From positions 71,281 to 135,280 of the forward strand of contig JAGVWE010000006.1 in NCBI GenBank assembly GCA_018304425.1: a stretch of 64,000 nt of DNA, in the 5' to 3' direction. This DNA comes from Candidatus Iainarchaeum sp. (lineage in GTDB: Archaea; Iainarchaeota; Iainarchaeia; Iainarchaeales; UBA10219). The notes below the pieces were generated by a model. It did no database searches, was not told the origin of the DNA, and saw only the letters and a list, made by a program, of their open reading frames with translations. A program made the translations under genes and the position numbers. This document shows, piece after piece, positions 1 to 64,000 of this stretch. Each line of letters begins with the position of its first letter. The stretch's first letter is position 1.

Positions 1-2
1 CC

Positions 3-755
3 AAGCCCCGCGAGGACTTCGAAATCAACGCGCTCGGCACCTTCAACGTGCTCGAGGCCGCGCGGAACTGCGGCGGAAACCCCTCCCTGATTTATGCCTC
101 GACCAACAAGGTCTACGGCGGCATGGAGGACGTGAAGATAGTGAAGAAGGGCCGCAAGTACGCGTACAAGGACTTCCCCCAGGGCATCCCCGAAAACCGG
201 TTGCTGGACTTCCACAGCCCCTACGGCTGCTCCAAGGGCTGCGGCGACCAGTACGTCCGCGACTACGCACGCATTTACGGGATGAAGAACGTGGTGTTCA
301 GGCAAAGTTGTCAGTACGGCCCCCGCCAGTTCGGCGTCGAGGACCAGGGGTGGGTGGCGTGGTTCGCGATTGCCGCGGTGCTCGGCAAGAAGATAACCAT
401 TTACGGGGATGGCATGCAGGTGCGGGACGTGCTCTACATCGATGACCTGGTGCGCGCCTTCAGGGTTGCGACACAGAAAATCAACGCGGCCAAGGGCAAA
501 ATCTACAACATCGGCGGCGGCCCCGAGAACACGATGTCCCTGCTGGAACTCATTGACTTCCTGGAAAAGCACCTGGACCGGAGAATCAATTACGCGCACA
601 GCGACTGGAGGCCGGGCGACCAGCCGGTGTACGTTTCCGACATCCGCAAGGCCGGAAAGGAACTCGGCTGGGAGCCGAGGATTTCCGTGGAAAACGGGGT
701 CGCGCGCCTCATCGAGTGGGTGAAGGAAAACAGGCACTTGTTCAAGGGGTTTTAA
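3..755 (+). CDS. NAD-dependent epimerase, CDP-paratose 2-epimerase (RfbE)-like; 5' part outside window
   Basis: Open frame from the window edge; STNKVYG, DFHSPYGCSKG (YxxxK) and FGVEDQGWVAWF motifs typical of this family. Confidence 0.85.
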   Translation, partial: KPREDFEINALGTFNVLEAARNCGGNPSLIYASTNKVYGGMEDVKIVKKGRKYAYKDFPQGIPENRLLDFHSPYGCSKGCGDQYVRDYARIYGMKNVVFRQSCQYGPRQFGVEDQGWVAWFAIAAVLGKKITIYGDGMQVRDVLYIDDLVRAFRVATQKINAAKGKIYNIGGGPENTMSLLELIDFLEKHLDRRINYAHSDWRPGDQPVYVSDIRKAGKELGWEPRISVENGVARLIEWVKENRHLFKGF

Positions 756-780
756 GGCAAAACAACCAAAAAGTATTTTA

Positions 781-795
781 ATAGTGAAACACTAT
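781..795 (+). promoter_or_regulatory. Inverted-repeat operator of the VapBC-like module
   Basis: ATAGTG-AAA-CACTAT directly after an AT-rich TATA-like box. Confidence 0.5.
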
Positions 796-807
796 GATTA
801 TGTGGTG

Positions 808-1011
808 ATGCATTTGTCTGCCATAACCATCCAATTCAAGGGCGCGCCCGATGAAGTGCTTAAAGCCCTGGTCAAAAAGGGTTTCGCAAAAACAAAGGCC
901 GAAGCGGTACGATTCGCATTACTCCACTTGGGCGAGGAATACGGACTCATTACGCGGCGGCTGCATGCTAAAGCGGAAGCCTATGCCTATGCTGAAATAA
1001 AGGGAACATGA
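808..1011 (+). CDS. Ribbon-helix-helix-type antitoxin
   Basis: Small ORF with ITIQF...LVKKG...TKAEAVR pattern, overlapping the PIN gene by 4 nt. Confidence 0.7.
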   Translation: MHLSAITIQFKGAPDEVLKALVKKGFAKTKAEAVRFALLHLGEEYGLITRRLHAKAEAYAYAEIKGT

Positions 1012-1391
1012 TGTACGTCGACGCAGACCTATTTTATGCACTATTAAGGGCCGGTGACCGGCACGCTGAACTTGCACAGACTGTGTTGGCCAGCAAGGAA
1101 CAGCAGTACACTTCGGTCATTTGCCTTCTGGAACTGGAAATCGTGGTAAAACGTGAGTTGAGTGATGAAATGAGTAAGACCTTGCTAAGCGCTTTCAAAG
1201 CCCGCTTCCCAAAAGTGAAGATAAAACCGCTCGATGAACGGGCATTTAGGAAAAGCCTTGAGCTAAGGCAAAAATATGGCCTTGGAATATTTGATGCTGT
1301 GCACGCCGCGGTGGCACTCCTAAATGACGGGCGGATTGCTTCAACCGACAAAGCATTCGAAAAAATCCCCGGCCTTCAGGTCGTGGTCTGA
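1008..1391 (+). CDS. PIN-domain toxin (VapC family)
   Basis: YVDAD...E...FDAVHAA...STD acidic PIN tetrad. Confidence 0.85.
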   Translation: MMYVDADLFYALLRAGDRHAELAQTVLASKEQQYTSVICLLELEIVVKRELSDEMSKTLLSAFKARFPKVKIKPLDERAFRKSLELRQKYGLGIFDAVHAAVALLNDGRIASTDKAFEKIPGLQVVV

Positions 1392-2516
1392 ATGGCGACG
1401 AAAAAAGTCTTGGTCACGGGGGGAGCCGGCTTCATCGGCTCGCACCTGGTGGACGCGCTGGTGAGGGAGGGGCACGAGGTAACGATTCTGGATTGCCTGG
1501 ACCCGCAGGTGCACGAGGGCGGGAAGAAGCCGGCGTACTTGAACAAGCAGGCGGAGTTCGTCAAAGGAGACGTGCGAGAGGAGAAGACGCTGAAAAAGGT
1601 CTTGAGGGACGCGGAAGTCGTGTTCCACGAAGCCGCGGCAGTGGGGGTGGGGCAGTCCATGTACCAAATAAGGCATTACATGGACGTGAACACCCTGGGC
1701 ACGGCCAGGCTGCTGGATGGGCTGGTGAACGGCGAACACGACGTGAAGAAGTTGATGGTCGCGGCCTCCATGAGCTCCTATGGCGAGGGCTTGTATGAGT
1801 GCCCGGGCGGCTGCGGCCTGGTGGAACCCCCGTTAAGGGGCGAGGAACAGCTGAAGAAAGGCGTTTGGGCAGTGCTGTGCCCGGCCTGCGGCAAAGAGCT
1901 TACGCCCTTGCCTACTCCGGAATCCAAGCACCAGGCCTCGAACAGCATTTACGCGTTGTCCAAGGAAGACCAGGAACGCATGGTGCTGATGATTGGCAAG
2001 ACGTATGGCTTGAAGTCAGTGGCCCTCCGTTACTTCAACGTGTTCGGGCCCAGGCAATCGCTCTCGAATCCGTACACGGGGGTGGCCGCCATCTTCATGA
2101 GCCGCGTGAAGAACAACCATGCCCCCGTGGTGTACGAGGACGGCCTGCAGACGCGGGACTTCGTTTCCGTGCACGACATCGTGTCCGCGAACCTCGCGGC
2201 CATGAAGTCCGGCAACGCGGACTACGAAGCGTTCAACGTGGGGGGAAACAACCCCTTGACGATCCTGCAGGTCGCGGAAAAAATCATCGACTTGCAGGGC
2301 GCCAGGCTCAAGCCGGAAGTGACCCGCAGGTTCCGCAAGGGAGACGTACGGCATTGCTTTGCCGACATCTCGAAAATCCAGGACAAGCTGGACTGGCGGC
2401 CGAGAGTGAACTTCGAGGAAGGCATGTGGGAAATCATGGAATGGAGCCAAGGCGTCAAGGCAGTGGACCGCTTCGAGAAGGCCGCCAAGGAATTGAAGGA
2501 AAAAGGGCTGGTGTAA
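1392..2516 (+). CDS. NDP-sugar epimerase/dehydratase (extended SDR) with Cys-rich insertion
   Basis: GGAGFIG, YALSK, LRYFNVFGP; CPGGCG...CPACG insertion. Confidence 0.9.
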   Translation: MATKKVLVTGGAGFIGSHLVDALVREGHEVTILDCLDPQVHEGGKKPAYLNKQAEFVKGDVREEKTLKKVLRDAEVVFHEAAAVGVGQSMYQIRHYMDVNTLGTARLLDGLVNGEHDVKKLMVAASMSSYGEGLYECPGGCGLVEPPLRGEEQLKKGVWAVLCPACGKELTPLPTPESKHQASNSIYALSKEDQERMVLMIGKTYGLKSVALRYFNVFGPRQSLSNPYTGVAAIFMSRVKNNHAPVVYEDGLQTRDFVSVHDIVSANLAAMKSGNADYEAFNVGGNNPLTILQVAEKIIDLQGARLKPEVTRRFRKGDVRHCFADISKIQDKLDWRPRVNFEEGMWEIMEWSQGVKAVDRFEKAAKELKEKGLV

Positions 2517-2550
2517 GGGCCCAACAGCGCAAGCTTATTAATATGGTTTG

Positions 2551-2566
2551 CTATAGTGTTCTATAG
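2551..2566 (+). promoter_or_regulatory. Palindromic operator of the MazEF-like module
   Basis: CTATAG-TGTT-CTATAG between TTATTAA and the start codon. Confidence 0.5.
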
Positions 2567-2568
2567 TT

Positions 2569-2802
2569 ATGACTTCCATTACCACCATCCAATTAGAGCA
2601 GGCCACCAAGAAGAAATTGGAGCGCTTTAAGGCCTCCAAGCGCGAGACTTTCGACGAGGTGGTCAACCGGCTCATCCGCGTGGTGTCCAAGACAGAAAAA
2701 GAACTGCTGGCAGACAAGATGAGTTCCTACTTGTTGAGCGAGAAATCCCTTGCCAAGGATTGGCTGTCTAAAGAGGAAGACGACGCATGGAAGGACTTGT
2801 AA
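2569..2802 (+). CDS. Putative antitoxin (RHH-like)
   Basis: TTIQL...KKL...ETFDEVVNRL N-terminus; LAKDWLSKEEDDAWKDL tail typical of MazF partners. Confidence 0.75.
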   Translation: MTSITTIQLEQATKKKLERFKASKRETFDEVVNRLIRVVSKTEKELLADKMSSYLLSEKSLAKDWLSKEEDDAWKDL

Positions 2803-3125
2803 AAGGCGACGTGGCCGTCGTACCGTTTCCTTTCTCCAACCTCGCCCAGGCCAAGCGGCGCCCAGCCCTGGTATTGGCCGTACTGAGTGGCGACGACCTC
2901 ATCCTCTGCCAAATCACAAGCAACGCCAAATACGACCAGTACGCGGTTCCGCTGCTTGCCAGCGATTTCCAACGCGGGGGGCTCGCGACCGCCAGTTTTA
3001 TTCGGCCAAACAAACTGTTCACGGCTGACAAGGCATTAATCGTCTACAAGGTTGGCACGGCATCCAAGAAGAAACTGCAGGAAGCGGTTGACCAGGCCGT
3101 CAAGACCCTTAAAGGCGAGACCTAA
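2787..3125 (+). CDS. MazF/PemK family toxin
   Basis: KGDVAVVPFPFS...KRRPALV...ILCQITS. Confidence 0.9.
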   Translation: MEGLVKGDVAVVPFPFSNLAQAKRRPALVLAVLSGDDLILCQITSNAKYDQYAVPLLASDFQRGGLATASFIRPNKLFTADKALIVYKVGTASKKKLQEAVDQAVKTLKGET

Positions 3126-3140
3126 CCAGGGGAAAAACCA

Positions 3141-4991
3141 ATGAACACCCTCGCCAGTGCCAGTCCACCCCGCTTAAGTGGAGAGTCGCTTGCCTTTGTC
3201 GGGCTTGCGGTTTACGCGCTCCAGTCTTTTCTTGGCAACGCGGAGTTGCTGGAGGGCGCGCAGGCCCTGCTATTCTCCGTTGCCGCGGTAGGCGGGCTTT
3301 GGCTGGCTTATTCCTGGCATTTAAGGGCCTGCTTTGGCTTGAGTTGGGGAAAGGCCTTGGCCTTGGATGCGCGGTCTTTCGCGCCCCTGCTAGTGCTGGG
3401 GTTGTCGCATTTCATGGACGCGTTCAAGGACGTGCAGGCCATCAATGGGGTGGATGCAGCCGGCATGGCTTCCAAACTCTTCCTCAAACTCCTACTGGCG
3501 TTCGCGCTTTCAGCCATGGCCGTTGTCAAGGTGCACGACTTCCCGGGAAAGGTGGGGCTGAGGTTCAACCCCCGGAAACTCGTGGTGGGCGGGGCACTCG
3601 CTTATTTCCTGGTCTTCTTCGGGTTGTCCGTGCTGGAATACTATTCGTTCCGCATCCCCTACCCTGACCTTACTTACTACGAGCAAAGCCTTTGGACCAC
3701 GCTGCACGGGAGGTTCTTGGAGAGCAGCCCGAGCGCCTTCAACTTCCTGGGCAACCACACCTCCTTCAACCTCTTGTTGTTGCTGCCGTTTTACGCGGTC
3801 TACCGAAACTCGTTGACGCTGCTCGCCTTCCAAAACCTTTTCCTGGCCTCGGGTGCCCTCGCCGTTTACCTCTTGGCGAAAAAAATCGTTGGCAACCGGA
3901 AAACCGCGGCCCTGCTGGGCCTCGCCTACTTGTTGTACCCGGCTACCCAGTTCTTTTCCACCCACGAATTCCACCCCGTGGCCCTGGCGGTTCCGGCCTC
4001 GCTGTTCGCCTTCTATTACCTGGTCAGCCGGCGCATGAAGCGGTTCTGGCTGTTTTTCCTGCTGGGCTTGATTTCCAAGGAAACCGTGGCCCTTACCTAT
4101 GGCTTCCTGGGGCTCTATGCCATGATTATATTGAGGCGGCCGAGGCTGGGGGCGCTGGTTGCGGGGATTTCCGCGGCCTGGTTCGTGCTGGCCATCCTGG
4201 TCATCATCCCCTACTTCCGGGGCACGCCCTACGCCTACCTGGGGGGCCCGGAAAACTTTTACCCGGACTTCGGGGGCACGCCCTCCGAAATCGTGGTCAA
4301 GATAATTTCCGACCCGCTGCACACGGTTTCCTACATGGTGAACGCGAAGAACCTGGGCTGGCTGGCCCTGCTCTTGTTGCCCCTGGCCTTCCTTCCCCTG
4401 GCCGGCATCGAAGCCCTCCTGATTGCGTCGCCCGCGTTTTTGCAGAACCTGCTGGCCAGGTATTATGCGACGAGCACGATTTACTTCCAGTACAATGACC
4501 TGGTCATTCCCTTCGCGTTCGTGGCCGCGGTGTACGGGTTCAAGCGGGTCTCGGCTTGGCTGGGTGACCCGAGAAAAGTGCAGGCCCTCACCGCGTTCCT
4601 GGTAAGCGCGGCCGTGCTGTCCAACGTGTTCTTCTCGCCTTCGCCGCTCACCCTGCTGGACCCCCTGCCCACCCAAGGAGGCTTTAGCTTCGAGCGTTAC
4701 ACGCCAACGGAAACCGATTGGGAGCTGCATCGCGTGATTGAAACCATGATTCCGGAAGGAGCCGCCGTGACCGTGAACTCGCCGCAACTCATCGCGCCCC
4801 TCAACGACCGGTTCTACGTCAAGCCCTTCCTGCAGGTGGAGGGTGCGGAGTACGTGCTGGTGGACTTGGGACGAATGGGCGTGGGCGCAAGCCTTGAAGA
4901 ACAGGAAACCCTAGTCAAGGAATTGGCCGAGAAAGAGGGTTTGGAGACGGTTTACGCGAACGGCCGGGTTCTGTTGATGAAACGGCCCTAA
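3141..4991 (+). CDS. DUF2079-like multi-pass membrane protein (GT-C-fold glycosyltransferase candidate)
   Basis: DLTYYEQSLW...NFLGNH...EFHPVALA...KE...FQY motifs; many TM segments. Confidence 0.75.
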   Translation: MNTLASASPPRLSGESLAFVGLAVYALQSFLGNAELLEGAQALLFSVAAVGGLWLAYSWHLRACFGLSWGKALALDARSFAPLLVLGLSHFMDAFKDVQAINGVDAAGMASKLFLKLLLAFALSAMAVVKVHDFPGKVGLRFNPRKLVVGGALAYFLVFFGLSVLEYYSFRIPYPDLTYYEQSLWTTLHGRFLESSPSAFNFLGNHTSFNLLLLLPFYAVYRNSLTLLAFQNLFLASGALAVYLLAKKIVGNRKTAALLGLAYLLYPATQFFSTHEFHPVALAVPASLFAFYYLVSRRMKRFWLFFLLGLISKETVALTYGFLGLYAMIILRRPRLGALVAGISAAWFVLAILVIIPYFRGTPYAYLGGPENFYPDFGGTPSEIVVKIISDPLHTVSYMVNAKNLGWLALLLLPLAFLPLAGIEALLIASPAFLQNLLARYYATSTIYFQYNDLVIPFAFVAAVYGFKRVSAWLGDPRKVQALTAFLVSAAVLSNVFFSPSPLTLLDPLPTQGGFSFERYTPTETDWELHRVIETMIPEGAAVTVNSPQLIAPLNDRFYVKPFLQVEGAEYVLVDLGRMGVGASLEEQETLVKELAEKEGLETVYANGRVLLMKRP

Positions 4992-5734
4992 TGGTAGAGC
5001 CCGCGCAGGTCGTTGAGTTTTATCCGAAGCAGGTCCACGAGCATCTGGGGCGGCACCCGCCAGAGGTTGACCTTGCTATCGCCGACGTTGCTCCACTGCA
5101 CGGGGAGCTCGCGGGTTTTCAGGCCGAGCCGCTTGGCGATGAAAACGATTTCGGCGTCAAAGCAGAAGCCATGCACGGTCTGCCTTGAAAATATTTTTTT
5201 GGCGGCCGAAGCCGTGAACAACTTGAAGCCGCACTGCGTGTCCTGGACCTGGACGTCGTTGAACAACAGGAGGCCGCAGAGGAAGCGGAAGAGTTGACGG
5301 AGCACGCGGCGCAGGAACGGCTGCCGGGCGAGAATCCGCGCGCCCCCGATGTCCCGGGAGCCGATGAGGACGTCGAAGTCCTTGGCGAGCGGCAGGAACT
5401 CGTCCAGGCCCTCGATGGGCGCGGACAAGTCAACGTCCGAGAACAAGACCAGGCTTCCCCTCGCTTCGCGCATGCCGTGCCGCACCGAATAGCCCTTGCC
5501 CTGGTTGGAGCCGTTGGAGAGCAGCCGGGTGCCTGGATGCCGCCGCGCGAATTCGTTGACCCGGCGCGGGCTGTCATCCGTGGAACCATCGTCCACGAGG
5601 AGGAGCTCGTAGTCGAAGCCCTTCCGGCCACAGTAAGCGGTGATTTTTTCAAGGCAGGCCTGGATGCGGCTGGCCTCGTTGTACATGGGCACGACGATGG
5701 AGAGGAAGGGTTGGGCACCGGCTTTGGAGGCCAT
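4988..5734 (-). CDS. Dolichyl/polyprenyl-phosphate glycosyltransferase (GT2, ALG5-like)
   Basis: SIVVPMYNE, VDDGSTD, NQGKG, DVDLS, DTQCGFKLF, FCFDAE. Confidence 0.9.
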   Translation of the reverse strand: MASKAGAQPFLSIVVPMYNEASRIQACLEKITAYCGRKGFDYELLLVDDGSTDDSPRRVNEFARRHPGTRLLSNGSNQGKGYSVRHGMREARGSLVLFSDVDLSAPIEGLDEFLPLAKDFDVLIGSRDIGGARILARQPFLRRVLRQLFRFLCGLLLFNDVQVQDTQCGFKLFTASAAKKIFSRQTVHGFCFDAEIVFIAKRLGLKTRELPVQWSNVGDSKVNLWRVPPQMLVDLLRIKLNDLRGLYH

Positions 5735-5821
5735 AAGGGTTAAAAGGCCTCAAACATTTAAAAAACAAGGCAGGGCCCTGTTTTAGTAAAAGCCGGAGTA
5801 GAAGCCGGCAAGCGGGCGTTT

Positions 5822-6775
5822 ATGGCGGAAAAAATCGGGACCAGCATCCTCATCCCCTTCCAGGAAATGAATGACCTGGTTCAGGAGTCCGTGGAAGGAT
5901 GCAAGGCGTTGCCTGGCAGGGGCCATGAAATCATTTTGTTGCCGGACGCGGAAATCGCGTTCGTGGCCGGCGTGAAGACGATGGTCACGGGCAGGGTCCG
6001 GCCCTCGGCGAAAAGAAACCAGGGGTTCAAGGCCGCGAAGGGAAAGTTCATTGCCTTGATTGACTCGGACGCCTTTCCCAGGAAGGACTGGCTCGCGAAC
6101 GCGTTGAAATACTTTGATGACCCGAGAGTGGGCGCGGTCGGCGGCCCCAACCTGACCCCTCCAGGCGATTCGTTCGAGCAGAAAATGGGCGGCCTGCTCC
6201 TGGCTTCACCGCTCGTCGCCGGACCGCATGCGGTCAAGTACCGGGTGGAAAAAATGCATGAATGCGTGGACATGCCGTCCTGCAACCTGGTCCTGCGAAG
6301 GGAGTTGCTGGAAAAAATCGGGGGGTTTGACGAAACCATGCTGACCGGTGAGGACGCGAAGGCCTGTCACCTCATCCGCGGCCTTGGAAGGAAAGTGCTG
6401 TACGCCCCGGACGTCATCGTGTTCCACCACCGGCGCAAACTCTTCGCGCCCCACCTGAAGCAGATGATGAATTATGGCCGGGATAGGGGCATACTCATCC
6501 GCACCGGCAACTCGGGCGGCTATTCCCTGGTCAGTTTCGCGCCCGCAGCCCTGGTGGTTTTCTCGCTGGCCAGCGTGCCCGCGGCGTTCTTTTGGGGGCC
6601 GCACCCGGTCCTTTGGCCGCTCGGCCTCTACCTGGCGGCCCTCGCGGCCTGGGCCCTGGCCAAGAGCCCCGTAAACTCGGCGCATCTGTTCCTGGGCGGG
6701 GTTTTGACGCATTACGCGTTCGGCATAGGCTTTATTAAAGGGTTTTTGCATCCAACCCATAAGGGGAGCTTCTGA
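5822..6775 (+). CDS. GT2 glycosyltransferase with C-terminal TM helices
   Basis: RNQG...IDSDA...GGFDE...GED...HHRR. Confidence 0.85.
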   Translation: MAEKIGTSILIPFQEMNDLVQESVEGCKALPGRGHEIILLPDAEIAFVAGVKTMVTGRVRPSAKRNQGFKAAKGKFIALIDSDAFPRKDWLANALKYFDDPRVGAVGGPNLTPPGDSFEQKMGGLLLASPLVAGPHAVKYRVEKMHECVDMPSCNLVLRRELLEKIGGFDETMLTGEDAKACHLIRGLGRKVLYAPDVIVFHHRRKLFAPHLKQMMNYGRDRGILIRTGNSGGYSLVSFAPAALVVFSLASVPAAFFWGPHPVLWPLGLYLAALAAWALAKSPVNSAHLFLGGVLTHYAFGIGFIKGFLHPTHKGSF

Positions 6776-7905
6776 TGGCTGCGAGCGTGCTGGACTACGC
6801 CAGCGACGTGAAAAAGATTTTCTTCAACAAAGGCGCGCTGCCCACCCAGCTCATTTACTACGTCACCAACCGCTGCAACGCGAAGTGCCACCACTGCTTT
6901 TTCTGGGACGAGCTGAACGTGCCGATGAACGAGCTCACGCTCGATGAAATCCGGCAAATCACGAAGACCCTGGACTCCCTGTCCTTCCTCATCATGACGG
7001 GAGGAGAACCCTTCATGCGCAAGGACATCGCCGAACTCGCGAAGGCCTTTTACGACAACTGCGGGGTCCGGAACATCGTCATCCCCAGCAATGGCATCCT
7101 CAAAAACCAGACCCTGGAAGCAGTAAAGAAAATGTCCGGGTATTGCCCGAACGCGCACCTCGTGGTCAACATCTCCTTCGACGGACTGCGCGAGCAGCAC
7201 GACTACAACCGGGGCGTGCCCTGCTTCGACAAGGCCTGGGACACCCTCAAGGCATTGAAAGAACTCAAGAAAACGCACCCCAACCTGAATGTGGGCACCA
7301 TCATCACGTACACGGCCTTCAACCAGCACAACATCAAGGAAGTCTACGAGTTCATCCGCGATAACATGCAGCCGGACTCCATAACCATGAACTTCGTGCG
7401 CGGCAAGCCGAAGAACCCGGACACCAAGAACGTGAACGTCGAAAACTTCGAGGGCGTCAGCCGGGAAATCGAGGAGGATTTGCTCACCGGCAAGCTGGAG
7501 GGCTTCAACAACTTCCCGTTGGCGGACGTGAGCCGCGTGACCAACATCCTCATCCGCGAGCATGTGGCGCGCACCGTGCGGGAAAACCGGGAACTGATGC
7601 CCTGCCTGGCCGGCACCCTCAGCGGCGTGCTTTACTCAAATGGAGATGTTTTCCCCTGCGAGCTCCTGGACCGGAAAATCGGCAACATACGGGATTTTGG
7701 CTTCGACTTCCGGAAGCTATGGGAAACCGAGCGCGCGCGGAAGACCCGGGACTTCATCAAGGACACGAAGTGCTTCTGCACCCACGAGTGCTTCTATTAC
7801 ACGAACATGCTCATGAACCCCTTGAACCTGCCCAAGGTCGCGGCCAAGATAGCGAAACTCAAGGTCAACCGCGCGCTCCACAAACTCAAACAGGGGGCAC
7901 AGTAA
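6775..7905 (+). CDS. Radical SAM / SPASM-twitch protein
   Basis: CNAKCHHC, TGGEPF, ISFDG; C-terminal CLAG...GDVFPCE...CFCTHEC. Confidence 0.9.
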   Translation: MAASVLDYASDVKKIFFNKGALPTQLIYYVTNRCNAKCHHCFFWDELNVPMNELTLDEIRQITKTLDSLSFLIMTGGEPFMRKDIAELAKAFYDNCGVRNIVIPSNGILKNQTLEAVKKMSGYCPNAHLVVNISFDGLREQHDYNRGVPCFDKAWDTLKALKELKKTHPNLNVGTIITYTAFNQHNIKEVYEFIRDNMQPDSITMNFVRGKPKNPDTKNVNVENFEGVSREIEEDLLTGKLEGFNNFPLADVSRVTNILIREHVARTVRENRELMPCLAGTLSGVLYSNGDVFPCELLDRKIGNIRDFGFDFRKLWETERARKTRDFIKDTKCFCTHECFYYTNMLMNPLNLPKVAAKIAKLKVNRALHKLKQGAQ

Positions 7906-7918
7906 CCCCGGGGGCGAT

Positions 7919-8578
7919 TCACTGCCTCTTTTTCTGCAGAATATAATAGGTTTCCCGGCCAAACAATATTTTAACAAAATTCGGCAAAAGGGCTTCCAAG
8001 GCCGGAATAACGCACTTTCCCTTGATTGGGATAACCGTGAAAAACACTTCTGCGCCGCTCATCTTCACAACTTTGAAGCGGTTGTCAAACAGCATGGCAA
8101 AACTCGTGAACGGGTTTGCATAGGTTTTCTGCCTTGGCAAGGGCTCGCCCTTGAAACTGTAATGATTTAACGCAATCAGGATAAACCGGTGGAGGCTTGC
8201 AATCGACAAAAGGTTTGGCAAGGTAAAGCATAGGAAGCCGCCTTTTTTTGTGACGCGAAGTACTTCTCCGAATCCCTTGGGGTAGTTTGCATATTCCAGC
8301 GCGCCAATTACAAAAACGCTGTCAAAGCTTTCTTCCTTGAGTGGAGTGTCATCTATGGAAGCGCACACAAGGTGCCTGCATGGATTTGCTCTCAAATAAC
8401 CAAGGTCGATGTCTAGGCCGAACGAATCAAGCCCCAGCAGCCGCTGGAATATACCGTTGCCGCATCCCAGTTCCAAATTCTTTTTTCCTTTGAAAGGCAG
8501 AAAAAAATCCCTCTCAAATGTTGGCGCCCTCACAAAATACTCTGATTTTTCAACCATGTTGGCATGCCCCGTGTTCAA
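7919..8578 (-). CDS. Class I SAM-dependent methyltransferase (AT-rich; start uncertain)
   Basis: LELGCGNG motif I, FDSVF, RVTKKGG. Confidence 0.8.
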   Translation of the reverse strand: MNTGHANMVEKSEYFVRAPTFERDFFLPFKGKKNLELGCGNGIFQRLLGLDSFGLDIDLGYLRANPCRHLVCASIDDTPLKEESFDSVFVIGALEYANYPKGFGEVLRVTKKGGFLCFTLPNLLSIASLHRFILIALNHYSFKGEPLPRQKTYANPFTSFAMLFDNRFKVVKMSGAEVFFTVIPIKGKCVIPALEALLPNFVKILFGRETYYILQKKRQ

Positions 8579-8730
8579 AACTTGAAAATATTTCTTGTTG
8601 TGTGTGTGCGAGAAGACCCAGTACTTTAGTGCTGAGGTAAAATTCCAGCCTTAAAGCAAGGGAGATGCCAAAAATCTCTTACCAACAGTTTATATTAGTT
8701 TTGCATGATATACTTGGCATTGGGAATCCA

Positions 8731-9878
8731 ATGCACTCGAATAATTTGAAAACTTGGGTTGTGCTGCTTTCATTTTCTTTCTTCCTTTTTAACAATTTAC
8801 CCAATGTTGCCGCGGTTTTTTCTCACTATCAAACGATTGACTTGAGTACAACCGCGTTGAGCGGCAATGTTACCACAGACTATGTTGCCACTATTCAGAT
8901 TCCCTCAAGTACTTGAGTGTTCCCGCCGAAATTTCCGCTCAACAAGCCTTTGAAGCCGGCGCCACCGAGATCCCAGTCAACCCCAACAAACCCCAAATAC
9001 TGTCAGTGGACGCCGGCCTCCAAATAGCATTAACCAGCCAAACGAATACGACTGCCAGGGTCCTCCAAGCAGAAAAACTGAATACAGCCTCCACCGGAAT
9101 GGATGCCGTGCCCCCCGAATTACACTTTTTGACCGGATACGAGATTCAAATCGAGGGAGAAGTACAACCCACTATTACCATCAGTTATGACGAAGCCCAG
9201 GTCAAAGTCAACGAAAAAACTATCAAGCCCTTCAAATTCAAGGACGGTTCCTGGCAGGAGCTACCGGGATTTGTTTTGAACCACATCACGAATTCAGTGA
9301 CGTTCACGGTCAACACGGCCGAGACGCCCTATGCTTTGTTGGATGACTCTGGTGCAACGCCTTCCTGTGCAAACATGGCCTGCGACGACGGCAACGAGTG
9401 CACGGCCGACGGCTGCTTCGAAGGCCAATGCGTGACCGGGCCGCTCCCAAACGGGATTGCCTGCAGCACGGGCATATGCAAGGAAGGTACCTGTACGGCC
9501 CAACCCCAGCAACCCCCAAAAGAAGAAGCAAAAACCACGACAGAAGAAACTCAGCCAGCCGAACAAGCAATGGAAACCCCTGAACCCACCAAGCAACTCG
9601 AACCCACACAAGAACCCTGCGGCGGCCTCTCCTGCAACGACAACAACCCCTGCACCATCGACTTATGCAAAGACAACGCTTGCGCGTACGCAGCAGCCAT
9701 TGACGGAACGACGTGTGCAAACGATGCCAGCTGCCAAGGAGGAATATGCCTCAAAGTGGTTGGCGCCGAGGCCCCCGCTCCGGTCCAGGACCTCTTTGCG
9801 TTGCCCCTGGTCATTGTCCTCGTAATCATCGGGGCCATCATCGTCACCCTGCAAATAGTTTTCCTGCTGAAAAAATAG
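8731..9878 (+). pseudogene. Frameshifted or internally deleted surface protein: signal peptide (8731-8916) plus Cys-repeat, TM-anchored body (8913-9878)
   Basis: First ORF has a signal peptide and stops where the second frame begins; second has two CDDGNECT/CNDNNPCT repeats and a C-terminal TM+KK but no signal peptide. Confidence 0.55.
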
Positions 9879-10022
9879 TGCGGAGACGGTTGACATTCGT
9901 CTCACCCATTAGGGTGGAGATTCCCTGTATGCGGGGAAAACCACGCCGTAGCGCGTGCGCCGATTCTACGCCATGACCCCACAGCATGCTACAAGGGCTC
10001 GTATTGCCAACAAGGAGATAGA

Positions 10023-10056
10023 TTTAAATATATCTATGGACATAGATATATCTATG
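10023..10056 (+). promoter_or_regulatory. TATA box plus nested palindromic operator
   Basis: TTTAAATA at 10023; ATATATCTATG-GA-CATAGATATAT (10028-10051) overlapping the perfect 16-bp palindrome CATAGATATATCTATG (10041-10056). Confidence 0.7.
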
Positions 10057-10075
10057 GTTGTAGATAGGTGGTAGC

Positions 10076-10583
10076 ATGGTGAATCTGGCCGCGCCCAAAA
10101 CCCTGGAATTCATCGAGTTCATCCTCGAACAGAAGACCTTTACCCAGTACCGGGCCAAGAAGGAGTTGGGGCTGTCCATGGCCTTGGTCAATCAGGTCAC
10201 GCGTTACCTGCTTGCCCGGAACCTCATCACCCGGCAAAAAAGCGAGCGCCAATACGCCTTGCGGGACGCCGCCGGCCTCATCACTTCTATCTCGTTGTTC
10301 CGGAACATGCAGGACATTCAACTGCTCGAAGTAGGCGCCTCGCTGGAAAAAGAGGAAGCCATGAAACTGTTTTCGCCTGACACCGTTTTCTGCCTGGACA
10401 CGGCGCTAGCCAATTACACGAACTGGTGGCGTTCGAACCGCGTCTGCGCCTACATAGACCCCATCAACTTGGAGGGCCTGCAAATCCGGTTCGCCTTCAG
10501 CCCCGGCGACACCACCCTCGCAGATCAACGCCGCCGAACCCCTGTTCAAAAAACTCTGGGGGCAAGACATTGCCAAACATTGA
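10076..10583 (+). pseudogene. wHTH AbiEi-like antitoxin, frameshifted near 10520
   Basis: N-terminal wHTH; a plausible native C-terminus QINAAEPLFKKLWGQDIAKH* lies in another frame (10521-10583). Confidence 0.55.
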
Positions 10584-11283
10584 AGAACTCTACGCCAAAG
10601 AACTGACCGACCTGTCGTTGGCTGAGCTCAAGAAGTTCTTGGCCTGGTGCAAGGCCCGGCCCGGCAAACTCATTCCCGTGGTCGGCGGCTGGGCAGTCTA
10701 CGCTTACGTCCCCCAAATCGGCTCCATCGACATCGACGTCGTCCTGACAAAGCAGGACGAAGCACCAACAAGGGGCTTCCTGGAAGAAAACGGTTACAAG
10801 CCCAAGGAAGACGAACCAACTGTCTACCTCCAGGAAATCGGCAAAATAACCCTGCGCTTCGACTTGATCCCCTATGACAGCGAATGCCAAGCCCGCGGCA
10901 TCCAGATACCCTGGAACCTCCTCGACCAGCACTCGGCCGAAGTCGTCTTCCAAGGCCAAAAAATGCGCGTCCCCACAAAAGAACTCCTCCTCATCCAAAA
11001 AGTCACCGCCTACCGAAGCCGAGAAGACATGGCCAGGGTAGGCCATATACGGTTCCCCAACGGTGAAAAGAGCTACCTGGAAAACAAGATAGCCAAAGAC
11101 AAGAAAGACATCAAAAACCTCATCGACTCCGGGGCAAACTTCGGAAAAACGTACGAAATAGTCGACAAATTGGGCTTCAGAACAGTCTTCGACGACGCCC
11201 TAAAAGAACTCGGCATCATCCAAACAAGAAGCAAAACCATTGCAATGAACGCCCACATAGTTAAAGAAGAAAAAAAGCCGTAA
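10570..11283 (+). CDS. Nucleotidyltransferase, AbiEii/type IV TA-like
   Basis: VVGGWAVYAY...GSIDIDV...FDLI...QK...KDKKDI; TTG start overlapping the antitoxin end. Confidence 0.75.
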   Translation: MPNIEELYAKELTDLSLAELKKFLAWCKARPGKLIPVVGGWAVYAYVPQIGSIDIDVVLTKQDEAPTRGFLEENGYKPKEDEPTVYLQEIGKITLRFDLIPYDSECQARGIQIPWNLLDQHSAEVVFQGQKMRVPTKELLLIQKVTAYRSREDMARVGHIRFPNGEKSYLENKIAKDKKDIKNLIDSGANFGKTYEIVDKLGFRTVFDDALKELGIIQTRSKTIAMNAHIVKEEKKP

Positions 11284-11309
11284 TGGCTAGCACCAAACAG
11301 GGCAACTAA

Positions 11310-12110
11310 CTAGGGTTTCCTGGCTTCCACGAGGAGGCCCACGCTGGTTTTCGAGTTCCGGAACAGGGCTTCGTCCAAGGCCACGAGCCTGCCGACCCAC
11401 CGCACCAGGAAGTTGTCGGGAATGGCCTTGGGCCGGATGAAAGCCGTTCCTCCCCCTCTTCCCTGGTTGGAGGCATCGGGTTTGACGAGGAACTGGAAGA
11501 GGCTGGAGAGATAGTTCTCGCAGAGCCCGGCCAGGAAACGGGTGAGCCGCTTCCTCTTCTCGACGACGAAGCCGGCCACGGCCAGTTTGTTCCACAGCTC
11601 TTCCTCCGAGTAGAGGCGCAAGTGGCCGAAGCCCCACATGCCGATGGGGAGATGCAAGCCGAAGACGCCGAGCAAGGCGTTGACGGGGTCATAGGTGAAG
11701 GGAAACCGCTGATGGGGCACTGAAACAATCAACTGGCCGCCCGGGCGAAGCAAGCCATAGATTTCGGCGAGCACGCTTTCGTCGCCGGGAACGTGTTCTA
11801 GGGTCTCCAAGCAGAGGGCCACGTCAAAGGACCGGGGCTGCAAGGGCAGCCGCGTGACGTCCCCCACCAGCAGGCACTGGTTGCCGGCCTTCAGCCGCTG
11901 GCCGCAGGCGATGTCGGGCTTGCACAAGTCAACACCCACCACGGCCTTGAAGCGGGGCGCGAGCAGGCCCCCGATTTCGCCGGCGCTGCAGCCAATGTCC
12001 GCCAACCGCTCGCCGCCCCGGACAAGGCCCAGAACGGCTTTCACGCGGGCATGATACGTCGGGGCCAGGAATTTCAGGTTCACGTCAGTTCCTCCTCCTT
12101 TCTCCCTCAT
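11310..12110 (-). CDS. SAM-dependent methyltransferase type 11
   Basis: DIGCSAG, FDVALCLETLEH, LRPGG. Confidence 0.85.
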   Translation of the reverse strand: MREKGGGTDVNLKFLAPTYHARVKAVLGLVRGGERLADIGCSAGEIGGLLAPRFKAVVGVDLCKPDIACGQRLKAGNQCLLVGDVTRLPLQPRSFDVALCLETLEHVPGDESVLAEIYGLLRPGGQLIVSVPHQRFPFTYDPVNALLGVFGLHLPIGMWGFGHLRLYSEEELWNKLAVAGFVVEKRKRLTRFLAGLCENYLSSLFQFLVKPDASNQGRGGGTAFIRPKAIPDNFLVRWVGRLVALDEALFRNSKTSVGLLVEARKP

Positions 12111-13255
12111 TTGAGTTCGGCTTGCTTGAACAACCGGTACACCTTTTCCAGTTGGTTGGCGAGGTCCACCCAGTTCAGGCGGCTCTCAGCGGTGTCGCGC
12201 GCGTGGACGGCAACGACCTGGTTGAAGGCAGGCCTCCGCACGATTTCGTCCAAGACCTGGCCGAATTCCGCGGCGTCATGGACGAGGAAGCCGTTGCGCC
12301 GGTCTTCAAGGAAGTCGTTGACCACTCCCACCGGGTTGGCGATGATGACCTTTCCCGCGGCCAGGTATTCGCCGAGCTTGACGGGAAACCTGGACTTGTT
12401 GGCGAGGTTGTCCTTCAAGGGCAAGGCGACGGCATCGGCTTCGGCGAGCAGCCCGGGGATTTGCTGGCGGGGCACGAAGCCGAGGAACCGCACTTTCCCC
12501 GTAACCCGCAGTTGCCGGGCGAGTTCCTCGAACTCGGCGCGGCGCGGGCCGTCTCCCACGACGAGGAGTTCGACACCCAAGGCAATGGAGTGCTTCAAGC
12601 CATGCAAGACCAGGTCCAGGTCACAGGACTTGAACAGGTGGCCAAGGAACAACAACTTGAAAGAGGTTCCGGGCAGGTGGGGGCTTGGCTGGAAGGCCTC
12701 GAGGTCGGCGCCGTTGGCGATCAGGAAGACGTGGGGCGAAAACTTTTTGGCCTCTTTTTCGAGGAAAGGGGTTACCGCGACGATGCCATCGCAGTGGCGG
12801 AGCGCGAAGCCCTGGAACCAGTCCAGGAAGCCGCGCAACGGCCAGGGGTCCTGGTCGGCGAAGCCGCCTCGGCCCTCCCAGTCATCCCAATCCAGTAACA
12901 GCCTGGCCCCGAAGAGGCGGGCCAGGAGCCAGGCCGGGATGAACGAGGAAGGCAGGGGCTTGAAGCAGTGCACGAGGTCATACCGGCGGAAGCCGTAAAG
13001 CAGTTTGAGGGGGATGCCGAGGAGGAGCGTGGGGTAGAGGCTGCCCAGCCAGGGCGTGAAGCGGGGGTTCAGCCTCGAGTGCTTGCCGGAAAGGGGAAGC
13101 GCGTTGCCCCCTGTGCGGGGGTTGCCGCCGTCGAAGAGAATAGCCACTTCGTGGCGGCGGGCCAGCTGCGAGGCCAGGCCCAGGAGGCGGGAAGCGTTGC
13201 CGCTCGCGCAGTCGGAGTAGGACACCATCAGGATTTTCATCCGGTCCAGGCTCAT
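12107..13255 (-). CDS. GT4 glycosyltransferase
   Basis: IANGAD, VGDGP, FPVKLGEYLAAGK. Confidence 0.9.
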   Translation of the reverse strand: MSLDRMKILMVSYSDCASGNASRLLGLASQLARRHEVAILFDGGNPRTGGNALPLSGKHSRLNPRFTPWLGSLYPTLLLGIPLKLLYGFRRYDLVHCFKPLPSSFIPAWLLARLFGARLLLDWDDWEGRGGFADQDPWPLRGFLDWFQGFALRHCDGIVAVTPFLEKEAKKFSPHVFLIANGADLEAFQPSPHLPGTSFKLLFLGHLFKSCDLDLVLHGLKHSIALGVELLVVGDGPRRAEFEELARQLRVTGKVRFLGFVPRQQIPGLLAEADAVALPLKDNLANKSRFPVKLGEYLAAGKVIIANPVGVVNDFLEDRRNGFLVHDAAEFGQVLDEIVRRPAFNQVVAVHARDTAESRLNWVDLANQLEKVYRLFKQAELK

Positions 13256-13749
13256 TTGAGGACCTTCAGCGTGGCGCGGATTTGGCCGGGAAAGGTGAAA
13301 AACATTTCAATCAAGTAGGGCTGCCAGGACAGGATGCCGCGGATTATTTTCCCAAGCGGGCCTTGGAGGGTGCCGAGTTCCCACACGAGTTTCACCAGCG
13401 TGAAATTCTTTTTGCGGCCGCCCCAGTCGCAGCCCGCGTTCAGGAACTCGTCTTGGAACGCGCGGCAGCCGTAGAGGCGGGGGTGTTCGACGAAGGCGCA
13501 GCTGGCGTTGAAGTGGGGCACGATGATTTCAATCAAGGCCCCGGGCCTTGACACGCGCCAGAGTTCGCGGAGGAATTCAATCGGCTGGTCGGTGTGCTCG
13601 AAGACGTGGGAGAGCCGGAGGGCGTCGAAGGAGTTGTTGCGGAAGGGCAGGACCTGGAAGCAGTCCGCTTTCACGTCCGCATCCGCGTAGAGGTCGAGGT
13701 TCACCCAGCCCTCGCGGTAGTCTTTGTAGGAGCCTATGTTGAGTTTCAT
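13252..13749 (-). CDS. Small methyltransferase-domain protein
   Basis: KLNIGS...GWVNLD...SHVFEH...ELWRVSRPGA. Confidence 0.8.
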   Translation of the reverse strand: MKLNIGSYKDYREGWVNLDLYADADVKADCFQVLPFRNNSFDALRLSHVFEHTDQPIEFLRELWRVSRPGALIEIIVPHFNASCAFVEHPRLYGCRAFQDEFLNAGCDWGGRKKNFTLVKLVWELGTLQGPLGKIIRGILSWQPYLIEMFFTFPGQIRATLKVLK

Positions 13750-13898
13750 GGATAGAAACGTTATCACGGGAAAGCCTTAAAATGGTTGCATGCCGCAGCA
13801 TGCCCGCTTTAACCGGGCAGGAACGCGAATCCTGTACCAAATCCATTTTAAAGCCTGCAGGGGAAATAATGTACTGACTGGGCGGGGGATGAGCCGGC

Positions 13899-14861
13899 AT
13901 GACTTCGATTGGGTTGAGTGTCATCAGCTATAACCGGAAGGACGACCTCCGCAAGGCGTTGAAGTCCGTGTTCGCGCAGTCGCGGAAGCCCGACGAAGTG
14001 CTGGTGGTGGACAATGCTTCGGTCGATGGTGCGCCAGCGATGGTGGAAAAAGAGTTCCCCCAGGCAAGGCTCCTGCGGCTGGAAAAGAACCTGGGCTTGT
14101 GCGGGGGGGCGAACGTGGCCTTCGAGGCCTTGCACACCGACCTCGTGGGCATCGTGGAAAGCGACACGGTTTTGTCGGGGAACTGGGTGGAAGAAGTCGT
14201 GAGAGACTTCGAAGCCAGGGGCCATGAACGCGTGGGCATCGTGTGCCCAAAGTACATTCAGCGGCTGCCATCAGGCTGCGTGGACGTGGAGATTCCTCCC
14301 AAGGAAAACGGCTCGATTTCCCACACGAATGGCATCTTCGCCATCCACAAAAAGGTGTTTGAGGGAAAGAAGGAGAAACTGTACTCGGAGCCGTACGAGA
14401 TGTACGCCCAGGAGTTTGACTTGAGCGCGCGGGTCTTCAACCAGGGTTACTGGATCAAGCGGAACCTGGCTGCGGCAACCTATCACAACGTTCGAAACGA
14501 CGCGGCACGCGCACCCAGCGAGTGGGTGTTCAAGAACCAGTTCCGGAACAACCTCTGGAGCCTGTGGCGGTTTTACTCCAAGCGGAACATCCTGGCGTTC
14601 ACCCTGCCCTTCTTGGTTTACTTCCTGTTTTACGTGAAAAGCCCCTGGATTTGGCTGTGCGGCCTGGCCGAGGCCTTGGCCGGCCTGCCCTGGTGCATGG
14701 CCACGCGCAAGGTGCCGGCCAGCGGGGAACACGCCTTCTATAGAAGCATTTTAGCCAATTTAAGCCATATCCGGGCCATGCGACACTATGGGTATGGCTC
14801 CAGGCCCCAGGAAAAATACCATTACCTGGACGAAAAAACGTTGCCGGAGGCCGCTGCATGA
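13899..14861 (+). CDS. GT2 glycosyltransferase
   Basis: SYNR, VVDNASVDG, KNLG, ESD, QEFDL. Confidence 0.85.
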   Translation: MTSIGLSVISYNRKDDLRKALKSVFAQSRKPDEVLVVDNASVDGAPAMVEKEFPQARLLRLEKNLGLCGGANVAFEALHTDLVGIVESDTVLSGNWVEEVVRDFEARGHERVGIVCPKYIQRLPSGCVDVEIPPKENGSISHTNGIFAIHKKVFEGKKEKLYSEPYEMYAQEFDLSARVFNQGYWIKRNLAAATYHNVRNDAARAPSEWVFKNQFRNNLWSLWRFYSKRNILAFTLPFLVYFLFYVKSPWIWLCGLAEALAGLPWCMATRKVPASGEHAFYRSILANLSHIRAMRHYGYGSRPQEKYHYLDEKTLPEAAA

Positions 14862-15790
14862 TGGCTACGTGGAGAGCACTGGGTGAAACCCAAAAAGCAT
14901 TGGTCTTGGGGGCTATGGTGGTCCTGGTGCGGGCGGCTTACCTTGCCTTGTTCCCGGAGAACGCCTTGACCGACTACCAGTTCCACTTGCAGGTGGTGCA
15001 AGACATCCATGCCGGCGTGAACGTGTACGGCTACATGCCTACTCCGTTGTTCCACGTGCTGGGCGCGCTGGTTTTCTTCGGGCAGGAGCGCTTATACCTG
15101 CTGCTGATCAACCTGTTCTATGTTTTCGCAGCGTACCGGTTTGCCGGGACGCTGCCCAACCGGTGGCTGGGCTTCTCCTTGATTGCCTTGAACCCGGTTT
15201 CCCTGATTTATGGCGTGAGCTTTTACCCTGATTTGTTGGCTGCCGCCTTCGTGCTGTTGGCCGGTTCTCTCGTCAATGCCGGAAAGCGGTGGGCGGTGGT
15301 GCCGGCGCTGGCCGCGGCCTTCACGAAGGTCAACGCCGCCGCGGCCACTGCGCCGTACCTGCTCTGGTGCGCGGCCCGCTCCGGGTTGCTCGAGAAAAAA
15401 AACCGGCTGGTGCTGGCCGCACTGGGCCTGGCCTTCCTCGGCGGCTTCCTCTACCTTGCCACGCTCGTGACCGGGAACTTGCTCCAGCCCTCGTGGAGAA
15501 ACCTCTCCATCACGCTGCCCTTGTCGGCGTACTTCCTGCTGCCTGCCCTGCTGGCGCGGCGCACGCGCACGAACCTGGCTGGCTTCGCCGTCCTGGCCGG
15601 GTTCTCGGCGTACATGTTCGCCTCAAGCCTGGTCATCGAGGCCCGGTATCTCCTGCCCTTCCTGCCCTACGTCTACCCGTTGCCAAGGCTGGAAGGACGC
15701 AAGAAACAAGCCCTGCTGGTGCACGGCCTCCTCGGCTTTTTGGGCGCCCTGCTGTTCCTAGGGCATTTCAGGGCCAAGCTGGGAGCATGA
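14858..15790 (+). CDS. Multi-pass membrane protein (GT-C-like)
   Basis: Hydrophobic; D..FH, PTPLFH, YPD, K, EARYLLP pattern. Confidence 0.6.
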   Translation: MMATWRALGETQKALVLGAMVVLVRAAYLALFPENALTDYQFHLQVVQDIHAGVNVYGYMPTPLFHVLGALVFFGQERLYLLLINLFYVFAAYRFAGTLPNRWLGFSLIALNPVSLIYGVSFYPDLLAAAFVLLAGSLVNAGKRWAVVPALAAAFTKVNAAAATAPYLLWCAARSGLLEKKNRLVLAALGLAFLGGFLYLATLVTGNLLQPSWRNLSITLPLSAYFLLPALLARRTRTNLAGFAVLAGFSAYMFASSLVIEARYLLPFLPYVYPLPRLEGRKKQALLVHGLLGFLGALLFLGHFRAKLGA

Positions 15791-15845
15791 AAGGACGAGT
15801 AGCGACTTGTTTTCGGCGAGCAATCCAAACCAATAAATAGGTGAA

Positions 15846-15863
15846 TTGTATAAGTATATACAA
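15846..15863 (+). promoter_or_regulatory. Palindromic operator
   Basis: TTGTATA-AGTA-TATACAA between AATAAATA and the start codon. Confidence 0.55.
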
Positions 15864-15874
15864 GTGGTGAAGGC

Positions 15875-16141
15875 GTGAACTCCTTGGAAACAACCCTGCA
15901 TTTTCCGCGGTTGGACACCGTGCTCATGGTGGAGCAGGCCATCCAGGACGCGGAAGACTATCCCAGCCGCATGAAGCTGTGGAAGAGCCTTCCCAAGCAG
16001 GTCCAGTACCAGACCTTCAAACTGATCCTGGAATACCTGGAAAAATCCCATAAAATCGTTTTCACCAAAGACAACAAGGTCATGTGGATTGCTACGAACC
16101 CCACACTCGACGCACTCGTCGACAAGGGGAAGGAATACTGA
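15875..16141 (+). CDS. Small winged-helix protein (putative antitoxin)
   Basis: HFPRLDTVLMVE...LILEYLEKSHKI; abuts the RelE-like gene. Confidence 0.6.
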   Translation: MNSLETTLHFPRLDTVLMVEQAIQDAEDYPSRMKLWKSLPKQVQYQTFKLILEYLEKSHKIVFTKDNKVMWIATNPTLDALVDKGKEY

Positions 16142-16486
16142 TTGTATCGCACCAAGGGCATCCCGGAATTCGACCGTTACTGCGAGGAACTCGACAGGCA
16201 AGCTATGGACGGGAACGGTGAAGAAAAGTATTTAGTCAAGATAATCGGCAACGGCATCGCGAAACTGAGATTCGACTTCAAGTACGGCGACCACATCCCG
16301 CGAAACCGGATTCCACGCGAATACTTCGACAAATACCAGGTCAACAACCTGTGGAAACTCAACCTCGACTCCAACTGGCGGCTGGTTTACACCATGCGGG
16401 GAACCAAGGAAGACGTGATGTCCCTGTTGATCGAAGTCCTCGACCACAAAGCCCATGACCGGAAATTCGGCTACCATGCCGGTTGA
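16142..16486 (+). CDS. RelE/ParE-like toxin
   Basis: GDHIPR...NNLWKLNL..NWRLVYT...LDHKAHDRKFGY. Confidence 0.7.
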   Translation: MYRTKGIPEFDRYCEELDRQAMDGNGEEKYLVKIIGNGIAKLRFDFKYGDHIPRNRIPREYFDKYQVNNLWKLNLDSNWRLVYTMRGTKEDVMSLLIEVLDHKAHDRKFGYHAG

Positions 16487-16508
16487 AGCCGTTGACCTCC
16501 TCCCGACC

Positions 16509-17324
16509 CTAATCCCCGCGGTTCGCCCCGAACAGTTCCTCGTACCACGCGAACCAGAAGGCCGTGAAGAGGAACGCGAATTTCTTGAACTGCAGCCAGG
16601 AAAGCGGGTAAAAGATGTTGTAGGCCGCCCTCGCAATCCAGTGCAGGTTATGGTATTTCCGGATGAGCTGCACGTATCCCCGGCTTCCCCGCAGGCACTG
16701 CTTCCAGAGGCTCTGGTTGGCCCCCGACTTTTCCAGGGGACCAAAGTGCCAGACTTTCGCGTCTCTGCAGCCAAAGACCGGGTACTTGCCGCGCAAGCGG
16801 TAGCCCAGCTCGACGTCATCCCAGTAAATGTCTTCCACGAACGGGTTCTTTTCCAGGACCTCACGGTGGAAGGCCGCATTACAACAGTTGATGAACTCGC
16901 CTCGTTCGGCGAGGCCCGAGGCGAAGATGCCGCGCTCACTGCCGTCCTGGGAGTGAATCAGGACCTGGCCCTGCATGACCTTGGCTTCCGGGTGCGAGGC
17001 AAAAAAGCGGTGGATGGCCTCAATCCAGTCCGGTCTGGGCTCGGCATCGAAGTCCGTGAACGCCACGATTTCCCTGGAACTGTGCTGGACTCCGATGTTG
17101 CGCTTGAAGCCCGCGTTGTCCCGCCCCGGGGGAGGAAGGGCTTTCACGATTTGGTCGACGAACGGCTCCGCGATTTCCGGCATGCGGTCCGTGAAGGCGT
17201 CCACGAGGATGACTTCCTCGGGTTTACGGGTCTGCCGCTGCAAGGCCTTGAAGAAGGCAGGGGCATGCCGTTCCTCGTTCCGGGAAACCAGTATAAGGCT
17301 GATGCCGGGTGCATGGACGGGCAT
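16509..17324 (-). CDS. GT2 glycosyltransferase
   Basis: RNEE, RNIG, FTDFD, DDVELGYRL. Confidence 0.85.
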   Translation of the reverse strand: MPVHAPGISLILVSRNEERHAPAFFKALQRQTRKPEEVILVDAFTDRMPEIAEPFVDQIVKALPPPGRDNAGFKRNIGVQHSSREIVAFTDFDAEPRPDWIEAIHRFFASHPEAKVMQGQVLIHSQDGSERGIFASGLAERGEFINCCNAAFHREVLEKNPFVEDIYWDDVELGYRLRGKYPVFGCRDAKVWHFGPLEKSGANQSLWKQCLRGSRGYVQLIRKYHNLHWIARAAYNIFYPLSWLQFKKFAFLFTAFWFAWYEELFGANRGD

Positions 17325-17377
17325 TACGCTAATGGGCTTGAAAACCTTTAAAAACAGTAAGAGACAGCCTATTATCC

Positions 17378-18091
17378 ATGGGCCTATCCATGGACCTGCA
17401 AACCCTGATTCTCTGCGGGGGGAAGGGCACCCGCATGGGCCCCTCGAATGGCTCGCCCAAGCACATGCTGGAAGTCGGCGGCAAGCCCGTGCTCTGGCAC
17501 CTCATGAAATCCTATGCCCACCACGGCTTCAAGGACTTCGTGCTCTGCCTGGGGTATAGGGGAGAGGCCATCCGCAGGTATTTCAGGCATGAACGGCAGT
17601 GGAACATCGAATTCGTGGACACGGGCCTGGAAACGAACACAGGCGGCAGGGTGAAACGGGCCAGGCCCTACATCGAGGGCGAAAATTTTTTCTGCACGTA
17701 TGGGGACGGCTTGTCCGACGTGGACCCCGGAAAACTGCTGGCCTTCCACTTGCGGCATGGAAGAACCGCGACCGTGACCGCCGTGCGGCCGGCCAGCCAG
17801 TTCGGCTTGCTGGAAATCAACGGCCGAAACCACGTTACCGAGTTCGTGGAAAAGCCGGTGCTCGACCACTGGATCAACGGCGGCTTCTTCGTCTTCGGCA
17901 AAAAGGTCTTCAAGTACATCCAGGACAACGAGGTGCTGGAGCGGCAGCCCTTTGAGCGGCTGACCCAGAAGAAGGAGATGATGGCGTTCAAGCACAAGGG
18001 ATTCTGGGAGTGCATGGACACCTTCAAGGACTACATGAAGCTGAACAGCTTGTGGGAAACCGGGAAAGCCAAGTGGAAGGTGTGGCCGTAG
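17378..18091 (+). CDS. rfbF: Glucose-1-phosphate cytidylyltransferase
   Basis: LCGGKGTR, DTGLETNTGGR, TYGDGLSD, WINGGFFV, GFWECMDT, KWKVW. Confidence 0.88.
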   Translation: MGLSMDLQTLILCGGKGTRMGPSNGSPKHMLEVGGKPVLWHLMKSYAHHGFKDFVLCLGYRGEAIRRYFRHERQWNIEFVDTGLETNTGGRVKRARPYIEGENFFCTYGDGLSDVDPGKLLAFHLRHGRTATVTAVRPASQFGLLEINGRNHVTEFVEKPVLDHWINGGFFVFGKKVFKYIQDNEVLERQPFERLTQKKEMMAFKHKGFWECMDTFKDYMKLNSLWETGKAKWKVWP

Positions 18092-19063
18092 ATGGCCGGG
18101 AAAAACTTCTGGCAAGGACGACAGGTGCTGGTCACGGGAGCGGACGGCTTCATCGGCAGTTGGGTGGCCAAGGGCCTCCTCGAACAAGGCGCCCAGGTGC
18201 GAACCATCGTGCGGCAGCCCGGGCTTGCCTGCTCCATGGATGCCCTGGGCATCCGGGAAAAGCTGGACGTGAAACCCGGCGACATCACCGACTACAAGGC
18301 CGTGGAAACGGCTTTTAACGGGGTTGACAGCTGTTTTCACCTGGCGGCCCAGGCCTTCGTCGAGCAAGCCAACAGGAACCCCCTGCCGACCTTCGAGTCC
18401 AACATCAAGGGCACGTGGAACATCCTCGAAGCGGCAAGGAAGGGAGCCGGCGTGGAACGGGTCATCGTGGCCTCCTCGGACAAGGCCTATGGCGTGCAGA
18501 AAAAGCTGCCCTACACCGAGGACAGTCCCCTCCTGGGAAGGTTCCCCTATGACGCCTCCAAGGCCTGCGCGGACGTACTCGCGCAAGGCTATGCCACCAG
18601 CTATGGCTTGCCGGTCTCGATCACGCGGAACGCCAACACCTTTGGGGGCGCCGACCTGAACCTGAGCCGCATCGTGCCCGGCGTAATCAAGTGGGTGCTG
18701 CACAACGAGGTTCCAGTCATCCGCAGCGATGGCAAACCAAAGCGCGACTACGTGTACGTCAAGGACATCGCGAACGCGTACCTGCTCCTGGGAGAAAACC
18801 TGCACCGCCGGGAAGTCCGGGGGAACGCTTTCAACTTCGGCTCGGGAAAGCCAGTGAGCGTGCTGGAGTTGTTCACGCGCATCATCCGCTTGTGCGGCAA
18901 GAAAGTCAAACCCCACATCCTCAACGAGGCGAGAAACGAAATCCCCGCGCAGTGGCTCTCCAACCGGAAGGCAAAGAAAGTGCTGGGCTGGAAACCCCGT
19001 TACTCCCTTGACCAGGGGCTGCGGGAAACCATTGACTGGTACAAGGCCTATTACCGGTTGTGA
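18092..19063 (+). CDS. CDP-glucose 4,6-dehydratase-like SDR
   Basis: NFWQGRQVLVTGADGFIG, HLAAQ, SSDKAY, YDASK; follows rfbF. Confidence 0.8.
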   Translation: MAGKNFWQGRQVLVTGADGFIGSWVAKGLLEQGAQVRTIVRQPGLACSMDALGIREKLDVKPGDITDYKAVETAFNGVDSCFHLAAQAFVEQANRNPLPTFESNIKGTWNILEAARKGAGVERVIVASSDKAYGVQKKLPYTEDSPLLGRFPYDASKACADVLAQGYATSYGLPVSITRNANTFGGADLNLSRIVPGVIKWVLHNEVPVIRSDGKPKRDYVYVKDIANAYLLLGENLHRREVRGNAFNFGSGKPVSVLELFTRIIRLCGKKVKPHILNEARNEIPAQWLSNRKAKKVLGWKPRYSLDQGLRETIDWYKAYYRL

Positions 19064-19078
19064 AACGCATCCCGCCGG

Positions 19079-20011
19079 CTAGCGGCGGTAGCGCAGCTTC
19101 CATCCTGTCTTGGTGTCGGCCTGGCTGAAGGCCGCGGCCGCCATGGCCAGGCCTGCCAGCACCCACCACCAGAAAAAGCCGAGAATTGCTTTGAACCGAT
19201 GGACGCGGGGCAACTGGCTCAAGCCATACCCGAACAACGGCCCATAGAAACCGGCCAGGCTCGCCTTATACTGGCCGTATAACTGGTTCACTTGGCGTTT
19301 GGCGAGGAAGCCGCGCTTGCGTTGTCGGAAGTAATCCATCCACCCAATGCGTTCCCAGCAGACCTTGAAGTAGGGCCGGCTTTCGGGCTCGAAGGTGAGG
19401 ACGTCGAAGCCGTTGGCCTGGAGCTGGTACAAGCGCTCCGCGTCATCGGCCAGGGTTTGCTGCGCGCCGATGGCGCTCTTGCGGAAAAAGTTCACGAAGA
19501 ACGGATAGGCCGGGTTGGGGCTGACCACGTCCTTGCCCGCGCGCTTTTCGACGAAACGCCGGTAGCGGAACTCGGCGAGGAACAGGGTGTTCCAGGCATC
19601 CCCCAAAAAAAGAAGGTCCTTGTTCTCCCGCATGCGTTGCGGGGTGTAGGTCGTGGAATACCAGTCGCCGAGGCCCCCACATTTTGGGTCGGCGAAAAGC
19701 GTTACCAGTTTCCGGAACTCCTCCGCCGAGCAGTCGAACACCCAGTCGGCGTCGTGCACGCAAACGATTTCGTGCCGGGCCAGGGACACCAGTTTCTCCA
19801 TGACCTGGTGCTTGCCTTGCCGCTCGCGGAAAACCACCGTGTCAGCGAAGGAAAAGCCGCGCACGATTTCTTCGGTGCCATCCGTGCAGCCGTCCAGGCC
19901 CACCAGGACCTGGAGGGAGGGAACGCTTTCCCGCAGCTGCGCGAGGCGGCGCAGGGCGTGGGCGATTATTTTTTCCTCGTTGTGCGCGGGAATAAGGAAG
20001 CTGACGCTCAT
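19079..20011 (-). CDS. GT2 glycosyltransferase
   Basis: IPAHNEE, DGCTDGT, HDAD, QRKR. Confidence 0.8.
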   Translation of the reverse strand: MSVSFLIPAHNEEKIIAHALRRLAQLRESVPSLQVLVGLDGCTDGTEEIVRGFSFADTVVFRERQGKHQVMEKLVSLARHEIVCVHDADWVFDCSAEEFRKLVTLFADPKCGGLGDWYSTTYTPQRMRENKDLLFLGDAWNTLFLAEFRYRRFVEKRAGKDVVSPNPAYPFFVNFFRKSAIGAQQTLADDAERLYQLQANGFDVLTFEPESRPYFKVCWERIGWMDYFRQRKRGFLAKRQVNQLYGQYKASLAGFYGPLFGYGLSQLPRVHRFKAILGFFWWWVLAGLAMAAAAFSQADTKTGWKLRYRR

Positions 20012-20559
20012 TTTCCTTCACGTCCCACGATCCAGGCAACGGCGGCCGGCAAATCCGCGCACTCGAAGTCGGCCCTGGCTTCGGCCTGACAATCCAGGCC
20101 AGCGTGCCCGGTCGCCTCTTTTCCGGCCAGGATGTCGCGGGCCATGTCCCCCACCAGATAGGAAGCCCGTAAATCGAGGTCATGCGCCTTGGCTGCCTGT
20201 TTTAGCATGCCTGGCTTGGGTTTGCGGCAATCGCAGTCCAACCGGTATGCTTCGACTTCGGCCAGGGTGGAGTGCGGGCAGTAGTAGAAGCCATCGATTT
20301 TCCCGCCCTCCCCTGCCACCAGCTTCCGGAGGCGGTCGTTGATGGCCCTTACCTCTTTTTCCGTGCACAGGCCGCGCGCCACCACGGGCTGATTCGAGAC
20401 GACCAGCACCTTGAAACCGGACTTATTGAGGACGGCAATGGCTTTGCCTGCGCCGGGCAGCAGCCGGAGCGCGGCCGGCTCGTGGAGGAGGTGGACTTCC
20501 TCGTTGATGGTGCCATCGCGGTCCAGGAAAACAGCGCGATTCAAGACGGCGCGGTTCAT
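20008..20559 (-). CDS. gmhB: D,D-heptose-1,7-bisphosphate phosphatase
   Basis: FLDRDGTIN, VSNQ, YCPH, CDCRKPKPGM, VGD. Confidence 0.85.
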   Translation of the reverse strand: MNRAVLNRAVFLDRDGTINEEVHLLHEPAALRLLPGAGKAIAVLNKSGFKVLVVSNQPVVARGLCTEKEVRAINDRLRKLVAGEGGKIDGFYYCPHSTLAEVEAYRLDCDCRKPKPGMLKQAAKAHDLDLRASYLVGDMARDILAGKEATGHAGLDCQAEARADFECADLPAAVAWIVGREGK

Positions 20560-21114
20560 CTACATCAATTCCCTGATGCGTTGCATCATCAGGTGGTCCA
20601 GCACCAGGTGCAGGTCCTCGCAGGGGCCGTACTCGTGGCTGGGCACGACGATGCTCAGGTCGGCCAACGGCTTCAACTTGCCGCCGCCGAAACCGGTCCA
20701 GGCGACGGTCTTCGCGCCCCGTTCCTTGGCGTACTCCACGGCTTTCAAGACGTTGGGGCTGTTGCCGGACGCCGAAATCGCGAGGACCACGTCCCCTTTT
20801 TGCAGGAAATTCTTCAAGGGCTCGACGAAAATGTCTTCATAGCTTGAATCGTTGCCCCACGCGGTCATCAGGGGAACGTTGTCGTTCAGGCAGATGGCCT
20901 TGAAGCGCGGCTTGCCGGGGAGGAGGCAGCCCTTGTTCAAGTCGTTGGCGACGTGGGAGGCGGTGGCCGCGCTGCCTCCGTTGCCGAAGACGAAGACCTG
21001 GTGGCCTGCCTGGCAGGCCTGCAGCAGGGCCTGGATGCAGGCATCGATGTCCTTGCAGGGCAGGCCGTCGATGACCTTTTTCAGGTTCTCTAAATAGGCT
21101 TGGGTTGAAACCAT
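20560..21114 (-). CDS. gmhA: Sedoheptulose-7-phosphate isomerase
   Basis: GNGGSAATASH, GND, ISASGNSPNV, EDLH. Confidence 0.88.
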   Translation of the reverse strand: MVSTQAYLENLKKVIDGLPCKDIDACIQALLQACQAGHQVFVFGNGGSAATASHVANDLNKGCLLPGKPRFKAICLNDNVPLMTAWGNDSSYEDIFVEPLKNFLQKGDVVLAISASGNSPNVLKAVEYAKERGAKTVAWTGFGGGKLKPLADLSIVVPSHEYGPCEDLHLVLDHLMMQRIRELM

Positions 21115-21116
21115 GT

Positions 21117-22091
21117 TCAGTCCTCCTCGTAGACGATGCGGCTCCCCCCTTCTTCCAGGGAGAACGGCGTTTCCTTCAACGGCCTTAACGCCTGCCGCAA
21201 GGCGTTTTGCCGGCGTTTCTCACAGTAGAAGGCCAGGAAGCCCCCGTTGCCCGAGCCACAGATTTTGCCGCCCACCGCGCCGGCCTTGAGGGCCCGGGCA
21301 TAGTATTGGTCAATCAAGGGGTTGGAGACGTTGGCGGCCAGCCGCTTCTTGAGCAGCCAGTTCTTGTGCAAGAGGTTCCCGAACCGCGTGAGGTCATCGG
21401 CGTGCAATGCATCATAGGCGTCGTAGGCCAGCGCCTTCAGGAGGTGCAGGAACACGAGGTTTTTCTTCGTGTTCTTTTTCTGTTTGGCGAGCACGCTCTT
21501 GGAGTCGCGGGTGAGGCCGGTGAAGAAGAGCAGGAGGTTCGCGTCGAGTTCGCGCAGGGAGTTCTTCGAGCAGCGCACGGGATGCACGGAAACCGTTTCA
21601 TCGGGGTTGAATTCGAAGAGGTTGAGGCCGCCGAAGGCCGCGGCGTACTGGTCCTGCTTGCCGATGGGTTCGCGGAGCAGGCCGATTTCGACGTGGCATG
21701 CCTGTTCGGCGAGGGACCGCGCTGGCTTTTTTTTCCCCTGGTAGGCGTGCAGGACGTTGAGGAGGCCCACGGCGAAGGAGCTGCTGCTGCCCAGGCCCGA
21801 GCCCTTGCTGGGGATGTCGGCCAGGGAAAGCAGTTCGATGCCGGAGTCGATGCCCGCGGCCTTCATGCAGGCGTTGAACAACGGGTGCCTGACCTGCTGG
21901 CGCCGGTCGATGATTTCGGTCTGCGAGTACCCGAGGCGGATGCCTTTCTCGAAGCGCTTGTTGGCGATGAGGTAAACGTATTGGTCGATGGCCGTGCTCA
22001 GGACCGCGCCGCCGTGCCTCGCGTAATAGTCTTTGAAGTCGGTGCCGCCACCGCAAAAGCTTATCCTCAAGGGCGTCCTACTGGCGATCAA
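21117..22091 (-). CDS. hddA: D-glycero-alpha-D-manno-heptose-7-phosphate kinase (GHMP)
   Basis: TPLRISFCGGGTD, GSGLGSSS, GKQDQY, GKICGSGNGG. Confidence 0.85.
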   Translation of the reverse strand: MIASRTPLRISFCGGGTDFKDYYARHGGAVLSTAIDQYVYLIANKRFEKGIRLGYSQTEIIDRRQQVRHPLFNACMKAAGIDSGIELLSLADIPSKGSGLGSSSSFAVGLLNVLHAYQGKKKPARSLAEQACHVEIGLLREPIGKQDQYAAAFGGLNLFEFNPDETVSVHPVRCSKNSLRELDANLLLFFTGLTRDSKSVLAKQKKNTKKNLVFLHLLKALAYDAYDALHADDLTRFGNLLHKNWLLKKRLAANVSNPLIDQYYARALKAGAVGGKICGSGNGGFLAFYCEKRRQNALRQALRPLKETPFSLEEGGSRIVYEED

Positions 22092-22797
22092 GGCCGAATT
22101 CCTCCTTTACCTGCTTATACCGTTCGAGGGTGCCGATGTCCCGCATATAGTCTGTTGAAACAAAGCCATATAATGGTTTACTGGCCCCCTTTGCGGCTGC
22201 CTTCACGAGGGCGGGGAAGACGTCGCGGCCGAAGTCCAGGGGAGTGGCATGGGGAATGCCCTTGAAGATGGCGGGTTCCAGGACGTAGCAGCCCGCATTG
22301 GTGAGACCCCCGAGCACGGCAGCTGCCTTGCGGCCGAAGAACGTGATGCGGTTTTGGGAGTCGAGTTCGGCGAGGTCGCTGTCTGCCGGGTGGTCGGAGG
22401 GGTGGAGGACGAGCGAGGCCAGGCCCCCGTGTTCCTGGTGGAAGGCGATGAGCTTGGAGTAATCGAGTCGGCTGGCGACGTCGCCGTAGACGACAAGGAA
22501 GGTTTCCCCTGGCTGGGATTCGAGTTGCCGGACGCTGCCCGCGGTGCCGAGGAATTCCGGGTCCACCGAGTACGTGATGTGGGCCTTGAACCGTTCCCCG
22601 TAGCCGAAGTAGTCGGAGATTTTTTCGCGCTGGTGGGAAACGCATAAGAGGAGGTCTTGGATGCCGTGCCGGACCAGTCCTTCCACGAGCCACTCAAGCA
22701 GGGGCTTGCCGGCCACGGGCAGCATGACTTTGGGCGTGTCCTGGGTCAGGGGCCTCAACCGTTCCCCCTTTCCTCCCGCGAGGATGACGGCTTTCAT
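22078..22797 (-). CDS. Sugar-1-phosphate guanylyltransferase (HddC-like)
   Basis: ILAGGKGERLRPLT..PK, YGD, DIGT; co-transcribed with hddA-gmhA-gmhB. Confidence 0.8.
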   Translation of the reverse strand: MKAVILAGGKGERLRPLTQDTPKVMLPVAGKPLLEWLVEGLVRHGIQDLLLCVSHQREKISDYFGYGERFKAHITYSVDPEFLGTAGSVRQLESQPGETFLVVYGDVASRLDYSKLIAFHQEHGGLASLVLHPSDHPADSDLAELDSQNRITFFGRKAAAVLGGLTNAGCYVLEPAIFKGIPHATPLDFGRDVFPALVKAAAKGASKPLYGFVSTDYMRDIGTLERYKQVKEEFGLDRQ

Positions 22798-24401
22798 GGC
22801 TTTGCCTCCGGCCGGGCGAAGGCCTGCAGGAACCGGCCGACGCGGCCGATGCGGGCGAACAACTGCCCGTCCTGCCGGGGAAAGGGCTTCAGGTAGAGGG
22901 AAACCGCGGCGTAAACGCCGGCAGCCACCAGGACGAGGAACAGGAGGCTGGACAGGGAATGGACCTGGTCCCTGAACAGGTAAACAAACAAGCCCATGCC
23001 CAGGGTGGCCGCGAGGGTCGCACTCAAATCGCGGAAGGGGATGCGGAGCCGGACTTTTCGCCGGGTGAGGAAGAACTCGAGGAGCATCATGACCAGGAAA
23101 CCGGCCGCGTTCACCAAGGCAACCGTGAGGATGCCTTGCCCGGACTGGAGGAGGAGGACGTTGGCCGCGGTGGTGACGAGGAAAACCGTTTTCGCGTAGA
23201 GCCCGATTTCCGGGCGTTCAATCGTGTTGTAGATGTTGACGATGGAGTGCCGGAAGGAAAGCAGGCCGTGGGAGACGGCTGCCACGATGAAGACGTTGAC
23301 GGCCACCAGGTATTTGGGGTCGAACACGAATTGAATGGTTTGGGGCGCGAGCAGGACGAGGCCCAGCAGGGTGGGGAAGACGAAGAAGGCCGTGAACCGC
23401 GAATAGGCTTGGAAGAAGTATTCGAGTTCGCCGAGGTTCTTGGACTGGGTGAAGCGTTTGACGACCGAGGGGAACACGACCAGGGCCGAGACCACGGCAG
23501 GGGAATAGGCCATGAGCACCTGGGGCATTTTCACGCCGAAGGAGTACCAGGCGATGGCGGTTGTGCCGGCGAAGTAGCCGATGAGGAGGTTGTCGATGGT
23601 GAGGTTGGTGACGAGTTCGCCGAGGTAGCTGAGCTGGCTGAAGGCCCCGTACCGTAGCACGCGCTTGAAGTCCGAGAACTTCGCGCCCAGGTCGGGGAGG
23701 TCGAGGAGCGCGGATTTCAGGGAGAGGAAGCCTATCGAGGCCGTCAGGAGGCTGGAGGCGAGGATGACGGCCAGTACGGTGCCCAGGGGCCCAACCGGCC
23801 CGGTGAGCCCAGTCGACCCCGTCAACCCGGCCAGCCCGGTCACGGAGAGGCCTTGGGAGAGGGCCAGGAACGCGAACACGAGGACGAACCCGGTGTAAAA
23901 CACGCGCATGACGGCGCGGGGCTTTTGCCGGAGCAGCGCGTTGAGCGTCCAGTCGAATACCCCGGTGAGGAGTTGGACGAAGTTGATGAAGGCGAAGAGC
24001 CACACGTAGAGGGGGTGGAAGCCCGTGCTCTTGAACACCGCGTTGAAGACGCCTGGGAACAGGCCCAGCAGCACCAGCACCAGCAACCCGTTGGCAAGGG
24101 TGAGCTTGACTGAAAAGCCGAAGAGGTCCTTGGCGGAGCGGTAGTTTTTTTTCGCCATGTAATCCGGGATGAACCGGGCCAGCGCGTAGAGGACCGCTCC
24201 CGAAACCAGTCCGAGGAAGGTGACCGTGCTGAAGAACAACGAGTAAATCCCGAACTCGTCCACGGGCAGGAACTTGATGAGGACCAGGGTCACGAGGAAC
24301 TGCAGGAGGATGCCGGCGTTGGCCGCCACGTAATTGAACAAGGCGCCTTTCGCCGTGCGCTGGTACAAATCGTCGAACTCGCCGTCCATGTCTAGTCTCA
24401 C
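22794..24401 (-). CDS. Oligosaccharide flippase (Wzx/MOP family)
   Basis: Many TM segments; EFGIY, D..LIGYF.G...AWY motifs. Confidence 0.85.
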   Translation of the reverse strand: MRLDMDGEFDDLYQRTAKGALFNYVAANAGILLQFLVTLVLIKFLPVDEFGIYSLFFSTVTFLGLVSGAVLYALARFIPDYMAKKNYRSAKDLFGFSVKLTLANGLLVLVLLGLFPGVFNAVFKSTGFHPLYVWLFAFINFVQLLTGVFDWTLNALLRQKPRAVMRVFYTGFVLVFAFLALSQGLSVTGLAGLTGSTGLTGPVGPLGTVLAVILASSLLTASIGFLSLKSALLDLPDLGAKFSDFKRVLRYGAFSQLSYLGELVTNLTIDNLLIGYFAGTTAIAWYSFGVKMPQVLMAYSPAVVSALVVFPSVVKRFTQSKNLGELEYFFQAYSRFTAFFVFPTLLGLVLLAPQTIQFVFDPKYLVAVNVFIVAAVSHGLLSFRHSIVNIYNTIERPEIGLYAKTVFLVTTAANVLLLQSGQGILTVALVNAAGFLVMMLLEFFLTRRKVRLRIPFRDLSATLAATLGMGLFVYLFRDQVHSLSSLLFLVLVAAGVYAAVSLYLKPFPRQDGQLFARIGRVGRFLQAFARPEAKP

Positions 24402-25681
24402 CTCCCGATGCCCTTGTACCGGATGCCGGCGGCAAGGATGCCTTCCTTGTCCAGGGCATTGCGGGCATCGAAGACCGCTTTCACGTTCCAGGCTTTCAGT
24501 TGCCGGGGGGAAAGGCTTTTGACGAAGGAACGGTGGTTGGTGGCGAGGAGGACGCAGTCGGCTCCCTGCACGGCTTCTTCGAGGGAACGGACATTGCTTT
24601 TGCCGGGGACGAACGGGTCGAAGGCCTTGAGGGACTTGTTCTTGGCGGACAACAAGCGCAGGATTTCCAGGGCCGGGCTCTCCCGCACGTCATCCACGTC
24701 CGCCTTATAGGAAAGGCCTAAAAGGGCCAGGTGGGCGGTTTCAACGGGTTTGCCGAGGCTGGCCAGCAGTTGCTCGACGAGGGAAACCGCGTAGACGGGC
24801 ATGGCGTTGTTCAGGGAGCGCGCCAGCGAGACAAACCGGTGCTCGAAACCCTTTTCCCGTGCGCGCTCGATGAGGTAATACGGGTCCTTGGGGATGCACG
24901 TTCCCCCGACTCCCGGCCCGGGATAAAAGGGCATGAAGCCGAATGGTTTCGTGGAACAACCCTTGATGACCTCCAAGACGTCGATGCCGAGCTTGTCAAA
25001 GGACATCGCAATCTCGTTGATGAACGCGATGTTCACGTCCCGAAAGGTGTTCTCCATGATTTTCACGGCTTCCGCGGCCTTGATGGAGTTCAAGGGGGTT
25101 ACGCTGGCCGCCAGGATTTTCCGGTAGAATTTCACGGCCTCGGTCGTCGAGTGTTCGTCGACGCCGCCGACGACCCGTGGGATGTTTTCAAGTGCGAACT
25201 CCTGGTTGCCGGGGTCGATGCGTTCCGGGCAGTGCACGAGCCCGAAATCCTTTCCGGCCCTGAGGCCGCTTTGCTCGAGCAGGGGTTTCACGATTTCATC
25301 CGTGACCCCGGGATACACCGTGGACTCGATGACGACCAGCATGCCTTTCCGGAGATGCCGGGCAAGGGTCCGGCAAGCCGATTCCACGAAGCCCAGGTCG
25401 GGGTGCTTGTCTTGCGTGACGGGGGTTGGGACGCAGACCAGGACGATGTCCGCCCCTGAAAGCGCGAGCCCCGCGTCACCGGTGGCAAGCAGTTTCCCTT
25501 TCACGGCCTTGACTGCCTTGATTAAAGCGGGGTCCCGGATGTGGCTCTTGCCTTGATTGACCTGGTCTACCACCCTGGGATTGAGTTCAAGGCCATGGGT
25601 TTTGAAGCCCTTTTTGGCTACCAGGCAGGCCACCGGCAGCCCCACATACCCCAGCCCCATGACAGCCACGGTTTTCGGCAT
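24398..25681 (-). CDS. UDP-HexNAc 6-dehydrogenase (WecC/WbpA family)
   Basis: GLGYVG, CVPTP, ESTVYPG, PERIDPG, KIMENTFRDVNIA, GPGVGGTC. Confidence 0.9.
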   Translation of the reverse strand: MPKTVAVMGLGYVGLPVACLVAKKGFKTHGLELNPRVVDQVNQGKSHIRDPALIKAVKAVKGKLLATGDAGLALSGADIVLVCVPTPVTQDKHPDLGFVESACRTLARHLRKGMLVVIESTVYPGVTDEIVKPLLEQSGLRAGKDFGLVHCPERIDPGNQEFALENIPRVVGGVDEHSTTEAVKFYRKILAASVTPLNSIKAAEAVKIMENTFRDVNIAFINEIAMSFDKLGIDVLEVIKGCSTKPFGFMPFYPGPGVGGTCIPKDPYYLIERAREKGFEHRFVSLARSLNNAMPVYAVSLVEQLLASLGKPVETAHLALLGLSYKADVDDVRESPALEILRLLSAKNKSLKAFDPFVPGKSNVRSLEEAVQGADCVLLATNHRSFVKSLSPRQLKAWNVKAVFDARNALDKEGILAAGIRYKGIGR

Positions 25682-25771
25682 AAAATCCCGTTAACCCCCA
25701 AATAACAGCAGAATAAGCTAAATAATCATTGCATATATTTTTAAAGGCGTAAACCGGACAATCGTGAAACC

Positions 25772-27274
25772 ATGCCCCTGCCCCGCTTGCACCCTGGACT
25801 CGTTCCCTTGATTGCCGCCGCGGCAACCGTGTTGCTTTCGCTGGGGTTCCTGCAGGCCCGGCCGTTCCCCGACGAAGGCATCTTCGTGACCGGCGGCTGG
25901 CTGGCCAGCCAGGGCCTGCTGCCGTACCGGGACTTCTTCGACATCCACAGCCCCGGCATTTTCTTCGTGCTGGGAAGCTTTTACCGGCTGCTTGGCTCCG
26001 GCCTGGGCCTCGACCTGGCGGGCATGGACTTCCTCTTGGCAGGCCGCTTGCTGGCCGTGCTCGTGAACGCGGCCACCCTCCTAGCCATCTATTTCCTGGC
26101 CCGCAAAATATTCGACGCCTGGACGGGAGCCCTGGCCGTGGTCCTGCACGCGGTCTGGCTGCCGGTCTTCTACGGTTTCTGGGCGGTGATTGAGCCGTTC
26201 ACGGCCTTCTTCTCGGCGCTGTCCGTGCTGGCCCTGCACCGGGTGGTGGCCGAAAAACGACGCGAGCCCCTGGACCTGCTCTGGTTGGGCCTCGCCCTGG
26301 GCTTCACCCTGGTGTTCAAGCAGACGCTCCTGGTCTTCGTGGCCGCCATGGTCTTGGTTGCCGCGGCCTACCTCATCGCCTACCGGCAGACCCGGCACCT
26401 GGTTTCCCTCAAGACCCTGGCAGCCGTGGCCGGCTTGGCGACGCCGCTCCTGCTGGTGTTGTTGCCCTATGCCTTGTCCAATGCCTTGCCGGCCCTCATG
26501 CAACAGACCCTTTCCTATGCCGTGGAAAACGCGGGGCTGTTGTCGAACCCAGGCCTCAAAGCCGAGTACCTGGCGGTGCCCCTGCTGTTGTTCTTTTTCA
26601 CGCCACTGGGCTTTTACTGGGCGGCAAGGAAGGGCTTGAACCCCTTCGACTCGGCATTCTGGGAACGCGTCATCCTGTTTGCCTGGCTGCTTTCCACCCT
26701 GCCCAACCTCTTTCCGTTCGTGGGCTGCTGCCACCATCTCCTGCCCTTGTCTCCGCCGGCGGCCATCATTTCCGCGGGCGTGGTCATGAAAATCATGGGC
26801 AACCATTATCCGCGGCTGAAAAAAGTGGCCTTCCTCGCGTTGTTGCTGGTCCTGGCCTTGAACGCCTTCGTCGCCCTCCGCTTGGTGGGCAAGGACGAGT
26901 TCAAGGGCGTGAAAGAAGTCGCGGCCTTCCTCCAGGCGAATTCCACGCAGCGGGACCGGATTTTCGTGGTGCACGATGACCCCGAAGTCTACTTCCTCGC
27001 CCAACGGCTGCCGGCCACGAAATACATCTACTATCCCTTCCTTTCACCGCAGGGATTCCAGGGGATGCAGGCCGAAATCAAGGCGGACCTCCAGGCGTTC
27101 AAACCCTGGTTTGTGGTGGACTTCTCCGGCACCGGTGAGCCCTTGAACCCCGCGCGGAACGCGGAAGCCGAGCAATGGGTGCTCGACGAGTACGATAAAG
27201 TCAAGACCTTCGAGTTCGAGTCGCGCTACAACGACTACTACCGGTACGCGTACGTGTACCAACGGAAGGGATAG
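25772..27274 (+). CDS. GT-C (PMT/ArnT-like) glycosyltransferase
   Basis: DEGIF...LPYRDFFD..PG...E...KQ; multi-TM. Confidence 0.8.
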   Translation: MPLPRLHPGLVPLIAAAATVLLSLGFLQARPFPDEGIFVTGGWLASQGLLPYRDFFDIHSPGIFFVLGSFYRLLGSGLGLDLAGMDFLLAGRLLAVLVNAATLLAIYFLARKIFDAWTGALAVVLHAVWLPVFYGFWAVIEPFTAFFSALSVLALHRVVAEKRREPLDLLWLGLALGFTLVFKQTLLVFVAAMVLVAAAYLIAYRQTRHLVSLKTLAAVAGLATPLLLVLLPYALSNALPALMQQTLSYAVENAGLLSNPGLKAEYLAVPLLLFFFTPLGFYWAARKGLNPFDSAFWERVILFAWLLSTLPNLFPFVGCCHHLLPLSPPAAIISAGVVMKIMGNHYPRLKKVAFLALLLVLALNAFVALRLVGKDEFKGVKEVAAFLQANSTQRDRIFVVHDDPEVYFLAQRLPATKYIYYPFLSPQGFQGMQAEIKADLQAFKPWFVVDFSGTGEPLNPARNAEAEQWVLDEYDKVKTFEFESRYNDYYRYAYVYQRKG

Positions 27275-27344
27275 CCAAGCGGTTCAAGAAGCGGATGCTG
27301 CGGTGACTGTAGGCTTTAATGCGACTTCGTGCCTAAAGTAGTTG

Positions 27345-27512
27345 GTGGTGCAAGTGGTCAAAGCGCGCTCGATAATGGAATTATTTGGGACTATAAAAGA
27401 CCCAAAAATGACTACTCAAGAGTTCAAGGACGAATTGAGGCGGGTTGAAGCCGCCAGCGAACGAAGGCGTTTCGGGTCGCTTCGAAAAAAGAAAAGTCGG
27501 CCACGTAGGTAA
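27345..27512 (+). CDS. Small basic ORF (55 aa), possible antitoxin remnant
   Basis: GTG start: MVQVVKARSIMELFGTIKDPKMTTQEFKDELRR...; TTTAAT about 30 nt upstream; below the ORF-track cutoff. Confidence 0.4.
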   Translation: MVQVVKARSIMELFGTIKDPKMTTQEFKDELRRVEAASERRRFGSLRKKKSRPRR

Positions 27513-27526
27513 TGTTTGGTAGACGT

Positions 27527-28216
27527 TCAGATTTTCAACCGCAACTCGACCAGGTCGGAGAGCATGCGGAGGTTGTTGAGGCCGAGCCGCATCTTAGAGC
27601 CCTCAACGTGGCCCCACTCAATGGGAATGGTTTTGAGCTGGTAGCCCTTGCGCTTGAGGCGGTACAGCCATTCGACGTCGAAAATCCAGCCATCCGAGAC
27701 CAACTCATTGGCCAGTTCCCGGGCCAGGGGCCTGGAAAGGCCCTTAAACCCGCATAACGCGTCGTAAAAGCCGATGGGAAACAAGAGGTTCACGAGGAAG
27801 TTGAAGGCCTTCCCGAGCAGGATGCGGCGCAGGGGCTGGGAGACCACGATGCGCGTCCCCGGCTCCTTGCGGGAAGCCACGACCACCGGGTTCGCCTGGA
27901 GCGCGGCCTCCATCTTGTCGAGTTCCCTGGCGGGAGTGGAGCCGTCCGCGTCCATGAAGACCACACCCGCGTTTTTGGCGGCCGCGTAGCCCGTGCGGAT
28001 GGCCGCGCCCTTGCCCCTGTTTTTTTCGTGGCGCAGCAGCACGACGTCCTTGCCGAGTTTTTTGACGACGTCAACCGTCTTATCCTTGCTGCCGTCGTCG
28101 ACGACGATGAGCTCGACGGGGTAGGCCGCGCGCCGCTTGAAGGCCACAAGCTCGGAGAGAAAGGGCTGGATCCGGGTTTCCTCGTTGTAGGCCGGGATGA
28201 TGACGGATAGCGCCAT
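27527..28216 (-). CDS. Dolichyl/polyprenyl-phosphate glycosyltransferase (GT2)
   Basis: SVIIPAYNEE, DDGSKD, NRGKG, MDADG, DALCGFK, FDVE. Confidence 0.88.
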   Translation of the reverse strand: MALSVIIPAYNEETRIQPFLSELVAFKRRAAYPVELIVVDDGSKDKTVDVVKKLGKDVVLLRHEKNRGKGAAIRTGYAAAKNAGVVFMDADGSTPARELDKMEAALQANPVVVASRKEPGTRIVVSQPLRRILLGKAFNFLVNLLFPIGFYDALCGFKGLSRPLARELANELVSDGWIFDVEWLYRLKRKGYQLKTIPIEWGHVEGSKMRLGLNNLRMLSDLVELRLKI

Positions 28217-28233
28217 GGGAATGCCCTCACACC

Positions 28234-29184
28234 TCACACCAGTTGCTGCCGGAAGTAATCAATCGTGAGCCCTAACCCCTCGTCCAGGGAAACCCTTGGC
28301 CTCCACCGGAGTTCGCGCCGGGCCTTGGAGATGTCCGGCTTCCTCCGGGTCGGGTCGTCTTCGGGCAGCGGCTTGAAAACGATTCGGCTCTTCGAGCCGG
28401 ATAGTTTCCTTATTTTTTTCGCGAAGGCGAGCACCGTGAACTCGGCGGGGTTGCCGAGGTTGGTGGGCCCGGGAAACCGGGAGTTCATCAAGGAGTGGAG
28501 GCCTTTCACGAGGTCCGAGACAAAGCAGAAGGAGCGGGTCTGGCGGCCATCCCCGTAAACCGTCAGGGGCTGGCCTAAAACGGCTTGCTTGACCAGGTTC
28601 GGCACGACTCTCCCGTCTTTTAGGTCCATGCGCGGCCCATAGGTGTTGAAGATGCGCGCAATCCGGGTCTCCACCTTGAAGCGCCTCCGGTACACCATGA
28701 CCAGGGCTTCCGCGTACCGCTTGCTCTCGTCATAGCAGGAACGCAAGCCGATGGGGTTGACGTTGCCCCAGTAGTCCTCGCGCTGGGGATGCACTTTTGG
28801 GTCGCCGTAGACTTCCGAAGTCGAAGCCTGCAGGAAGCGCGCACGGTTCCTGAGGGCAAGGTCCAGCATGTTCTTGACGCCGTACGAACCGACCAGAATG
28901 GTTTCCAGGGGCTTCTTGTAATACCCCACCGGCGAAGCCGGCGAGGCCAGGTTGTAGACTTGCCTTAGTTTCACGCCGGGCTTGAAGGGCCGGGTGATGT
29001 CCTGCTTCCTGAACCTGAACCGGGGATGGCCCAGGAGGTGCGCGATGTTCCGCTTGTTGCCGGTAACAGTGTTGTCCACGCATAGCACGCGTTCGCCTCT
29101 CGCAACCAGGTAATCGCATAAGTGGGAGCCGATGAAACCCGCGCCCCCCGAAACCAATATCCACTTCGCCTTGCCAACCGCCAT
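28234..29184 (-). CDS. UDP-glucuronate decarboxylase (UDP-xylose synthase)
   Basis: LASPASP, STSEVYGDP, YWGNVNPIG.RSCYDESKR, DDP.RRKPDI. Confidence 0.92.
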   Translation of the reverse strand: MAVGKAKWILVSGGAGFIGSHLCDYLVARGERVLCVDNTVTGNKRNIAHLLGHPRFRFRKQDITRPFKPGVKLRQVYNLASPASPVGYYKKPLETILVGSYGVKNMLDLALRNRARFLQASTSEVYGDPKVHPQREDYWGNVNPIGLRSCYDESKRYAEALVMVYRRRFKVETRIARIFNTYGPRMDLKDGRVVPNLVKQAVLGQPLTVYGDGRQTRSFCFVSDLVKGLHSLMNSRFPGPTNLGNPAEFTVLAFAKKIRKLSGSKSRIVFKPLPEDDPTRRKPDISKARRELRWRPRVSLDEGLGLTIDYFRQQLV

Positions 29185-29185
29185 G

Positions 29186-30142
29186 TCAACGCGCCCCCCG
29201 GTGCGGCTCCCGGGCAAACCATTCCACGGTTTGCTTCAAGCCCACGTCAAAGGAATGCCGGGGCGTGAACCCCAGCAGCCGCTTGGTCTTGGCCATGTCG
29301 GCCTGGGTGTGCAGCACGTCTCCCGGGCGGAGCGGCTGGTATTCCGGCTTCACCGAACGGCCCAGCAAGGCATTTACTTTGTCCAGTAGTTCGCGGACCT
29401 TGATGGAGTTGCCCTGGCCCACGTTGAAGACCTCGCCACAAGCCCGTTCCCCGGCCCTTAAAGCCGTTAGATTGGCATCCACGACGTTCTTTACATAGGT
29501 GAAATCGCGGGACTGCATGCCGTCGCCGTAGATGACGGGCGAGCGGCCTTCGAGCACGGACGAGATGAAGCGCGGGATGACCGAGGAATACTGCGAGCTG
29601 GGGTCCTGGCGTTCGCCGAAGACGTTGAAGTAACGCAGGCACACGGTTTCAAGGCCGAGGCACTCGTAAAACATGCGGCAATAGAGTTCGCCTCCCAGTT
29701 TCGAGACCGCGTAGGGGGAGAGCGGGCCGGGGAGAAGCGATTCGCCCAGCGGCATCTTTTCGGCGTTGCCGTACGCGGAGGAAGAGGCCGCGTAGACCAC
29801 GCGCTGGACATTGTTTTCCTTCGCCACTTTCAGCACCGTGTAGGTGCCATCCACGTTGACGCGGTTGTATTCGAGGGGCCGCTTGAAGGACTCAGGAACC
29901 GAGCGCAGCGCGGCTTCGTGGAAGACAAAGGCGCAGCCCTTCATGGCCCGTCCCAGCGTGTCCTCATTGAGGATGTCGCCTGACTGGAAATTGATTTGCT
30001 TCATCACGGCCGCGAGGTTCTGGCGGCTGCCCGTGGAAAGGTTGTCGAGCACGCGGACTTCAAAGCCCTTTTCGAGCAGGCCCTCCACCAGGTGCGAGCC
30101 GATGAAGCCGGCTCCCCCCGTAACCAGAACCCTTTCAGCCAT
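29186..30142 (-). CDS. UDP-hexose/HexNAc 4-epimerase (WbpP-like SDR)
   Basis: GGAGFIG, HEAALRSVP, SPYAVSK, RYFNVFG.RQDP.S.Y. Confidence 0.88.
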   Translation of the reverse strand: MAERVLVTGGAGFIGSHLVEGLLEKGFEVRVLDNLSTGSRQNLAAVMKQINFQSGDILNEDTLGRAMKGCAFVFHEAALRSVPESFKRPLEYNRVNVDGTYTVLKVAKENNVQRVVYAASSSAYGNAEKMPLGESLLPGPLSPYAVSKLGGELYCRMFYECLGLETVCLRYFNVFGERQDPSSQYSSVIPRFISSVLEGRSPVIYGDGMQSRDFTYVKNVVDANLTALRAGERACGEVFNVGQGNSIKVRELLDKVNALLGRSVKPEYQPLRPGDVLHTQADMAKTKRLLGFTPRHSFDVGLKQTVEWFAREPHRGAR

Positions 30143-30143
30143 T

Positions 30144-30929
30144 TCATCCCCCGTTGAATTCCTCGCGGGCCTTGCCAAGCTGCTCGAAGGAACCGATGTC
30201 AAACCACTTGTCCTTGAAGACGAAGCCCATGACTTGCTCGCGGGTGTGCAGCCATTCCAGGAAATAGCCGGGCGCGTCCGCCTTCCCGCCTTCCGCCAGG
30301 AACTGGCCTATGAGGCCAATGGCGGCCTTTGGGAAGAAGTAGATGCCGGTGGAAATCAGGTTGGACTTGGGTTCGAGGGGCTTTTCCTCAAACCCCTTGA
30401 CGAGGTTGCTGCCGTTGAGTTCCACCACCCCGAACTTGCCGGCCACCTCTGCCTTGGAGAGCCCGCCATACAGGCCCACGAGGGGCTTTCCAGCGCAGAC
30501 CTTGCCTTGCGAGGCTTTTCGCTGCGACTCAAACAACTCATAGGGGACGTTCAACGAGAAGTTGAACAGGTTGTCCCCGTTGACGACCATGAAGTCCTCG
30601 TCCAGCTTTTCCTCGTCGAAGACGTACTTGAGGTCTCCCATGGTGCCCAGCCGGTCCTCGTTGGACTGGGTGTGGTCGTTGATTATCTTTATCTTCACGC
30701 CGAAGTCGCGGTGCTTTTCCTGGAACTCTTCCAGCCAGTAGTCGAAGTTCTCGTAGAACCGGGCGTTCGTGACGATGAGGACTTCATCAATGGCCTTGAC
30801 TTCCCGTATCTTGGAGAGGATGTGCTCGAGGATGGGCTTGCCCTTGACTTCAAGCAGGGCCTTCGGCGTGTCCCTGGTCAACGGATACAACCTGGTAGCA
30901 TAGCCTGCCGCCGGAATGATGGCTTTCAT
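30144..30929 (-). CDS. Sugar-1-phosphate nucleotidyltransferase
   Basis: IPAAGYATRLYPLT..PK, NGDNLF, EEKP, WFDIG. Confidence 0.88.
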   Translation of the reverse strand: MKAIIPAAGYATRLYPLTRDTPKALLEVKGKPILEHILSKIREVKAIDEVLIVTNARFYENFDYWLEEFQEKHRDFGVKIKIINDHTQSNEDRLGTMGDLKYVFDEEKLDEDFMVVNGDNLFNFSLNVPYELFESQRKASQGKVCAGKPLVGLYGGLSKAEVAGKFGVVELNGSNLVKGFEEKPLEPKSNLISTGIYFFPKAAIGLIGQFLAEGGKADAPGYFLEWLHTREQVMGFVFKDKWFDIGSFEQLGKAREEFNGG

Positions 30930-30945
30930 TGGAATAACCTGTAAA

Positions 30946-32088
30946 CTACTTGGTCATCAGCTTGCGGACCGCGGCCGCGCTGCCCTGGGAGTTGAAGGCG
31001 GTCATGAAAATCCTGGCCTCGCTGTAGGCAACGGCTTCAATCGTGTCCTTCGTGGACTGCCGCACGCTGTAAATACGCGTAAAGAACTCCTTGATGGCGA
31101 ATTTGCCGTATTTGCCGAAGACCTCGACGTCGGACTTCATGCCCTTCTTCCGGGCTTCCCCGCCATAGGCCTTGAGCGTCCAGTCCCAGATGTCCTGGTA
31201 GAGGCCGGGCTCGCATACCTTGAAGACGTCGTAGACGAGGTTCATCCAGAAGGTGCCCACGTTGGCTTTGCTGATGTATTTCTTGGGGAACTGCGTCGCA
31301 ATCAGGTGCCTCGGGGTTCCCGTTACCCCGTGCTGGGCGATGCGCACCTTTTGTCCCAGCCGCTCCAGGGCCTGCGCGATTTCAAGGGTACGCGGCAAGT
31401 CAATCGACAACTGCTCGATGGGCATTCCCCGGTCATCGTAGAGGTTGCCGTGCGTGCTGCCATTGGAAGTGGCCAGCACGTGGGGGAAAACGCCGTTGGC
31501 GTTCAAGGCCTTGACGAAAGTGGTGGCTTCCTCGGGCTTCGTGATGATCATGCCGTGCTGGTCCTTCCAGCCGACTTCGCCGACTTCGACTTCGAGGCCA
31601 AACGGGGTCTTGCCCATGCGCTGCTGCAGCCATTTGACCATGTGGGTCGTGCACTCGATGTTTTTCTTGAGCTGGTCGGCAACGGTTTTCCCCTGCAAGT
31701 CGAACAGGAAGCTGGCGTCAACCGCAAAGCTGGTGTAACCGGCCTTGATTTGCGCGTCAATCAAGGCCTTGAGCTTGTCCATTTCCTCCTGCGAGCCCTT
31801 CTTGACCGGCAGGTGGTCGGCGTGCAGCGCCCATATATCCCAGCCCACTTGCTTGGCGGCCTTCTTGCATTCGGCCGCGAACGTTTCAGGCGTGAGGCCG
31901 GTGTAGCCGCCGTCCAGGTCGCACTCGGACTTGGCCAGCTCCAGGATGACCGCCGAATCCAGGTCCCTGGCCGCCCGGAGGATGCCGGGAATGACCAGGG
32001 CGATGCGGGCATTGGCCGCCATGACAATGGCTTCAAGGTCTTTCACGGCCTCGAAAAGGTAGTTCCCCGGAATAGGTCTGCCATGCAT
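30946..32088 (-). CDS. fba: Class II fructose-bisphosphate aldolase
   Basis: HADH, AVDAS, EVEVGEVG, GSTHG, AQHG.TG, KANVGT. Confidence 0.85.
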   Translation of the reverse strand: MHGRPIPGNYLFEAVKDLEAIVMAANARIALVIPGILRAARDLDSAVILELAKSECDLDGGYTGLTPETFAAECKKAAKQVGWDIWALHADHLPVKKGSQEEMDKLKALIDAQIKAGYTSFAVDASFLFDLQGKTVADQLKKNIECTTHMVKWLQQRMGKTPFGLEVEVGEVGWKDQHGMIITKPEEATTFVKALNANGVFPHVLATSNGSTHGNLYDDRGMPIEQLSIDLPRTLEIAQALERLGQKVRIAQHGVTGTPRHLIATQFPKKYISKANVGTFWMNLVYDVFKVCEPGLYQDIWDWTLKAYGGEARKKGMKSDVEVFGKYGKFAIKEFFTRIYSVRQSTKDTIEAVAYSEARIFMTAFNSQGSAAAVRKLMTK

Positions 32089-32112
32089 GATGACGCTCCA
32101 TTACTCCCTAAA

Positions 32113-33003
32113 TTACTCTTTAAAGCAGCGCTCAACTAAGGCGATTTCCTTTTTGCCGCCCACGTAGAGCGGCACTCTCTGCGACAATTGGGTGGGCAAA
32201 ACCTCTAAAACCTTTTGCATGCCGGTGCTGGCATCCCCGCCAGCGGCCAGGCAAAGGAAGGCGAGGGGCGCGCACTCGAAGAGGAGGCGCAGCTTGCCCT
32301 GCGGGGCCTCCCGGGTGGCAGGATAGGTAAAGAGGCCGCCGTAGTGCAGGATTTGGTTGAAGTCCGCGACAAAGCTGCCCGAAAACCGTATCTTATAGCC
32401 CTGGGCTTCCAGGCCCTCGATGAACCGCGCATGCGCCGGCAGGTACTCGGATTTCGCCCCCCCCGGCCCGAAAATCTTCTTGGAACCCAGGCGCAGGTTC
32501 TCCTCGCGCAAGCGGAACTTGCCTTTGGGGTCGGCCACGAACTCGTGCACGCCGCCGGCGCCCGCCACGCAGTACACGAAGGTAGTGAGGGGACCGTAGA
32601 GGATATAGCCCGCGGCGAGCAGGTCTCTTCCGGGCTTCCGAACCGAGTCCTTGTGGACGCCGAAAATGGTGCCCACCGCGAGGTTGGTTTCAATGCAGCT
32701 GCTGCCGTCCAGGGGGTCCATGCAGACCGCGAACGGCCCTCCCCCGCCTTCCACGACCTCGGCTTGTTCCTCGGAAGCGATTTCCCGGGTCAACCGGCTT
32801 TCCTTCAGGGCCGCGATGAAGTGGGCATCGGCCCACTTGTCAAGCTCCATTTGCTGCTCACCGTACACGTTGCGGGTGTCGGACAGGCCCTCTACCTGGA
32901 GGAACGCCTGGCGCACGGCCAGCCCCTCGCGCGCGAACAACTGGATGAGGCGCGCGAGCTTCGCGGGGACGTTCTGCTTCTTCAGGTGCTCGGACAACTC
33001 CAT
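32113..33003 (-). CDS. fbp: Class I fructose-1,6-bisphosphatase
   Basis: GEQQMELD, SEE, DPLDGSS, GKLRLLFE. Confidence 0.9.
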   Translation of the reverse strand: MELSEHLKKQNVPAKLARLIQLFAREGLAVRQAFLQVEGLSDTRNVYGEQQMELDKWADAHFIAALKESRLTREIASEEQAEVVEGGGGPFAVCMDPLDGSSCIETNLAVGTIFGVHKDSVRKPGRDLLAAGYILYGPLTTFVYCVAGAGGVHEFVADPKGKFRLREENLRLGSKKIFGPGGAKSEYLPAHARFIEGLEAQGYKIRFSGSFVADFNQILHYGGLFTYPATREAPQGKLRLLFECAPLAFLCLAAGGDASTGMQKVLEVLPTQLSQRVPLYVGGKKEIALVERCFKE

Positions 33004-33016
33004 TGCTTTCCCGCCT

Positions 33017-34300
33017 TCACTGGCCGACGCCGTAATACTCGAAGCCCGCGGCCTCGACTTGCTTGCGCGAGTAAAGGTTGCGGCCGTCAACGATTACCCG
33101 GCCATTCATCAGGGCTTTTACCTTCCGAAAATCGATTTCCTTGAACTCGTTCCACTCGGTCAACACCAACAGGGCGTCCGCCCCCTGCGCGCAGTCGTAC
33201 ACGGACTCGCAGTACGTGATGCCAGTCAACACCTTCTTCGCGGCCTCCTCGGCCACGGGGTCCATGGCCGAAACCAGGGCGCCCTTTGCCTTCAGGGCCC
33301 GGATGACTTCCAAGGAAGGGGCCTCCCGCAGGTCATCGGTGTTGGGCTTGAACGCCAGGCCCAAAACCCCTATCCGCCTCCCTTTAAGGCTTCCCAGGGC
33401 CTTCTCTAGTTTCCGGACGGCCAAGGTTTTCTGCAGGCGGTTGACTTCCTCAACCCCCTTCAAAATCCGGAAGTCATAGCCGGCCTTTTCCGCGGTCTTG
33501 GCCAGGGCCTTCACGTCCTTGGGAAAACAACTGCCCCCATAGCCAACCCCCGCGTTCAAAAAAGCGGGCCCGATTCTCGCGTCCAGGCCCATGCCTTCCG
33601 CGACTTTTTTCACGTCCGCCCCGACCAGGTCACAGACGTTGGCAATCTCGTTGATGAAGGAAATCTTCGTCGCGAGGAAAGCGTTGCTGGCGTACTTGAT
33701 GAGCTCGGCGGACTTGACGTCGGTGAAAATCATTTTTGCGCCGAGGGGCGCGTAGATTTCGCGCATGCGCTTCTCGGCCGCCACTGAACCGTTGCCGATG
33801 ACGACCCGGTCCGGCTTCATGAAGTCGTTGATGGCCGAGCCCTCGCGGAGGAACTCCGGGTTGGACACGACGTCGAACTCGCCCGCGTAAAACTTTGTCA
33901 CGGTGTCCCTGACGAGGCTGCCGGTTCCAACCGGGACCGTGCTCTTGTTCACGATGACCTTGTAGCCGTTCATGTTTTTCCCGATTTCTTCGGCGACCTG
34001 GATGACGAACCGGAGGTCGGCGTCGCCGTCCACGGACTCCGGCGTTCCAACGGCGATGAAAACGACGTCCGACTTTTCCACGGCCCCTCCGAGGTCCAAG
34101 CTGAAGGAAAGCCTCCCGGCCTTCGCGTTTTTTTCCACCAGTTCCTGGAGGCCGGGCTCGTAGATGGGAATAACTCCCCGGCGAAGGGATTCGATTTTTT
34201 CCTTGACCGCGTCCACGCAAACGACTTCGTGGCCCAACTCGCTGAGGCACGTGCCCAGGACCAGGCCGACATAGCCGCAACCCATGACCGCAATCCGCAT
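33017..34300 (-). CDS. ugd: UDP-glucose 6-dehydrogenase
   Basis: GCGYVG, PIYEPGL, KSTVPVG, NPEFLREG, GYGGSCFPKD. Confidence 0.95.
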   Translation of the reverse strand: MRIAVMGCGYVGLVLGTCLSELGHEVVCVDAVKEKIESLRRGVIPIYEPGLQELVEKNAKAGRLSFSLDLGGAVEKSDVVFIAVGTPESVDGDADLRFVIQVAEEIGKNMNGYKVIVNKSTVPVGTGSLVRDTVTKFYAGEFDVVSNPEFLREGSAINDFMKPDRVVIGNGSVAAEKRMREIYAPLGAKMIFTDVKSAELIKYASNAFLATKISFINEIANVCDLVGADVKKVAEGMGLDARIGPAFLNAGVGYGGSCFPKDVKALAKTAEKAGYDFRILKGVEEVNRLQKTLAVRKLEKALGSLKGRRIGVLGLAFKPNTDDLREAPSLEVIRALKAKGALVSAMDPVAEEAAKKVLTGITYCESVYDCAQGADALLVLTEWNEFKEIDFRKVKALMNGRVIVDGRNLYSRKQVEAAGFEYYGVGQ

Positions 34301-34319
34301 GAAATGACACCCAATTAGC

Positions 34320-34357
34320 AAAGGTATAGCCATTTTGAGGCAAAATACCTTTAAATA
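34320..34357. promoter_or_regulatory. Divergent promoter with inverted repeat
   Basis: AAAGGTAT (34320-34327) and ATACCTTT (34345-34352); the right arm overlaps TTTAAATA (34350-34357). Confidence 0.5.
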
Positions 34358-34388
34358 TGTGATGGATGCATATAGTGTATGAGCTAGT

Positions 34389-35201
34389 ATGAGCAGGGAA
34401 CGGGTTACGATTACCATCCGCAAGGACCTCCTGACCCAGGTGGACCGGCTAGTGGATGGGTCGACCATCCGGAGCCGGAGCCAGGCCATCGAGTCCCTGC
34501 TGAGCAAGCTGCTTTCCGAATTCCGGATAGGGCGGGCGCTCATCCTCGCGGGCGGGAAGAGCAAGCACTTCGCACCCGAGGAATCGCGGTTCCTGATGGA
34601 GCTACAGGGCAAGCCCCTCATCGAGCAGGTCATGAACGCCATCAACAGCTTTCACATCAGCAATTTCCTGGTGTATGTCGACGGGTTCAACCGCAAGGCC
34701 ATCGACGTGCTGGGCGCGCGCCGGCTGCCCTATCACGTGGACTTCCTGACCGAAGGGGAATCGAAGGGGACCATCGCCCCACTGCTCAAGGCCAGGCCCC
34801 AATTGAAGGAAACCTTCCTGGTGTCCTATGGGGATACCATCTGCTCGCTGAACCTCCACGACATGCTGGCACTCCACAAACAGAACAAGGCGCTCGCGAC
34901 CATCGCCCTGACAACCGTGAGCAACCCGAAGGACTATGGGGTCGTGATGCTGCAGGGCGGGAAGGTCAGCGAGTTCATCCAGAAACCGGAACAGGAAGCC
35001 AAGAGCTACCTCATCAACGCCGGCTACTTCCTCTTCGAGCCGCAGATTTTCGACTACCTCACCCCGAAGATGACCAGCCTGGAGAACGAGTTGTTCCCCT
35101 TGCTGGCGCAAAAGGGGCTGTTATACGGGTATCCCTTCCAGGGCAAGTACCTGAACGTGAACACCCCGGCCGAGCTGGAACGGGCGGAAATGCTGCTGTG
35201 A
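34389..35201 (+). CDS. RHH DNA-binding domain fused to a degenerate sugar-nucleotidyltransferase domain
   Basis: ERVTITI..DLL..VD..V...SRSQAIE (RHH) followed by ILAGGKSKHF...YGD...YGVV...INAGYF. Confidence 0.8.
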   Translation: MSRERVTITIRKDLLTQVDRLVDGSTIRSRSQAIESLLSKLLSEFRIGRALILAGGKSKHFAPEESRFLMELQGKPLIEQVMNAINSFHISNFLVYVDGFNRKAIDVLGARRLPYHVDFLTEGESKGTIAPLLKARPQLKETFLVSYGDTICSLNLHDMLALHKQNKALATIALTTVSNPKDYGVVMLQGGKVSEFIQKPEQEAKSYLINAGYFLFEPQIFDYLTPKMTSLENELFPLLAQKGLLYGYPFQGKYLNVNTPAELERAEMLL

Positions 35202-35264
35202 AATAGCCAAGCACCAAGGGAGGAAGGAAAGTATTTATAGTTCGTATACACTATAATATATTGT

Positions 35265-35801
35265 ATGACAAATAGGCTGGTGGTATCGGACAGCAGTTCG
35301 CTGATCCTTGCCACGAAGGCCGCGGTCCTGCAAACGCTGTGCATGTGCTTCGCAGTCCAAATCCCTGAAGCCGTATTCGAGGAAACCGTGGAAGCGGGCA
35401 AGCGCGCTGGAAAAGCGGATGCGTTAAGGATCGAAGAAGCCGTCGAAACCGGAAGAATAAAGGTCGCAAAAGTTGCGGCGCTAAAGGACAAAAAAATCGA
35501 AAAATGGCTGAAAGAACTCTGCCTGGGTGAAGGTGAAGAACAGGCCCTCAAGCTCTGCCTGCAAGTGAAAGCCAATCTCTTTCTGGTCGATGACCGCCAA
35601 GCTATCAACGCGGCGAAACTGCTGGAAATAAATTGGTCGACGTTGCCGGGCTTGATCGTGGGCCTCGCCGAAAAAAACAGGCTGGCGCCAGAGAAGGCAT
35701 TGGATGCCCTCCGCGTCCTCCAGGAAGAAGGAAGATATAAGCTGGATTTCATCCTCGACGCATTCAAAAAAATCGAAGCATTGAAGGAGGCGAAAAAATG
35801 A
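35265..35801 (+). CDS. PIN-fold protein (DUF3368-like)
   Basis: VVSDSSSLI, IPEAVFEE, LGEGE, LVDD. Confidence 0.8.
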   Translation: MTNRLVVSDSSSLILATKAAVLQTLCMCFAVQIPEAVFEETVEAGKRAGKADALRIEEAVETGRIKVAKVAALKDKKIEKWLKELCLGEGEEQALKLCLQVKANLFLVDDRQAINAAKLLEINWSTLPGLIVGLAEKNRLAPEKALDALRVLQEEGRYKLDFILDAFKKIEALKEAKK

Positions 35802-36112
35802 AGACCCAACTGGTTTCGGTAAGGCTCCCTGAAGAGGACCTCAAGATAATCGAACAAAAGACCAAGGAAGAAAAAATGGCTAAAACCACGGCTTTGAAGC
35901 AGATGCTGGCTCTTGGCATCAAGCAATACCAACTCGCAAGAGCCGTCGAAAGATACGGGCGGGGAAAGACCAGCCTCGGCAAGGCCGCCGAAGAAGCCGG
36001 TCTCACAGTATGGGAAATGATGGACTGCCTCAAGGAAAAAGGCGTGCCCAACCCCCTCACCGCCGAAGACTTTCGACAAAGCCGCAAAAACCTCGAAAAG
36101 GCGTTGCAGTAA
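35798..36112 (+). CDS. UPF0175 family antitoxin (RHH+HTH)
   Basis: VSVRL...Y.RGKTSLGKAAEEAGLTVWEMM. Confidence 0.8.
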   Translation: MKTQLVSVRLPEEDLKIIEQKTKEEKMAKTTALKQMLALGIKQYQLARAVERYGRGKTSLGKAAEEAGLTVWEMMDCLKEKGVPNPLTAEDFRQSRKNLEKALQ

Positions 36113-36304
36113 CCGATTGAATGGAACCCCGCCTACCGCGCAAAATGACTATTCATTTTTATCTGGCTTCCACTAACATTAAAGAAATAGCTAATAAACA
36201 CATTATAAGGCATTAAAATAATTAAACACGCAGCCTAAATCCGTCCAATTGCCTTAAGAGGCAATTTTAATAGGTTACTGGCCATAAACTTCTGGAGGCG
36301 ACAG

Positions 36305-36496
36305 ATGATGAAATCCGTGGAGAAATCGTTCCTTGCAGATGCGCTGAAAGCGTACGAAAACGGCCAGCTTACGCTCTGGCGAGCCGCAAAAAAGGCCGGC
36401 CTGTCCTTGTGGGAGATGATGGACGAATGCCAGCGCAAACAGGCTCAGGTGCCTTATTCGGTCAAAGACTTCGCAGAAGACATGGGGAAAGCATGA
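36305..36496 (+). CDS. Short UPF0175 paralog lacking the N-terminal RHH
   Basis: YENGQLTLWRAAKKAGLSLWEMMDE matches the C-half of the preceding gene. Confidence 0.7.
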   Translation: MMKSVEKSFLADALKAYENGQLTLWRAAKKAGLSLWEMMDECQRKQAQVPYSVKDFAEDMGKA

Positions 36497-37200
36497 TTCA
36501 CAAGGCATTCATCCTCGCCGGCGGCAAGGGGGAACGGTTGAGGCCCCTGACGGATGAAACGCCCAAGCCCATGCTGGAGGTCTCCGGCAAGCCCATCCTC
36601 CAGCATGCCATCGACTGGCTGGAATACCATGGCGTGCAGGAAATCGTGTTAGGCGTGGGCTACCAGCACGAAAAAATCATGCACTACTTTGGCAACGGCC
36701 GGCCGTCGGGCGCGAGGATAACCTACAGCGTGGAAGGAAAACCCCTGGGCACCGGGGGCGCGGTCAAGGCCGCCCAGGAAATGCTGGGCAAAGAGCCATT
36801 CATCATGCTGAACGGCGACAACCTGATGGACGTCGATTACCGGAAAATGGCGGCAGTCCACGAAAAAAACAAGGCGCTGGCCACGATTGCCCTGGTGGAA
36901 GTCAAGGACGTGACCGGTTACGGCGTGGCCCGGCTCCAGGGAGAAAAAATAACAGAGTTCGTGGAAAAACCCGCGCCTGGCCTGGAGCCCAGCAAGCGCA
37001 TCAATGCCGGCTGCTATGTCCTGGAACCCAAAGCCCTGGACTTCATCCCCGACGGCTTTTCCCTGATTGAAAAAACCGCTTTTCCCGCGCTCGCCAAGAA
37101 AGGCCGGCTCTACGCGTTTTCCCATGTTGGACAATGGTTTCCCACCGACGACCCCCCGAAATGGGAGGCCGCGAAAAAGGCCTGGAAGCCACCGGTGTAA
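36493..37200 (+). CDS. Sugar-1-phosphate nucleotidyltransferase (GMPP-like)
   Basis: ILAGGKGERLRPLT..PKPM, PLGTGGA, NGDNL, FVEKP. Confidence 0.88.
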   Translation: MIHKAFILAGGKGERLRPLTDETPKPMLEVSGKPILQHAIDWLEYHGVQEIVLGVGYQHEKIMHYFGNGRPSGARITYSVEGKPLGTGGAVKAAQEMLGKEPFIMLNGDNLMDVDYRKMAAVHEKNKALATIALVEVKDVTGYGVARLQGEKITEFVEKPAPGLEPSKRINAGCYVLEPKALDFIPDGFSLIEKTAFPALAKKGRLYAFSHVGQWFPTDDPPKWEAAKKAWKPPV

Positions 37201-37221
37201 GGAAGAGGCAAAGGTGAAAAC

Positions 37222-38346
37222 GTGGACAAACGCGTGGCAGGCGTCCTAGGCGCTTTCCTGGGCTTGCAGCTCCTGGCCTTGTTCCTGGGCCCGACCGGTT
37301 ACGTGGGCACGGACGGGGACGCGCACCTCCGCTACTACGAGTTCCTCGCCCAGGAAAAGCGGCACCCGGTCACGGCGGACTTCAAGGGCATGGCGGACCG
37401 CGAACTATTCCAGGTGCCCATCCTCTCCTACCTGCTGAACTACCCGGCCTGGGCGCTGGCAGGCTCGACCGGAGTCCGGTTCATGAACCTCGCGTGGACT
37501 GCGCTGGCCCTGCTGGTGTTCTGGCGTTTCGTGCTCAAAAGCCGCTGCAAAAAAAACAAGTGGCTGTGGCTGGCCCTGCCCTTGCTGGCCTTCCTCCCCC
37601 ACACGGTTTTCTACGCGCAGGCGGTGGGCCCCGAAGCCGTGCTGCTGCTGGCCTCCGCCCTCTCCACGGCTTTCTTCCTGCGGTTCCTGGACGGCAAAGG
37701 CAACGCGGGACTGAACGGCCTCGCGACCGGCCTGCCCTTGCTCGTGAAATTGAATGGCCTGGCCTTGCCTGCCGCAGCCCTGCTTTATTTGGGCTGGCGT
37801 TACTGGAAAGACAAAAAACTACCTGCCCGAGTCAAGCCCTTCCTTGCCGGCATGCTGGTGGTAATCGCCTGGTTCTTCGCCAACAACCTCTACCACTTCG
37901 GGAGGCTCATCCCGTTCGCGATGCCCTACACCCTGCGGCCACTGGCGAATTACCCGGCCTGCCTCCGGGAAACTCTGACCTCGTTCTGGGGCGGGCTGCC
38001 GGCCACGGAAACGCATCTCCCCCTACTGGCCGTCAAAGGCCTCCTGCTGCTGGTCCTGGGACTGGCCTTCCTCCGGTTCTTCCTGTCGAAGAACCAGCAA
38101 AGGGGCTTCCCGGCCTGCGTGGCCCTGACCTCCCTGGGCTTGTACGCCTTCAACGCCTTGTTCGCCTCGGGCAGCGAGTGGTGCACGCACTCCCGTTACC
38201 TCATCCCCCTCTACCCCGTGCTCGCCCTCGTCGTCGTGCAAGGCCTTCGGCAGGACAAGCCCAAGCCCCGGCTGCTGCAGGCCTGGATGGGATTGCTTTT
38301 TATTAGTGCCGTGGTTGAAATTGCCTTGTTTGCCGCGTTCCGGTAA
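37222..38346 (+). CDS. GT-C-like membrane glycosyltransferase
   Basis: DGDAH...P.L.Y...R...E...K...RYLIPLYP; multi-TM. Confidence 0.65.
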   Translation: MDKRVAGVLGAFLGLQLLALFLGPTGYVGTDGDAHLRYYEFLAQEKRHPVTADFKGMADRELFQVPILSYLLNYPAWALAGSTGVRFMNLAWTALALLVFWRFVLKSRCKKNKWLWLALPLLAFLPHTVFYAQAVGPEAVLLLASALSTAFFLRFLDGKGNAGLNGLATGLPLLVKLNGLALPAAALLYLGWRYWKDKKLPARVKPFLAGMLVVIAWFFANNLYHFGRLIPFAMPYTLRPLANYPACLRETLTSFWGGLPATETHLPLLAVKGLLLLVLGLAFLRFFLSKNQQRGFPACVALTSLGLYAFNALFASGSEWCTHSRYLIPLYPVLALVVVQGLRQDKPKPRLLQAWMGLLFISAVVEIALFAAFR

Positions 38347-38354
38347 GTGAAACC

Positions 38355-39041
38355 ATGCCACCAGAGAAGGGACTCAGCGTCATCATCCCCTGCTTCAACG
38401 AGGAAGAAAACGTCGCGGAATGCGTGAACCGCGTGCCGGCCATGCCGTGGAAGACCGAGGTCATTGTGGTGGATGACGGCAGCATCGACGACACCTCGGA
38501 AACCGCGCGCAAACTGAAGAAGCCCGGCCTCAAAGTCATCAGCTACAAGCCCAACAAGGGCAAGGGCTACGCGGTCCGCATGGGCATCGCCAAGGCAAGT
38601 CATGACGTGGTCGTCATCGTGGACGCGGACATGGCCACCATGCCCGAGGAAATCCCGGACGTGGTCAAGCCCATCATGGAAGGCAGGGCCGACTTCGTGA
38701 ACGCCTCGCGCCTGGTCTACTCCATGGAAGCGGGGGCCATGAAATGGTTTCACGTGCCCGTGAACCACTTGTTCGCCTTCCTGGTCGGCTTGCTGGTGGG
38801 AGCGCGGCTGACGGACAGCCTGTGCGGGTTCAAGGCCTTCCGGAAAAGCATGCTATTCGAGCACCTGCAGGAAGACGGCTGGCCGGACTTCGAAATGCTC
38901 ATCCAGGCGGGAAGGAACGGCATGCGCGTAGTGGAGGTGCCCACCCATTACATGGCGCGGAGGAAAGGGGCCTCCAAGATGAAGAGCTTCCGCCACGGCT
39001 TCGCCATGCTCTTGATGCTCTTGAAAGCGGTGTTCGAATGA
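38355..39041 (+). CDS. GT2 (DPM1-like) glycosyltransferase
   Basis: SVIIPCFNEE, DDGS.D, NKGKG, DAD, DSLCGFK. Confidence 0.88.
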   Translation: MPPEKGLSVIIPCFNEEENVAECVNRVPAMPWKTEVIVVDDGSIDDTSETARKLKKPGLKVISYKPNKGKGYAVRMGIAKASHDVVVIVDADMATMPEEIPDVVKPIMEGRADFVNASRLVYSMEAGAMKWFHVPVNHLFAFLVGLLVGARLTDSLCGFKAFRKSMLFEHLQEDGWPDFEMLIQAGRNGMRVVEVPTHYMARRKGASKMKSFRHGFAMLLMLLKAVFE

Positions 39042-39715
39042 GTTCGGTCAAGGAAGTGCAGGCGCACTTCGACGGCATCGCGAAAGACTACGATTATTAC
39101 AAGAAAAAGAACTGGTACTATTACCAGAACCTCAAGGAATTCTTTGCCGGGCTCATTCCCCCGGGTTCGAGCGTCCTCGAAATCGGCTGCGGCACGGGCG
39201 CCCTCCTCCACCACGTCCGGCCGAAGAGGGGATTGGGCATCGATTCCAGCCGGGCCATGCTGGAGATTGCACGGAAACGGTTCCCCGAACTCGAGTTCCG
39301 GCAAATCCCCGCCGAAGAACTGCAGGGAAAAGAGAAATTCGATTACCTGGTGATGGCCGACGTCGTCGAACACCTGTCCAACCTCGAGCAGGCCCTGGCC
39401 AAGACCGCTGGCTGCTGCCGGAAGGGCTCGGTGCTGATCATCACTTCCATCAACCCGGTCTGGGAACCCATCCTGGACCTCGCCGAAAGGCTTGGCCTGA
39501 AAATGCCGGAAGGGCCGCATGACTGGCCGGGCCAGGAAAGGCTGCGGCAATTGCTGGAACGCCAGGGCTTCCAAGCCAGGAGCACGGGCTATCGGCTGCT
39601 CATACCCAAGCACGTGCCCTTCCTCTCGGATTACGCGAACAAGCACTTCGCGCGGGTGCCCTTCCTGCGGGGCCTGGGGGTCATCCAGTTCCTGGTGGCC
39701 GAATTCAAGCCATAG
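39038..39715 (+). CDS. Class I SAM-dependent methyltransferase
   Basis: VLEIGCGTG, GIDSS, FDYL...VEH; ATG overlaps the GT2 stop. Confidence 0.85.
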   Translation: MSSVKEVQAHFDGIAKDYDYYKKKNWYYYQNLKEFFAGLIPPGSSVLEIGCGTGALLHHVRPKRGLGIDSSRAMLEIARKRFPELEFRQIPAEELQGKEKFDYLVMADVVEHLSNLEQALAKTAGCCRKGSVLIITSINPVWEPILDLAERLGLKMPEGPHDWPGQERLRQLLERQGFQARSTGYRLLIPKHVPFLSDYANKHFARVPFLRGLGVIQFLVAEFKP

Positions 39716-39753
39716 GGTTTTATTCCATTCGCGGCTCAAATCAAGGGATTTCC

Positions 39754-40284
39754 ATGGACTTGAAAGCCTGCATCCGGAAGATCCCGGACTTCCCCAAGAA
39801 AGGCATCCTCTTCTACGACATCACGACCCTGTTAAAGGACCAGGCCGCGTTGAAGCACGTCATCGACCAGGTCTACGAGCACTACATCAAGAAAGAAGCG
39901 GCCCCCGCCAAAATCGTGGCCGTGGAAAGCAGGGGCTTCATTTTCGGCGCGGCCCTCGCCTACAAACTGCACGCCGGCTTCGTCCCCGTGCGGAAACCCG
40001 GCAAGCTGCCGGCCAAAACCCTGTCCACCAGTTACGCCCTCGAATACGGGAAGGACTCGATTTGCATGCACGAAGACGCCATCGTCCAAGGCGAGCGCGT
40101 GCTCATCGTGGACGACCTGCTCGCAACGGGGGGAACGGCCAAGGCCGCCATCGACTTGGTGGAAAAATGCGGCGGCAAAGTCATCGGCCTGGCCTTCGTC
40201 GTCGAACTCGGCTTCCTGCGGGGCCGCGAAAAACTCAAGGGATACGACGTGTTCTCGCTCGTCAACTACGTGAAAGAGGAATGA
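39754..40284 (+). CDS. apt: Adenine phosphoribosyltransferase
   Basis: PDFPKKGILFYDIT, ESRGF, RKPGKLP, YALEYG, VDDLLATGGT. Confidence 0.95.
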   Translation: MDLKACIRKIPDFPKKGILFYDITTLLKDQAALKHVIDQVYEHYIKKEAAPAKIVAVESRGFIFGAALAYKLHAGFVPVRKPGKLPAKTLSTSYALEYGKDSICMHEDAIVQGERVLIVDDLLATGGTAKAAIDLVEKCGGKVIGLAFVVELGFLRGREKLKGYDVFSLVNYVKEE

Positions 40285-41066
40285 CCTTGATTGGCATCAT
40301 CGGCGGCAGCGGCTTGTACGACCCGGAACTATTGGAAAACAAGAAGACCGTGAACGCGAAAACGCCGTACGGCAAACCCTCGGACAAGATAACTACTGGC
40401 ACCATCCAAGGCGTGAAGGTCGCGTTCCTGCCCCGCCACGGCGCGAAGCACACCCTGAACCCCAGCAACATCCCTTACCGGGCCAACATCTGGGCCCTGA
40501 AGAAACTCGGCTGCCGCCGAATCCTCGCGCCCTGCGCAGTGGGCTCGCTCCAGGAAGACGTGGAACCCGGGACCCTGGTGTTCCCCGACCAGTTCATTGA
40601 CCGCACCTACAAGCGCGAAACCACGTTCTACGACAAAAAACGGGTCTGCCACATTTCGGTGGCGGAACCCTTTTGCGGCGAACTCCGCGAGCGCCTCGTC
40701 AAGTCAGCCATCCAACAGGACATCCCCTACCGCCGCGACGGCACGTATGTCTGCATCGAGGGGCCAAGGTTTTCCACCAAAGCCGAGTCAAGGCTTTACC
40801 GGGGCTGGGGCGCCCACCTCATCGGCATGACGCTCTGCCCCGAAGCCGTGCTGGCCCGGGAAGCCGAGCTATGCTATGCCCCCATCGCCATGATAACGGA
40901 TTACGACACCTTCAAGGAACAACCCGTGACCACCGAGGAAATCCTTTCCACGATGAAGGCCAATGTGGAAAAGGTCAAGAAACTCCTGCTCGACGCCATC
41001 ACGAAAATCCCCGCCGAGCGGGAGAAGTGCGGGTGCGGGAACGCGTTGAAGGGCGCACTCATCTAG
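40281..41066 (+). CDS. mtnP: 5'-methylthioadenosine phosphorylase
   Basis: GIIGGSGLY, TPYG.PS, PRHG, EGPRFSTKAES, ITDYD. Confidence 0.92.
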   Translation: MTLIGIIGGSGLYDPELLENKKTVNAKTPYGKPSDKITTGTIQGVKVAFLPRHGAKHTLNPSNIPYRANIWALKKLGCRRILAPCAVGSLQEDVEPGTLVFPDQFIDRTYKRETTFYDKKRVCHISVAEPFCGELRERLVKSAIQQDIPYRRDGTYVCIEGPRFSTKAESRLYRGWGAHLIGMTLCPEAVLAREAELCYAPIAMITDYDTFKEQPVTTEEILSTMKANVEKVKKLLLDAITKIPAEREKCGCGNALKGALI

Positions 41067-41104
41067 GCCCATGGTCGGCTCCCATAGCCAAAGGTTTAAA
41101 TAAA

Positions 41105-41130
41105 CGTTAATAGTAACTCTAATATTAACG
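41105..41130 (+). promoter_or_regulatory. Inverted-repeat operator
   Basis: CGTTAATA-N10-TATTAACG just after TTTAAATA. Confidence 0.6.
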
Positions 41131-41149
41131 CCCGCGTGGGTGGAAAACA

Positions 41150-41425
41150 ATGAAGCAGTACGTCACGAATGTGGAGCCAGCCCTCATCAAGGAAGTCGAC
41201 AAAATCGTCAAGAAGAAACAGCATTACAGTTCCCGCAACGAGTTCATCCGGGACGCCATCCGAAGCAAGGTGAAAGAACCACGGGCCATGAAACTCCGGG
41301 AAGCGCTGAGAAAAATCAGAGAAACTGCATTGAAGCGGGGTTGGAATGGAGAGATGCCAACCAAAGCGGAACGCGAAAAAATCCTGCAAGAATTTCTGAA
41401 AGAAAAAGGTCTTTCACTCGATTAA
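41150..41425 (+). CDS. Ribbon-helix-helix (CopG-like) protein
   Basis: LIKEVDKIV...YSSRNEFIRDAIR. Confidence 0.8.
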   Translation: MKQYVTNVEPALIKEVDKIVKKKQHYSSRNEFIRDAIRSKVKEPRAMKLREALRKIRETALKRGWNGEMPTKAEREKILQEFLKEKGLSLD

Positions 41426-41851
41426 GTCCCTGGGTGCTACGACGCGAATCAAACCCGCAGCAAGCACAAAATCTTTTTTGTTGAAAGTCATCAAGGCATC
41501 GCAATGGGCTTCGATGGCAATCGCTGCATGGAGGGCATCCATGGAAGGAACGCCTTTTCCGCGAAATTCCTCGGCCAAAGAAGTGCACCGCCCAGTAGAC
41601 TCGGTAACTTCGACAGATATTTCTCGCTCTCGGAAGAAATCGAGCACTTCTTGTGCGGAGTGGTATGCAATCCGCTTGATTTCCCGAAACACGTAATCAG
41701 ACAACACTACGGTAAACCGTTCCGGGCACGCGTCAAAGAAATCCTCGACGTCTTGGTACATCAACTTGAATGGCTTGCCCATGTCGGCCTTAACGAAGGC
41801 GATGAAAATGTTGGCATCCAGGTAGACACGCTGTTTAGGGGCTGGCGACAT
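41414..41851 (-). CDS. PIN-domain toxin
   Basis: VYLDANIFI...E...DALHAAIA...MTFNKKDF. Confidence 0.85.
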   Translation of the reverse strand: MSPAPKQRVYLDANIFIAFVKADMGKPFKLMYQDVEDFFDACPERFTVVLSDYVFREIKRIAYHSAQEVLDFFREREISVEVTESTGRCTSLAEEFRGKGVPSMDALHAAIAIEAHCDALMTFNKKDFVLAAGLIRVVAPRDLIE

Positions 41852-41943
41852 GCACGACCCTCCGAAGGGTTTCGGCAACGGGTGCGGTGCCAGCCATAAT
41901 AGCCACACGCCAACCAGTTTTTAGGCTTTTCGACGATTGCCGA

Positions 41944-42546
41944 TTACTTCAGGGCGCGCGCCTTTTCCAGCATCTCGACGGCGCGCTTGCCGCATTCATC
42001 CAGGGTCTTCCCCAAGCAGTAAAAGCCGTGGCCCTTGACGACCACGAAATGGGTTTGCTTGAGCGCGGACAGGACTTCCTCGACTTCCTTGCGCGTGCCG
42101 TACTCGACCTCGGACTTGGTTTCCGGAACCCCCAACGCCCTTGCATGGGCCAGGATGTCCGGGGAATGACCGTGGAACACCGCGTTCGCGTCCCGCCTCG
42201 ACCGGTAAATCGCCATGTGCACCATGGACTCGGAGCTCGGCTCGTACTTGCCGGTGACCGCGACCCGGACATCCACCATGTTCACGTCCTCGACGTTGAC
42301 GAACTCGTCTTCCACGATTTTCCCGAGGTCGGCGCCGGTGCGAGTGATGAGGCAGCCGTTCTTGTAGCGCGCCGACAGGTTGCCGGAGGTGCCGGCGCCT
42401 TCTCCCTGAGGGGGACAAAACCCCTTCGCAGCCAGCTCATGCGCCCACTTGACCAGGTCCTTGGCCTTGTCGACCTTGAAGGAAGCCCGGTTCATGAACA
42501 CGGTCTCGAACTTGGTTCCACGATAGGATTCAGGCATGTCAACCAA
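41944..42546 (-). CDS. Class II aldolase/adducin family protein
   Basis: SGNLSAR, PSSE..H, HGH, KGHG zinc ligands. Confidence 0.85.
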   Translation of the reverse strand: MVDMPESYRGTKFETVFMNRASFKVDKAKDLVKWAHELAAKGFCPPQGEGAGTSGNLSARYKNGCLITRTGADLGKIVEDEFVNVEDVNMVDVRVAVTGKYEPSSESMVHMAIYRSRRDANAVFHGHSPDILAHARALGVPETKSEVEYGTRKEVEEVLSALKQTHFVVVKGHGFYCLGKTLDECGKRAVEMLEKARALK

Positions 42547-42547
42547 T

Positions 42548-43586
<1,039 letters not shown>

Positions 43587-43603
<17 letters not shown>

Positions 43604-44132
43604 CCCGGTACCGGCGCTTGCCGCTTCGCTCTGCTGCGCCGGTGGGGTCGGGTCTGCCCGTTGCCCCAGGCCACCAGCCCTTGGGCTCCAATTGCTGGAC
43701 TACCGCATCAATGACGTCTCGGTCCTCGATGCCAAGGACATTCATAAGCCTTGCTTCCACGGCACGTGCGGCGGTGCGAAGGGATTTTTTCATAGGAATA
43801 GGAAGTTCACGAACGTCAAGCCACTGGCCCAATGCATCACGGACGCGCATGAGTTCCACAATCGGTGGCATCGCTTCCTTGAGTTCCGGCAGCTCGCGTG
43901 CAACAAAGCGATAACGCGGCACCCGGTTCAATCGCACGCCAAGCGCGACTTCCATTCTGCGAACCGCTTCCCGGGCCTGTTGCAGGCGCGCAGCCCGCGC
44001 GGCCCGTAACCGGGCAACCGCCACCGGGTTCGATTTCTTTATTTTCTTGGCAAAAATCACATAGTTCTTCGGGGCCTTCACGGGCCTTGGATGATAGTCC
44101 ATGGGGTTCGGCGGTCTGGGCTTTCGCGGCAT
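43587..44132 (-). CDS. Basic orphan protein (shared domain B)
   Basis: Own promoter element; aligns by eye with the C-terminus of 44745..46433. Confidence 0.65.
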
Positions 44133-44160
44133 TTAATCCACTATAAGAGAAGCCGTCGAA

Positions 44161-44177
44161 CTATTTAACGGTTTCGG
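44161..44177 (-). promoter_or_regulatory. CCGAAACCGTTAAATAG promoter element, copy 1
   Basis: Exact 17-mer 28 nt upstream of the 44132 ATG. Confidence 0.75.
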
Positions 44178-44255
44178 GTTCCGCCTTCCTTGCCGTTCAC
44201 TTCCATTCCTTGGCCCCCAACCTGAATTCCAGTCTTTTCCCCGGCATGCAAACCA

Positions 44256-44641
44256 CTAGCCTTGCACGTCCAGTACCCTGTACCAGCGTTCGCCGAAGGC
44301 ATCCTCCAACATGGATGCATACCCCTCCCCACAGAGGTTTTTGAGACGACGCTCCACATCCCCGTAGAGGCGCATGGCTGCCTTGGTCAATACCGTGTCC
44401 CTTTCTCCCGTATGCTGGCCAAGCCAGATAACGAGCCGCCTGGCGGCATCGCGGGCGACAAACAATTGGCGAAACGGCTCGGGTTGCGTACTGATGATAT
44501 TCACGCGCTTGCTGCGCGGAAGGCCTTTGTCCCACTTCACGGCTGGCACGGCATCGAGGGAAGACAACACGACCGTCCCTTGAACAAACCCCGATTGTAG
44601 CGGTGTTTCCTGGATTGGCCCATGCTGCCTCGGCGCGTCAT
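44256..44641 (-). pseudogene. Orphan domain-B protein, probable 1-nt frameshift near 44578
   Basis: ATG 44641 frame (MTRRGSMGQSRKHRYNRGLFK) joins the 44570 ORF frame if one base is added in the AAGGGA run. Confidence 0.45.
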
Positions 44642-44706
44642 GGAAACAATTACGCTACAGGGACTTAATTAACGTTTGCAGGCCTAGGCATCAGGCAGGC
44701 AGCGAC

Positions 44707-44723
44707 CCGAAACCGTTAAATAG
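44707..44723 (+). promoter_or_regulatory. CCGAAACCGTTAAATAG promoter element, copy 2
   Basis: Exact 17-mer 21 nt upstream of ATG 44745. Confidence 0.75.
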
Positions 44724-44744
44724 GCTGGAAGCCTTGACTATTAC

Positions 44745-46433
44745 ATGGCTTTCAGCACGCGGGGCATTCGGATGCGCAATCCGCGGACGCACCGGATGCA
44801 CTGGGTCGAGTTTGCTGGCACCGTGCCCATGAAGCAGGCACCGAGGCGCTGGATTCAGGTGCCAGAACCGAGTGCGTGGAAGCAGGAAGGCGGGAAAGAG
44901 AATGCAAGCGCGGCGTTCAAAGCATCCCACAGGGACTTGACAAAATATTATCGGGCAAAGCGGGGCGTGCACGGCCCTGGGGGCATGCCGGCGGACACGC
45001 ACCGACGCGCCACGCAATTGCTACAGTTCCTGAAAAAGTTCCCCCCCCAGCCCAGCGCCGTCGAAGTCATGGCCAACCTGGCCTTCAAGAAGGGCCTGAC
45101 CAAGAAAGCCTTGGGCCCTTGGGCCACCATGCTGCGGTGGTTCCATCAAAAAAATCCGGGCGTGGTATCGGGTTACCCGCAGTGGACGGCAGTGGCCGTG
45201 AACACGGGCACCCTGGCTAGAGTCGATGAGCTGCTGGACCGGCGGCCTGAATTGTTCGACTCCGGAAAAATCGCGGACGCCTTGTCAATCAAGCCAACCA
45301 AGACGAACATTCAAATCATCAACACGGCCGTCGCCATCCTGGATGCCATGAAATTCGTGCAACGGTGGCAGGGGGAAAACAAGGGCCGCATGCAGGTGGT
45401 GGCGTCCAGGCACCGCTTCAAGGTGCGGTCCGCCCCCTTTGACCGGTCCGTGTTCAAGGTGCTCGATGCGCTCGTGAAGGGAGCGACGACCACGGCCGAA
45501 ATAAAGGCCCAGGGAATCAAATACCCCAAGGGACCCCTCAAGCGGCTGGAAGACCACGGCTTTATCGCGGTCAGGAAAGGGAGGGCCCGGAAGTTTTCGC
45601 TCGAAGTGACAGCAGTCGGCCACGAAGCCCATTTTGGCCAAGTGAACCGAAAAAGCGGGACGATTTCGCCGGCCTTCCGGCGGTTGCTCGAAGACAAGCG
45701 GAGCCCAGGCATCCACAAACGGGCGCGGGACAAGGAAGCCCTCCGAAAGTGGGTGGAGGTGTGGGCGGCAAGGCTTGGCCCGGAAACCCCGCTTCCGCGC
45801 GTGATTGCACAAACGCTGGGAATATCACAAAAATACGTGAATTTAGTCATTTATGAGAACCGGTTTCCCTTGGTCGGTGCCGACCGCATGCCGCGCGCCC
45901 GCGCGTTTATCGCGGAGTTAAGCCGGGAAGTGCCGGGCATGGCCGAGAAATGCCAGACCATCGAAGGCGTGCTGACGAAAATGGAGGCGTTCGACCACGC
46001 CCGGCAGGCAGCGAAAGAATTCGGGAACAGGATAGCCAAGCGCTTTGGCCTCGATTTGAAAGCGCGCCCACGCCTCGAGTGGAAGGATATGGCCGTGGAA
46101 GAAATCAGGGCGTCCCGCAAACGCATCGGCGAACTGTGGAACGCGCGGCAGGAACTGGAAGAAGTGGCGAAAAGCGTGCCGAGAAAATCGCCTTCCGGCA
46201 GGCACCTCCGAAGAACGGTGCAGGCCGTGGACGCCGAACTCTGCCGGTTGACTGGTGCGGGCGACCCCAGGAGGCTGGAAAACGTACTGGTCGTCGTGGC
46301 ACCGAAGGGAACCGATTGGCACCTGTGGCTCGGCATAACCGGCTTGCCCCAACCAATTAGACGGCCCTTCAACGAGAACGAAGGCAACCGAAGGGCAGCC
46401 GCCGGGAGTAGTCGACCTTCGGCCTGGCAGTGA
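44745..46433 (+). CDS. Orphan multi-HTH protein (module A plus domain B)
   Basis: 562 aa, basic; three HTH-like segments; paralog of 46477..48012. Confidence 0.75.
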   Translation: MAFSTRGIRMRNPRTHRMHWVEFAGTVPMKQAPRRWIQVPEPSAWKQEGGKENASAAFKASHRDLTKYYRAKRGVHGPGGMPADTHRRATQLLQFLKKFPPQPSAVEVMANLAFKKGLTKKALGPWATMLRWFHQKNPGVVSGYPQWTAVAVNTGTLARVDELLDRRPELFDSGKIADALSIKPTKTNIQIINTAVAILDAMKFVQRWQGENKGRMQVVASRHRFKVRSAPFDRSVFKVLDALVKGATTTAEIKAQGIKYPKGPLKRLEDHGFIAVRKGRARKFSLEVTAVGHEAHFGQVNRKSGTISPAFRRLLEDKRSPGIHKRARDKEALRKWVEVWAARLGPETPLPRVIAQTLGISQKYVNLVIYENRFPLVGADRMPRARAFIAELSREVPGMAEKCQTIEGVLTKMEAFDHARQAAKEFGNRIAKRFGLDLKARPRLEWKDMAVEEIRASRKRIGELWNARQELEEVAKSVPRKSPSGRHLRRTVQAVDAELCRLTGAGDPRRLENVLVVVAPKGTDWHLWLGITGLPQPIRRPFNENEGNRRAAAGSSRPSAWQ

Positions 46434-46438
46434 ATCGT

Positions 46439-46455
46439 CCGAAACCGTTAAATAG
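46439..46455 (+). promoter_or_regulatory. CCGAAACCGTTAAATAG promoter element, copy 3
   Basis: Exact 17-mer 21 nt upstream of ATG 46477. Confidence 0.75.
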
Positions 46456-46476
46456 GCCGAAATGGAAGGATAATAC

Positions 46477-48012
46477 ATGGCTACCTTGCGGAAGTTCATC
46501 GGCAAAGTGCCCCTCGTCAAGCGGGTGACCATCCAGACGCGGGCAGGCCCCAGGGAAATCGTGAAGCCCGCGCTCAGGCCCTGGATGCGACAGGAAAGCA
46601 CGGCCTATGCAGGCAAAAAGGAGAATGAACCCGAAGCCAATGCCCAGTATAAGAAAGACGTAGCCGAGCTGGCGCAAGAATACGCCAAGGAAGTGGACCG
46701 TTTTGCGGGACACCCGCGTTCCCGCATTGTGGACAGCGCGCGGCGCATGGCCGAGGTGCTCGAATATTTGGCGGCCTTGCCGGAAAAACCGCACGCCAAT
46801 GAAGTGCTGGCCGGCCTGGCCTTCGCCAAAGGCCTCGAAAAAGGGCGGCTACAAGAATATGCGAATAGCCTGGTGCGACTCCAGCGGTTGCGGAAAAAAC
46901 TGTTCTACGGTTCGACCATCAAGATACGGGAACTCGTGAACGCGGACATCCTGCACAAGGTCGACGTCGTGCTGAGGCGCGCCCCCAAAATCATGAATCC
47001 CGCGGAAATCGCGGAAAAGGCTGGGATTGCATCCACGAAAATCAACCGGGATGCGGTGGCAACGGCGGTGAATGTCCTCTCCACCATGAAACTGGCACAA
47101 AAACAACCCCTGTCAGCGAAAGGGAAATCGTTCCGCGTCGTGAACGCCTGGTATAGGCACCGCGTACGGTCCTCACCCGAGGAAAACACCCAATACCAGC
47201 TCATGCAGGCACTGGCCAAGGGACCCCACACGGGGGAACAATTGCAGGAAGCATTGGATTTGCGCAGCAACAGCGGTACCCAGGAGGCTTTGAACACGGC
47301 CATCTCCAGGGGGCTTGCCACGGCCTCCCGTGGCCGCAGCGGAACGCTCGCGCTGACGATAACCGAGCTTGGCAAGGAGCTCCTCGAAGAACAAGCGGGC
47401 CGGAAGCGCATCGTTCCCCGGTTGCGACGCAAATTGCTGGGGGAAAAAAACCATGGACTGACGCCGACGGAAGAATACTCCTACCAATCGCTGTTACGGT
47501 GGGCACGCGTCCAAGCGTTCAGGGCCGAAAATCCGGGATTGACGGACGCTCAAGTCGCCGAGAGAATGGGTGAAATGAAATGGTACCCGACGTTCATTAA
47601 TCGAAAAAACTGGGTGTTGCCCGTGAACGCCCAAAGCCCGGAAGCCCGAATCCGGCGGGCGCAGAAACTCTGGCACGTCATGCGGGAACGCGATCCCAAG
47701 CTGGCCCCCTTCCTGGCCCGGAAAATCGAGGCGGATGCAGCGGCCCATGGCATCCCGGTGGAAAAGGAGGTGCCGGCCAACGGGCTACAGCAACACGTCC
47801 GCAACATGGGGTTCCGGTTGCTCAGGCCAAACGAGGAGGGACTACTACTGACGAGGCCGCAGGAAGATGCCCTAGTAGCCCGTTTTACCATGGCACCGGA
47901 AATGCAAACGCTTTCCCCGGCGGGTCACGCGGCCATGCTTGAATTCCTGGAACGCGTTACTACGCTTTCCCCGGGTGCCCTGCACAGGCTACGCCAGGCA
48001 TGGAGAGTTTGA
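46477..48012 (+). CDS. Orphan multi-HTH protein (module A, different C-terminus)
   Basis: EVLAGLAFAKGL vs EVMANLAFKKGL in the paralog; wHTH ending LTITELGKELL. Confidence 0.75.
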   Translation: MATLRKFIGKVPLVKRVTIQTRAGPREIVKPALRPWMRQESTAYAGKKENEPEANAQYKKDVAELAQEYAKEVDRFAGHPRSRIVDSARRMAEVLEYLAALPEKPHANEVLAGLAFAKGLEKGRLQEYANSLVRLQRLRKKLFYGSTIKIRELVNADILHKVDVVLRRAPKIMNPAEIAEKAGIASTKINRDAVATAVNVLSTMKLAQKQPLSAKGKSFRVVNAWYRHRVRSSPEENTQYQLMQALAKGPHTGEQLQEALDLRSNSGTQEALNTAISRGLATASRGRSGTLALTITELGKELLEEQAGRKRIVPRLRRKLLGEKNHGLTPTEEYSYQSLLRWARVQAFRAENPGLTDAQVAERMGEMKWYPTFINRKNWVLPVNAQSPEARIRRAQKLWHVMRERDPKLAPFLARKIEADAAAHGIPVEKEVPANGLQQHVRNMGFRLLRPNEEGLLLTRPQEDALVARFTMAPEMQTLSPAGHAAMLEFLERVTTLSPGALHRLRQAWRV

Positions 48013-48024
48013 ATTACCCCCCCA

Positions 48025-48528
48025 CTACCCCAACCCGCCTGCGAACAATCCGAGGCTGGCCAGGGTGACGAGGACGCCGGCTAGGAGGACGCCGAGGGCG
48101 CTGGCGAGGGCAAAGCGTTGCCAGCTCAGGTTGACGAGGTAGGCGGCCAGGGCCCCGGTCCAGACTCCGGTGCCGGGAAAGGGCACGGCGATGAACAAGG
48201 CGAGGCCCAGCCACCCGAATTTTTCGATGAAAGCATGGCTCTTGCGTTCGGCGCGGGCGGCGGCCTCGGCGTAGAGGAAGGCCAGGGGTTTGAAGCACAG
48301 GAAGCGGCCCAGGAAGAGGTGCAGGGCTTCATAGACGAGGATGCCGACCGCGAAATTGGCGGCCACGGCGACCACGAAGACGAGTTGCCAGGGCAGGCCA
48401 TAACCTGGCAGGACCCAGCCATAGCCGAGGCCCACGTCCCGGGACATGATGCCCAGGGGAATGGCTGCGCGTAACTCGAACACGGGGAGCATGGAGATAA
48501 AGGCGATTAAGGCGAGTTTAACGAGCAT
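48025..48528 (-). CDS. COG2426 / putative small multidrug export membrane protein
   Basis: SMLPVFELRAAIP, FIAVPFPGTGVWTG. Confidence 0.85.
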   Translation of the reverse strand: MLVKLALIAFISMLPVFELRAAIPLGIMSRDVGLGYGWVLPGYGLPWQLVFVVAVAANFAVGILVYEALHLFLGRFLCFKPLAFLYAEAAARAERKSHAFIEKFGWLGLALFIAVPFPGTGVWTGALAAYLVNLSWQRFALASALGVLLAGVLVTLASLGLFAGGLG

Positions 48529-48582
48529 GCAGGAGAGTGAACTGCATTAAGAATAAATAGTTGTAGTAATCAATTATAAGCG

Positions 48583-51500
48583 ATGAAACGGGCTACCCGC
48601 ACTGCGTTGGTCGTTGCCTGGCTGGCCCTGTTGGTGGCCGGGGCCTGGGCCGCGGCGCCCACGATTTCCGGCCTCTCCCCCGATGGAAGCACGACCGTCA
48701 CCAGCAACCAGCCCACCATCCAGTTCGAGGTCAGCGAGAACGGGGCAGGGGTAACGGACTATAACGTGTCCATTGACGGAACCAAGGTGAAGGGCAAAGG
48801 GGATACGGGAATAACCGTGCAGCCGGTGGATACGGACACCAACCGCATTTCGTTCAGCGTTTCAAGCGCCTTGTCCGACGCCACGCACACCCTCAAAATC
48901 GGGGCCACCAGCGCGGATTCACCGGCCCAATACGTTGAGACCGGGACCGTGAACTTCACGGTTTCCGCGACCACGGCTTCCAACGCCCCCACCAACCCCC
49001 GCATCAGCGTGCCGCCGTTCACGCGGACCGTGAAGCCCAAGCTCCAGTTGAAGGCGGACGGCAGCCCGGCCAAGATGCGGTTCAGCTGCTCGCAGACTGG
49101 TCCATGGGACGCCAACCACTCGTATGCGACGAGCTACAGCGACTTCAACATCTTGGACCAGAACGTGGGTTGCTCGGCCAGTGAGGGCCTGCATGCCATC
49201 TGGGTGCAGTACGCGTTCGCCGCCAGCAACTGGAGTGACGCCAACACGGCTTCCACTTTCTACGATGTTTCGAAGCCCTCGAAGCCCGGGAACCTCTCCG
49301 TGGCCATCCGCGACACCGATAATGCGGTCAACGTGAAGTGGGACGAGAGTTCGGACAGCTCGGGCAGCAAGCCCCGGTACAACGTGTACCGGTCCATGGA
49401 CTTGAACTTCGTGGGCAAGGAACTCGTGTCCACGGGGCTGGCGGCCAACCAGTTCTTTGACAAGAAGGGGTTGAAGGACGGCACCACTTATTATTACCGG
49501 GCCACGGCCGTGGACAGCGCGGGCAACGAGTCGGAGCCCAGCGACGCCAAGCAAATCGTGGCCAAGGTCATCATCACCGGGGACACGGAGAAGCCCGGGG
49601 ACGGCGGCAAAGCCATTTCCGAGGGAGACCTCAAGATTGTCCTGGTGCGGGCCGACGGCAAGGAAACCCTGTCCGTGCGCAAGGAAAAGGTGACGCTCAA
49701 GGGCTCGTTCGGCAAGAAGCTCATCAACGTGAATTTGCTGTTTAAACTGCCGGGCGGGAAGACCCTGGAATTGATTGACGCCTCCAAGCCCGCGGAATCC
49801 GATAACCTGGACGGGTTTTCAAAGGAAGTGGATGCCTCGGAGGCGAAGAGCGGCAAGGGCCAGATACTATTCAAGGCCAAGGACCCGGATACCGACAAGC
49901 TGTTGTCCCGGGCCATTGAGTTCGACGTCGACACCGATGAACCGGTGGCGGACTGGATTAACCCGGAAAAGGAGAAGGCCTCGTTTGCCGGCAAGGTCTT
50001 GTTGAAGGTCAAGGCCAACGACAAGGGCTCGGGCCTCGAGAAGGCCGTGTTCTCGTACAAGGAGGCCAGGACGGGAAAGGCAGGGGAGCTGGGAACGGTT
50101 ACCAGGGACGACAACGGGTTTTACTCCCAGGAATGGAAGTTTGACGGCTACTATAACGGGGCCTACTCGGTTTCCGTGACCGTGTACGACAAGGCCGGCA
50201 ATTCCGTGACCGAGTCGCTCAAGGAAGTCAACCTTTCGGGGGCCAAGAACCCGGACAAGGAAGTCACGGAAGCCAAGGTTGTCGAGGCCGAGGCCCGGCA
50301 AGCCGACATCGACAAGTTCGCGGACCGGCTCAAGCAGAAGAACGTGGTGTCCTCGAAGCTGACCAATGCCCGGGATTCCTTCACGGCGAAGATTGCGGAA
50401 GCCAAGAGCCTGCAAGCGGCCAAGAACTATGCCGAGGCCCAGAAGCGGGTCGCGGAGGCCCTGGCGATTGTCACGGGATTGCCAAACCTCATTGAGGTAC
50501 GGGAGGCCCGGAAAGTCGATTACGTCCTCGACGCGAATGCGTTGGAGAAGGGCGTCAAGGAAGCCGGTTTGGACGAGAAACTGGTGCCCAAGGCGGTTGA
50601 CTTAATCAAGAAGTCGAAAGCCCATCGCTCGCTGGAAGTGCTGGAAATCAAGGAGGGAAGCGATTCGACTTTCCAGGTGAACGTCGTCGTGTCGGTGTCG
50701 AACCCGGGCACGGAAGCGGTTTCGCTCAAAGTCATTGAAGTGATTCCCAAGGAGTTCGCGGCCAAGGCCAGTGACTTGCGCAGCCAAGCTGATTTCAAGG
50801 TGTTGAACGCCGACCCGTCCATCGAGTTCAGGGCCGAACTCGGGAAAGGCGCTTCCCAGGAGTTCGTGTACTCGCTGAGCAAGGCGTTGTCCAAGGAAGA
50901 GGCCCGCGTGTTCCTGGACGCGGAGCCCTTGAAGGCGTTCCCCGCGCCGCCCCTGGTCTTGGAGGCTAGCCAGGCAGTCGGCGAAGTCAAGCCCAAGGCA
51001 AGGATTGACTTGACGCCGGTCCTCGCCTTCCTCGCCGTGTTGGTGGTGGCAGGGCTTGCCTTCTTTTCCTGGAAGAAGTTCGGGGGCGAAGGCCTGGGCG
51101 GGGTGGGCGCAATGATGGCCGGCTTGTTGGAACAGGTTCAGGCCGGGTTGAAGGGAGCCATGCCAGGCAAGAAGAAAGCCGAAGGCCTTTCACGGCCGTC
51201 AGGCAAGCGCGTGGACTTCCTCGACGAAGGCGAGGGCGAAGGAGTCATCAGCTTCAAGAAGGCCCGGGAAGCCCGGGGCTTTGGCGGCAAACGCTATGAG
51301 CCCTTGTTCTTGGGCGGTGACGAGGACTCGGCGGCCAAGAAACCGGAGAGAAAACTGCATCCCCTGGAGCGGCTCATCGAAGAGCACCCGCGGCCGGCTC
51401 CCCCCAAGCACGTGTTCAGGGAACCCCTGCCGGTGCGCGAGCGAAGCGAGCGCAGGGAGCGAAGCGAGCCCCCGAAGGACTTCTTCGAGGGATTGAAGAA

Positions 51501-51591
51501 GCGATTCGAGCCCAAGCCCACAGAAGAAGCCGAGGAAAAGCCCGTGCCCCGCAAGAAGGCCGGCAGCAAGTGGGGATACGGCAGCGAGTGA
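48583..51591 (+). CDS. Large surface protein with Ig-like/FN3 domains, TM anchor and charged cytoplasmic tail
   Basis: Signal peptide; FN3 motif YNVYRS...TYYYRATAVDSAGNES; YDKAGN; TM near residue 820. Confidence 0.85.
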   Translation: MKRATRTALVVAWLALLVAGAWAAAPTISGLSPDGSTTVTSNQPTIQFEVSENGAGVTDYNVSIDGTKVKGKGDTGITVQPVDTDTNRISFSVSSALSDATHTLKIGATSADSPAQYVETGTVNFTVSATTASNAPTNPRISVPPFTRTVKPKLQLKADGSPAKMRFSCSQTGPWDANHSYATSYSDFNILDQNVGCSASEGLHAIWVQYAFAASNWSDANTASTFYDVSKPSKPGNLSVAIRDTDNAVNVKWDESSDSSGSKPRYNVYRSMDLNFVGKELVSTGLAANQFFDKKGLKDGTTYYYRATAVDSAGNESEPSDAKQIVAKVIITGDTEKPGDGGKAISEGDLKIVLVRADGKETLSVRKEKVTLKGSFGKKLINVNLLFKLPGGKTLELIDASKPAESDNLDGFSKEVDASEAKSGKGQILFKAKDPDTDKLLSRAIEFDVDTDEPVADWINPEKEKASFAGKVLLKVKANDKGSGLEKAVFSYKEARTGKAGELGTVTRDDNGFYSQEWKFDGYYNGAYSVSVTVYDKAGNSVTESLKEVNLSGAKNPDKEVTEAKVVEAEARQADIDKFADRLKQKNVVSSKLTNARDSFTAKIAEAKSLQAAKNYAEAQKRVAEALAIVTGLPNLIEVREARKVDYVLDANALEKGVKEAGLDEKLVPKAVDLIKKSKAHRSLEVLEIKEGSDSTFQVNVVVSVSNPGTEAVSLKVIEVIPKEFAAKASDLRSQADFKVLNADPSIEFRAELGKGASQEFVYSLSKALSKEEARVFLDAEPLKAFPAPPLVLEASQAVGEVKPKARIDLTPVLAFLAVLVVAGLAFFSWKKFGGEGLGGVGAMMAGLLEQVQAGLKGAMPGKKKAEGLSRPSGKRVDFLDEGEGEGVISFKKAREARGFGGKRYEPLFLGGDEDSAAKKPERKLHPLERLIEEHPRPAPPKHVFREPLPVRERSERRERSEPPKDFFEGLKKRFEPKPTEEAEEKPVPRKKAGSKWGYGSE

Positions 51592-51634
51592 AACCCGGAG
51601 AAAGGCTTTTATTCCGGCGAGCGGGTAGGTTAGT

Positions 51635-52054
51635 ATGGGATTGAAAAGCCCCTACTTGAACAGGCTCCACCGCGTGCTGAGTGCAGCCCACGCCGATTAT
51701 TTGGTGGCGCCCTGGGACGCGAGCCGGGAACAGCGCCGGAATTTGCGGCGCCGGACGAGAATCGCCGCAAACGTGATGCTGGCCATGGGAGAACTGTCGC
51801 CCGCCCAGCAACGAGCCGTGAACGCCGCCAGGGAACACTGGACTGCAAGCGGCTTTGACAGGGAACACAGGCTAAGCCTGGCTGACGCGGCGCTCCTGCG
51901 GGACGTGGCCGCACTCCCTTCCGTGACCCTGATCGCGTTGAAAAGGGGCCAGCCCTACGACCAGGTGGAGCGCAGGATTAGGCAGCTGATGGAACGATAC
52001 CAACTCACCTTGCTTTATTTTCATAGGGCGCTTATGGAACAGGGCAAAGGCTAG
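51635..52054 (+). CDS. Hypothetical Arg-rich protein
   Basis: ATG ORF filling the intergenic space, with a TATA-like box upstream. Confidence 0.55.
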   Translation: MGLKSPYLNRLHRVLSAAHADYLVAPWDASREQRRNLRRRTRIAANVMLAMGELSPAQQRAVNAAREHWTASGFDREHRLSLADAALLRDVAALPSVTLIALKRGQPYDQVERRIRQLMERYQLTLLYFHRALMEQGKG

Positions 52055-52917
52055 TAGTTTCCGCCCGTGTAGCTGATGTCGAAGCCCTTGTTGCCCAACC
52101 GATAGGCGACCATGCGTTTTTCGTGGGCGCAGCTCCGGAGTTTGAGGAGTTCCAAGGCGTTTTCGCGGCGCTTGTCGGTCTTCATGTTGTACAAGACCAC
52201 GACGCCGTCGGCGAGGAACTCTTCCACGCCCGTGCGGGAATAGAGTTGGGGGTCCTGCTCGGTTTCGCCGATGACGAGGTTCACCGAGTTATTGTATTCA
52301 AGCGTTTCGAAGAGTTCGCGGAGGTACTTCCGGTAGTTTTCCTCGGCCTCGAAGCCGATGGACAAAGCGGAAAGCGAGTCGATGGCGATGCGGTCGGGCA
52401 CGAAGGGCAGCTCCATCTTCCGGAACTTGATGCGCAGCGAACCCGTTTTTTCGGCGAGCCTTCCCTCCACGCTGCGCGCAATCTTGGTGGGGTCGAATTT
52501 CACGATGGCCACCATGCCCTGCCGCTCGAGGGCGTCAAAGTCCCAGCCATAGTTCTTGACCATGTGCTTCTTGACTTTGTGGGGCTCTTCCTCAAAGGAA
52601 ATGAAAATCCCTTTCTCCCCAGCGAGGGCGCCGTGGTAAATGGATTGCAGGCAAAAAGTGGTCTTTCCCGTGCCGCAGCCGCCCGTAACCAGGGTCGTGG
52701 AACCGCGTTCGAGGCCGCCGTCCTTGATGAGCTTGTCGAAGCTGCTGACGCGGGTGGGCAGGGTTTCAATGGGTGCCCTGCTGACTTCCTTGGGTTTCAG
52801 GCGGAGGATGTCTTCCTCGGCCGCTTCTCCCGGGGCTTCCTCGTCATCCCCGAAGGAAATCACGCGGCTCTTGCGCCACTTGCTGAGCTTTTCCTCGAGT
52901 TTGCTCTCTTCGTCCAT
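52051..52917 (-). CDS. RAD55/KaiC-like single-domain ATPase
   Basis: GGCGTGKT Walker A, FISFEE, IAIDS, LADGVV, LKLR. Confidence 0.9.
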   Translation of the reverse strand: MDEESKLEEKLSKWRKSRVISFGDDEEAPGEAAEEDILRLKPKEVSRAPIETLPTRVSSFDKLIKDGGLERGSTTLVTGGCGTGKTTFCLQSIYHGALAGEKGIFISFEEEPHKVKKHMVKNYGWDFDALERQGMVAIVKFDPTKIARSVEGRLAEKTGSLRIKFRKMELPFVPDRIAIDSLSALSIGFEAEENYRKYLRELFETLEYNNSVNLVIGETEQDPQLYSRTGVEEFLADGVVVLYNMKTDKRRENALELLKLRSCAHEKRMVAYRLGNKGFDISYTGGNY

Positions 52918-53012
52918 TCCAGTGCCTCACCCGTACTCCATTCCCTTGCTATATAAATAAAAGCCTTGCCGTATGGAAAGCCCCTGCCTGGCCCAAACGG
53001 CTTCCAACGGCC

Positions 53013-54245
53013 TTATAGGGCTCCTTCTTCGCCTCCCTGGCTCTTCAAGATCTTGTCGATTTCGATGAGGCGGGCCTCGGCTTCGCCCAAGCGCTTCTTG
53101 AAGGTGTTCTTGTCGATGACCATGCGGTCAAAGTAGTCCGCCTGGATCTTGCGGATGCCTTCCCGCAACCGCCCGCGCTCGGCCAACAAGGACTTGCGGT
53201 CAAGCTGGCCACGCACCTTGGAATAACCCGTGTAAGCCGCGGCCCCCAGGAGGACCAACGCGAAGACGATGATCAAGCCATTGTTTTTGAGGAACAAGGC
53301 CGTTCGGTCCACGGTAATCACGAGGTCAATCACCTTTTTCCCCTCGTTTCCGGCGGAGTCCGCGACCGTCAAGGCAAAGGACAGGGAACCGATGTGTTTT
53401 TCCTCGGCCTCGAATTTGCCGGCAAAAGTGCTTTCCACGCCGGACACGGGCTGCAACTCCAGCTTGGAGCCATTGAATTCAAGCCACGCCTTCCCCCCCG
53501 TCAAGGGCTTGCCGCTGGGGTACGAGGCCTTCACTTTGAAGGGGATCTCGGTCTCCAAGTCAAAGTTGGAGATGCTGGGCTCCAGGACTTCCAGCTTGAG
53601 GTCGGCACGGTCAATGCCCACCACCAAGGTGTTGGCGCCCCCCAAAGACTTTTCCCCGGTTTTTTCGGCCAGCACGTGCAGGAACCAGTTCCCGCCCTGG
53701 GCATCAAAGGGCACCAGATAGTCAGCGGAATACACGCCCAAACCGGTTTCCTCCAGGGGGCGGGGCTCGCCGGACACGTCGAAGAACACCACGTTGGCGC
53801 CGCTGACGGGTTCCCCTGACTCGGAGAGCTTCACGCTAATCGACAACGACTCGGTCTTATAGTGCTTGACCGGTGCCGGGCTCACGAAGGTAACCAGGTA
53901 ATAATCGCTGTCCGCCGTGGGCTTGACCTCGGTTTCGGCTTCAGCCGAGGCCTGGCCCTCCACGGCCTTCACCGTCCACTGACCGGAGGGCACCAGGAAA
54001 GAAATGCCTTGGAACAAGGAGTACTTGCCTTCCGCGTTGCACGGCACCGCCTGCGCAAACGGCTTGGCCTTGCCCTTTTCCGTCCACGCCGAAACTTCAA
54101 CGGTTTCATTGGCCGTGCACTGGCCGGAAACCGCCATTTCCTGGCCCTTGAAATAGGTCTGCTTGTCCAATTCCACGGTCAACGCCTGGACCCCCACGAA
54201 GGCCAGGCAAAAAACCAGCAAAAACAGGGCCCGCCCGGAATTCAT
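53013..54245 (-). CDS. Membrane-anchored Ig-fold surface protein
   Basis: Signal peptide, beta-rich repeats (DSAGN), C-terminal TM and helical tail. Confidence 0.8.
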   Translation of the reverse strand: MNSGRALFLLVFCLAFVGVQALTVELDKQTYFKGQEMAVSGQCTANETVEVSAWTEKGKAKPFAQAVPCNAEGKYSLFQGISFLVPSGQWTVKAVEGQASAEAETEVKPTADSDYYLVTFVSPAPVKHYKTESLSISVKLSESGEPVSGANVVFFDVSGEPRPLEETGLGVYSADYLVPFDAQGGNWFLHVLAEKTGEKSLGGANTLVVGIDRADLKLEVLEPSISNFDLETEIPFKVKASYPSGKPLTGGKAWLEFNGSKLELQPVSGVESTFAGKFEAEEKHIGSLSFALTVADSAGNEGKKVIDLVITVDRTALFLKNNGLIIVFALVLLGAAAYTGYSKVRGQLDRKSLLAERGRLREGIRKIQADYFDRMVIDKNTFKKRLGEAEARLIEIDKILKSQGGEEGAL

Positions 54246-55984
54246 TTGGCTGCCTCCAGTTGCTGTTCCAGCTTGTCCAATTCCTCGCCATACTTTTCCG
54301 TGAGCCGCGTGAACTCGGACTTGGGCAGCGTGCCCTCGTCATAGTACTTGTTGTTTATCTCCTCGATCATGGCCTTGAGCTGCTGCCTGCGCATCCCCAT
54401 CTTTTCCTTTGACTTCTTGGAAGAAAACTGGAAGAAGCCATAGCCTCCTCCCCCGACCACCAAGACCAACACCACCAACACCATCAACCAGTTCTTCTGC
54501 AAGACGAAGGCAAGCGATTCCCCGGTGACCTCGATGCTTACCTCCTTTTCCACGGCATTGCCATGCTGGTCCCTGACCACGAACTTGACCGGCCGGTTGC
54601 CCTGGTCCTTTTCCTGCAAGTAATACGTGCCGCCAAAAATCCCGGTCTCCAACGCCGTGAGCGGGGCCTCCGCGCCGCTGACCACGAGCTTGACCTCGGC
54701 TTCCTCGACCTTGGAGCCATCCGGGTAGGTCAACCGGAGCTTGGCCACCAGGGCATCCCCGATGCGGAAATGCACGTTCACGGGTTCCAGGACTTCCACG
54801 ACTATCTTACCCGATTCGATGACCACCAGCAACCGGGTCATGCCCTCGGCCGGCAGCCCCTCCAGGGCCCCCGCAGCCGAGAACTCGAGTTGCTGGCTGC
54901 CCGCCGGGAACTCATAACCTATCTCCAGGTCAACCGCGTACACCCCGCTGCCTTGGTCCTCCAAGTCAAGGACCCTTCCGTCGGGCACCTTGACCTTGAC
55001 GCTCGCGCCCGAAACCTTGTTGCCTTCCTCGTCCACCACCGTCACGCTGACCGGCTTCTTTTCCCCGCGCTTGAGCACCGTGTTGTTGGGAATGGAGGGG
55101 GAAAGCTTCAACTCGGTCTTGGTGCGCGGCGCCTCCACGAGCACGTCCTTGGAGTAACTCAGTTCGTTGCCAGCGGAGTCCTTTCCCTGCAACTGCACCC
55201 TCCACTTGCCCACGGGGTCAATGGTGGAAAGATGGTAGGAAGCGCTGAACGCGCCGCTGGAGTCCGCGGAAACGGTTTCACTGTACTTGGTTTCGCTGCC
55301 ATAGAAGACCTTGGCCTCGACCTGGATGGGCGCGGGCTCGGACTTCTTCAAGGCCAGGCCACTCAAGTCAATGGTGTCACCCAGCTGGTAACGGTCCTTG
55401 ACCTTCACGTCCGCGGAAATCTTGGGCTCGACCACGAACTCGAAGTCCCGGGTTATCTCGAGTTTCCGGAAGCGGGCCACGAACTGGGCCGGGTACTTGC
55501 CGGGCGGCATGGAGGCCTCGACCGGGAACCGGTTGGCGTACACGTTGTCGAAATTCGAGCCGTCCTCGTGGGCTCCGTCATTGTACAAGTAGAACTGCGG
55601 CCCCGGCAAGCCGGTAACCTCCAACTCCGCGCCGACCACGGGAAAGCCGCTGGAGCTCACGGTTATCTTCAGCAGCCCCTTTTCCCCCAGGTAATAGGTT
55701 TCGCCTTCGGCGGGGTTCAAGACCTCGAACTCGAGGGTCGTCGGAGGACAGTCGGCCGGGCAGGTGCCATAGCTCTCCGCATAGCCCTCGCTGACCTCGC
55801 ACAAGTCGTTGCGGCAGCAGTTGGGAACAACGACTTTCTCGCACTTGTTTTCCTTGACCTCGTAGACCATGCAGTACTCGCCGGCCACGGGGCCCTCGCA
55901 AAAGGTTTCCTGGGCGGACGCGAACGCCGCAAACGAGGACAAGGCCAGGACTGCAAGAAAGCCGAAATGGATTGCTTTTTTCAT
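54242..55984 (-). CDS. Membrane-anchored Ig-fold surface protein with Cys-rich N-terminus
   Basis: Signal peptide; CC..C...CPADC; LYNDGAHED...DNVY motif; TM and helical tail. Confidence 0.8.
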   Translation of the reverse strand: MKKAIHFGFLAVLALSSFAAFASAQETFCEGPVAGEYCMVYEVKENKCEKVVVPNCCRNDLCEVSEGYAESYGTCPADCPPTTLEFEVLNPAEGETYYLGEKGLLKITVSSSGFPVVGAELEVTGLPGPQFYLYNDGAHEDGSNFDNVYANRFPVEASMPPGKYPAQFVARFRKLEITRDFEFVVEPKISADVKVKDRYQLGDTIDLSGLALKKSEPAPIQVEAKVFYGSETKYSETVSADSSGAFSASYHLSTIDPVGKWRVQLQGKDSAGNELSYSKDVLVEAPRTKTELKLSPSIPNNTVLKRGEKKPVSVTVVDEEGNKVSGASVKVKVPDGRVLDLEDQGSGVYAVDLEIGYEFPAGSQQLEFSAAGALEGLPAEGMTRLLVVIESGKIVVEVLEPVNVHFRIGDALVAKLRLTYPDGSKVEEAEVKLVVSGAEAPLTALETGIFGGTYYLQEKDQGNRPVKFVVRDQHGNAVEKEVSIEVTGESLAFVLQKNWLMVLVVLVLVVGGGGYGFFQFSSKKSKEKMGMRRQQLKAMIEEINNKYYDEGTLPKSEFTRLTEKYGEELDKLEQQLEAAK

Positions 55985-56011
55985 GGGGGTTCAACTCTCA
56001 TGGAAACCAAT

Positions 56012-56365
56012 TCACTTCCAGGGAAGCGGGGAAACCGCGTCCCCTGCCTTCACCATGGGAAAAAACCGGTTCAACGCCTTCGGCACGCTTACCTTTCCAA
56101 TGCGGACGAGGAAGGTCAGGATGCCCAGCAACACCAGGAACAAGGACAAGCCCAGCACGGTCTCCGCGTTCACGGGCATGCGCAGCAACTGGTTGCCCAA
56201 CAGCAACGCCAGGGGCAGGAAGGTAAGGCTGAACACCACCGAGAACACCCACCGCTCGAGCCTCGAAATCTCGCCGCGCCGGGGAAAAAACCCCAGCACC
56301 AGGAAGTACCCCGGAACCACCAACAGGAAGCCAAAAACCAATGCGCCGCCCAACAACTTCAGCAT
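56012..56365 (-). CDS. Small membrane protein (DUF1616 N-terminal-like)
   Basis: VPGYFL...FFPR..EI..LER..FSV.FS. Confidence 0.7.
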   Translation of the reverse strand: MLKLLGGALVFGFLLVVPGYFLVLGFFPRRGEISRLERWVFSVVFSLTFLPLALLLGNQLLRMPVNAETVLGLSLFLVLLGILTFLVRIGKVSVPKALNRFFPMVKAGDAVSPLPWK

Positions 56366-56401
56366 GCCAAACCACTAACATATACCTGATTTATATTTAA
56401 A

Positions 56402-57577
56402 ATGGTTATGGCTCAATTGGCTTTAATGACCGAGGAATACGCGGCTGCCGTGGTCGGAGCGGGTCCCGTGGGCTTGAATGCCGCCATCCAGGTGCAGAAG
56501 AACGGCTTCGACGTCGTGGTCTTGGAGGACTCCGAGGAAATCGGCCTGCCCTGCCAGTGCTCGGGCCTGATTTCGCGGAGCGGCTACGAGGGCCTGGGCC
56601 TGAAGTACGACAAGACCATCGTCAACCGCGTGCGGGGCGCCAGGATTTTCGCCCCCGACCGCACCGAGTTCAAGGTCGAACGGTTTGACACGGTTGCCTA
56701 CGTCATCGACCGGCCGAAGCTCGACAAGGTCTTCGCCCGGGACGCCAAGGAACTGGGGGTCGACATCTGGCTGAACTCCAGCGTCGTGGACGTGAAGGAC
56801 GGAACGGTTTTCTACAAGAACAAGGCCGGCAAAGGCGAGATGGTGAAGGCCAAGGCCGTGGTGGGCGCGGACGGAATCGTTTCAACGGTGCGGAAGTCCA
56901 TGGGCATCGAAGCCCAAAAGGAGTGGTACGTGCCCGGCTACCAGATTACCGGCCGCGGAAAGTTCGACCCCGACTTCGTGGAAGTGCACTTCGGGCCCTG
57001 GGCCGACAAGTTCTTCGCCTGGGTCATCCCGGAAAGCAAGACCACGGCCCGGATTGGCTTGGGCGTCACCGGGAAGAACGCGCGCACCTGCCTCGAGCAG
57101 TTCATGGACGACCGCGGCATCAAGGCGCAGAAGCTGGACTTCCAGGCCGGTGTCATCCCGGCCGGGCCGCCGGTAACCAATCTGGTGAAGGACAACGTCT
57201 TGCTGGCCGGGGACGCGGCGTTCCAGGCCAAGGCCACGACGGGCGGGGGAATCATGCTGGGCATCGAGGCCAGCAACCACGCCGCCAAAGCCATCGTGGA
57301 CCACTTCAAGTACAAGACGCCCCTGACCTCCTACCAGAAGCACGTGGAACCCGTGACGCGGGAGCTGGAAATCCATTGGCGCGTGCGCAGGTACCTGAAC
57401 CAGTTGAACGACGAGGACCTGAACAAGCTCTTCCAGCGCATGAAGGCCGCGGGCATGGAAAAGTTTTTGTCGGACAACGCGGACATGGACAAGCCCAGCA
57501 GTTTCTTGAAGAAAGTCGCGGGCAGCCCCAAGATGTGGATGATGCTGCCGGAGATGATTAAGTTCCTCAGAGGATAA
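56402..57577 (+). CDS. Geranylgeranyl reductase family FAD oxidoreductase
   Basis: VGAGPVG, P.QCSG, GADG, FAWVIP, GDAA...TTGGGI. Confidence 0.9.
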   Translation: MVMAQLALMTEEYAAAVVGAGPVGLNAAIQVQKNGFDVVVLEDSEEIGLPCQCSGLISRSGYEGLGLKYDKTIVNRVRGARIFAPDRTEFKVERFDTVAYVIDRPKLDKVFARDAKELGVDIWLNSSVVDVKDGTVFYKNKAGKGEMVKAKAVVGADGIVSTVRKSMGIEAQKEWYVPGYQITGRGKFDPDFVEVHFGPWADKFFAWVIPESKTTARIGLGVTGKNARTCLEQFMDDRGIKAQKLDFQAGVIPAGPPVTNLVKDNVLLAGDAAFQAKATTGGGIMLGIEASNHAAKAIVDHFKYKTPLTSYQKHVEPVTRELEIHWRVRRYLNQLNDEDLNKLFQRMKAAGMEKFLSDNADMDKPSSFLKKVAGSPKMWMMLPEMIKFLRG

Positions 57578-57726
57578 TGCATATGCACAACCAAGGCACA
57601 TTCGAAGTGGCAGGCCTCGTCCCATTGAGCCTCTTTGGGGCGAAATGGGACCAGTCCACAGATGTCAACTGGCTGGGCAGTTGGTGGGCGATGCTGCCGG
57701 AGATGATTAAGTTCTTGCGGGGTTGA
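57541..57726 (+). repeat. Duplicated 3' end of the GGR gene (25-bp exact direct repeat)
   Basis: GATGCTGCCGGAGATGATTAAGTTC at 57541-57565 and 57690-57714; both copies continue as L-R-G-stop. Confidence 0.9.
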
Positions 57727-57734
57727 AGGGTGGG

Positions 57735-58718
57735 ATGCAGGTGGACGCGGAACAACGCAAGTGGCTGGAAAAAATCGGGATTCCCCTGGCCATCGCCCTG
57801 GTACTGGTGGCGATAGCCTTTTTTGTCCTCAGTGACCGGCTGGAGGGGCTCCGCCAGGACCTCCGCACGGAGGCCGGGAAAAACGCTGAAGCGCTGGCCG
57901 CGCTCGAGAAAGCCCAGAAAGGCGAGCTGGCCACGCTGCGGCAAGGCGTGGAAGCCAAGGCCGAGGAACTGGAGGCAGCGGACACCGCGTTGGCCGCCCA
58001 ACTCGAGTTGACCACGCAGCAGACCAACCAGACCTTTGAATCCGTGGCCAGCACGATGGAGGCATTGGAAGCCAAGCGGAGCAGCGAGTTGACCGCGCTC
58101 AAGGACCAGGTGTCCGGTTTGAGCCTCGAGGCGGGGGACTTTTCGGGCATCGTGGACGAGCTGATTCCGAAGGTCGTGAGCATCAAGAGCCAGGGCAGCC
58201 TGGCCAGCGGCGCGATTTTCCGGCAGGACGGCTTCATCGTCACGAACTACCACGTCATCGAGGGCAAGACCGACATCAGCATAACGCTTTCAAACAAGAA
58301 ACAGTACAAGGCGGAAATCATCGGCTTCAACCAGGACAACGACTTGGCCGTGCTGAAAGTGGAGCGCACGGGCCTGCGGTTCTTCGAGTTCGGGAACAGC
58401 GACAACGTCAAGGTCGGCGAGAAAGTGCTGGCGCTTGGAAACCCCTTGGGCCTGGACTTCACGGTCACGCAGGGCATCGTCTCGGCCAAGAACCGCAAGA
58501 TTTCAGGGCTGCCCGGGGAGTTCATCCAAACGGACGTGCCCATCAACCCCGGGAACTCGGGCGGGCCCCTCGTGAACAAGGCAGGGGAGCTCATCGGCAT
58601 CAACACCCTGAAAGTCAAGGACCAGGAGAGCCTGGGCTTCGCCATCCCCAGCAACTTCGCGCGCTCCAACGCCGAGGAAATCATCCGCAAGTGGGAAGCG
58701 AAAGAAGCGCAGGGGTAA
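57735..58718 (+). CDS. Membrane-anchored trypsin-like (HtrA-type) serine protease without PDZ
   Basis: N-terminal TM, coiled coil, TNYHV, DLAVLK, INPGNSGGPL. Confidence 0.9.
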   Translation: MQVDAEQRKWLEKIGIPLAIALVLVAIAFFVLSDRLEGLRQDLRTEAGKNAEALAALEKAQKGELATLRQGVEAKAEELEAADTALAAQLELTTQQTNQTFESVASTMEALEAKRSSELTALKDQVSGLSLEAGDFSGIVDELIPKVVSIKSQGSLASGAIFRQDGFIVTNYHVIEGKTDISITLSNKKQYKAEIIGFNQDNDLAVLKVERTGLRFFEFGNSDNVKVGEKVLALGNPLGLDFTVTQGIVSAKNRKISGLPGEFIQTDVPINPGNSGGPLVNKAGELIGINTLKVKDQESLGFAIPSNFARSNAEEIIRKWEAKEAQG

Positions 58719-58732
58719 CAGCAAGCGGGCTA

Positions 58733-58870
58733 TGCGGTGGGGCCGGGATTCCCTGGCCCGGCCAGGACGGGCGAACCCGGGACGGACGGACTAGCCCTTA
58801 GCTGCCTATCAGGCAGCCGTTCTTTTCCCGCCTCCATCAAGACGGGATTGATTTTAATCCAAAGCCAGCC
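58733..58870 (-). ncRNA. Candidate structured RNA with tRNA-like 3' end
   Basis: TTTTTAAA box 22 nt upstream; four-way junction followed by CCGGG-TTCG-[21 nt]-AAT-CCCGG-CCCCACCGCA. Confidence 0.5.
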
Positions 58871-58935
58871 GATAGACTAACCATTGAAGCGTTTAAAAAC
58901 AAAAGGAGACCTGATTTCCGGTGCGGATTGCTGAA

Positions 58936-59574
58936 TCAGGGCTTTTTGTAAGCCGACCAGTTGAAGGGAATGACTGCGCCCTGGGCCACGAGTTTGGCGT
59001 CCGGGAACAACCGCCGCAGGTCTTCGGCCGTCAGCAGGTCGGTGTCGAGGAACACTTCGCTTCGATGCGCGTCCAAGCCAAAGGCTTTCGCGCACCAGCG
59101 TTGCATGCCCTTGGGGAGGAAGTGAAAGAACGGCAAATGGTAGTGCACGTCCAGGGGAAACCACTTGTTGGGGGTCGACACCCAGTAGCTTTTCCCGACC
59201 CTTCGGACTTCGTCGGCGAAGGCCTGCCAGTTTTCTTTGCCCACGTGTTCCAGCGTGGCATTCGAGTACACGATGTCGAGGGCCTGGTCCTTGAAGGGCA
59301 GCCTGCAACCGTTTCCCACGATGACGTGCGGCACTTCCCTCCCGTTCCAGGTCCTGCGGCCCTGCCACTCCAAGAGGTTCAAGACCAGGAGGCGGTCCTT
59401 GAAGGGAAACCATTCAAAGAAGTCCTGGCCCGCGCCCACGTCCAGCACGCGCTTGCCGGGGGTCGGCTGGAGTTCACGGGAAAACAAGGCAAACCGCTCG
59501 GTCCGCGCCCGGTCCGAGTAACCGGACTGGATGCCTTTGACGAAGCGGCTGAAGAACGCCAGCATGAAAACCAT
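58936..59574 (-). CDS. SAM-dependent methyltransferase type 11
   Basis: VLDVGAG, LPFKD, SNATLEHV, TPNKWFP. Confidence 0.85.
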   Translation of the reverse strand: MVFMLAFFSRFVKGIQSGYSDRARTERFALFSRELQPTPGKRVLDVGAGQDFFEWFPFKDRLLVLNLLEWQGRRTWNGREVPHVIVGNGCRLPFKDQALDIVYSNATLEHVGKENWQAFADEVRRVGKSYWVSTPNKWFPLDVHYHLPFFHFLPKGMQRWCAKAFGLDAHRSEVFLDTDLLTAEDLRRLFPDAKLVAQGAVIPFNWSAYKKP

Positions 59575-59702
59575 CCGCTGCCCTTGCCGGCACGCGAACC
59601 ATTTATGCCCCGTTGAGCCCCCCACAGGGGCGAAACAGGGCACGCCCGCGCGCATCCGGCGCATGTCGTGCCATGCAACGCATGGCACGGTTTTTCCCCA
59701 GG

Positions 59703-59723
59703 CTTTTTGCCGAAGGCAAAAAG
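59703..59723 (-). terminator. Hairpin directly downstream of tRNA-Gln
   Basis: 9-bp arms CTTTTTGCC / GGCAAAAAG with a 3-nt loop. Confidence 0.5.
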
Positions 59724-59732
59724 GCTGGCGGA

Positions 59733-59805
59733 TAGCCCCAAGGAGATTCGAACTCCTGTCTGCAGGGTCAGAGCCTGCCATCCTTGGCCACTAGACGATG
59801 GGGCT
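59733..59805 (-). tRNA. tRNA-Gln (anticodon CTG)
   Basis: Cloverleaf AGCCCCA...GCAGG-CTCTGAC-CCTGC...AGGAG-TTCGAAT-CTCCT-TGGGGCT-A; archaeal A1-U72; no encoded CCA. Confidence 0.95.
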
Positions 59806-59882
59806 AAATGAAGCGACAAAAAAACGGGTCTGACACCTAGTCTGGCTGGCGAATGCTTTTAAGGCTTATTGGGGGGCAAAGC

Positions 59883-60581
59883 TCAGCACATTGCCTTGGC
59901 TTCCGCCGGGACGAATTGCTGCATGACCCCGTCGAGGAAGCCCCACATGGCGTCAACGGCTTGGTTGACGGCTTGGATGGCCTTTGCTTCGTCTTCCTTG
60001 GATTGCACGGCTTCCGCCAGCAGGTGGCGCCAGGCGTTCGAGTGCTGGACGTCCGCAATGGCGTGGGTGGAGAAAAAGCCCAGGCTCTTCGCGTCGGACA
60101 AGCCGTAGAACTTGCGGAGGCCGTCCATCTTGGACTCGGACACCGCGGGCAGCATGGCCTCATAGGCCAGCAGGGCAGCCAAGCCCTCCAGGTAAGAGCC
60201 TTTCGTCAACCGCGTGAACGCGTTGACTTCGGCGGCGGTTTCCCGGATGGGAACGGCCGTGGTTGCCTGTGCCTCGTTCAAGCCCAGGCCTTCCGCGAAG
60301 TCCAGCCACAACCGGGTGTGCGGCTTGGGGTTGGCCGGGTTTTGGCCCAACTCGTCGCGGAGGTTTTCCCGGATGGCTTGCCGTGCCTCTTCCGAGGGCG
60401 CGAGGGCCAACAGGTTTTGGAGGTAAGCGGGGAACGCGCGTTCCAGGTGATAGTATTGGCGTGCGTACTCGCGGAGGCTCTCCCTTGAAAGCCCGCCCTG
60501 GCTCCACACCTGGTAGAATGGATGCCGGGTCAGGGACCGTTCCACGAGTATTTCCTCGATTGCCTGAATGAATGCAGTCAT
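59883..60581 (-). CDS. CADD/PqqC-like heme-oxygenase-fold dimetal oxidase (putative pABA synthase)
   Basis: HPFY..W..G.L, QYY, FPAYL, NL.DE, H..LW, AYE, K..GL...YG, H...D..H. Confidence 0.85.
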   Translation of the reverse strand: MTAFIQAIEEILVERSLTRHPFYQVWSQGGLSRESLREYARQYYHLERAFPAYLQNLLALAPSEEARQAIRENLRDELGQNPANPKPHTRLWLDFAEGLGLNEAQATTAVPIRETAAEVNAFTRLTKGSYLEGLAALLAYEAMLPAVSESKMDGLRKFYGLSDAKSLGFFSTHAIADVQHSNAWRHLLAEAVQSKEDEAKAIQAVNQAVDAMWGFLDGVMQQFVPAEAKAMC

Positions 60582-60618
60582 GCTTGCTCCCCCTTTAGCC
60601 GTTAAAAGCTAAGCGTAA

Positions 60619-61323
60619 TCATTTCCCGAAATTGCGTTGCGTGGACTCGTAGAAGTCAATGGCTTCGGCGAGGTCTTGTTGCGTGAGTTCGGGCCAGTAC
60701 TTGTCCATGAAGTACAACTCGGAGTAAGCGGACTGGTAGCTGAGGAAGCCGGACAACCTCCTTTGGCCGCCGGTGCGGATGATGAGGTCGGGGTCCGGGT
60801 AGTCCGCGTAGAGGTATTGCTTGAACGCGCGCTCGTCGATGGATTCGGCGCTCACTTTCTTGGAGCCGATGTCCCGGGCGAGGTGCTTGGCCGCGTCCAC
60901 GACCTCGGCTTGCCCGGAATAGCATAGGGCGACGTTCATGGTCTTGTTCTTGAAATTTTCCGTGAATTCCTCGGCGCGCGCCATCTTTTGCTGCAGGTTC
61001 TGGGGGAAGAGGCTCGTGCGGCCGATGAACTTCAAGCGGATTTGGTTGGCGTCGAAGAGGCTTCCCTCTTTCACCTTGTCGAGTTCGTGTTCGAAGATTT
61101 TGAACAGCACCTGGAGTTCGAGTTGGCTGCGGTTCCGGAAGTTGTCGAGGGCCAGCGCCCAAAACGTTCCCGTCTTGATGTGCGGGTAGTTCAGGGTCCA
61201 CTGGAGGACGTCCCAGGCTTTTTGCGCGCCCCGGAAGTAGCCGTCGAAGAGGTTGAGCCCCATTTTCTTGGCGTACCGCCGGTTGCCGTCGGGAATGAAG
61301 GCAATAGAAGTCAGTTCAGTCAC
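60619..61323 (-). CDS. uppS: cis-polyprenyl diphosphate synthase
   Basis: IPDGNRRYA, DPDLIIRTGG..RLSGFL.YQ.AYSE, WPE, RNFGK. Confidence 0.92.
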   Translation of the reverse strand: MTELTSIAFIPDGNRRYAKKMGLNLFDGYFRGAQKAWDVLQWTLNYPHIKTGTFWALALDNFRNRSQLELQVLFKIFEHELDKVKEGSLFDANQIRLKFIGRTSLFPQNLQQKMARAEEFTENFKNKTMNVALCYSGQAEVVDAAKHLARDIGSKKVSAESIDERAFKQYLYADYPDPDLIIRTGGQRRLSGFLSYQSAYSELYFMDKYWPELTQQDLAEAIDFYESTQRNFGK

Positions 61324-61389
61324 AAGGCCACCCGATTACTCCCGTCATGCAAGGAAATTGACTATTATTAGATAACAATTTATATTTAT

Positions 61390-62772
61390 AAACGTATGCT
61401 GGCCAAACCGGCTTTATAGCCCTTATAAGCCGGATTAAAGCAAAATTGTGAAAAGCACCCCCTACCGTAGTTCCATGGCGCTGGCACCGGAAATCTACTG
61501 TTCCGAAACGTTTAAACCCCTGAATGAAGCAATTGCTTCATGTGGCTCGTCAAAACAGTCCGAGTCAAAGCCTTTGAGCCGACCAGGGTCAAAAAACAGT
61601 TCATGGCGTTGTTGCTTGAAAACAGTAGACTAATGAACGAATACCTCTCGCTGATGCAGGCCCATCAAACGACTTCCAAGCAGCACCTGCACTTGCTGAG
61701 CTATGAAAGATTAACCCAGGCACTCAAGTTGCCAGCAGCGGTTGTTCAAACCGCAAGAGACAAGGCAGTGCAAATTTATCGCTCCCACCTTGCCATGAAA
61801 AAGGATGGGCCTGATTGCAAGCTACCGTGTTTCCGTATGACGACTCCCGTCCGCCTAGACAGAAGATGCTTCAACATCATTGAAACAAAGAACAAGTTGA
61901 CTTATGTTGCCGCAATGAGCGTAAAGGGCGGGCGCGTGCATGTTCCCTTGCTTGGACAGCGTTATCAATACAGGCAACTGAGAAAAATAGTCGCAGGGGA
62001 ATTAAAACTTGGTTCGGTGGAGCTAGTGAAAAGAGGCAAGGATTTCTATTTTCATCTCGCGATAAAAAAAGAAACCCCGGACATTGACCCGGATTACAGT
62101 TATACGCCTGTAGGCGTTGACCTTGGCCTAATCAACCTTTCAACTTCCGTGATTTTGAAAGGGGGGCGGCCATGCAACATACTCTTTCAACGTGGTGGCA
62201 ACGCCCTGGAAATGCGCAAGCGGTTCGCAACTTTCCGCGCGTCCCTGTCAAGAGCCGGGAAATTCCGACGTATCAGGGAAACAACGGGAAAGGAACGGCG
62301 ATGCATGCGCGACATCAACCACAAAATAAGCAAGTCCATCCTTGCACAGGCAAACCAAACAGAAAAGCCGATAATCGTGATGGAGCGGCTTACCTACATC
62401 CGTGAAAGAATCCACAGGGGAAAAAAATTGAACGCAATGCTGCATAGTTGGGCTTTCGCTCAATTACAGGAATTCATAGCCTATAAAGCTGCCTGGGCCG
62501 GCATCCCGGTGATGTATATAAACCCAAAATACACCTCCCAGCAATGCAATAAATGCGGTTTCACGTCAAAAGCCAATAGGCTGGGGAGAAGCTTTAAGTG
62601 TGGAGACTGCGGATATGAATTAAACGCCGACTTGAATGCAGCCATCAACATTGCCAAGGCATATAAGAACTTTGCACCAGGCTATAGGTCCGGTGCATTG
62701 GGCGCACGTGACAGCGCCTTAACCCTGCAAGCAAGGGCTTGACTGGGAAGCACGCGCAAGCGGGCATGTCAC
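61390..62772 (+). mobile_element. Non-autonomous IS200/IS605 (IS1341-type) element, tnpB only; left end uncertain
   Basis: Lower GC than host genes; right end TGTCAC at 62767-62772; candidate TAM TTTAT at 61385-61389; hairpin 61408-61433; no tnpA. Confidence 0.6.
61540..62742 (+). CDS. tnpB: RNA-guided endonuclease TnpB
   Basis: RuvC triad GVDLG, VMERL, NADLNAA; zinc finger CNKCG...CGDCG; YTSQ. Confidence 0.92.
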   Translation: MWLVKTVRVKAFEPTRVKKQFMALLLENSRLMNEYLSLMQAHQTTSKQHLHLLSYERLTQALKLPAAVVQTARDKAVQIYRSHLAMKKDGPDCKLPCFRMTTPVRLDRRCFNIIETKNKLTYVAAMSVKGGRVHVPLLGQRYQYRQLRKIVAGELKLGSVELVKRGKDFYFHLAIKKETPDIDPDYSYTPVGVDLGLINLSTSVILKGGRPCNILFQRGGNALEMRKRFATFRASLSRAGKFRRIRETTGKERRCMRDINHKISKSILAQANQTEKPIIVMERLTYIRERIHRGKKLNAMLHSWAFAQLQEFIAYKAAWAGIPVMYINPKYTSQQCNKCGFTSKANRLGRSFKCGDCGYELNADLNAAINIAKAYKNFAPGYRSGALGARDSALTLQARA

Positions 62773-62790
62773 AAACGTATCCCCTATGAG
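62672..62790 (+). ncRNA. omegaRNA scaffold overlapping the tnpB 3' end, plus guide (from 62773)
   Basis: Stems TGCACC/GGTGCA and GGCGC/GCGCC; loop GTGACA (62708-62713) is complementary to terminal TGTCAC (pseudoknot). Confidence 0.7.
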
Positions 62791-62802
62791 AGGCTTTAAA
62801 TC

Positions 62803-63039
62803 GTGACGCCGAACAGGCAAGCAGAGGTCCAAAAAATCGTGGCCGAATTAAGGCAAAAAATACAGGAAATAGAGGAGCTAAAGGAACGGTTAAACCGCTT
62901 CCAAAGGTCTCCCTTTTCGGCGGAAAAAAGCCGCGCTATGCTGGAGGAAATAAAGGTTCCCAGCCTCGAAGCCCTCCGGGAAACCGAGCGGGAGGCCAGG
63001 GCCGCGTACCAGGGGAAGGCCAGGGCCGCGGCCAAGTGA
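62803..63039 (+). CDS. Small coiled-coil hypothetical protein
   Basis: Heptad-like sequence; overlaps the DUF192 start by 4 nt. Confidence 0.55.
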   Translation: MTPNRQAEVQKIVAELRQKIQEIEELKERLNRFQRSPFSAEKSRAMLEEIKVPSLEALRETEREARAAYQGKARAAAK

Positions 63040-63398
63040 ACTCCATGCCCTTGTTCAACCGGTCCACGGGAGAAAAACTCGTTGACCGCGTGCGCGTGGC
63101 AAAGGGTTTGTGGGCGCAGTTCCAGGGCCTCATGTTCGAGCGTCCCAGCCGGTTCGATTACGCGCTGGTGTTCCCGTTGCCCTTCGAGTCCAGGGTGGGG
63201 GCCAGCGTGCACATGTTGTTCGTGTTCTTTTCCCTGGACCTTGTTTTTTTGGACAAGGCCAAGCGCGTGGTGGACAAAAAGGAAAACTTCAAGCCCTTCA
63301 GCCTCAATTACACGCCGAAAAAGCCCGCCAGGTACTTCATCGAGTTGCCGGCCGGTCTCGGACAGGGGATTCGGCTGGGGGACGAGTTGACCTGGTGA
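63036..63398 (+). CDS. DUF192 family protein
   Basis: GLMF, VHMLFVFFSLDLVFLD, YFIELPAG, GD. Confidence 0.88.
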   Translation: MNSMPLFNRSTGEKLVDRVRVAKGLWAQFQGLMFERPSRFDYALVFPLPFESRVGASVHMLFVFFSLDLVFLDKAKRVVDKKENFKPFSLNYTPKKPARYFIELPAGLGQGIRLGDELTW

Positions 63399-63419
63399 AC
63401 CAGGGGAAAAAATATTTAT

Positions 63420-63477
63420 GTCCCGCCGTAGGCGGGACGACGTATAGCGCGCAGCCGGCGCTCTCGTCCGGCTGCGC
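63420..63477. repeat. Two adjacent GC-rich hairpins
   Basis: GTCCCGCC-GTA-GGCGGGAC and GCGCAGCCGG-N9-CCGGCTGCGC. Confidence 0.6.
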
Positions 63478-63552
63478 ATATCGTTAGTTATTTAAACTTG
63501 TGCGGTGGCAAGCATGTTTAGGGGTTCGTCCAAAGTTGGGGAGGCAAAAACG

Positions 63553-64000
63553 ATGTCAAACAACGACCAGAATTATTTGGCGCTTTCACTCATCATCGCG
63601 GCCCTCATCGTGGGCGGTTCCATGATTTGGGCGTCCAACAACCTTGTGGCGGGCGCGGACAGGCTGCAGGTCGCGGCTCCATCGACGGGCCTGGCCATCC
63701 TGCCGCCGCAGGCGCCGGAGCCAAGCGGCAACCAGCCCGAAGCGGCGCCGCCAGCGGCTGCCCCCACCGGCCCGGAAATGAAGGACTTGTTGAAGGACGC
63801 GGCCGGAAAGATGGGCAGAGACGATGCCCCTGTTCTTTTCGTCGAGTACTCGGACTTCCAGTGCCCGTTCTGCGGGCGATGGTATTCGGATTCGAAAGCC
63901 CAGTTGAAGCGGGACTACGTGGACACGGGCAAGGTCTTGTTCGTCTACAAGGACTATCCTTTGAGCTTCCCCCCCAACGCCGGCCCAGCCGCCAACGCGG
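63553..64000 (+). CDS. DsbA/BdbD-like thioredoxin-fold protein, 3' part outside window
   Basis: N-terminal TM, Pro/Ala linker, EYSDFQCPFC, YVDTGKV.FVYKDYPL. Confidence 0.9.
   Translation, partial: MSNNDQNYLALSLIIAALIVGGSMIWASNNLVAGADRLQVAAPSTGLAILPPQAPEPSGNQPEAAPPAAAPTGPEMKDLLKDAAGKMGRDDAPVLFVEYSDFQCPFCGRWYSDSKAQLKRDYVDTGKVLFVYKDYPLSFPPNAGPAANA

Follow-up and report, generated by a model that had tools for sequence, protein, structure and literature searches.

The locus described here is part of a 64,000-nucleotide stretch of DNA (the window) and is composed of a tnpB element with native genes on both sides, whose coordinates are given in Table 1. The left neighbour, divergent from the element, is uppS, a cis-prenyltransferase gene whose product scores 195.7 bits against the NCBIfam model TIGR00055 (cut-off 109.55); its enzyme makes the lipid carrier for glycan synthesis. 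On the minus strand, the AT-rich DNA ahead of uppS has TATA-like runs approximately 40-75 nt before the start codon and is the putative uppS promoter region; the genome carries a TBP gene, as befits an archaeon. On the right, a small coiled-coil ORF and a DUF192 gene are the native neighbours. The divergent uppS/DUF192 arrangement is found in 18 of 25 loci of relatives, and the small ORF is detectable in six of the 25. On balance, the element appears to occupy the bidirectional promoter region between uppS and an operon of the small ORF and the DUF192 gene in a small archaeal genome. A tRNA at 59733-59805 is the sole Rfam match in the whole window, and a search of 60500-64000 with E values up to 1 gave no Rfam match.

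Table 1. Features of the tnpB locus and its neighbours, in window positions.
Feature	Position	Strand	Basis or remark
uppS (cis-prenyltransferase), 234 aa, GTG start	60619..61323	-	Pfam Prenyltransf 1.2e-60; NCBIfam uppS TIGR00055
AT-rich native DNA upstream of uppS	61324..61384	.	sequence read
TTTAT, inferred target motif/TAM at the left junction	61385-61389	+	homologous empty sites
Left copy of AAACGTAT	61390-61397	+	identical to first 8 nt of right flank/guide
50-nt stretch from the 8-mer to the conserved left end of the family	61398..61447	+	sequence read
Conserved left-end region, starts GTGAAAAG	61448..61539	+	8-locus comparison
tnpB, 400 aa	61540-62742	+	Pfam Cas12f1-like_TNB 8.7e-26; NCBIfam guided_TnpB
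Predicted omegaRNA scaffold, minimal extent	62673..62772	+	covarying stems; pseudoknot arms 62708-62713 and 62767-62772; shortened terminal hairpin
Predicted guide region and native right flank	62773..62788	+	similarity among 8 loci ends at 62772
Small coiled-coil ORF	62803-63039	+	native right neighbour; possible true start GTG 62839
DUF192 gene	63036-63398	+	native right neighbour

The tnpB product scores 182.4 bits against the NCBIfam guided_TnpB model (cut-off 100). Its RuvC triad (D194, E282 and D364), which the initial annotation had already read as intact, is invariant across seven aligned homologues, as are the two CxxC pairs of its zinc finger (C336/C339 and C354/C357), and the protein is predicted to be an active nuclease. 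The closest solved relatives by sequence are Cas12f-like chains (8j3r, 8j12, 7wju and others, approximately 1e-22), the match to ISDra2 TnpB being weaker (4e-8). The description as a solo TnpB holds, no Y1_Tnp being present within or adjoining 61390-62772. One Y1 tnpA of the IS200 type is carried on another contig of the same genome (107.9 bits, cut-off 55; the only Y1_Tnp match), and the right end of its element has the same build, a G+C-rich hairpin (z = -3.5) and then GGATGTCA. A right end composed of a hairpin and GGATGTCA is shared by 14 of the 29 tnpA loci in the order. Upstream of tnpB, GTGA or GTGG together with CAC(C/T)GGAAA is present in all eight loci compared. The conserved left end of the window copy holds CACCGGAAA at 61485-61493 and the TATA-like GTTTAAAC at 61510-61517, 23-30 nt before the tnpB ATG, a region which may serve as the tnpB promoter. 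In one related genus, the CACCGGAAA motif also precedes many other genes.

The right end of the element is defined by the predicted omegaRNA scaffold, in which 17 of the 45 predicted pairs stay paired through changes on both sides and to which no Rfam family matches. TGTCAC at 62767-62772 is followed by AAACGTATCCCC at 62773-62784, the first eight bases of which (62773-62780) are the right copy of AAACGTAT. In the alignment, conservation stops at GT(C/T)AC in all eight homologous loci, and this end is corroborated by empty sites of the homologues L021 and L022. These data agree with the proposal that the scaffold ends at TGTCAC and the guide starts at 62773, and they support 62772 as the end of both the element and the predicted scaffold, so that the native right flank, AAACGTATCCCC..., would supply the guide. 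A guide length of 16 nt was assumed from other TnpBs (approximately 16 nt in the available part of PMC10705468). Pairing of GTGACA at 62708-62713 with TGTCAC, which had originally been cited in support of the end, is compatible with the alignment, where 47 of 48 cells pair against 15-70% with the partner slid; the pseudoknot itself is not proven by these changes, none of its pairs having changed on both sides. The right-end hairpin, GCACGC-GCAA-GCGGGC at 62750-62765, is very short, as first noted; its fold is weak (z = -0.16) and it is without some 8-9 nt that the homologues have.

Homologues and the genome's own tnpA element carry 7-9-bp G+C-rich hairpins before GGATGTCA, whereas in the window copy the right hairpin is shortened and the left one has a z of only -1.34. 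DNA and protein searches of the genome and short-word BLAST of both ends returned the element itself only. No empty site was found for the window locus, whose family and genus are represented by this genome only, the relatives being no closer than order level. A metagenome contig (L024) contains the same locus at 98.9% identity, with the element present and identical in structure. Of 17 public sequencing runs, all in the form of contigs and none listed as RNA, four (X7, X10, X12 and X14) were compared with the locus; they gave only low-depth pieces, some bridging both junctions with the element, and none of these pieces had a joint across the element as an empty allele would, a comparison that does not bear on rare empty alleles. 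Junction-bridging contigs of two public runs had the same structure as the window. This copy looks immobilised, having degenerate end hairpins, no second copy in the genome and an identical structure in L024 and the public contigs.

At the left border TTTAT is followed directly by AAACGTAT, the same 8-mer that stands directly after TGTCAC, and this 8-nt match 3' of TTTAT does lie, as the initial annotation stated, within the AT-rich DNA that precedes the divergent uppS. It ends sharply after 8 nt, the next bases being GCTG. Of 2000 shuffles, 0.75% gave a prefix match of at least 8 nt when the right flank was compared with the 300 nt that precede the ATG (P = 0.0075). The 8-mer as such is no commoner in the genome than expected (21 copies over the two strands, expectation 20.8). 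There are 3,938 TTAT sites in the 1.48-Mb genome, and only the one at the left border has at least 8 seed matches to the guide, about 0.03 such sites being expected from base frequencies; the next best, three sites, have 6. The search for a longer match of TTTAT plus guide, which the initial annotation had suggested, found none, the left-border site with its 8 nt being the best among all TTAT sites.

The nature of this match becomes clearer by comparison with homologous loci whose empty sites are preserved in sister genomes. There are three such insertions, each just 3' of TTAT or TTTAT, which bears out the proposed TTTAT-type TAM. In L021, compared with two sister genomes, the empty site reads ...ATTAT^GTAGACTC... 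and the insertion is exactly 3' of ATTAT. In L022, compared with three, it reads ...TTTAT^ATA(G/C)TACAG... and the insertion is clean, with no duplication. In L027, compared with two genomes of the same family, TAATTAG.. is single in the empty sites and double in the occupied site, with TTTAT preceding the duplicated 8-mer. The L027 repeat is a true target duplication, because the sister genomes hold a single copy. When the bases after the left TTAT are compared in register with those after the right end, identity is 8/8 in the window, 8/8 in L027, 12/12 in L029, 9/12 in L021 (binomial P = 0.0011) and 3/12 in L022. An exact repeat of the right flank directly after the left-border TTAT is found in three of the eight loci (8, 8 and 12 nt), with shuffle P values of 0.0075 for the window and of 0.0115 and 0.001 for the others. 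L003, L004 and L005, for which there are no empty sites, have no repeat at a border; the flanks of L003 and L004 are not syntenic in the sister genome, and no syntenic pair of flanks was found for L029.

L027 and L029, two copies with 90% identity from a single genome, have different repeats. The repeat is therefore made anew at each insertion and is not borne by the element, and a left end that is fixed regardless of flank, which would have spoken for an element-borne sequence, is not what these copies display. In both of them the repeat abuts the conserved left end. The repeat-bearing homologous loci adjoin unrelated genes, and no homologue of UppS, the small ORF or DUF192 was found in the seven homologous loci or in four longer cuts of four of them.

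Several candidate readings of the borders were rejected. CTAATT in L022 is not a left repeat, being native DNA that is present in the empty sites too. The L021 prefix does not behave as a diverged copy of the right flank beyond its first 12 nt (semi-global P = 0.5-0.65; best local block P = 0.084). A left end at GTGA in every copy is too simple, the verified junctions lying 6 nt (L022) and 149 nt (L021) upstream of GTGA. Thirteen more distant TnpB loci, one of them frameless, gave best exact flanking repeats of 9-10 nt in four of the 12 with a readable frame; the ends of these elements are unknown and such repeats are indistinguishable from chance. The 35 loci on viral contigs are all distant, matching over parts with no more than 48% identity, and were left out of the comparison.

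The window differs from L027 and L029 in the 50 nt which separate its 8-mer from the conserved left end. This stretch contains two inner TTAT motifs (61414-61417 and 61423-61426) and an imperfect hairpin, 61408-61419 with 61422-61433, which is not significant. Its bases 61429-61445 are identical to 62842-62858 at 15 of 17 positions (P = 0.003 against random genome windows), and a semi-global alignment gave P = 0.005. A patchwork copied from nearby was considered and dropped, since its 12 exact words of at least 7 nt are not significant (shuffles gave 7.7 on average and 17 at most).

Of the two explanations offered by the initial annotation, the one given there as the alternative fits best, namely that the element sits in TTTAT^AAACGTATCCCC and that the left 8-mer is an insertion or repair scar; the same layout at homologues and the empty sites of L027 both speak for it. 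We give a probability of somewhat over one half (about 0.55) to the reading that the left AAACGTAT is a TAM-adjacent scar and not an evolved uppS operator, left by a tnpB-only (IS1341) element which entered at TTTAT^. The window copy would have entered between 61389 and 61390, and AAACGTAT at 61390-61397 would be the left member of a short direct repeat that duplicates the first TAM-adjacent target bases. As for its origin, TnpB would cut the empty target from a few to some 20 bases from the TAM, the broken end on the TAM side would retain the first 8-12 nt of the target, and this end would be joined imprecisely to the left end of an element copy that already runs on, at its right end, into the same flank; the whole would amount to homing repair gone slightly wrong. 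This is our preferred route to the scar, held tentatively at roughly one chance in three. It would explain why the repeat always starts at the TAM, why its length varies (0, 8, 8, 12) and why it is identical with the guide. Such a scar would, as a by-product, provide the left border of the element itself with a TAM and an 8-nt seed site.

Several observations do not sit well with a scar. The duplication is not universal, L022 being clean, L021 imperfect and L003, L004 and L005 having none at the border, and in the window the 50 nt between the 8-mer and the conserved left end are not accounted for. The distance from the uppS start to the equivalent of 62803 is approximately 142-222 nt in five loci of relatives, nearer to the 133-154 nt that a junction further right would give than to the 96 nt which would separate uppS from 62803 if everything from 61390 onwards were inserted. 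Furthermore, the IS200/IS605 family is defined as being without target-site duplication (in the available parts of PMC13565253, PMC7290912 and PMC3119063), the textbook rule which the initial annotation also invoked, and the scar is therefore unusual. The literature listings and the passages of PMC3119063, PMC9956272, PMC10705468, PMC13507860, PMC13565253 and PMC7290912 that were consulted yielded no report of TAM-adjacent target duplications, of left-junction self-binding by TnpB or of the repair mechanism proposed here.

The lengths of the relatives' intergenic regions fit better with an explanation in which the left 8-mer and the following 50 nt are native intergenic DNA, the true junction being 3' of the inner CTTAT (61426/61427) or by GTGA (about 61447) and the 8-mer an older repeat of a promoter element. 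What follows the inner CTTAT (AAGCCGGATTAAAGC...GTGA) also resembles the sequence before the left end of the genome's own tnpA element (GGATTAGCC GTGG), as well as the (A/T)TTAG(C) before GTG in five other tnpA elements and in L027, and several of the 21 genomic copies of AAACGTAT adjoin TATA-like runs. However, a junction at 61426/61427 would leave a native site with TTATAAACGTAT twice within about 40 nt, which is very unlikely by chance for an 8-mer that is not enriched; a junction at about 61447 would have no TTAT before it, contrary to the three homologous empty sites; and the analogous repeat of L027 is single-copy in the empty sites. We consider native DNA an unlikely origin of the left 8-mer.

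The site may instead have a function. The suggestion made in the initial annotation, an RNA-guided repressor of uppS or of tnpB itself, found no comparative support, the same layout standing beside unrelated genes and the L027 repeat being a duplication. In its wider form, exapted or built-in regulation, the TnpB-omegaRNA complex would bind TTTAT and the 8-nt seed without cutting and would repress uppS, block transcription into the element or hinder TnpA at the left junction. The TAM is that of the homologues, the perfect TAM-proximal match is unique among the TTAT sites of the genome and the predicted site overlaps the uppS TATA region; in three to four of the eight loci the left border of the element itself carries a TAM with a seed site, and the ORF is intact while the element looks immobilised. 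Precedents are available for short pairing. In the accessible part of PMC13507860 a nuclease-active TnpB, that of ISDge10, with a 10-nt guide engages DNA without breaks, 10 nt being the optimum of the 8-20 nt tested and effects being stronger with higher GC. TldR relatives use 9-11-nt guides with a seed of about 6 nt (PMC10705468, in the part available), and Cas effectors repress their own promoters via degenerate guide RNAs (10.1101/2023.03.10.532045, likewise in part). On the other hand, the RuvC triad and the zinc finger are intact, unlike in TldR; only 8 nt are matched, 2 of them G/C, within a full-length guide that otherwise mismatches; homologues have no association with uppS; and the site precedes the tnpB ATG by 150 nt and the TATA-like box of tnpB by about 120 nt, which places it outside tnpB's own promoter. 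The match length, from 0 to 12 among homologues, is as expected of a by-product. Regulation in any of these forms is decidedly unlikely. It is compatible with a scar origin, where the scar would supply the site. A more general version, improbable and put forward as speculation, is that elements of this clade which are (re-)installed via a TnpB break keep an 8-12-nt TAM-proximal stub, and that TnpB-omegaRNA then sits on the left junction without cutting it. If so, occupancy of the left junction could lock the element against excision or form a roadblock, which here would throttle the uppS promoter.

Direct repeats flanking the element, with duplication proven for L027, might also be expected of a genuine target-site duplication made by some other transposition route, e.g. 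by a trans-acting transposase with staggered cuts. The ends are weakly inverted (GTGA...TCAC), and DDE, tyrosine-recombinase or Cas1 elements that have inverted repeats and contain TnpB genes are known (available part of PMC13565253). This route is nevertheless quite improbable, as the repeat, which always starts from TTAT, varies in length (0, 8, 8, 12 and an imperfect 12), unlike the fixed stagger of DDE enzymes, as there are no real terminal inverted repeats, as the ends match those of Y1 tnpA elements of the same order and as L022 inserted cleanly in the Y1 manner. Least credible of all is coincidence, an AT-rich 8-mer in an AT-rich spacer, for which it can be said that the genome-wide count is as expected and that the match came from a deliberate search, and against which stand the shuffle result for the window, the position of the match directly after the TAM seen in homologues, at the only TTAT site with an 8-nt seed, and the recurrence of the pattern with different sequences at two 90%-identical copies.

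Taken alone the window is modest: the solo TnpB in this promoter region is an ordinary one and has probably been immobilised. Cas12 descends from TnpB elements, and TnpB lowers the transposition of ISDra2. Accounts of how TnpB elements live include no scar: TnpA peels the element off and pastes it, TnpB cuts the empty site and recombination restores the copy. A clade with variable target repeats that start at the TAM would suggest that restoration is sometimes imprecise and leaves a record of the TnpB cut and its mending or, alternatively, that tnpB-only elements move in another way, a long-standing question in the IS1341 group. The scar would also give each such copy a partial self-target, and with it raw material for RNA-guided repressors such as TldR.

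Four known systems can be compared with this locus. With Cas12f (type V-F) it shares the Pfam Cas12f1-like_TNB match and the nearest solved structures by sequence, but the NCBIfam Cas12f2 model gives 166.3 bits, below its cut-off of 450, whereas guided_TnpB passes, and no CRISPR array is apparent. With CreR-type Cas autorepression the shared logic would be that of an active nuclease which binds a promoter site and leaves it uncut owing to incomplete pairing (10.1101/2023.03.10.532045, in the part available); there, however, a dedicated short guide is directed to the effector's own promoter, while here it is an ordinary guide that matches, over 8 nt, a site lying 150 nt upstream of tnpB, and no sign of selection is seen. 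TldRs share the TnpB origin, a site for TAM and guide in a neighbouring promoter region and short pairing (available part of PMC10705468), but they have lost the RuvC triad, which in the window TnpB is intact, and their targets are conserved with a particular neighbour gene, whereas here the neighbours are unrelated and the match is to each copy's own flank. The closest likeness is to the IS1341 group of the IS200/IS605 family (ISDra2/IS608-type elements and haloarchaeal IS1341-type genes). Shared with this group are the RuvC triad and the zinc finger, an omegaRNA scaffold which, as predicted here, runs over the 3' end of tnpB to the right end and takes its guide from the flank, and insertion 3' of a short T-rich motif, observed for the homologues L021 and L022, consistent for L027 and probable for the window. 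The lack of a tnpA within the element is shared too, a cognate Y1 tnpA with the same type of end being present elsewhere in the genome. The locus differs from the group in that the end hairpins of the window copy are degenerate and in that a direct repeat of 8-12 nt, starting at the TAM, brackets the element in three to four of the eight members compared here.

All five components of the locus lie within the final 3.4 kb of the window (Table). The host genome (7 contigs, 1.48 Mb, G+C 58%) encodes a geranylgeranyl reductase and a TATA-binding protein, the latter a family found among the control genomes only in the four archaeal ones; the host is therefore an archaeon and the language of TATA boxes is appropriate. 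Among 25 uppS loci of relatives from the same order, uppS and the DUF192 gene are divergent neighbours in eighteen, and in six a small-ORF homologue can be recognised in the interval. As this arrangement is kept, the tnpB element would occupy a conserved bidirectional promoter region. Many of the relatives' uppS neighbourhoods (loci L167-L184) carry the near-palindrome TTTTAAAGG(A/T)TATC(C)TTTAAAA between uppS and the small ORF, which looks like two back-to-back TATA boxes. In the window a single nucleotide separates a TATA-like CTTTAAAT (62794-62801) from the listed start of the 78-aa ORF, a GTG; GAGGT (62824-62828) precedes a second in-frame GTG, at 62839, which may be the real start. The motif CACCGGAAA(C/T), at 61485-61493 and present in the left ends of tnpB elements, recurs in the related genus g55 (L085-L104) upstream of many different genes, often as two copies, with TCTCTTTC and TTTAAAA after it; these elements seem to have borrowed a promoter or regulator motif from the host, or to share one with it.

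Table. Coordinates of the features at the uppS-tnpB-DUF192 locus (window positions).
Feature	Position	Strand	Remarks
uppS	60619-61323	minus	Pfam Prenyltransf 1.2e-60; NCBIfam uppS above cut-off
Spacer between uppS and tnpB			AT-rich
TTTAT	61385-61389		
Left 8-mer, AAACGTAT	61390-61397		directly after TTTAT
tnpB, 400 aa	61540-62742		Cas12f1-like_TNB 8.7e-26; NCBIfam guided_TnpB 182.4 bits (cut-off 100)
GTGACA	62708-62713		
TGTCAC	62767-62772		followed by AAACGTATCCCC
Coiled-coil ORF, 78 aa	62803-63039		
DUF192 gene	63036-63398		overlaps the coiled-coil ORF

The element was compared with seven homologous loci of 51-58% protein identity (L021 being the same as L026, and L022 as L028), with empty sites available for three. 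In all eight loci, the window included, DNA similarity extends to GT(C/T)AC and then ends, and in the conserved fold before it two-sided changes preserve pairing at 17 of 45 predicted pairs. The pseudoknot between GTGACA and TGTCAC is compatible with the alignment (47 of 48 cells pair, against 15-70% with the partner slid), though its changes are one-sided only and do not prove it. In the L021 empty site ...ATTAT and GTAGACTC... are contiguous in two congeners, and in that of L022 ...GGTTTTAT and the homologue of ATA(G/C)TACAG are contiguous in three; this clade therefore inserts exactly 3' of TTAT or TTTAT, with GT(C/T)AC as the right end. The TAM and guide start proposed in the initial annotation, all coordinates of which were correct on re-reading, are thus those of the homologues, and by extension probably those of the window's TnpB.

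The 8-nt match next to the TAM is unlikely to be a chance one. When the 300 nt upstream of the tnpB ATG were shuffled 2000 times, 0.75% of the shuffled sequences contained a prefix match of at least 8 nt with the right flank, and the 8-mer is no common word in the genome (21 copies, 20.8 expected). Among 3,938 genomic TTAT sites this is the only one with a seed match of at least 8 nt to the guide, three others reaching 6. A search for a longer guide match elsewhere gave a best 16-nt match with 4 mismatches and no seed.

Comparable repeats border other copies. Two copies 90% identical within one genome, L027 and L029, read TTTAT, TAATTAGC, C-GTGA...GGATGTCAC, TAATTAGC, TTCC and ATTAT, ATATAATATTCT, GTGAG...GGATGTCAC, ATATAATATTCT, C, respectively. 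Counted as bases after the left TTAT against bases after the right end, in-register identity is 8/8 in the window and in L027, 12/12 in L029, 9/12 in L021 (P = 0.0011) and 3/12 in L022; no border repeat was seen at L003, L004 and L005, for which no empty sites were found. As the sibling copies bear different repeats, the repeat is made anew at each insertion. The uninterrupted L027 site of two same-family genomes holds a single TAATTAG... after GTTATT or a similar sequence, so the L027 repeat is a true 8-bp target duplication. Guide and target do co-vary across homologues, but because every element carries, at its left site, a copy of its own flanking bases. Since uppS, the small ORF and DUF192 are absent near all the homologous loci, the TAM-adjacent match is, on comparative sequence grounds, a habit of the family rather than a feature of uppS.

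Several of these loci show further peculiarities. In L003 the first 8 nt of the right flank (ATATAAAC, 2742-2749) recur as a TATA-like box (1472-1479) 29 nt before its tnpB ATG (shuffle P = 0.0115); the geometry is unlike that of the border repeats, and two TATA-like runs may simply match by chance. The tnpB of L022 (665-1928), the clean insertion without repeat, is broken, the frame from its ATG stopping after 103 codons and the remainder matching in another frame. The inserted DNA of L021 opens with a 146-nt prefix (2711-2856), not found elsewhere in the genus, which has as its last bases an inner TTAT abutting the usual left end (TTTGTGAG) and may be DNA carried along from an earlier site. 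The L021 and L022 genomes are titled Chloroflexi bacterium and Falkowbacteria bacterium. Both have nevertheless been assigned to a single genus, in the order that also contains the window genome, and the submitters' labels look unreliable. At ~200-315 of L027 a sequence of roughly 100 nt, matching both strands at more than 40 places in its genome (G054), looks like a miniature mobile repeat.

For the origin of the 8-mer we prefer TnpB homing in an imprecise form, with a probability of roughly one third. TnpB would first cut the empty target, the TAM-side broken end would retain the first 8-12 nt of the target, and this end would then be joined to the left end of an element copy whose right end already runs into the same flank. 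No description of such a mechanism was found in the literature searched, and no empty site was found for the window's own element. A true left junction further right than 61389/61390 stays a live competitor. It is favoured by intergenic lengths in relatives and kept alive by the unexplained 50 nt (61398-61447) that follow the 8-mer and precede the conserved left end; within this stretch, a 17-nt block matches the 5' part of the small ORF at 15 of 17 positions (P = 0.003), and the copied-snippet test on the stretch was not significant. We regard as improbable a secondary use of the scar in regulation by TnpB-omegaRNA through the TAM and 8-nt site. The biochemistry is plausible: given a guide of 10 nt, active ISDge10 TnpB engages DNA but makes no breaks (PMC13507860), TldRs function with guides of 9-11 nt whose seed is ~6 nt (PMC10705468), and the site overlaps a minus-strand TATA-like run ~60-75 nt before the uppS start. 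Against it, the nuclease is intact, pairing amounts to just 8 nt (2 G/C) within a full-length guide that otherwise mismatches, ~120 nt separate the site from the TATA-like box of tnpB itself, and the same feature recurs with variable length at unrelated genes. For the repressor of uppS or of tnpB itself proposed in the initial annotation, no sign of selection is seen. A transposase with fixed stagger would not give repeats that begin at the TAM, differ in length (8, 8, 12) and equal the guide.

The window's element is probably an immobilised copy with a still-good gene, its end hairpins looking degenerate, its ORF intact and a near-identical locus being known. The right hairpin, very short according to the initial annotation, does lack ~8-9 nt present in homologues, and its fold is not better than that of shuffled sequences (z = -0.16); on the left side, the hairpin at 61408-61433 has a z of -1.34, which is not significant. 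The RuvC triad (D194, E282, D364), already called intact in the initial annotation, is conserved together with both CxxC pairs. A metagenome contig with this locus (L024) is 98.9% identical overall and differs within 60432-63740 by one base (at 62038), giving K167E. One low-depth contig (depth 3.7) of the public run X7 has C for T at 61541, which would abolish the tnpB ATG and may be an error. Genome searches found tnpB in single copy; the sole Y1 (IS200-type) tnpA lies outside the window at the end of another contig (C1:1-~620, L135/L136). Its right end, a strong hairpin (z = -3.5) followed by GGATGTCA, is built as in the tnpB elements and is truncated where the contig stops. The left end, made up of GTGGCGAGCGGGAAACC and a hairpin, leads into the 3' end of an ORF that by eye looks like a tyrosine recombinase. 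Right ends of this type occur in 14 of 29 tnpA loci of the order; the clade is therefore an ordinary lineage of IS200/IS605 for which partners exist in trans.

Among known systems, the element differs from Cas12f, its TnpB being below the family threshold and the RNA-family search having found no CRISPR-related RNA family in the window, and from the TldRs, since it has kept its triad and shows no conserved association with a gene. It fits the tnpB-only group of IS200/IS605 by every feature but one, the absence of target duplication. Canonical peel-and-paste leaves none (PMC13565253, PMC7290912 and PMC3119063), and this rule, also stated in the initial annotation, holds for the clean L022 insertion but not for the true 8-bp duplication of L027. 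Judged from its sequence, the window's element is thus a tnpB-only member of IS200/IS605 that bears a probable target duplication.
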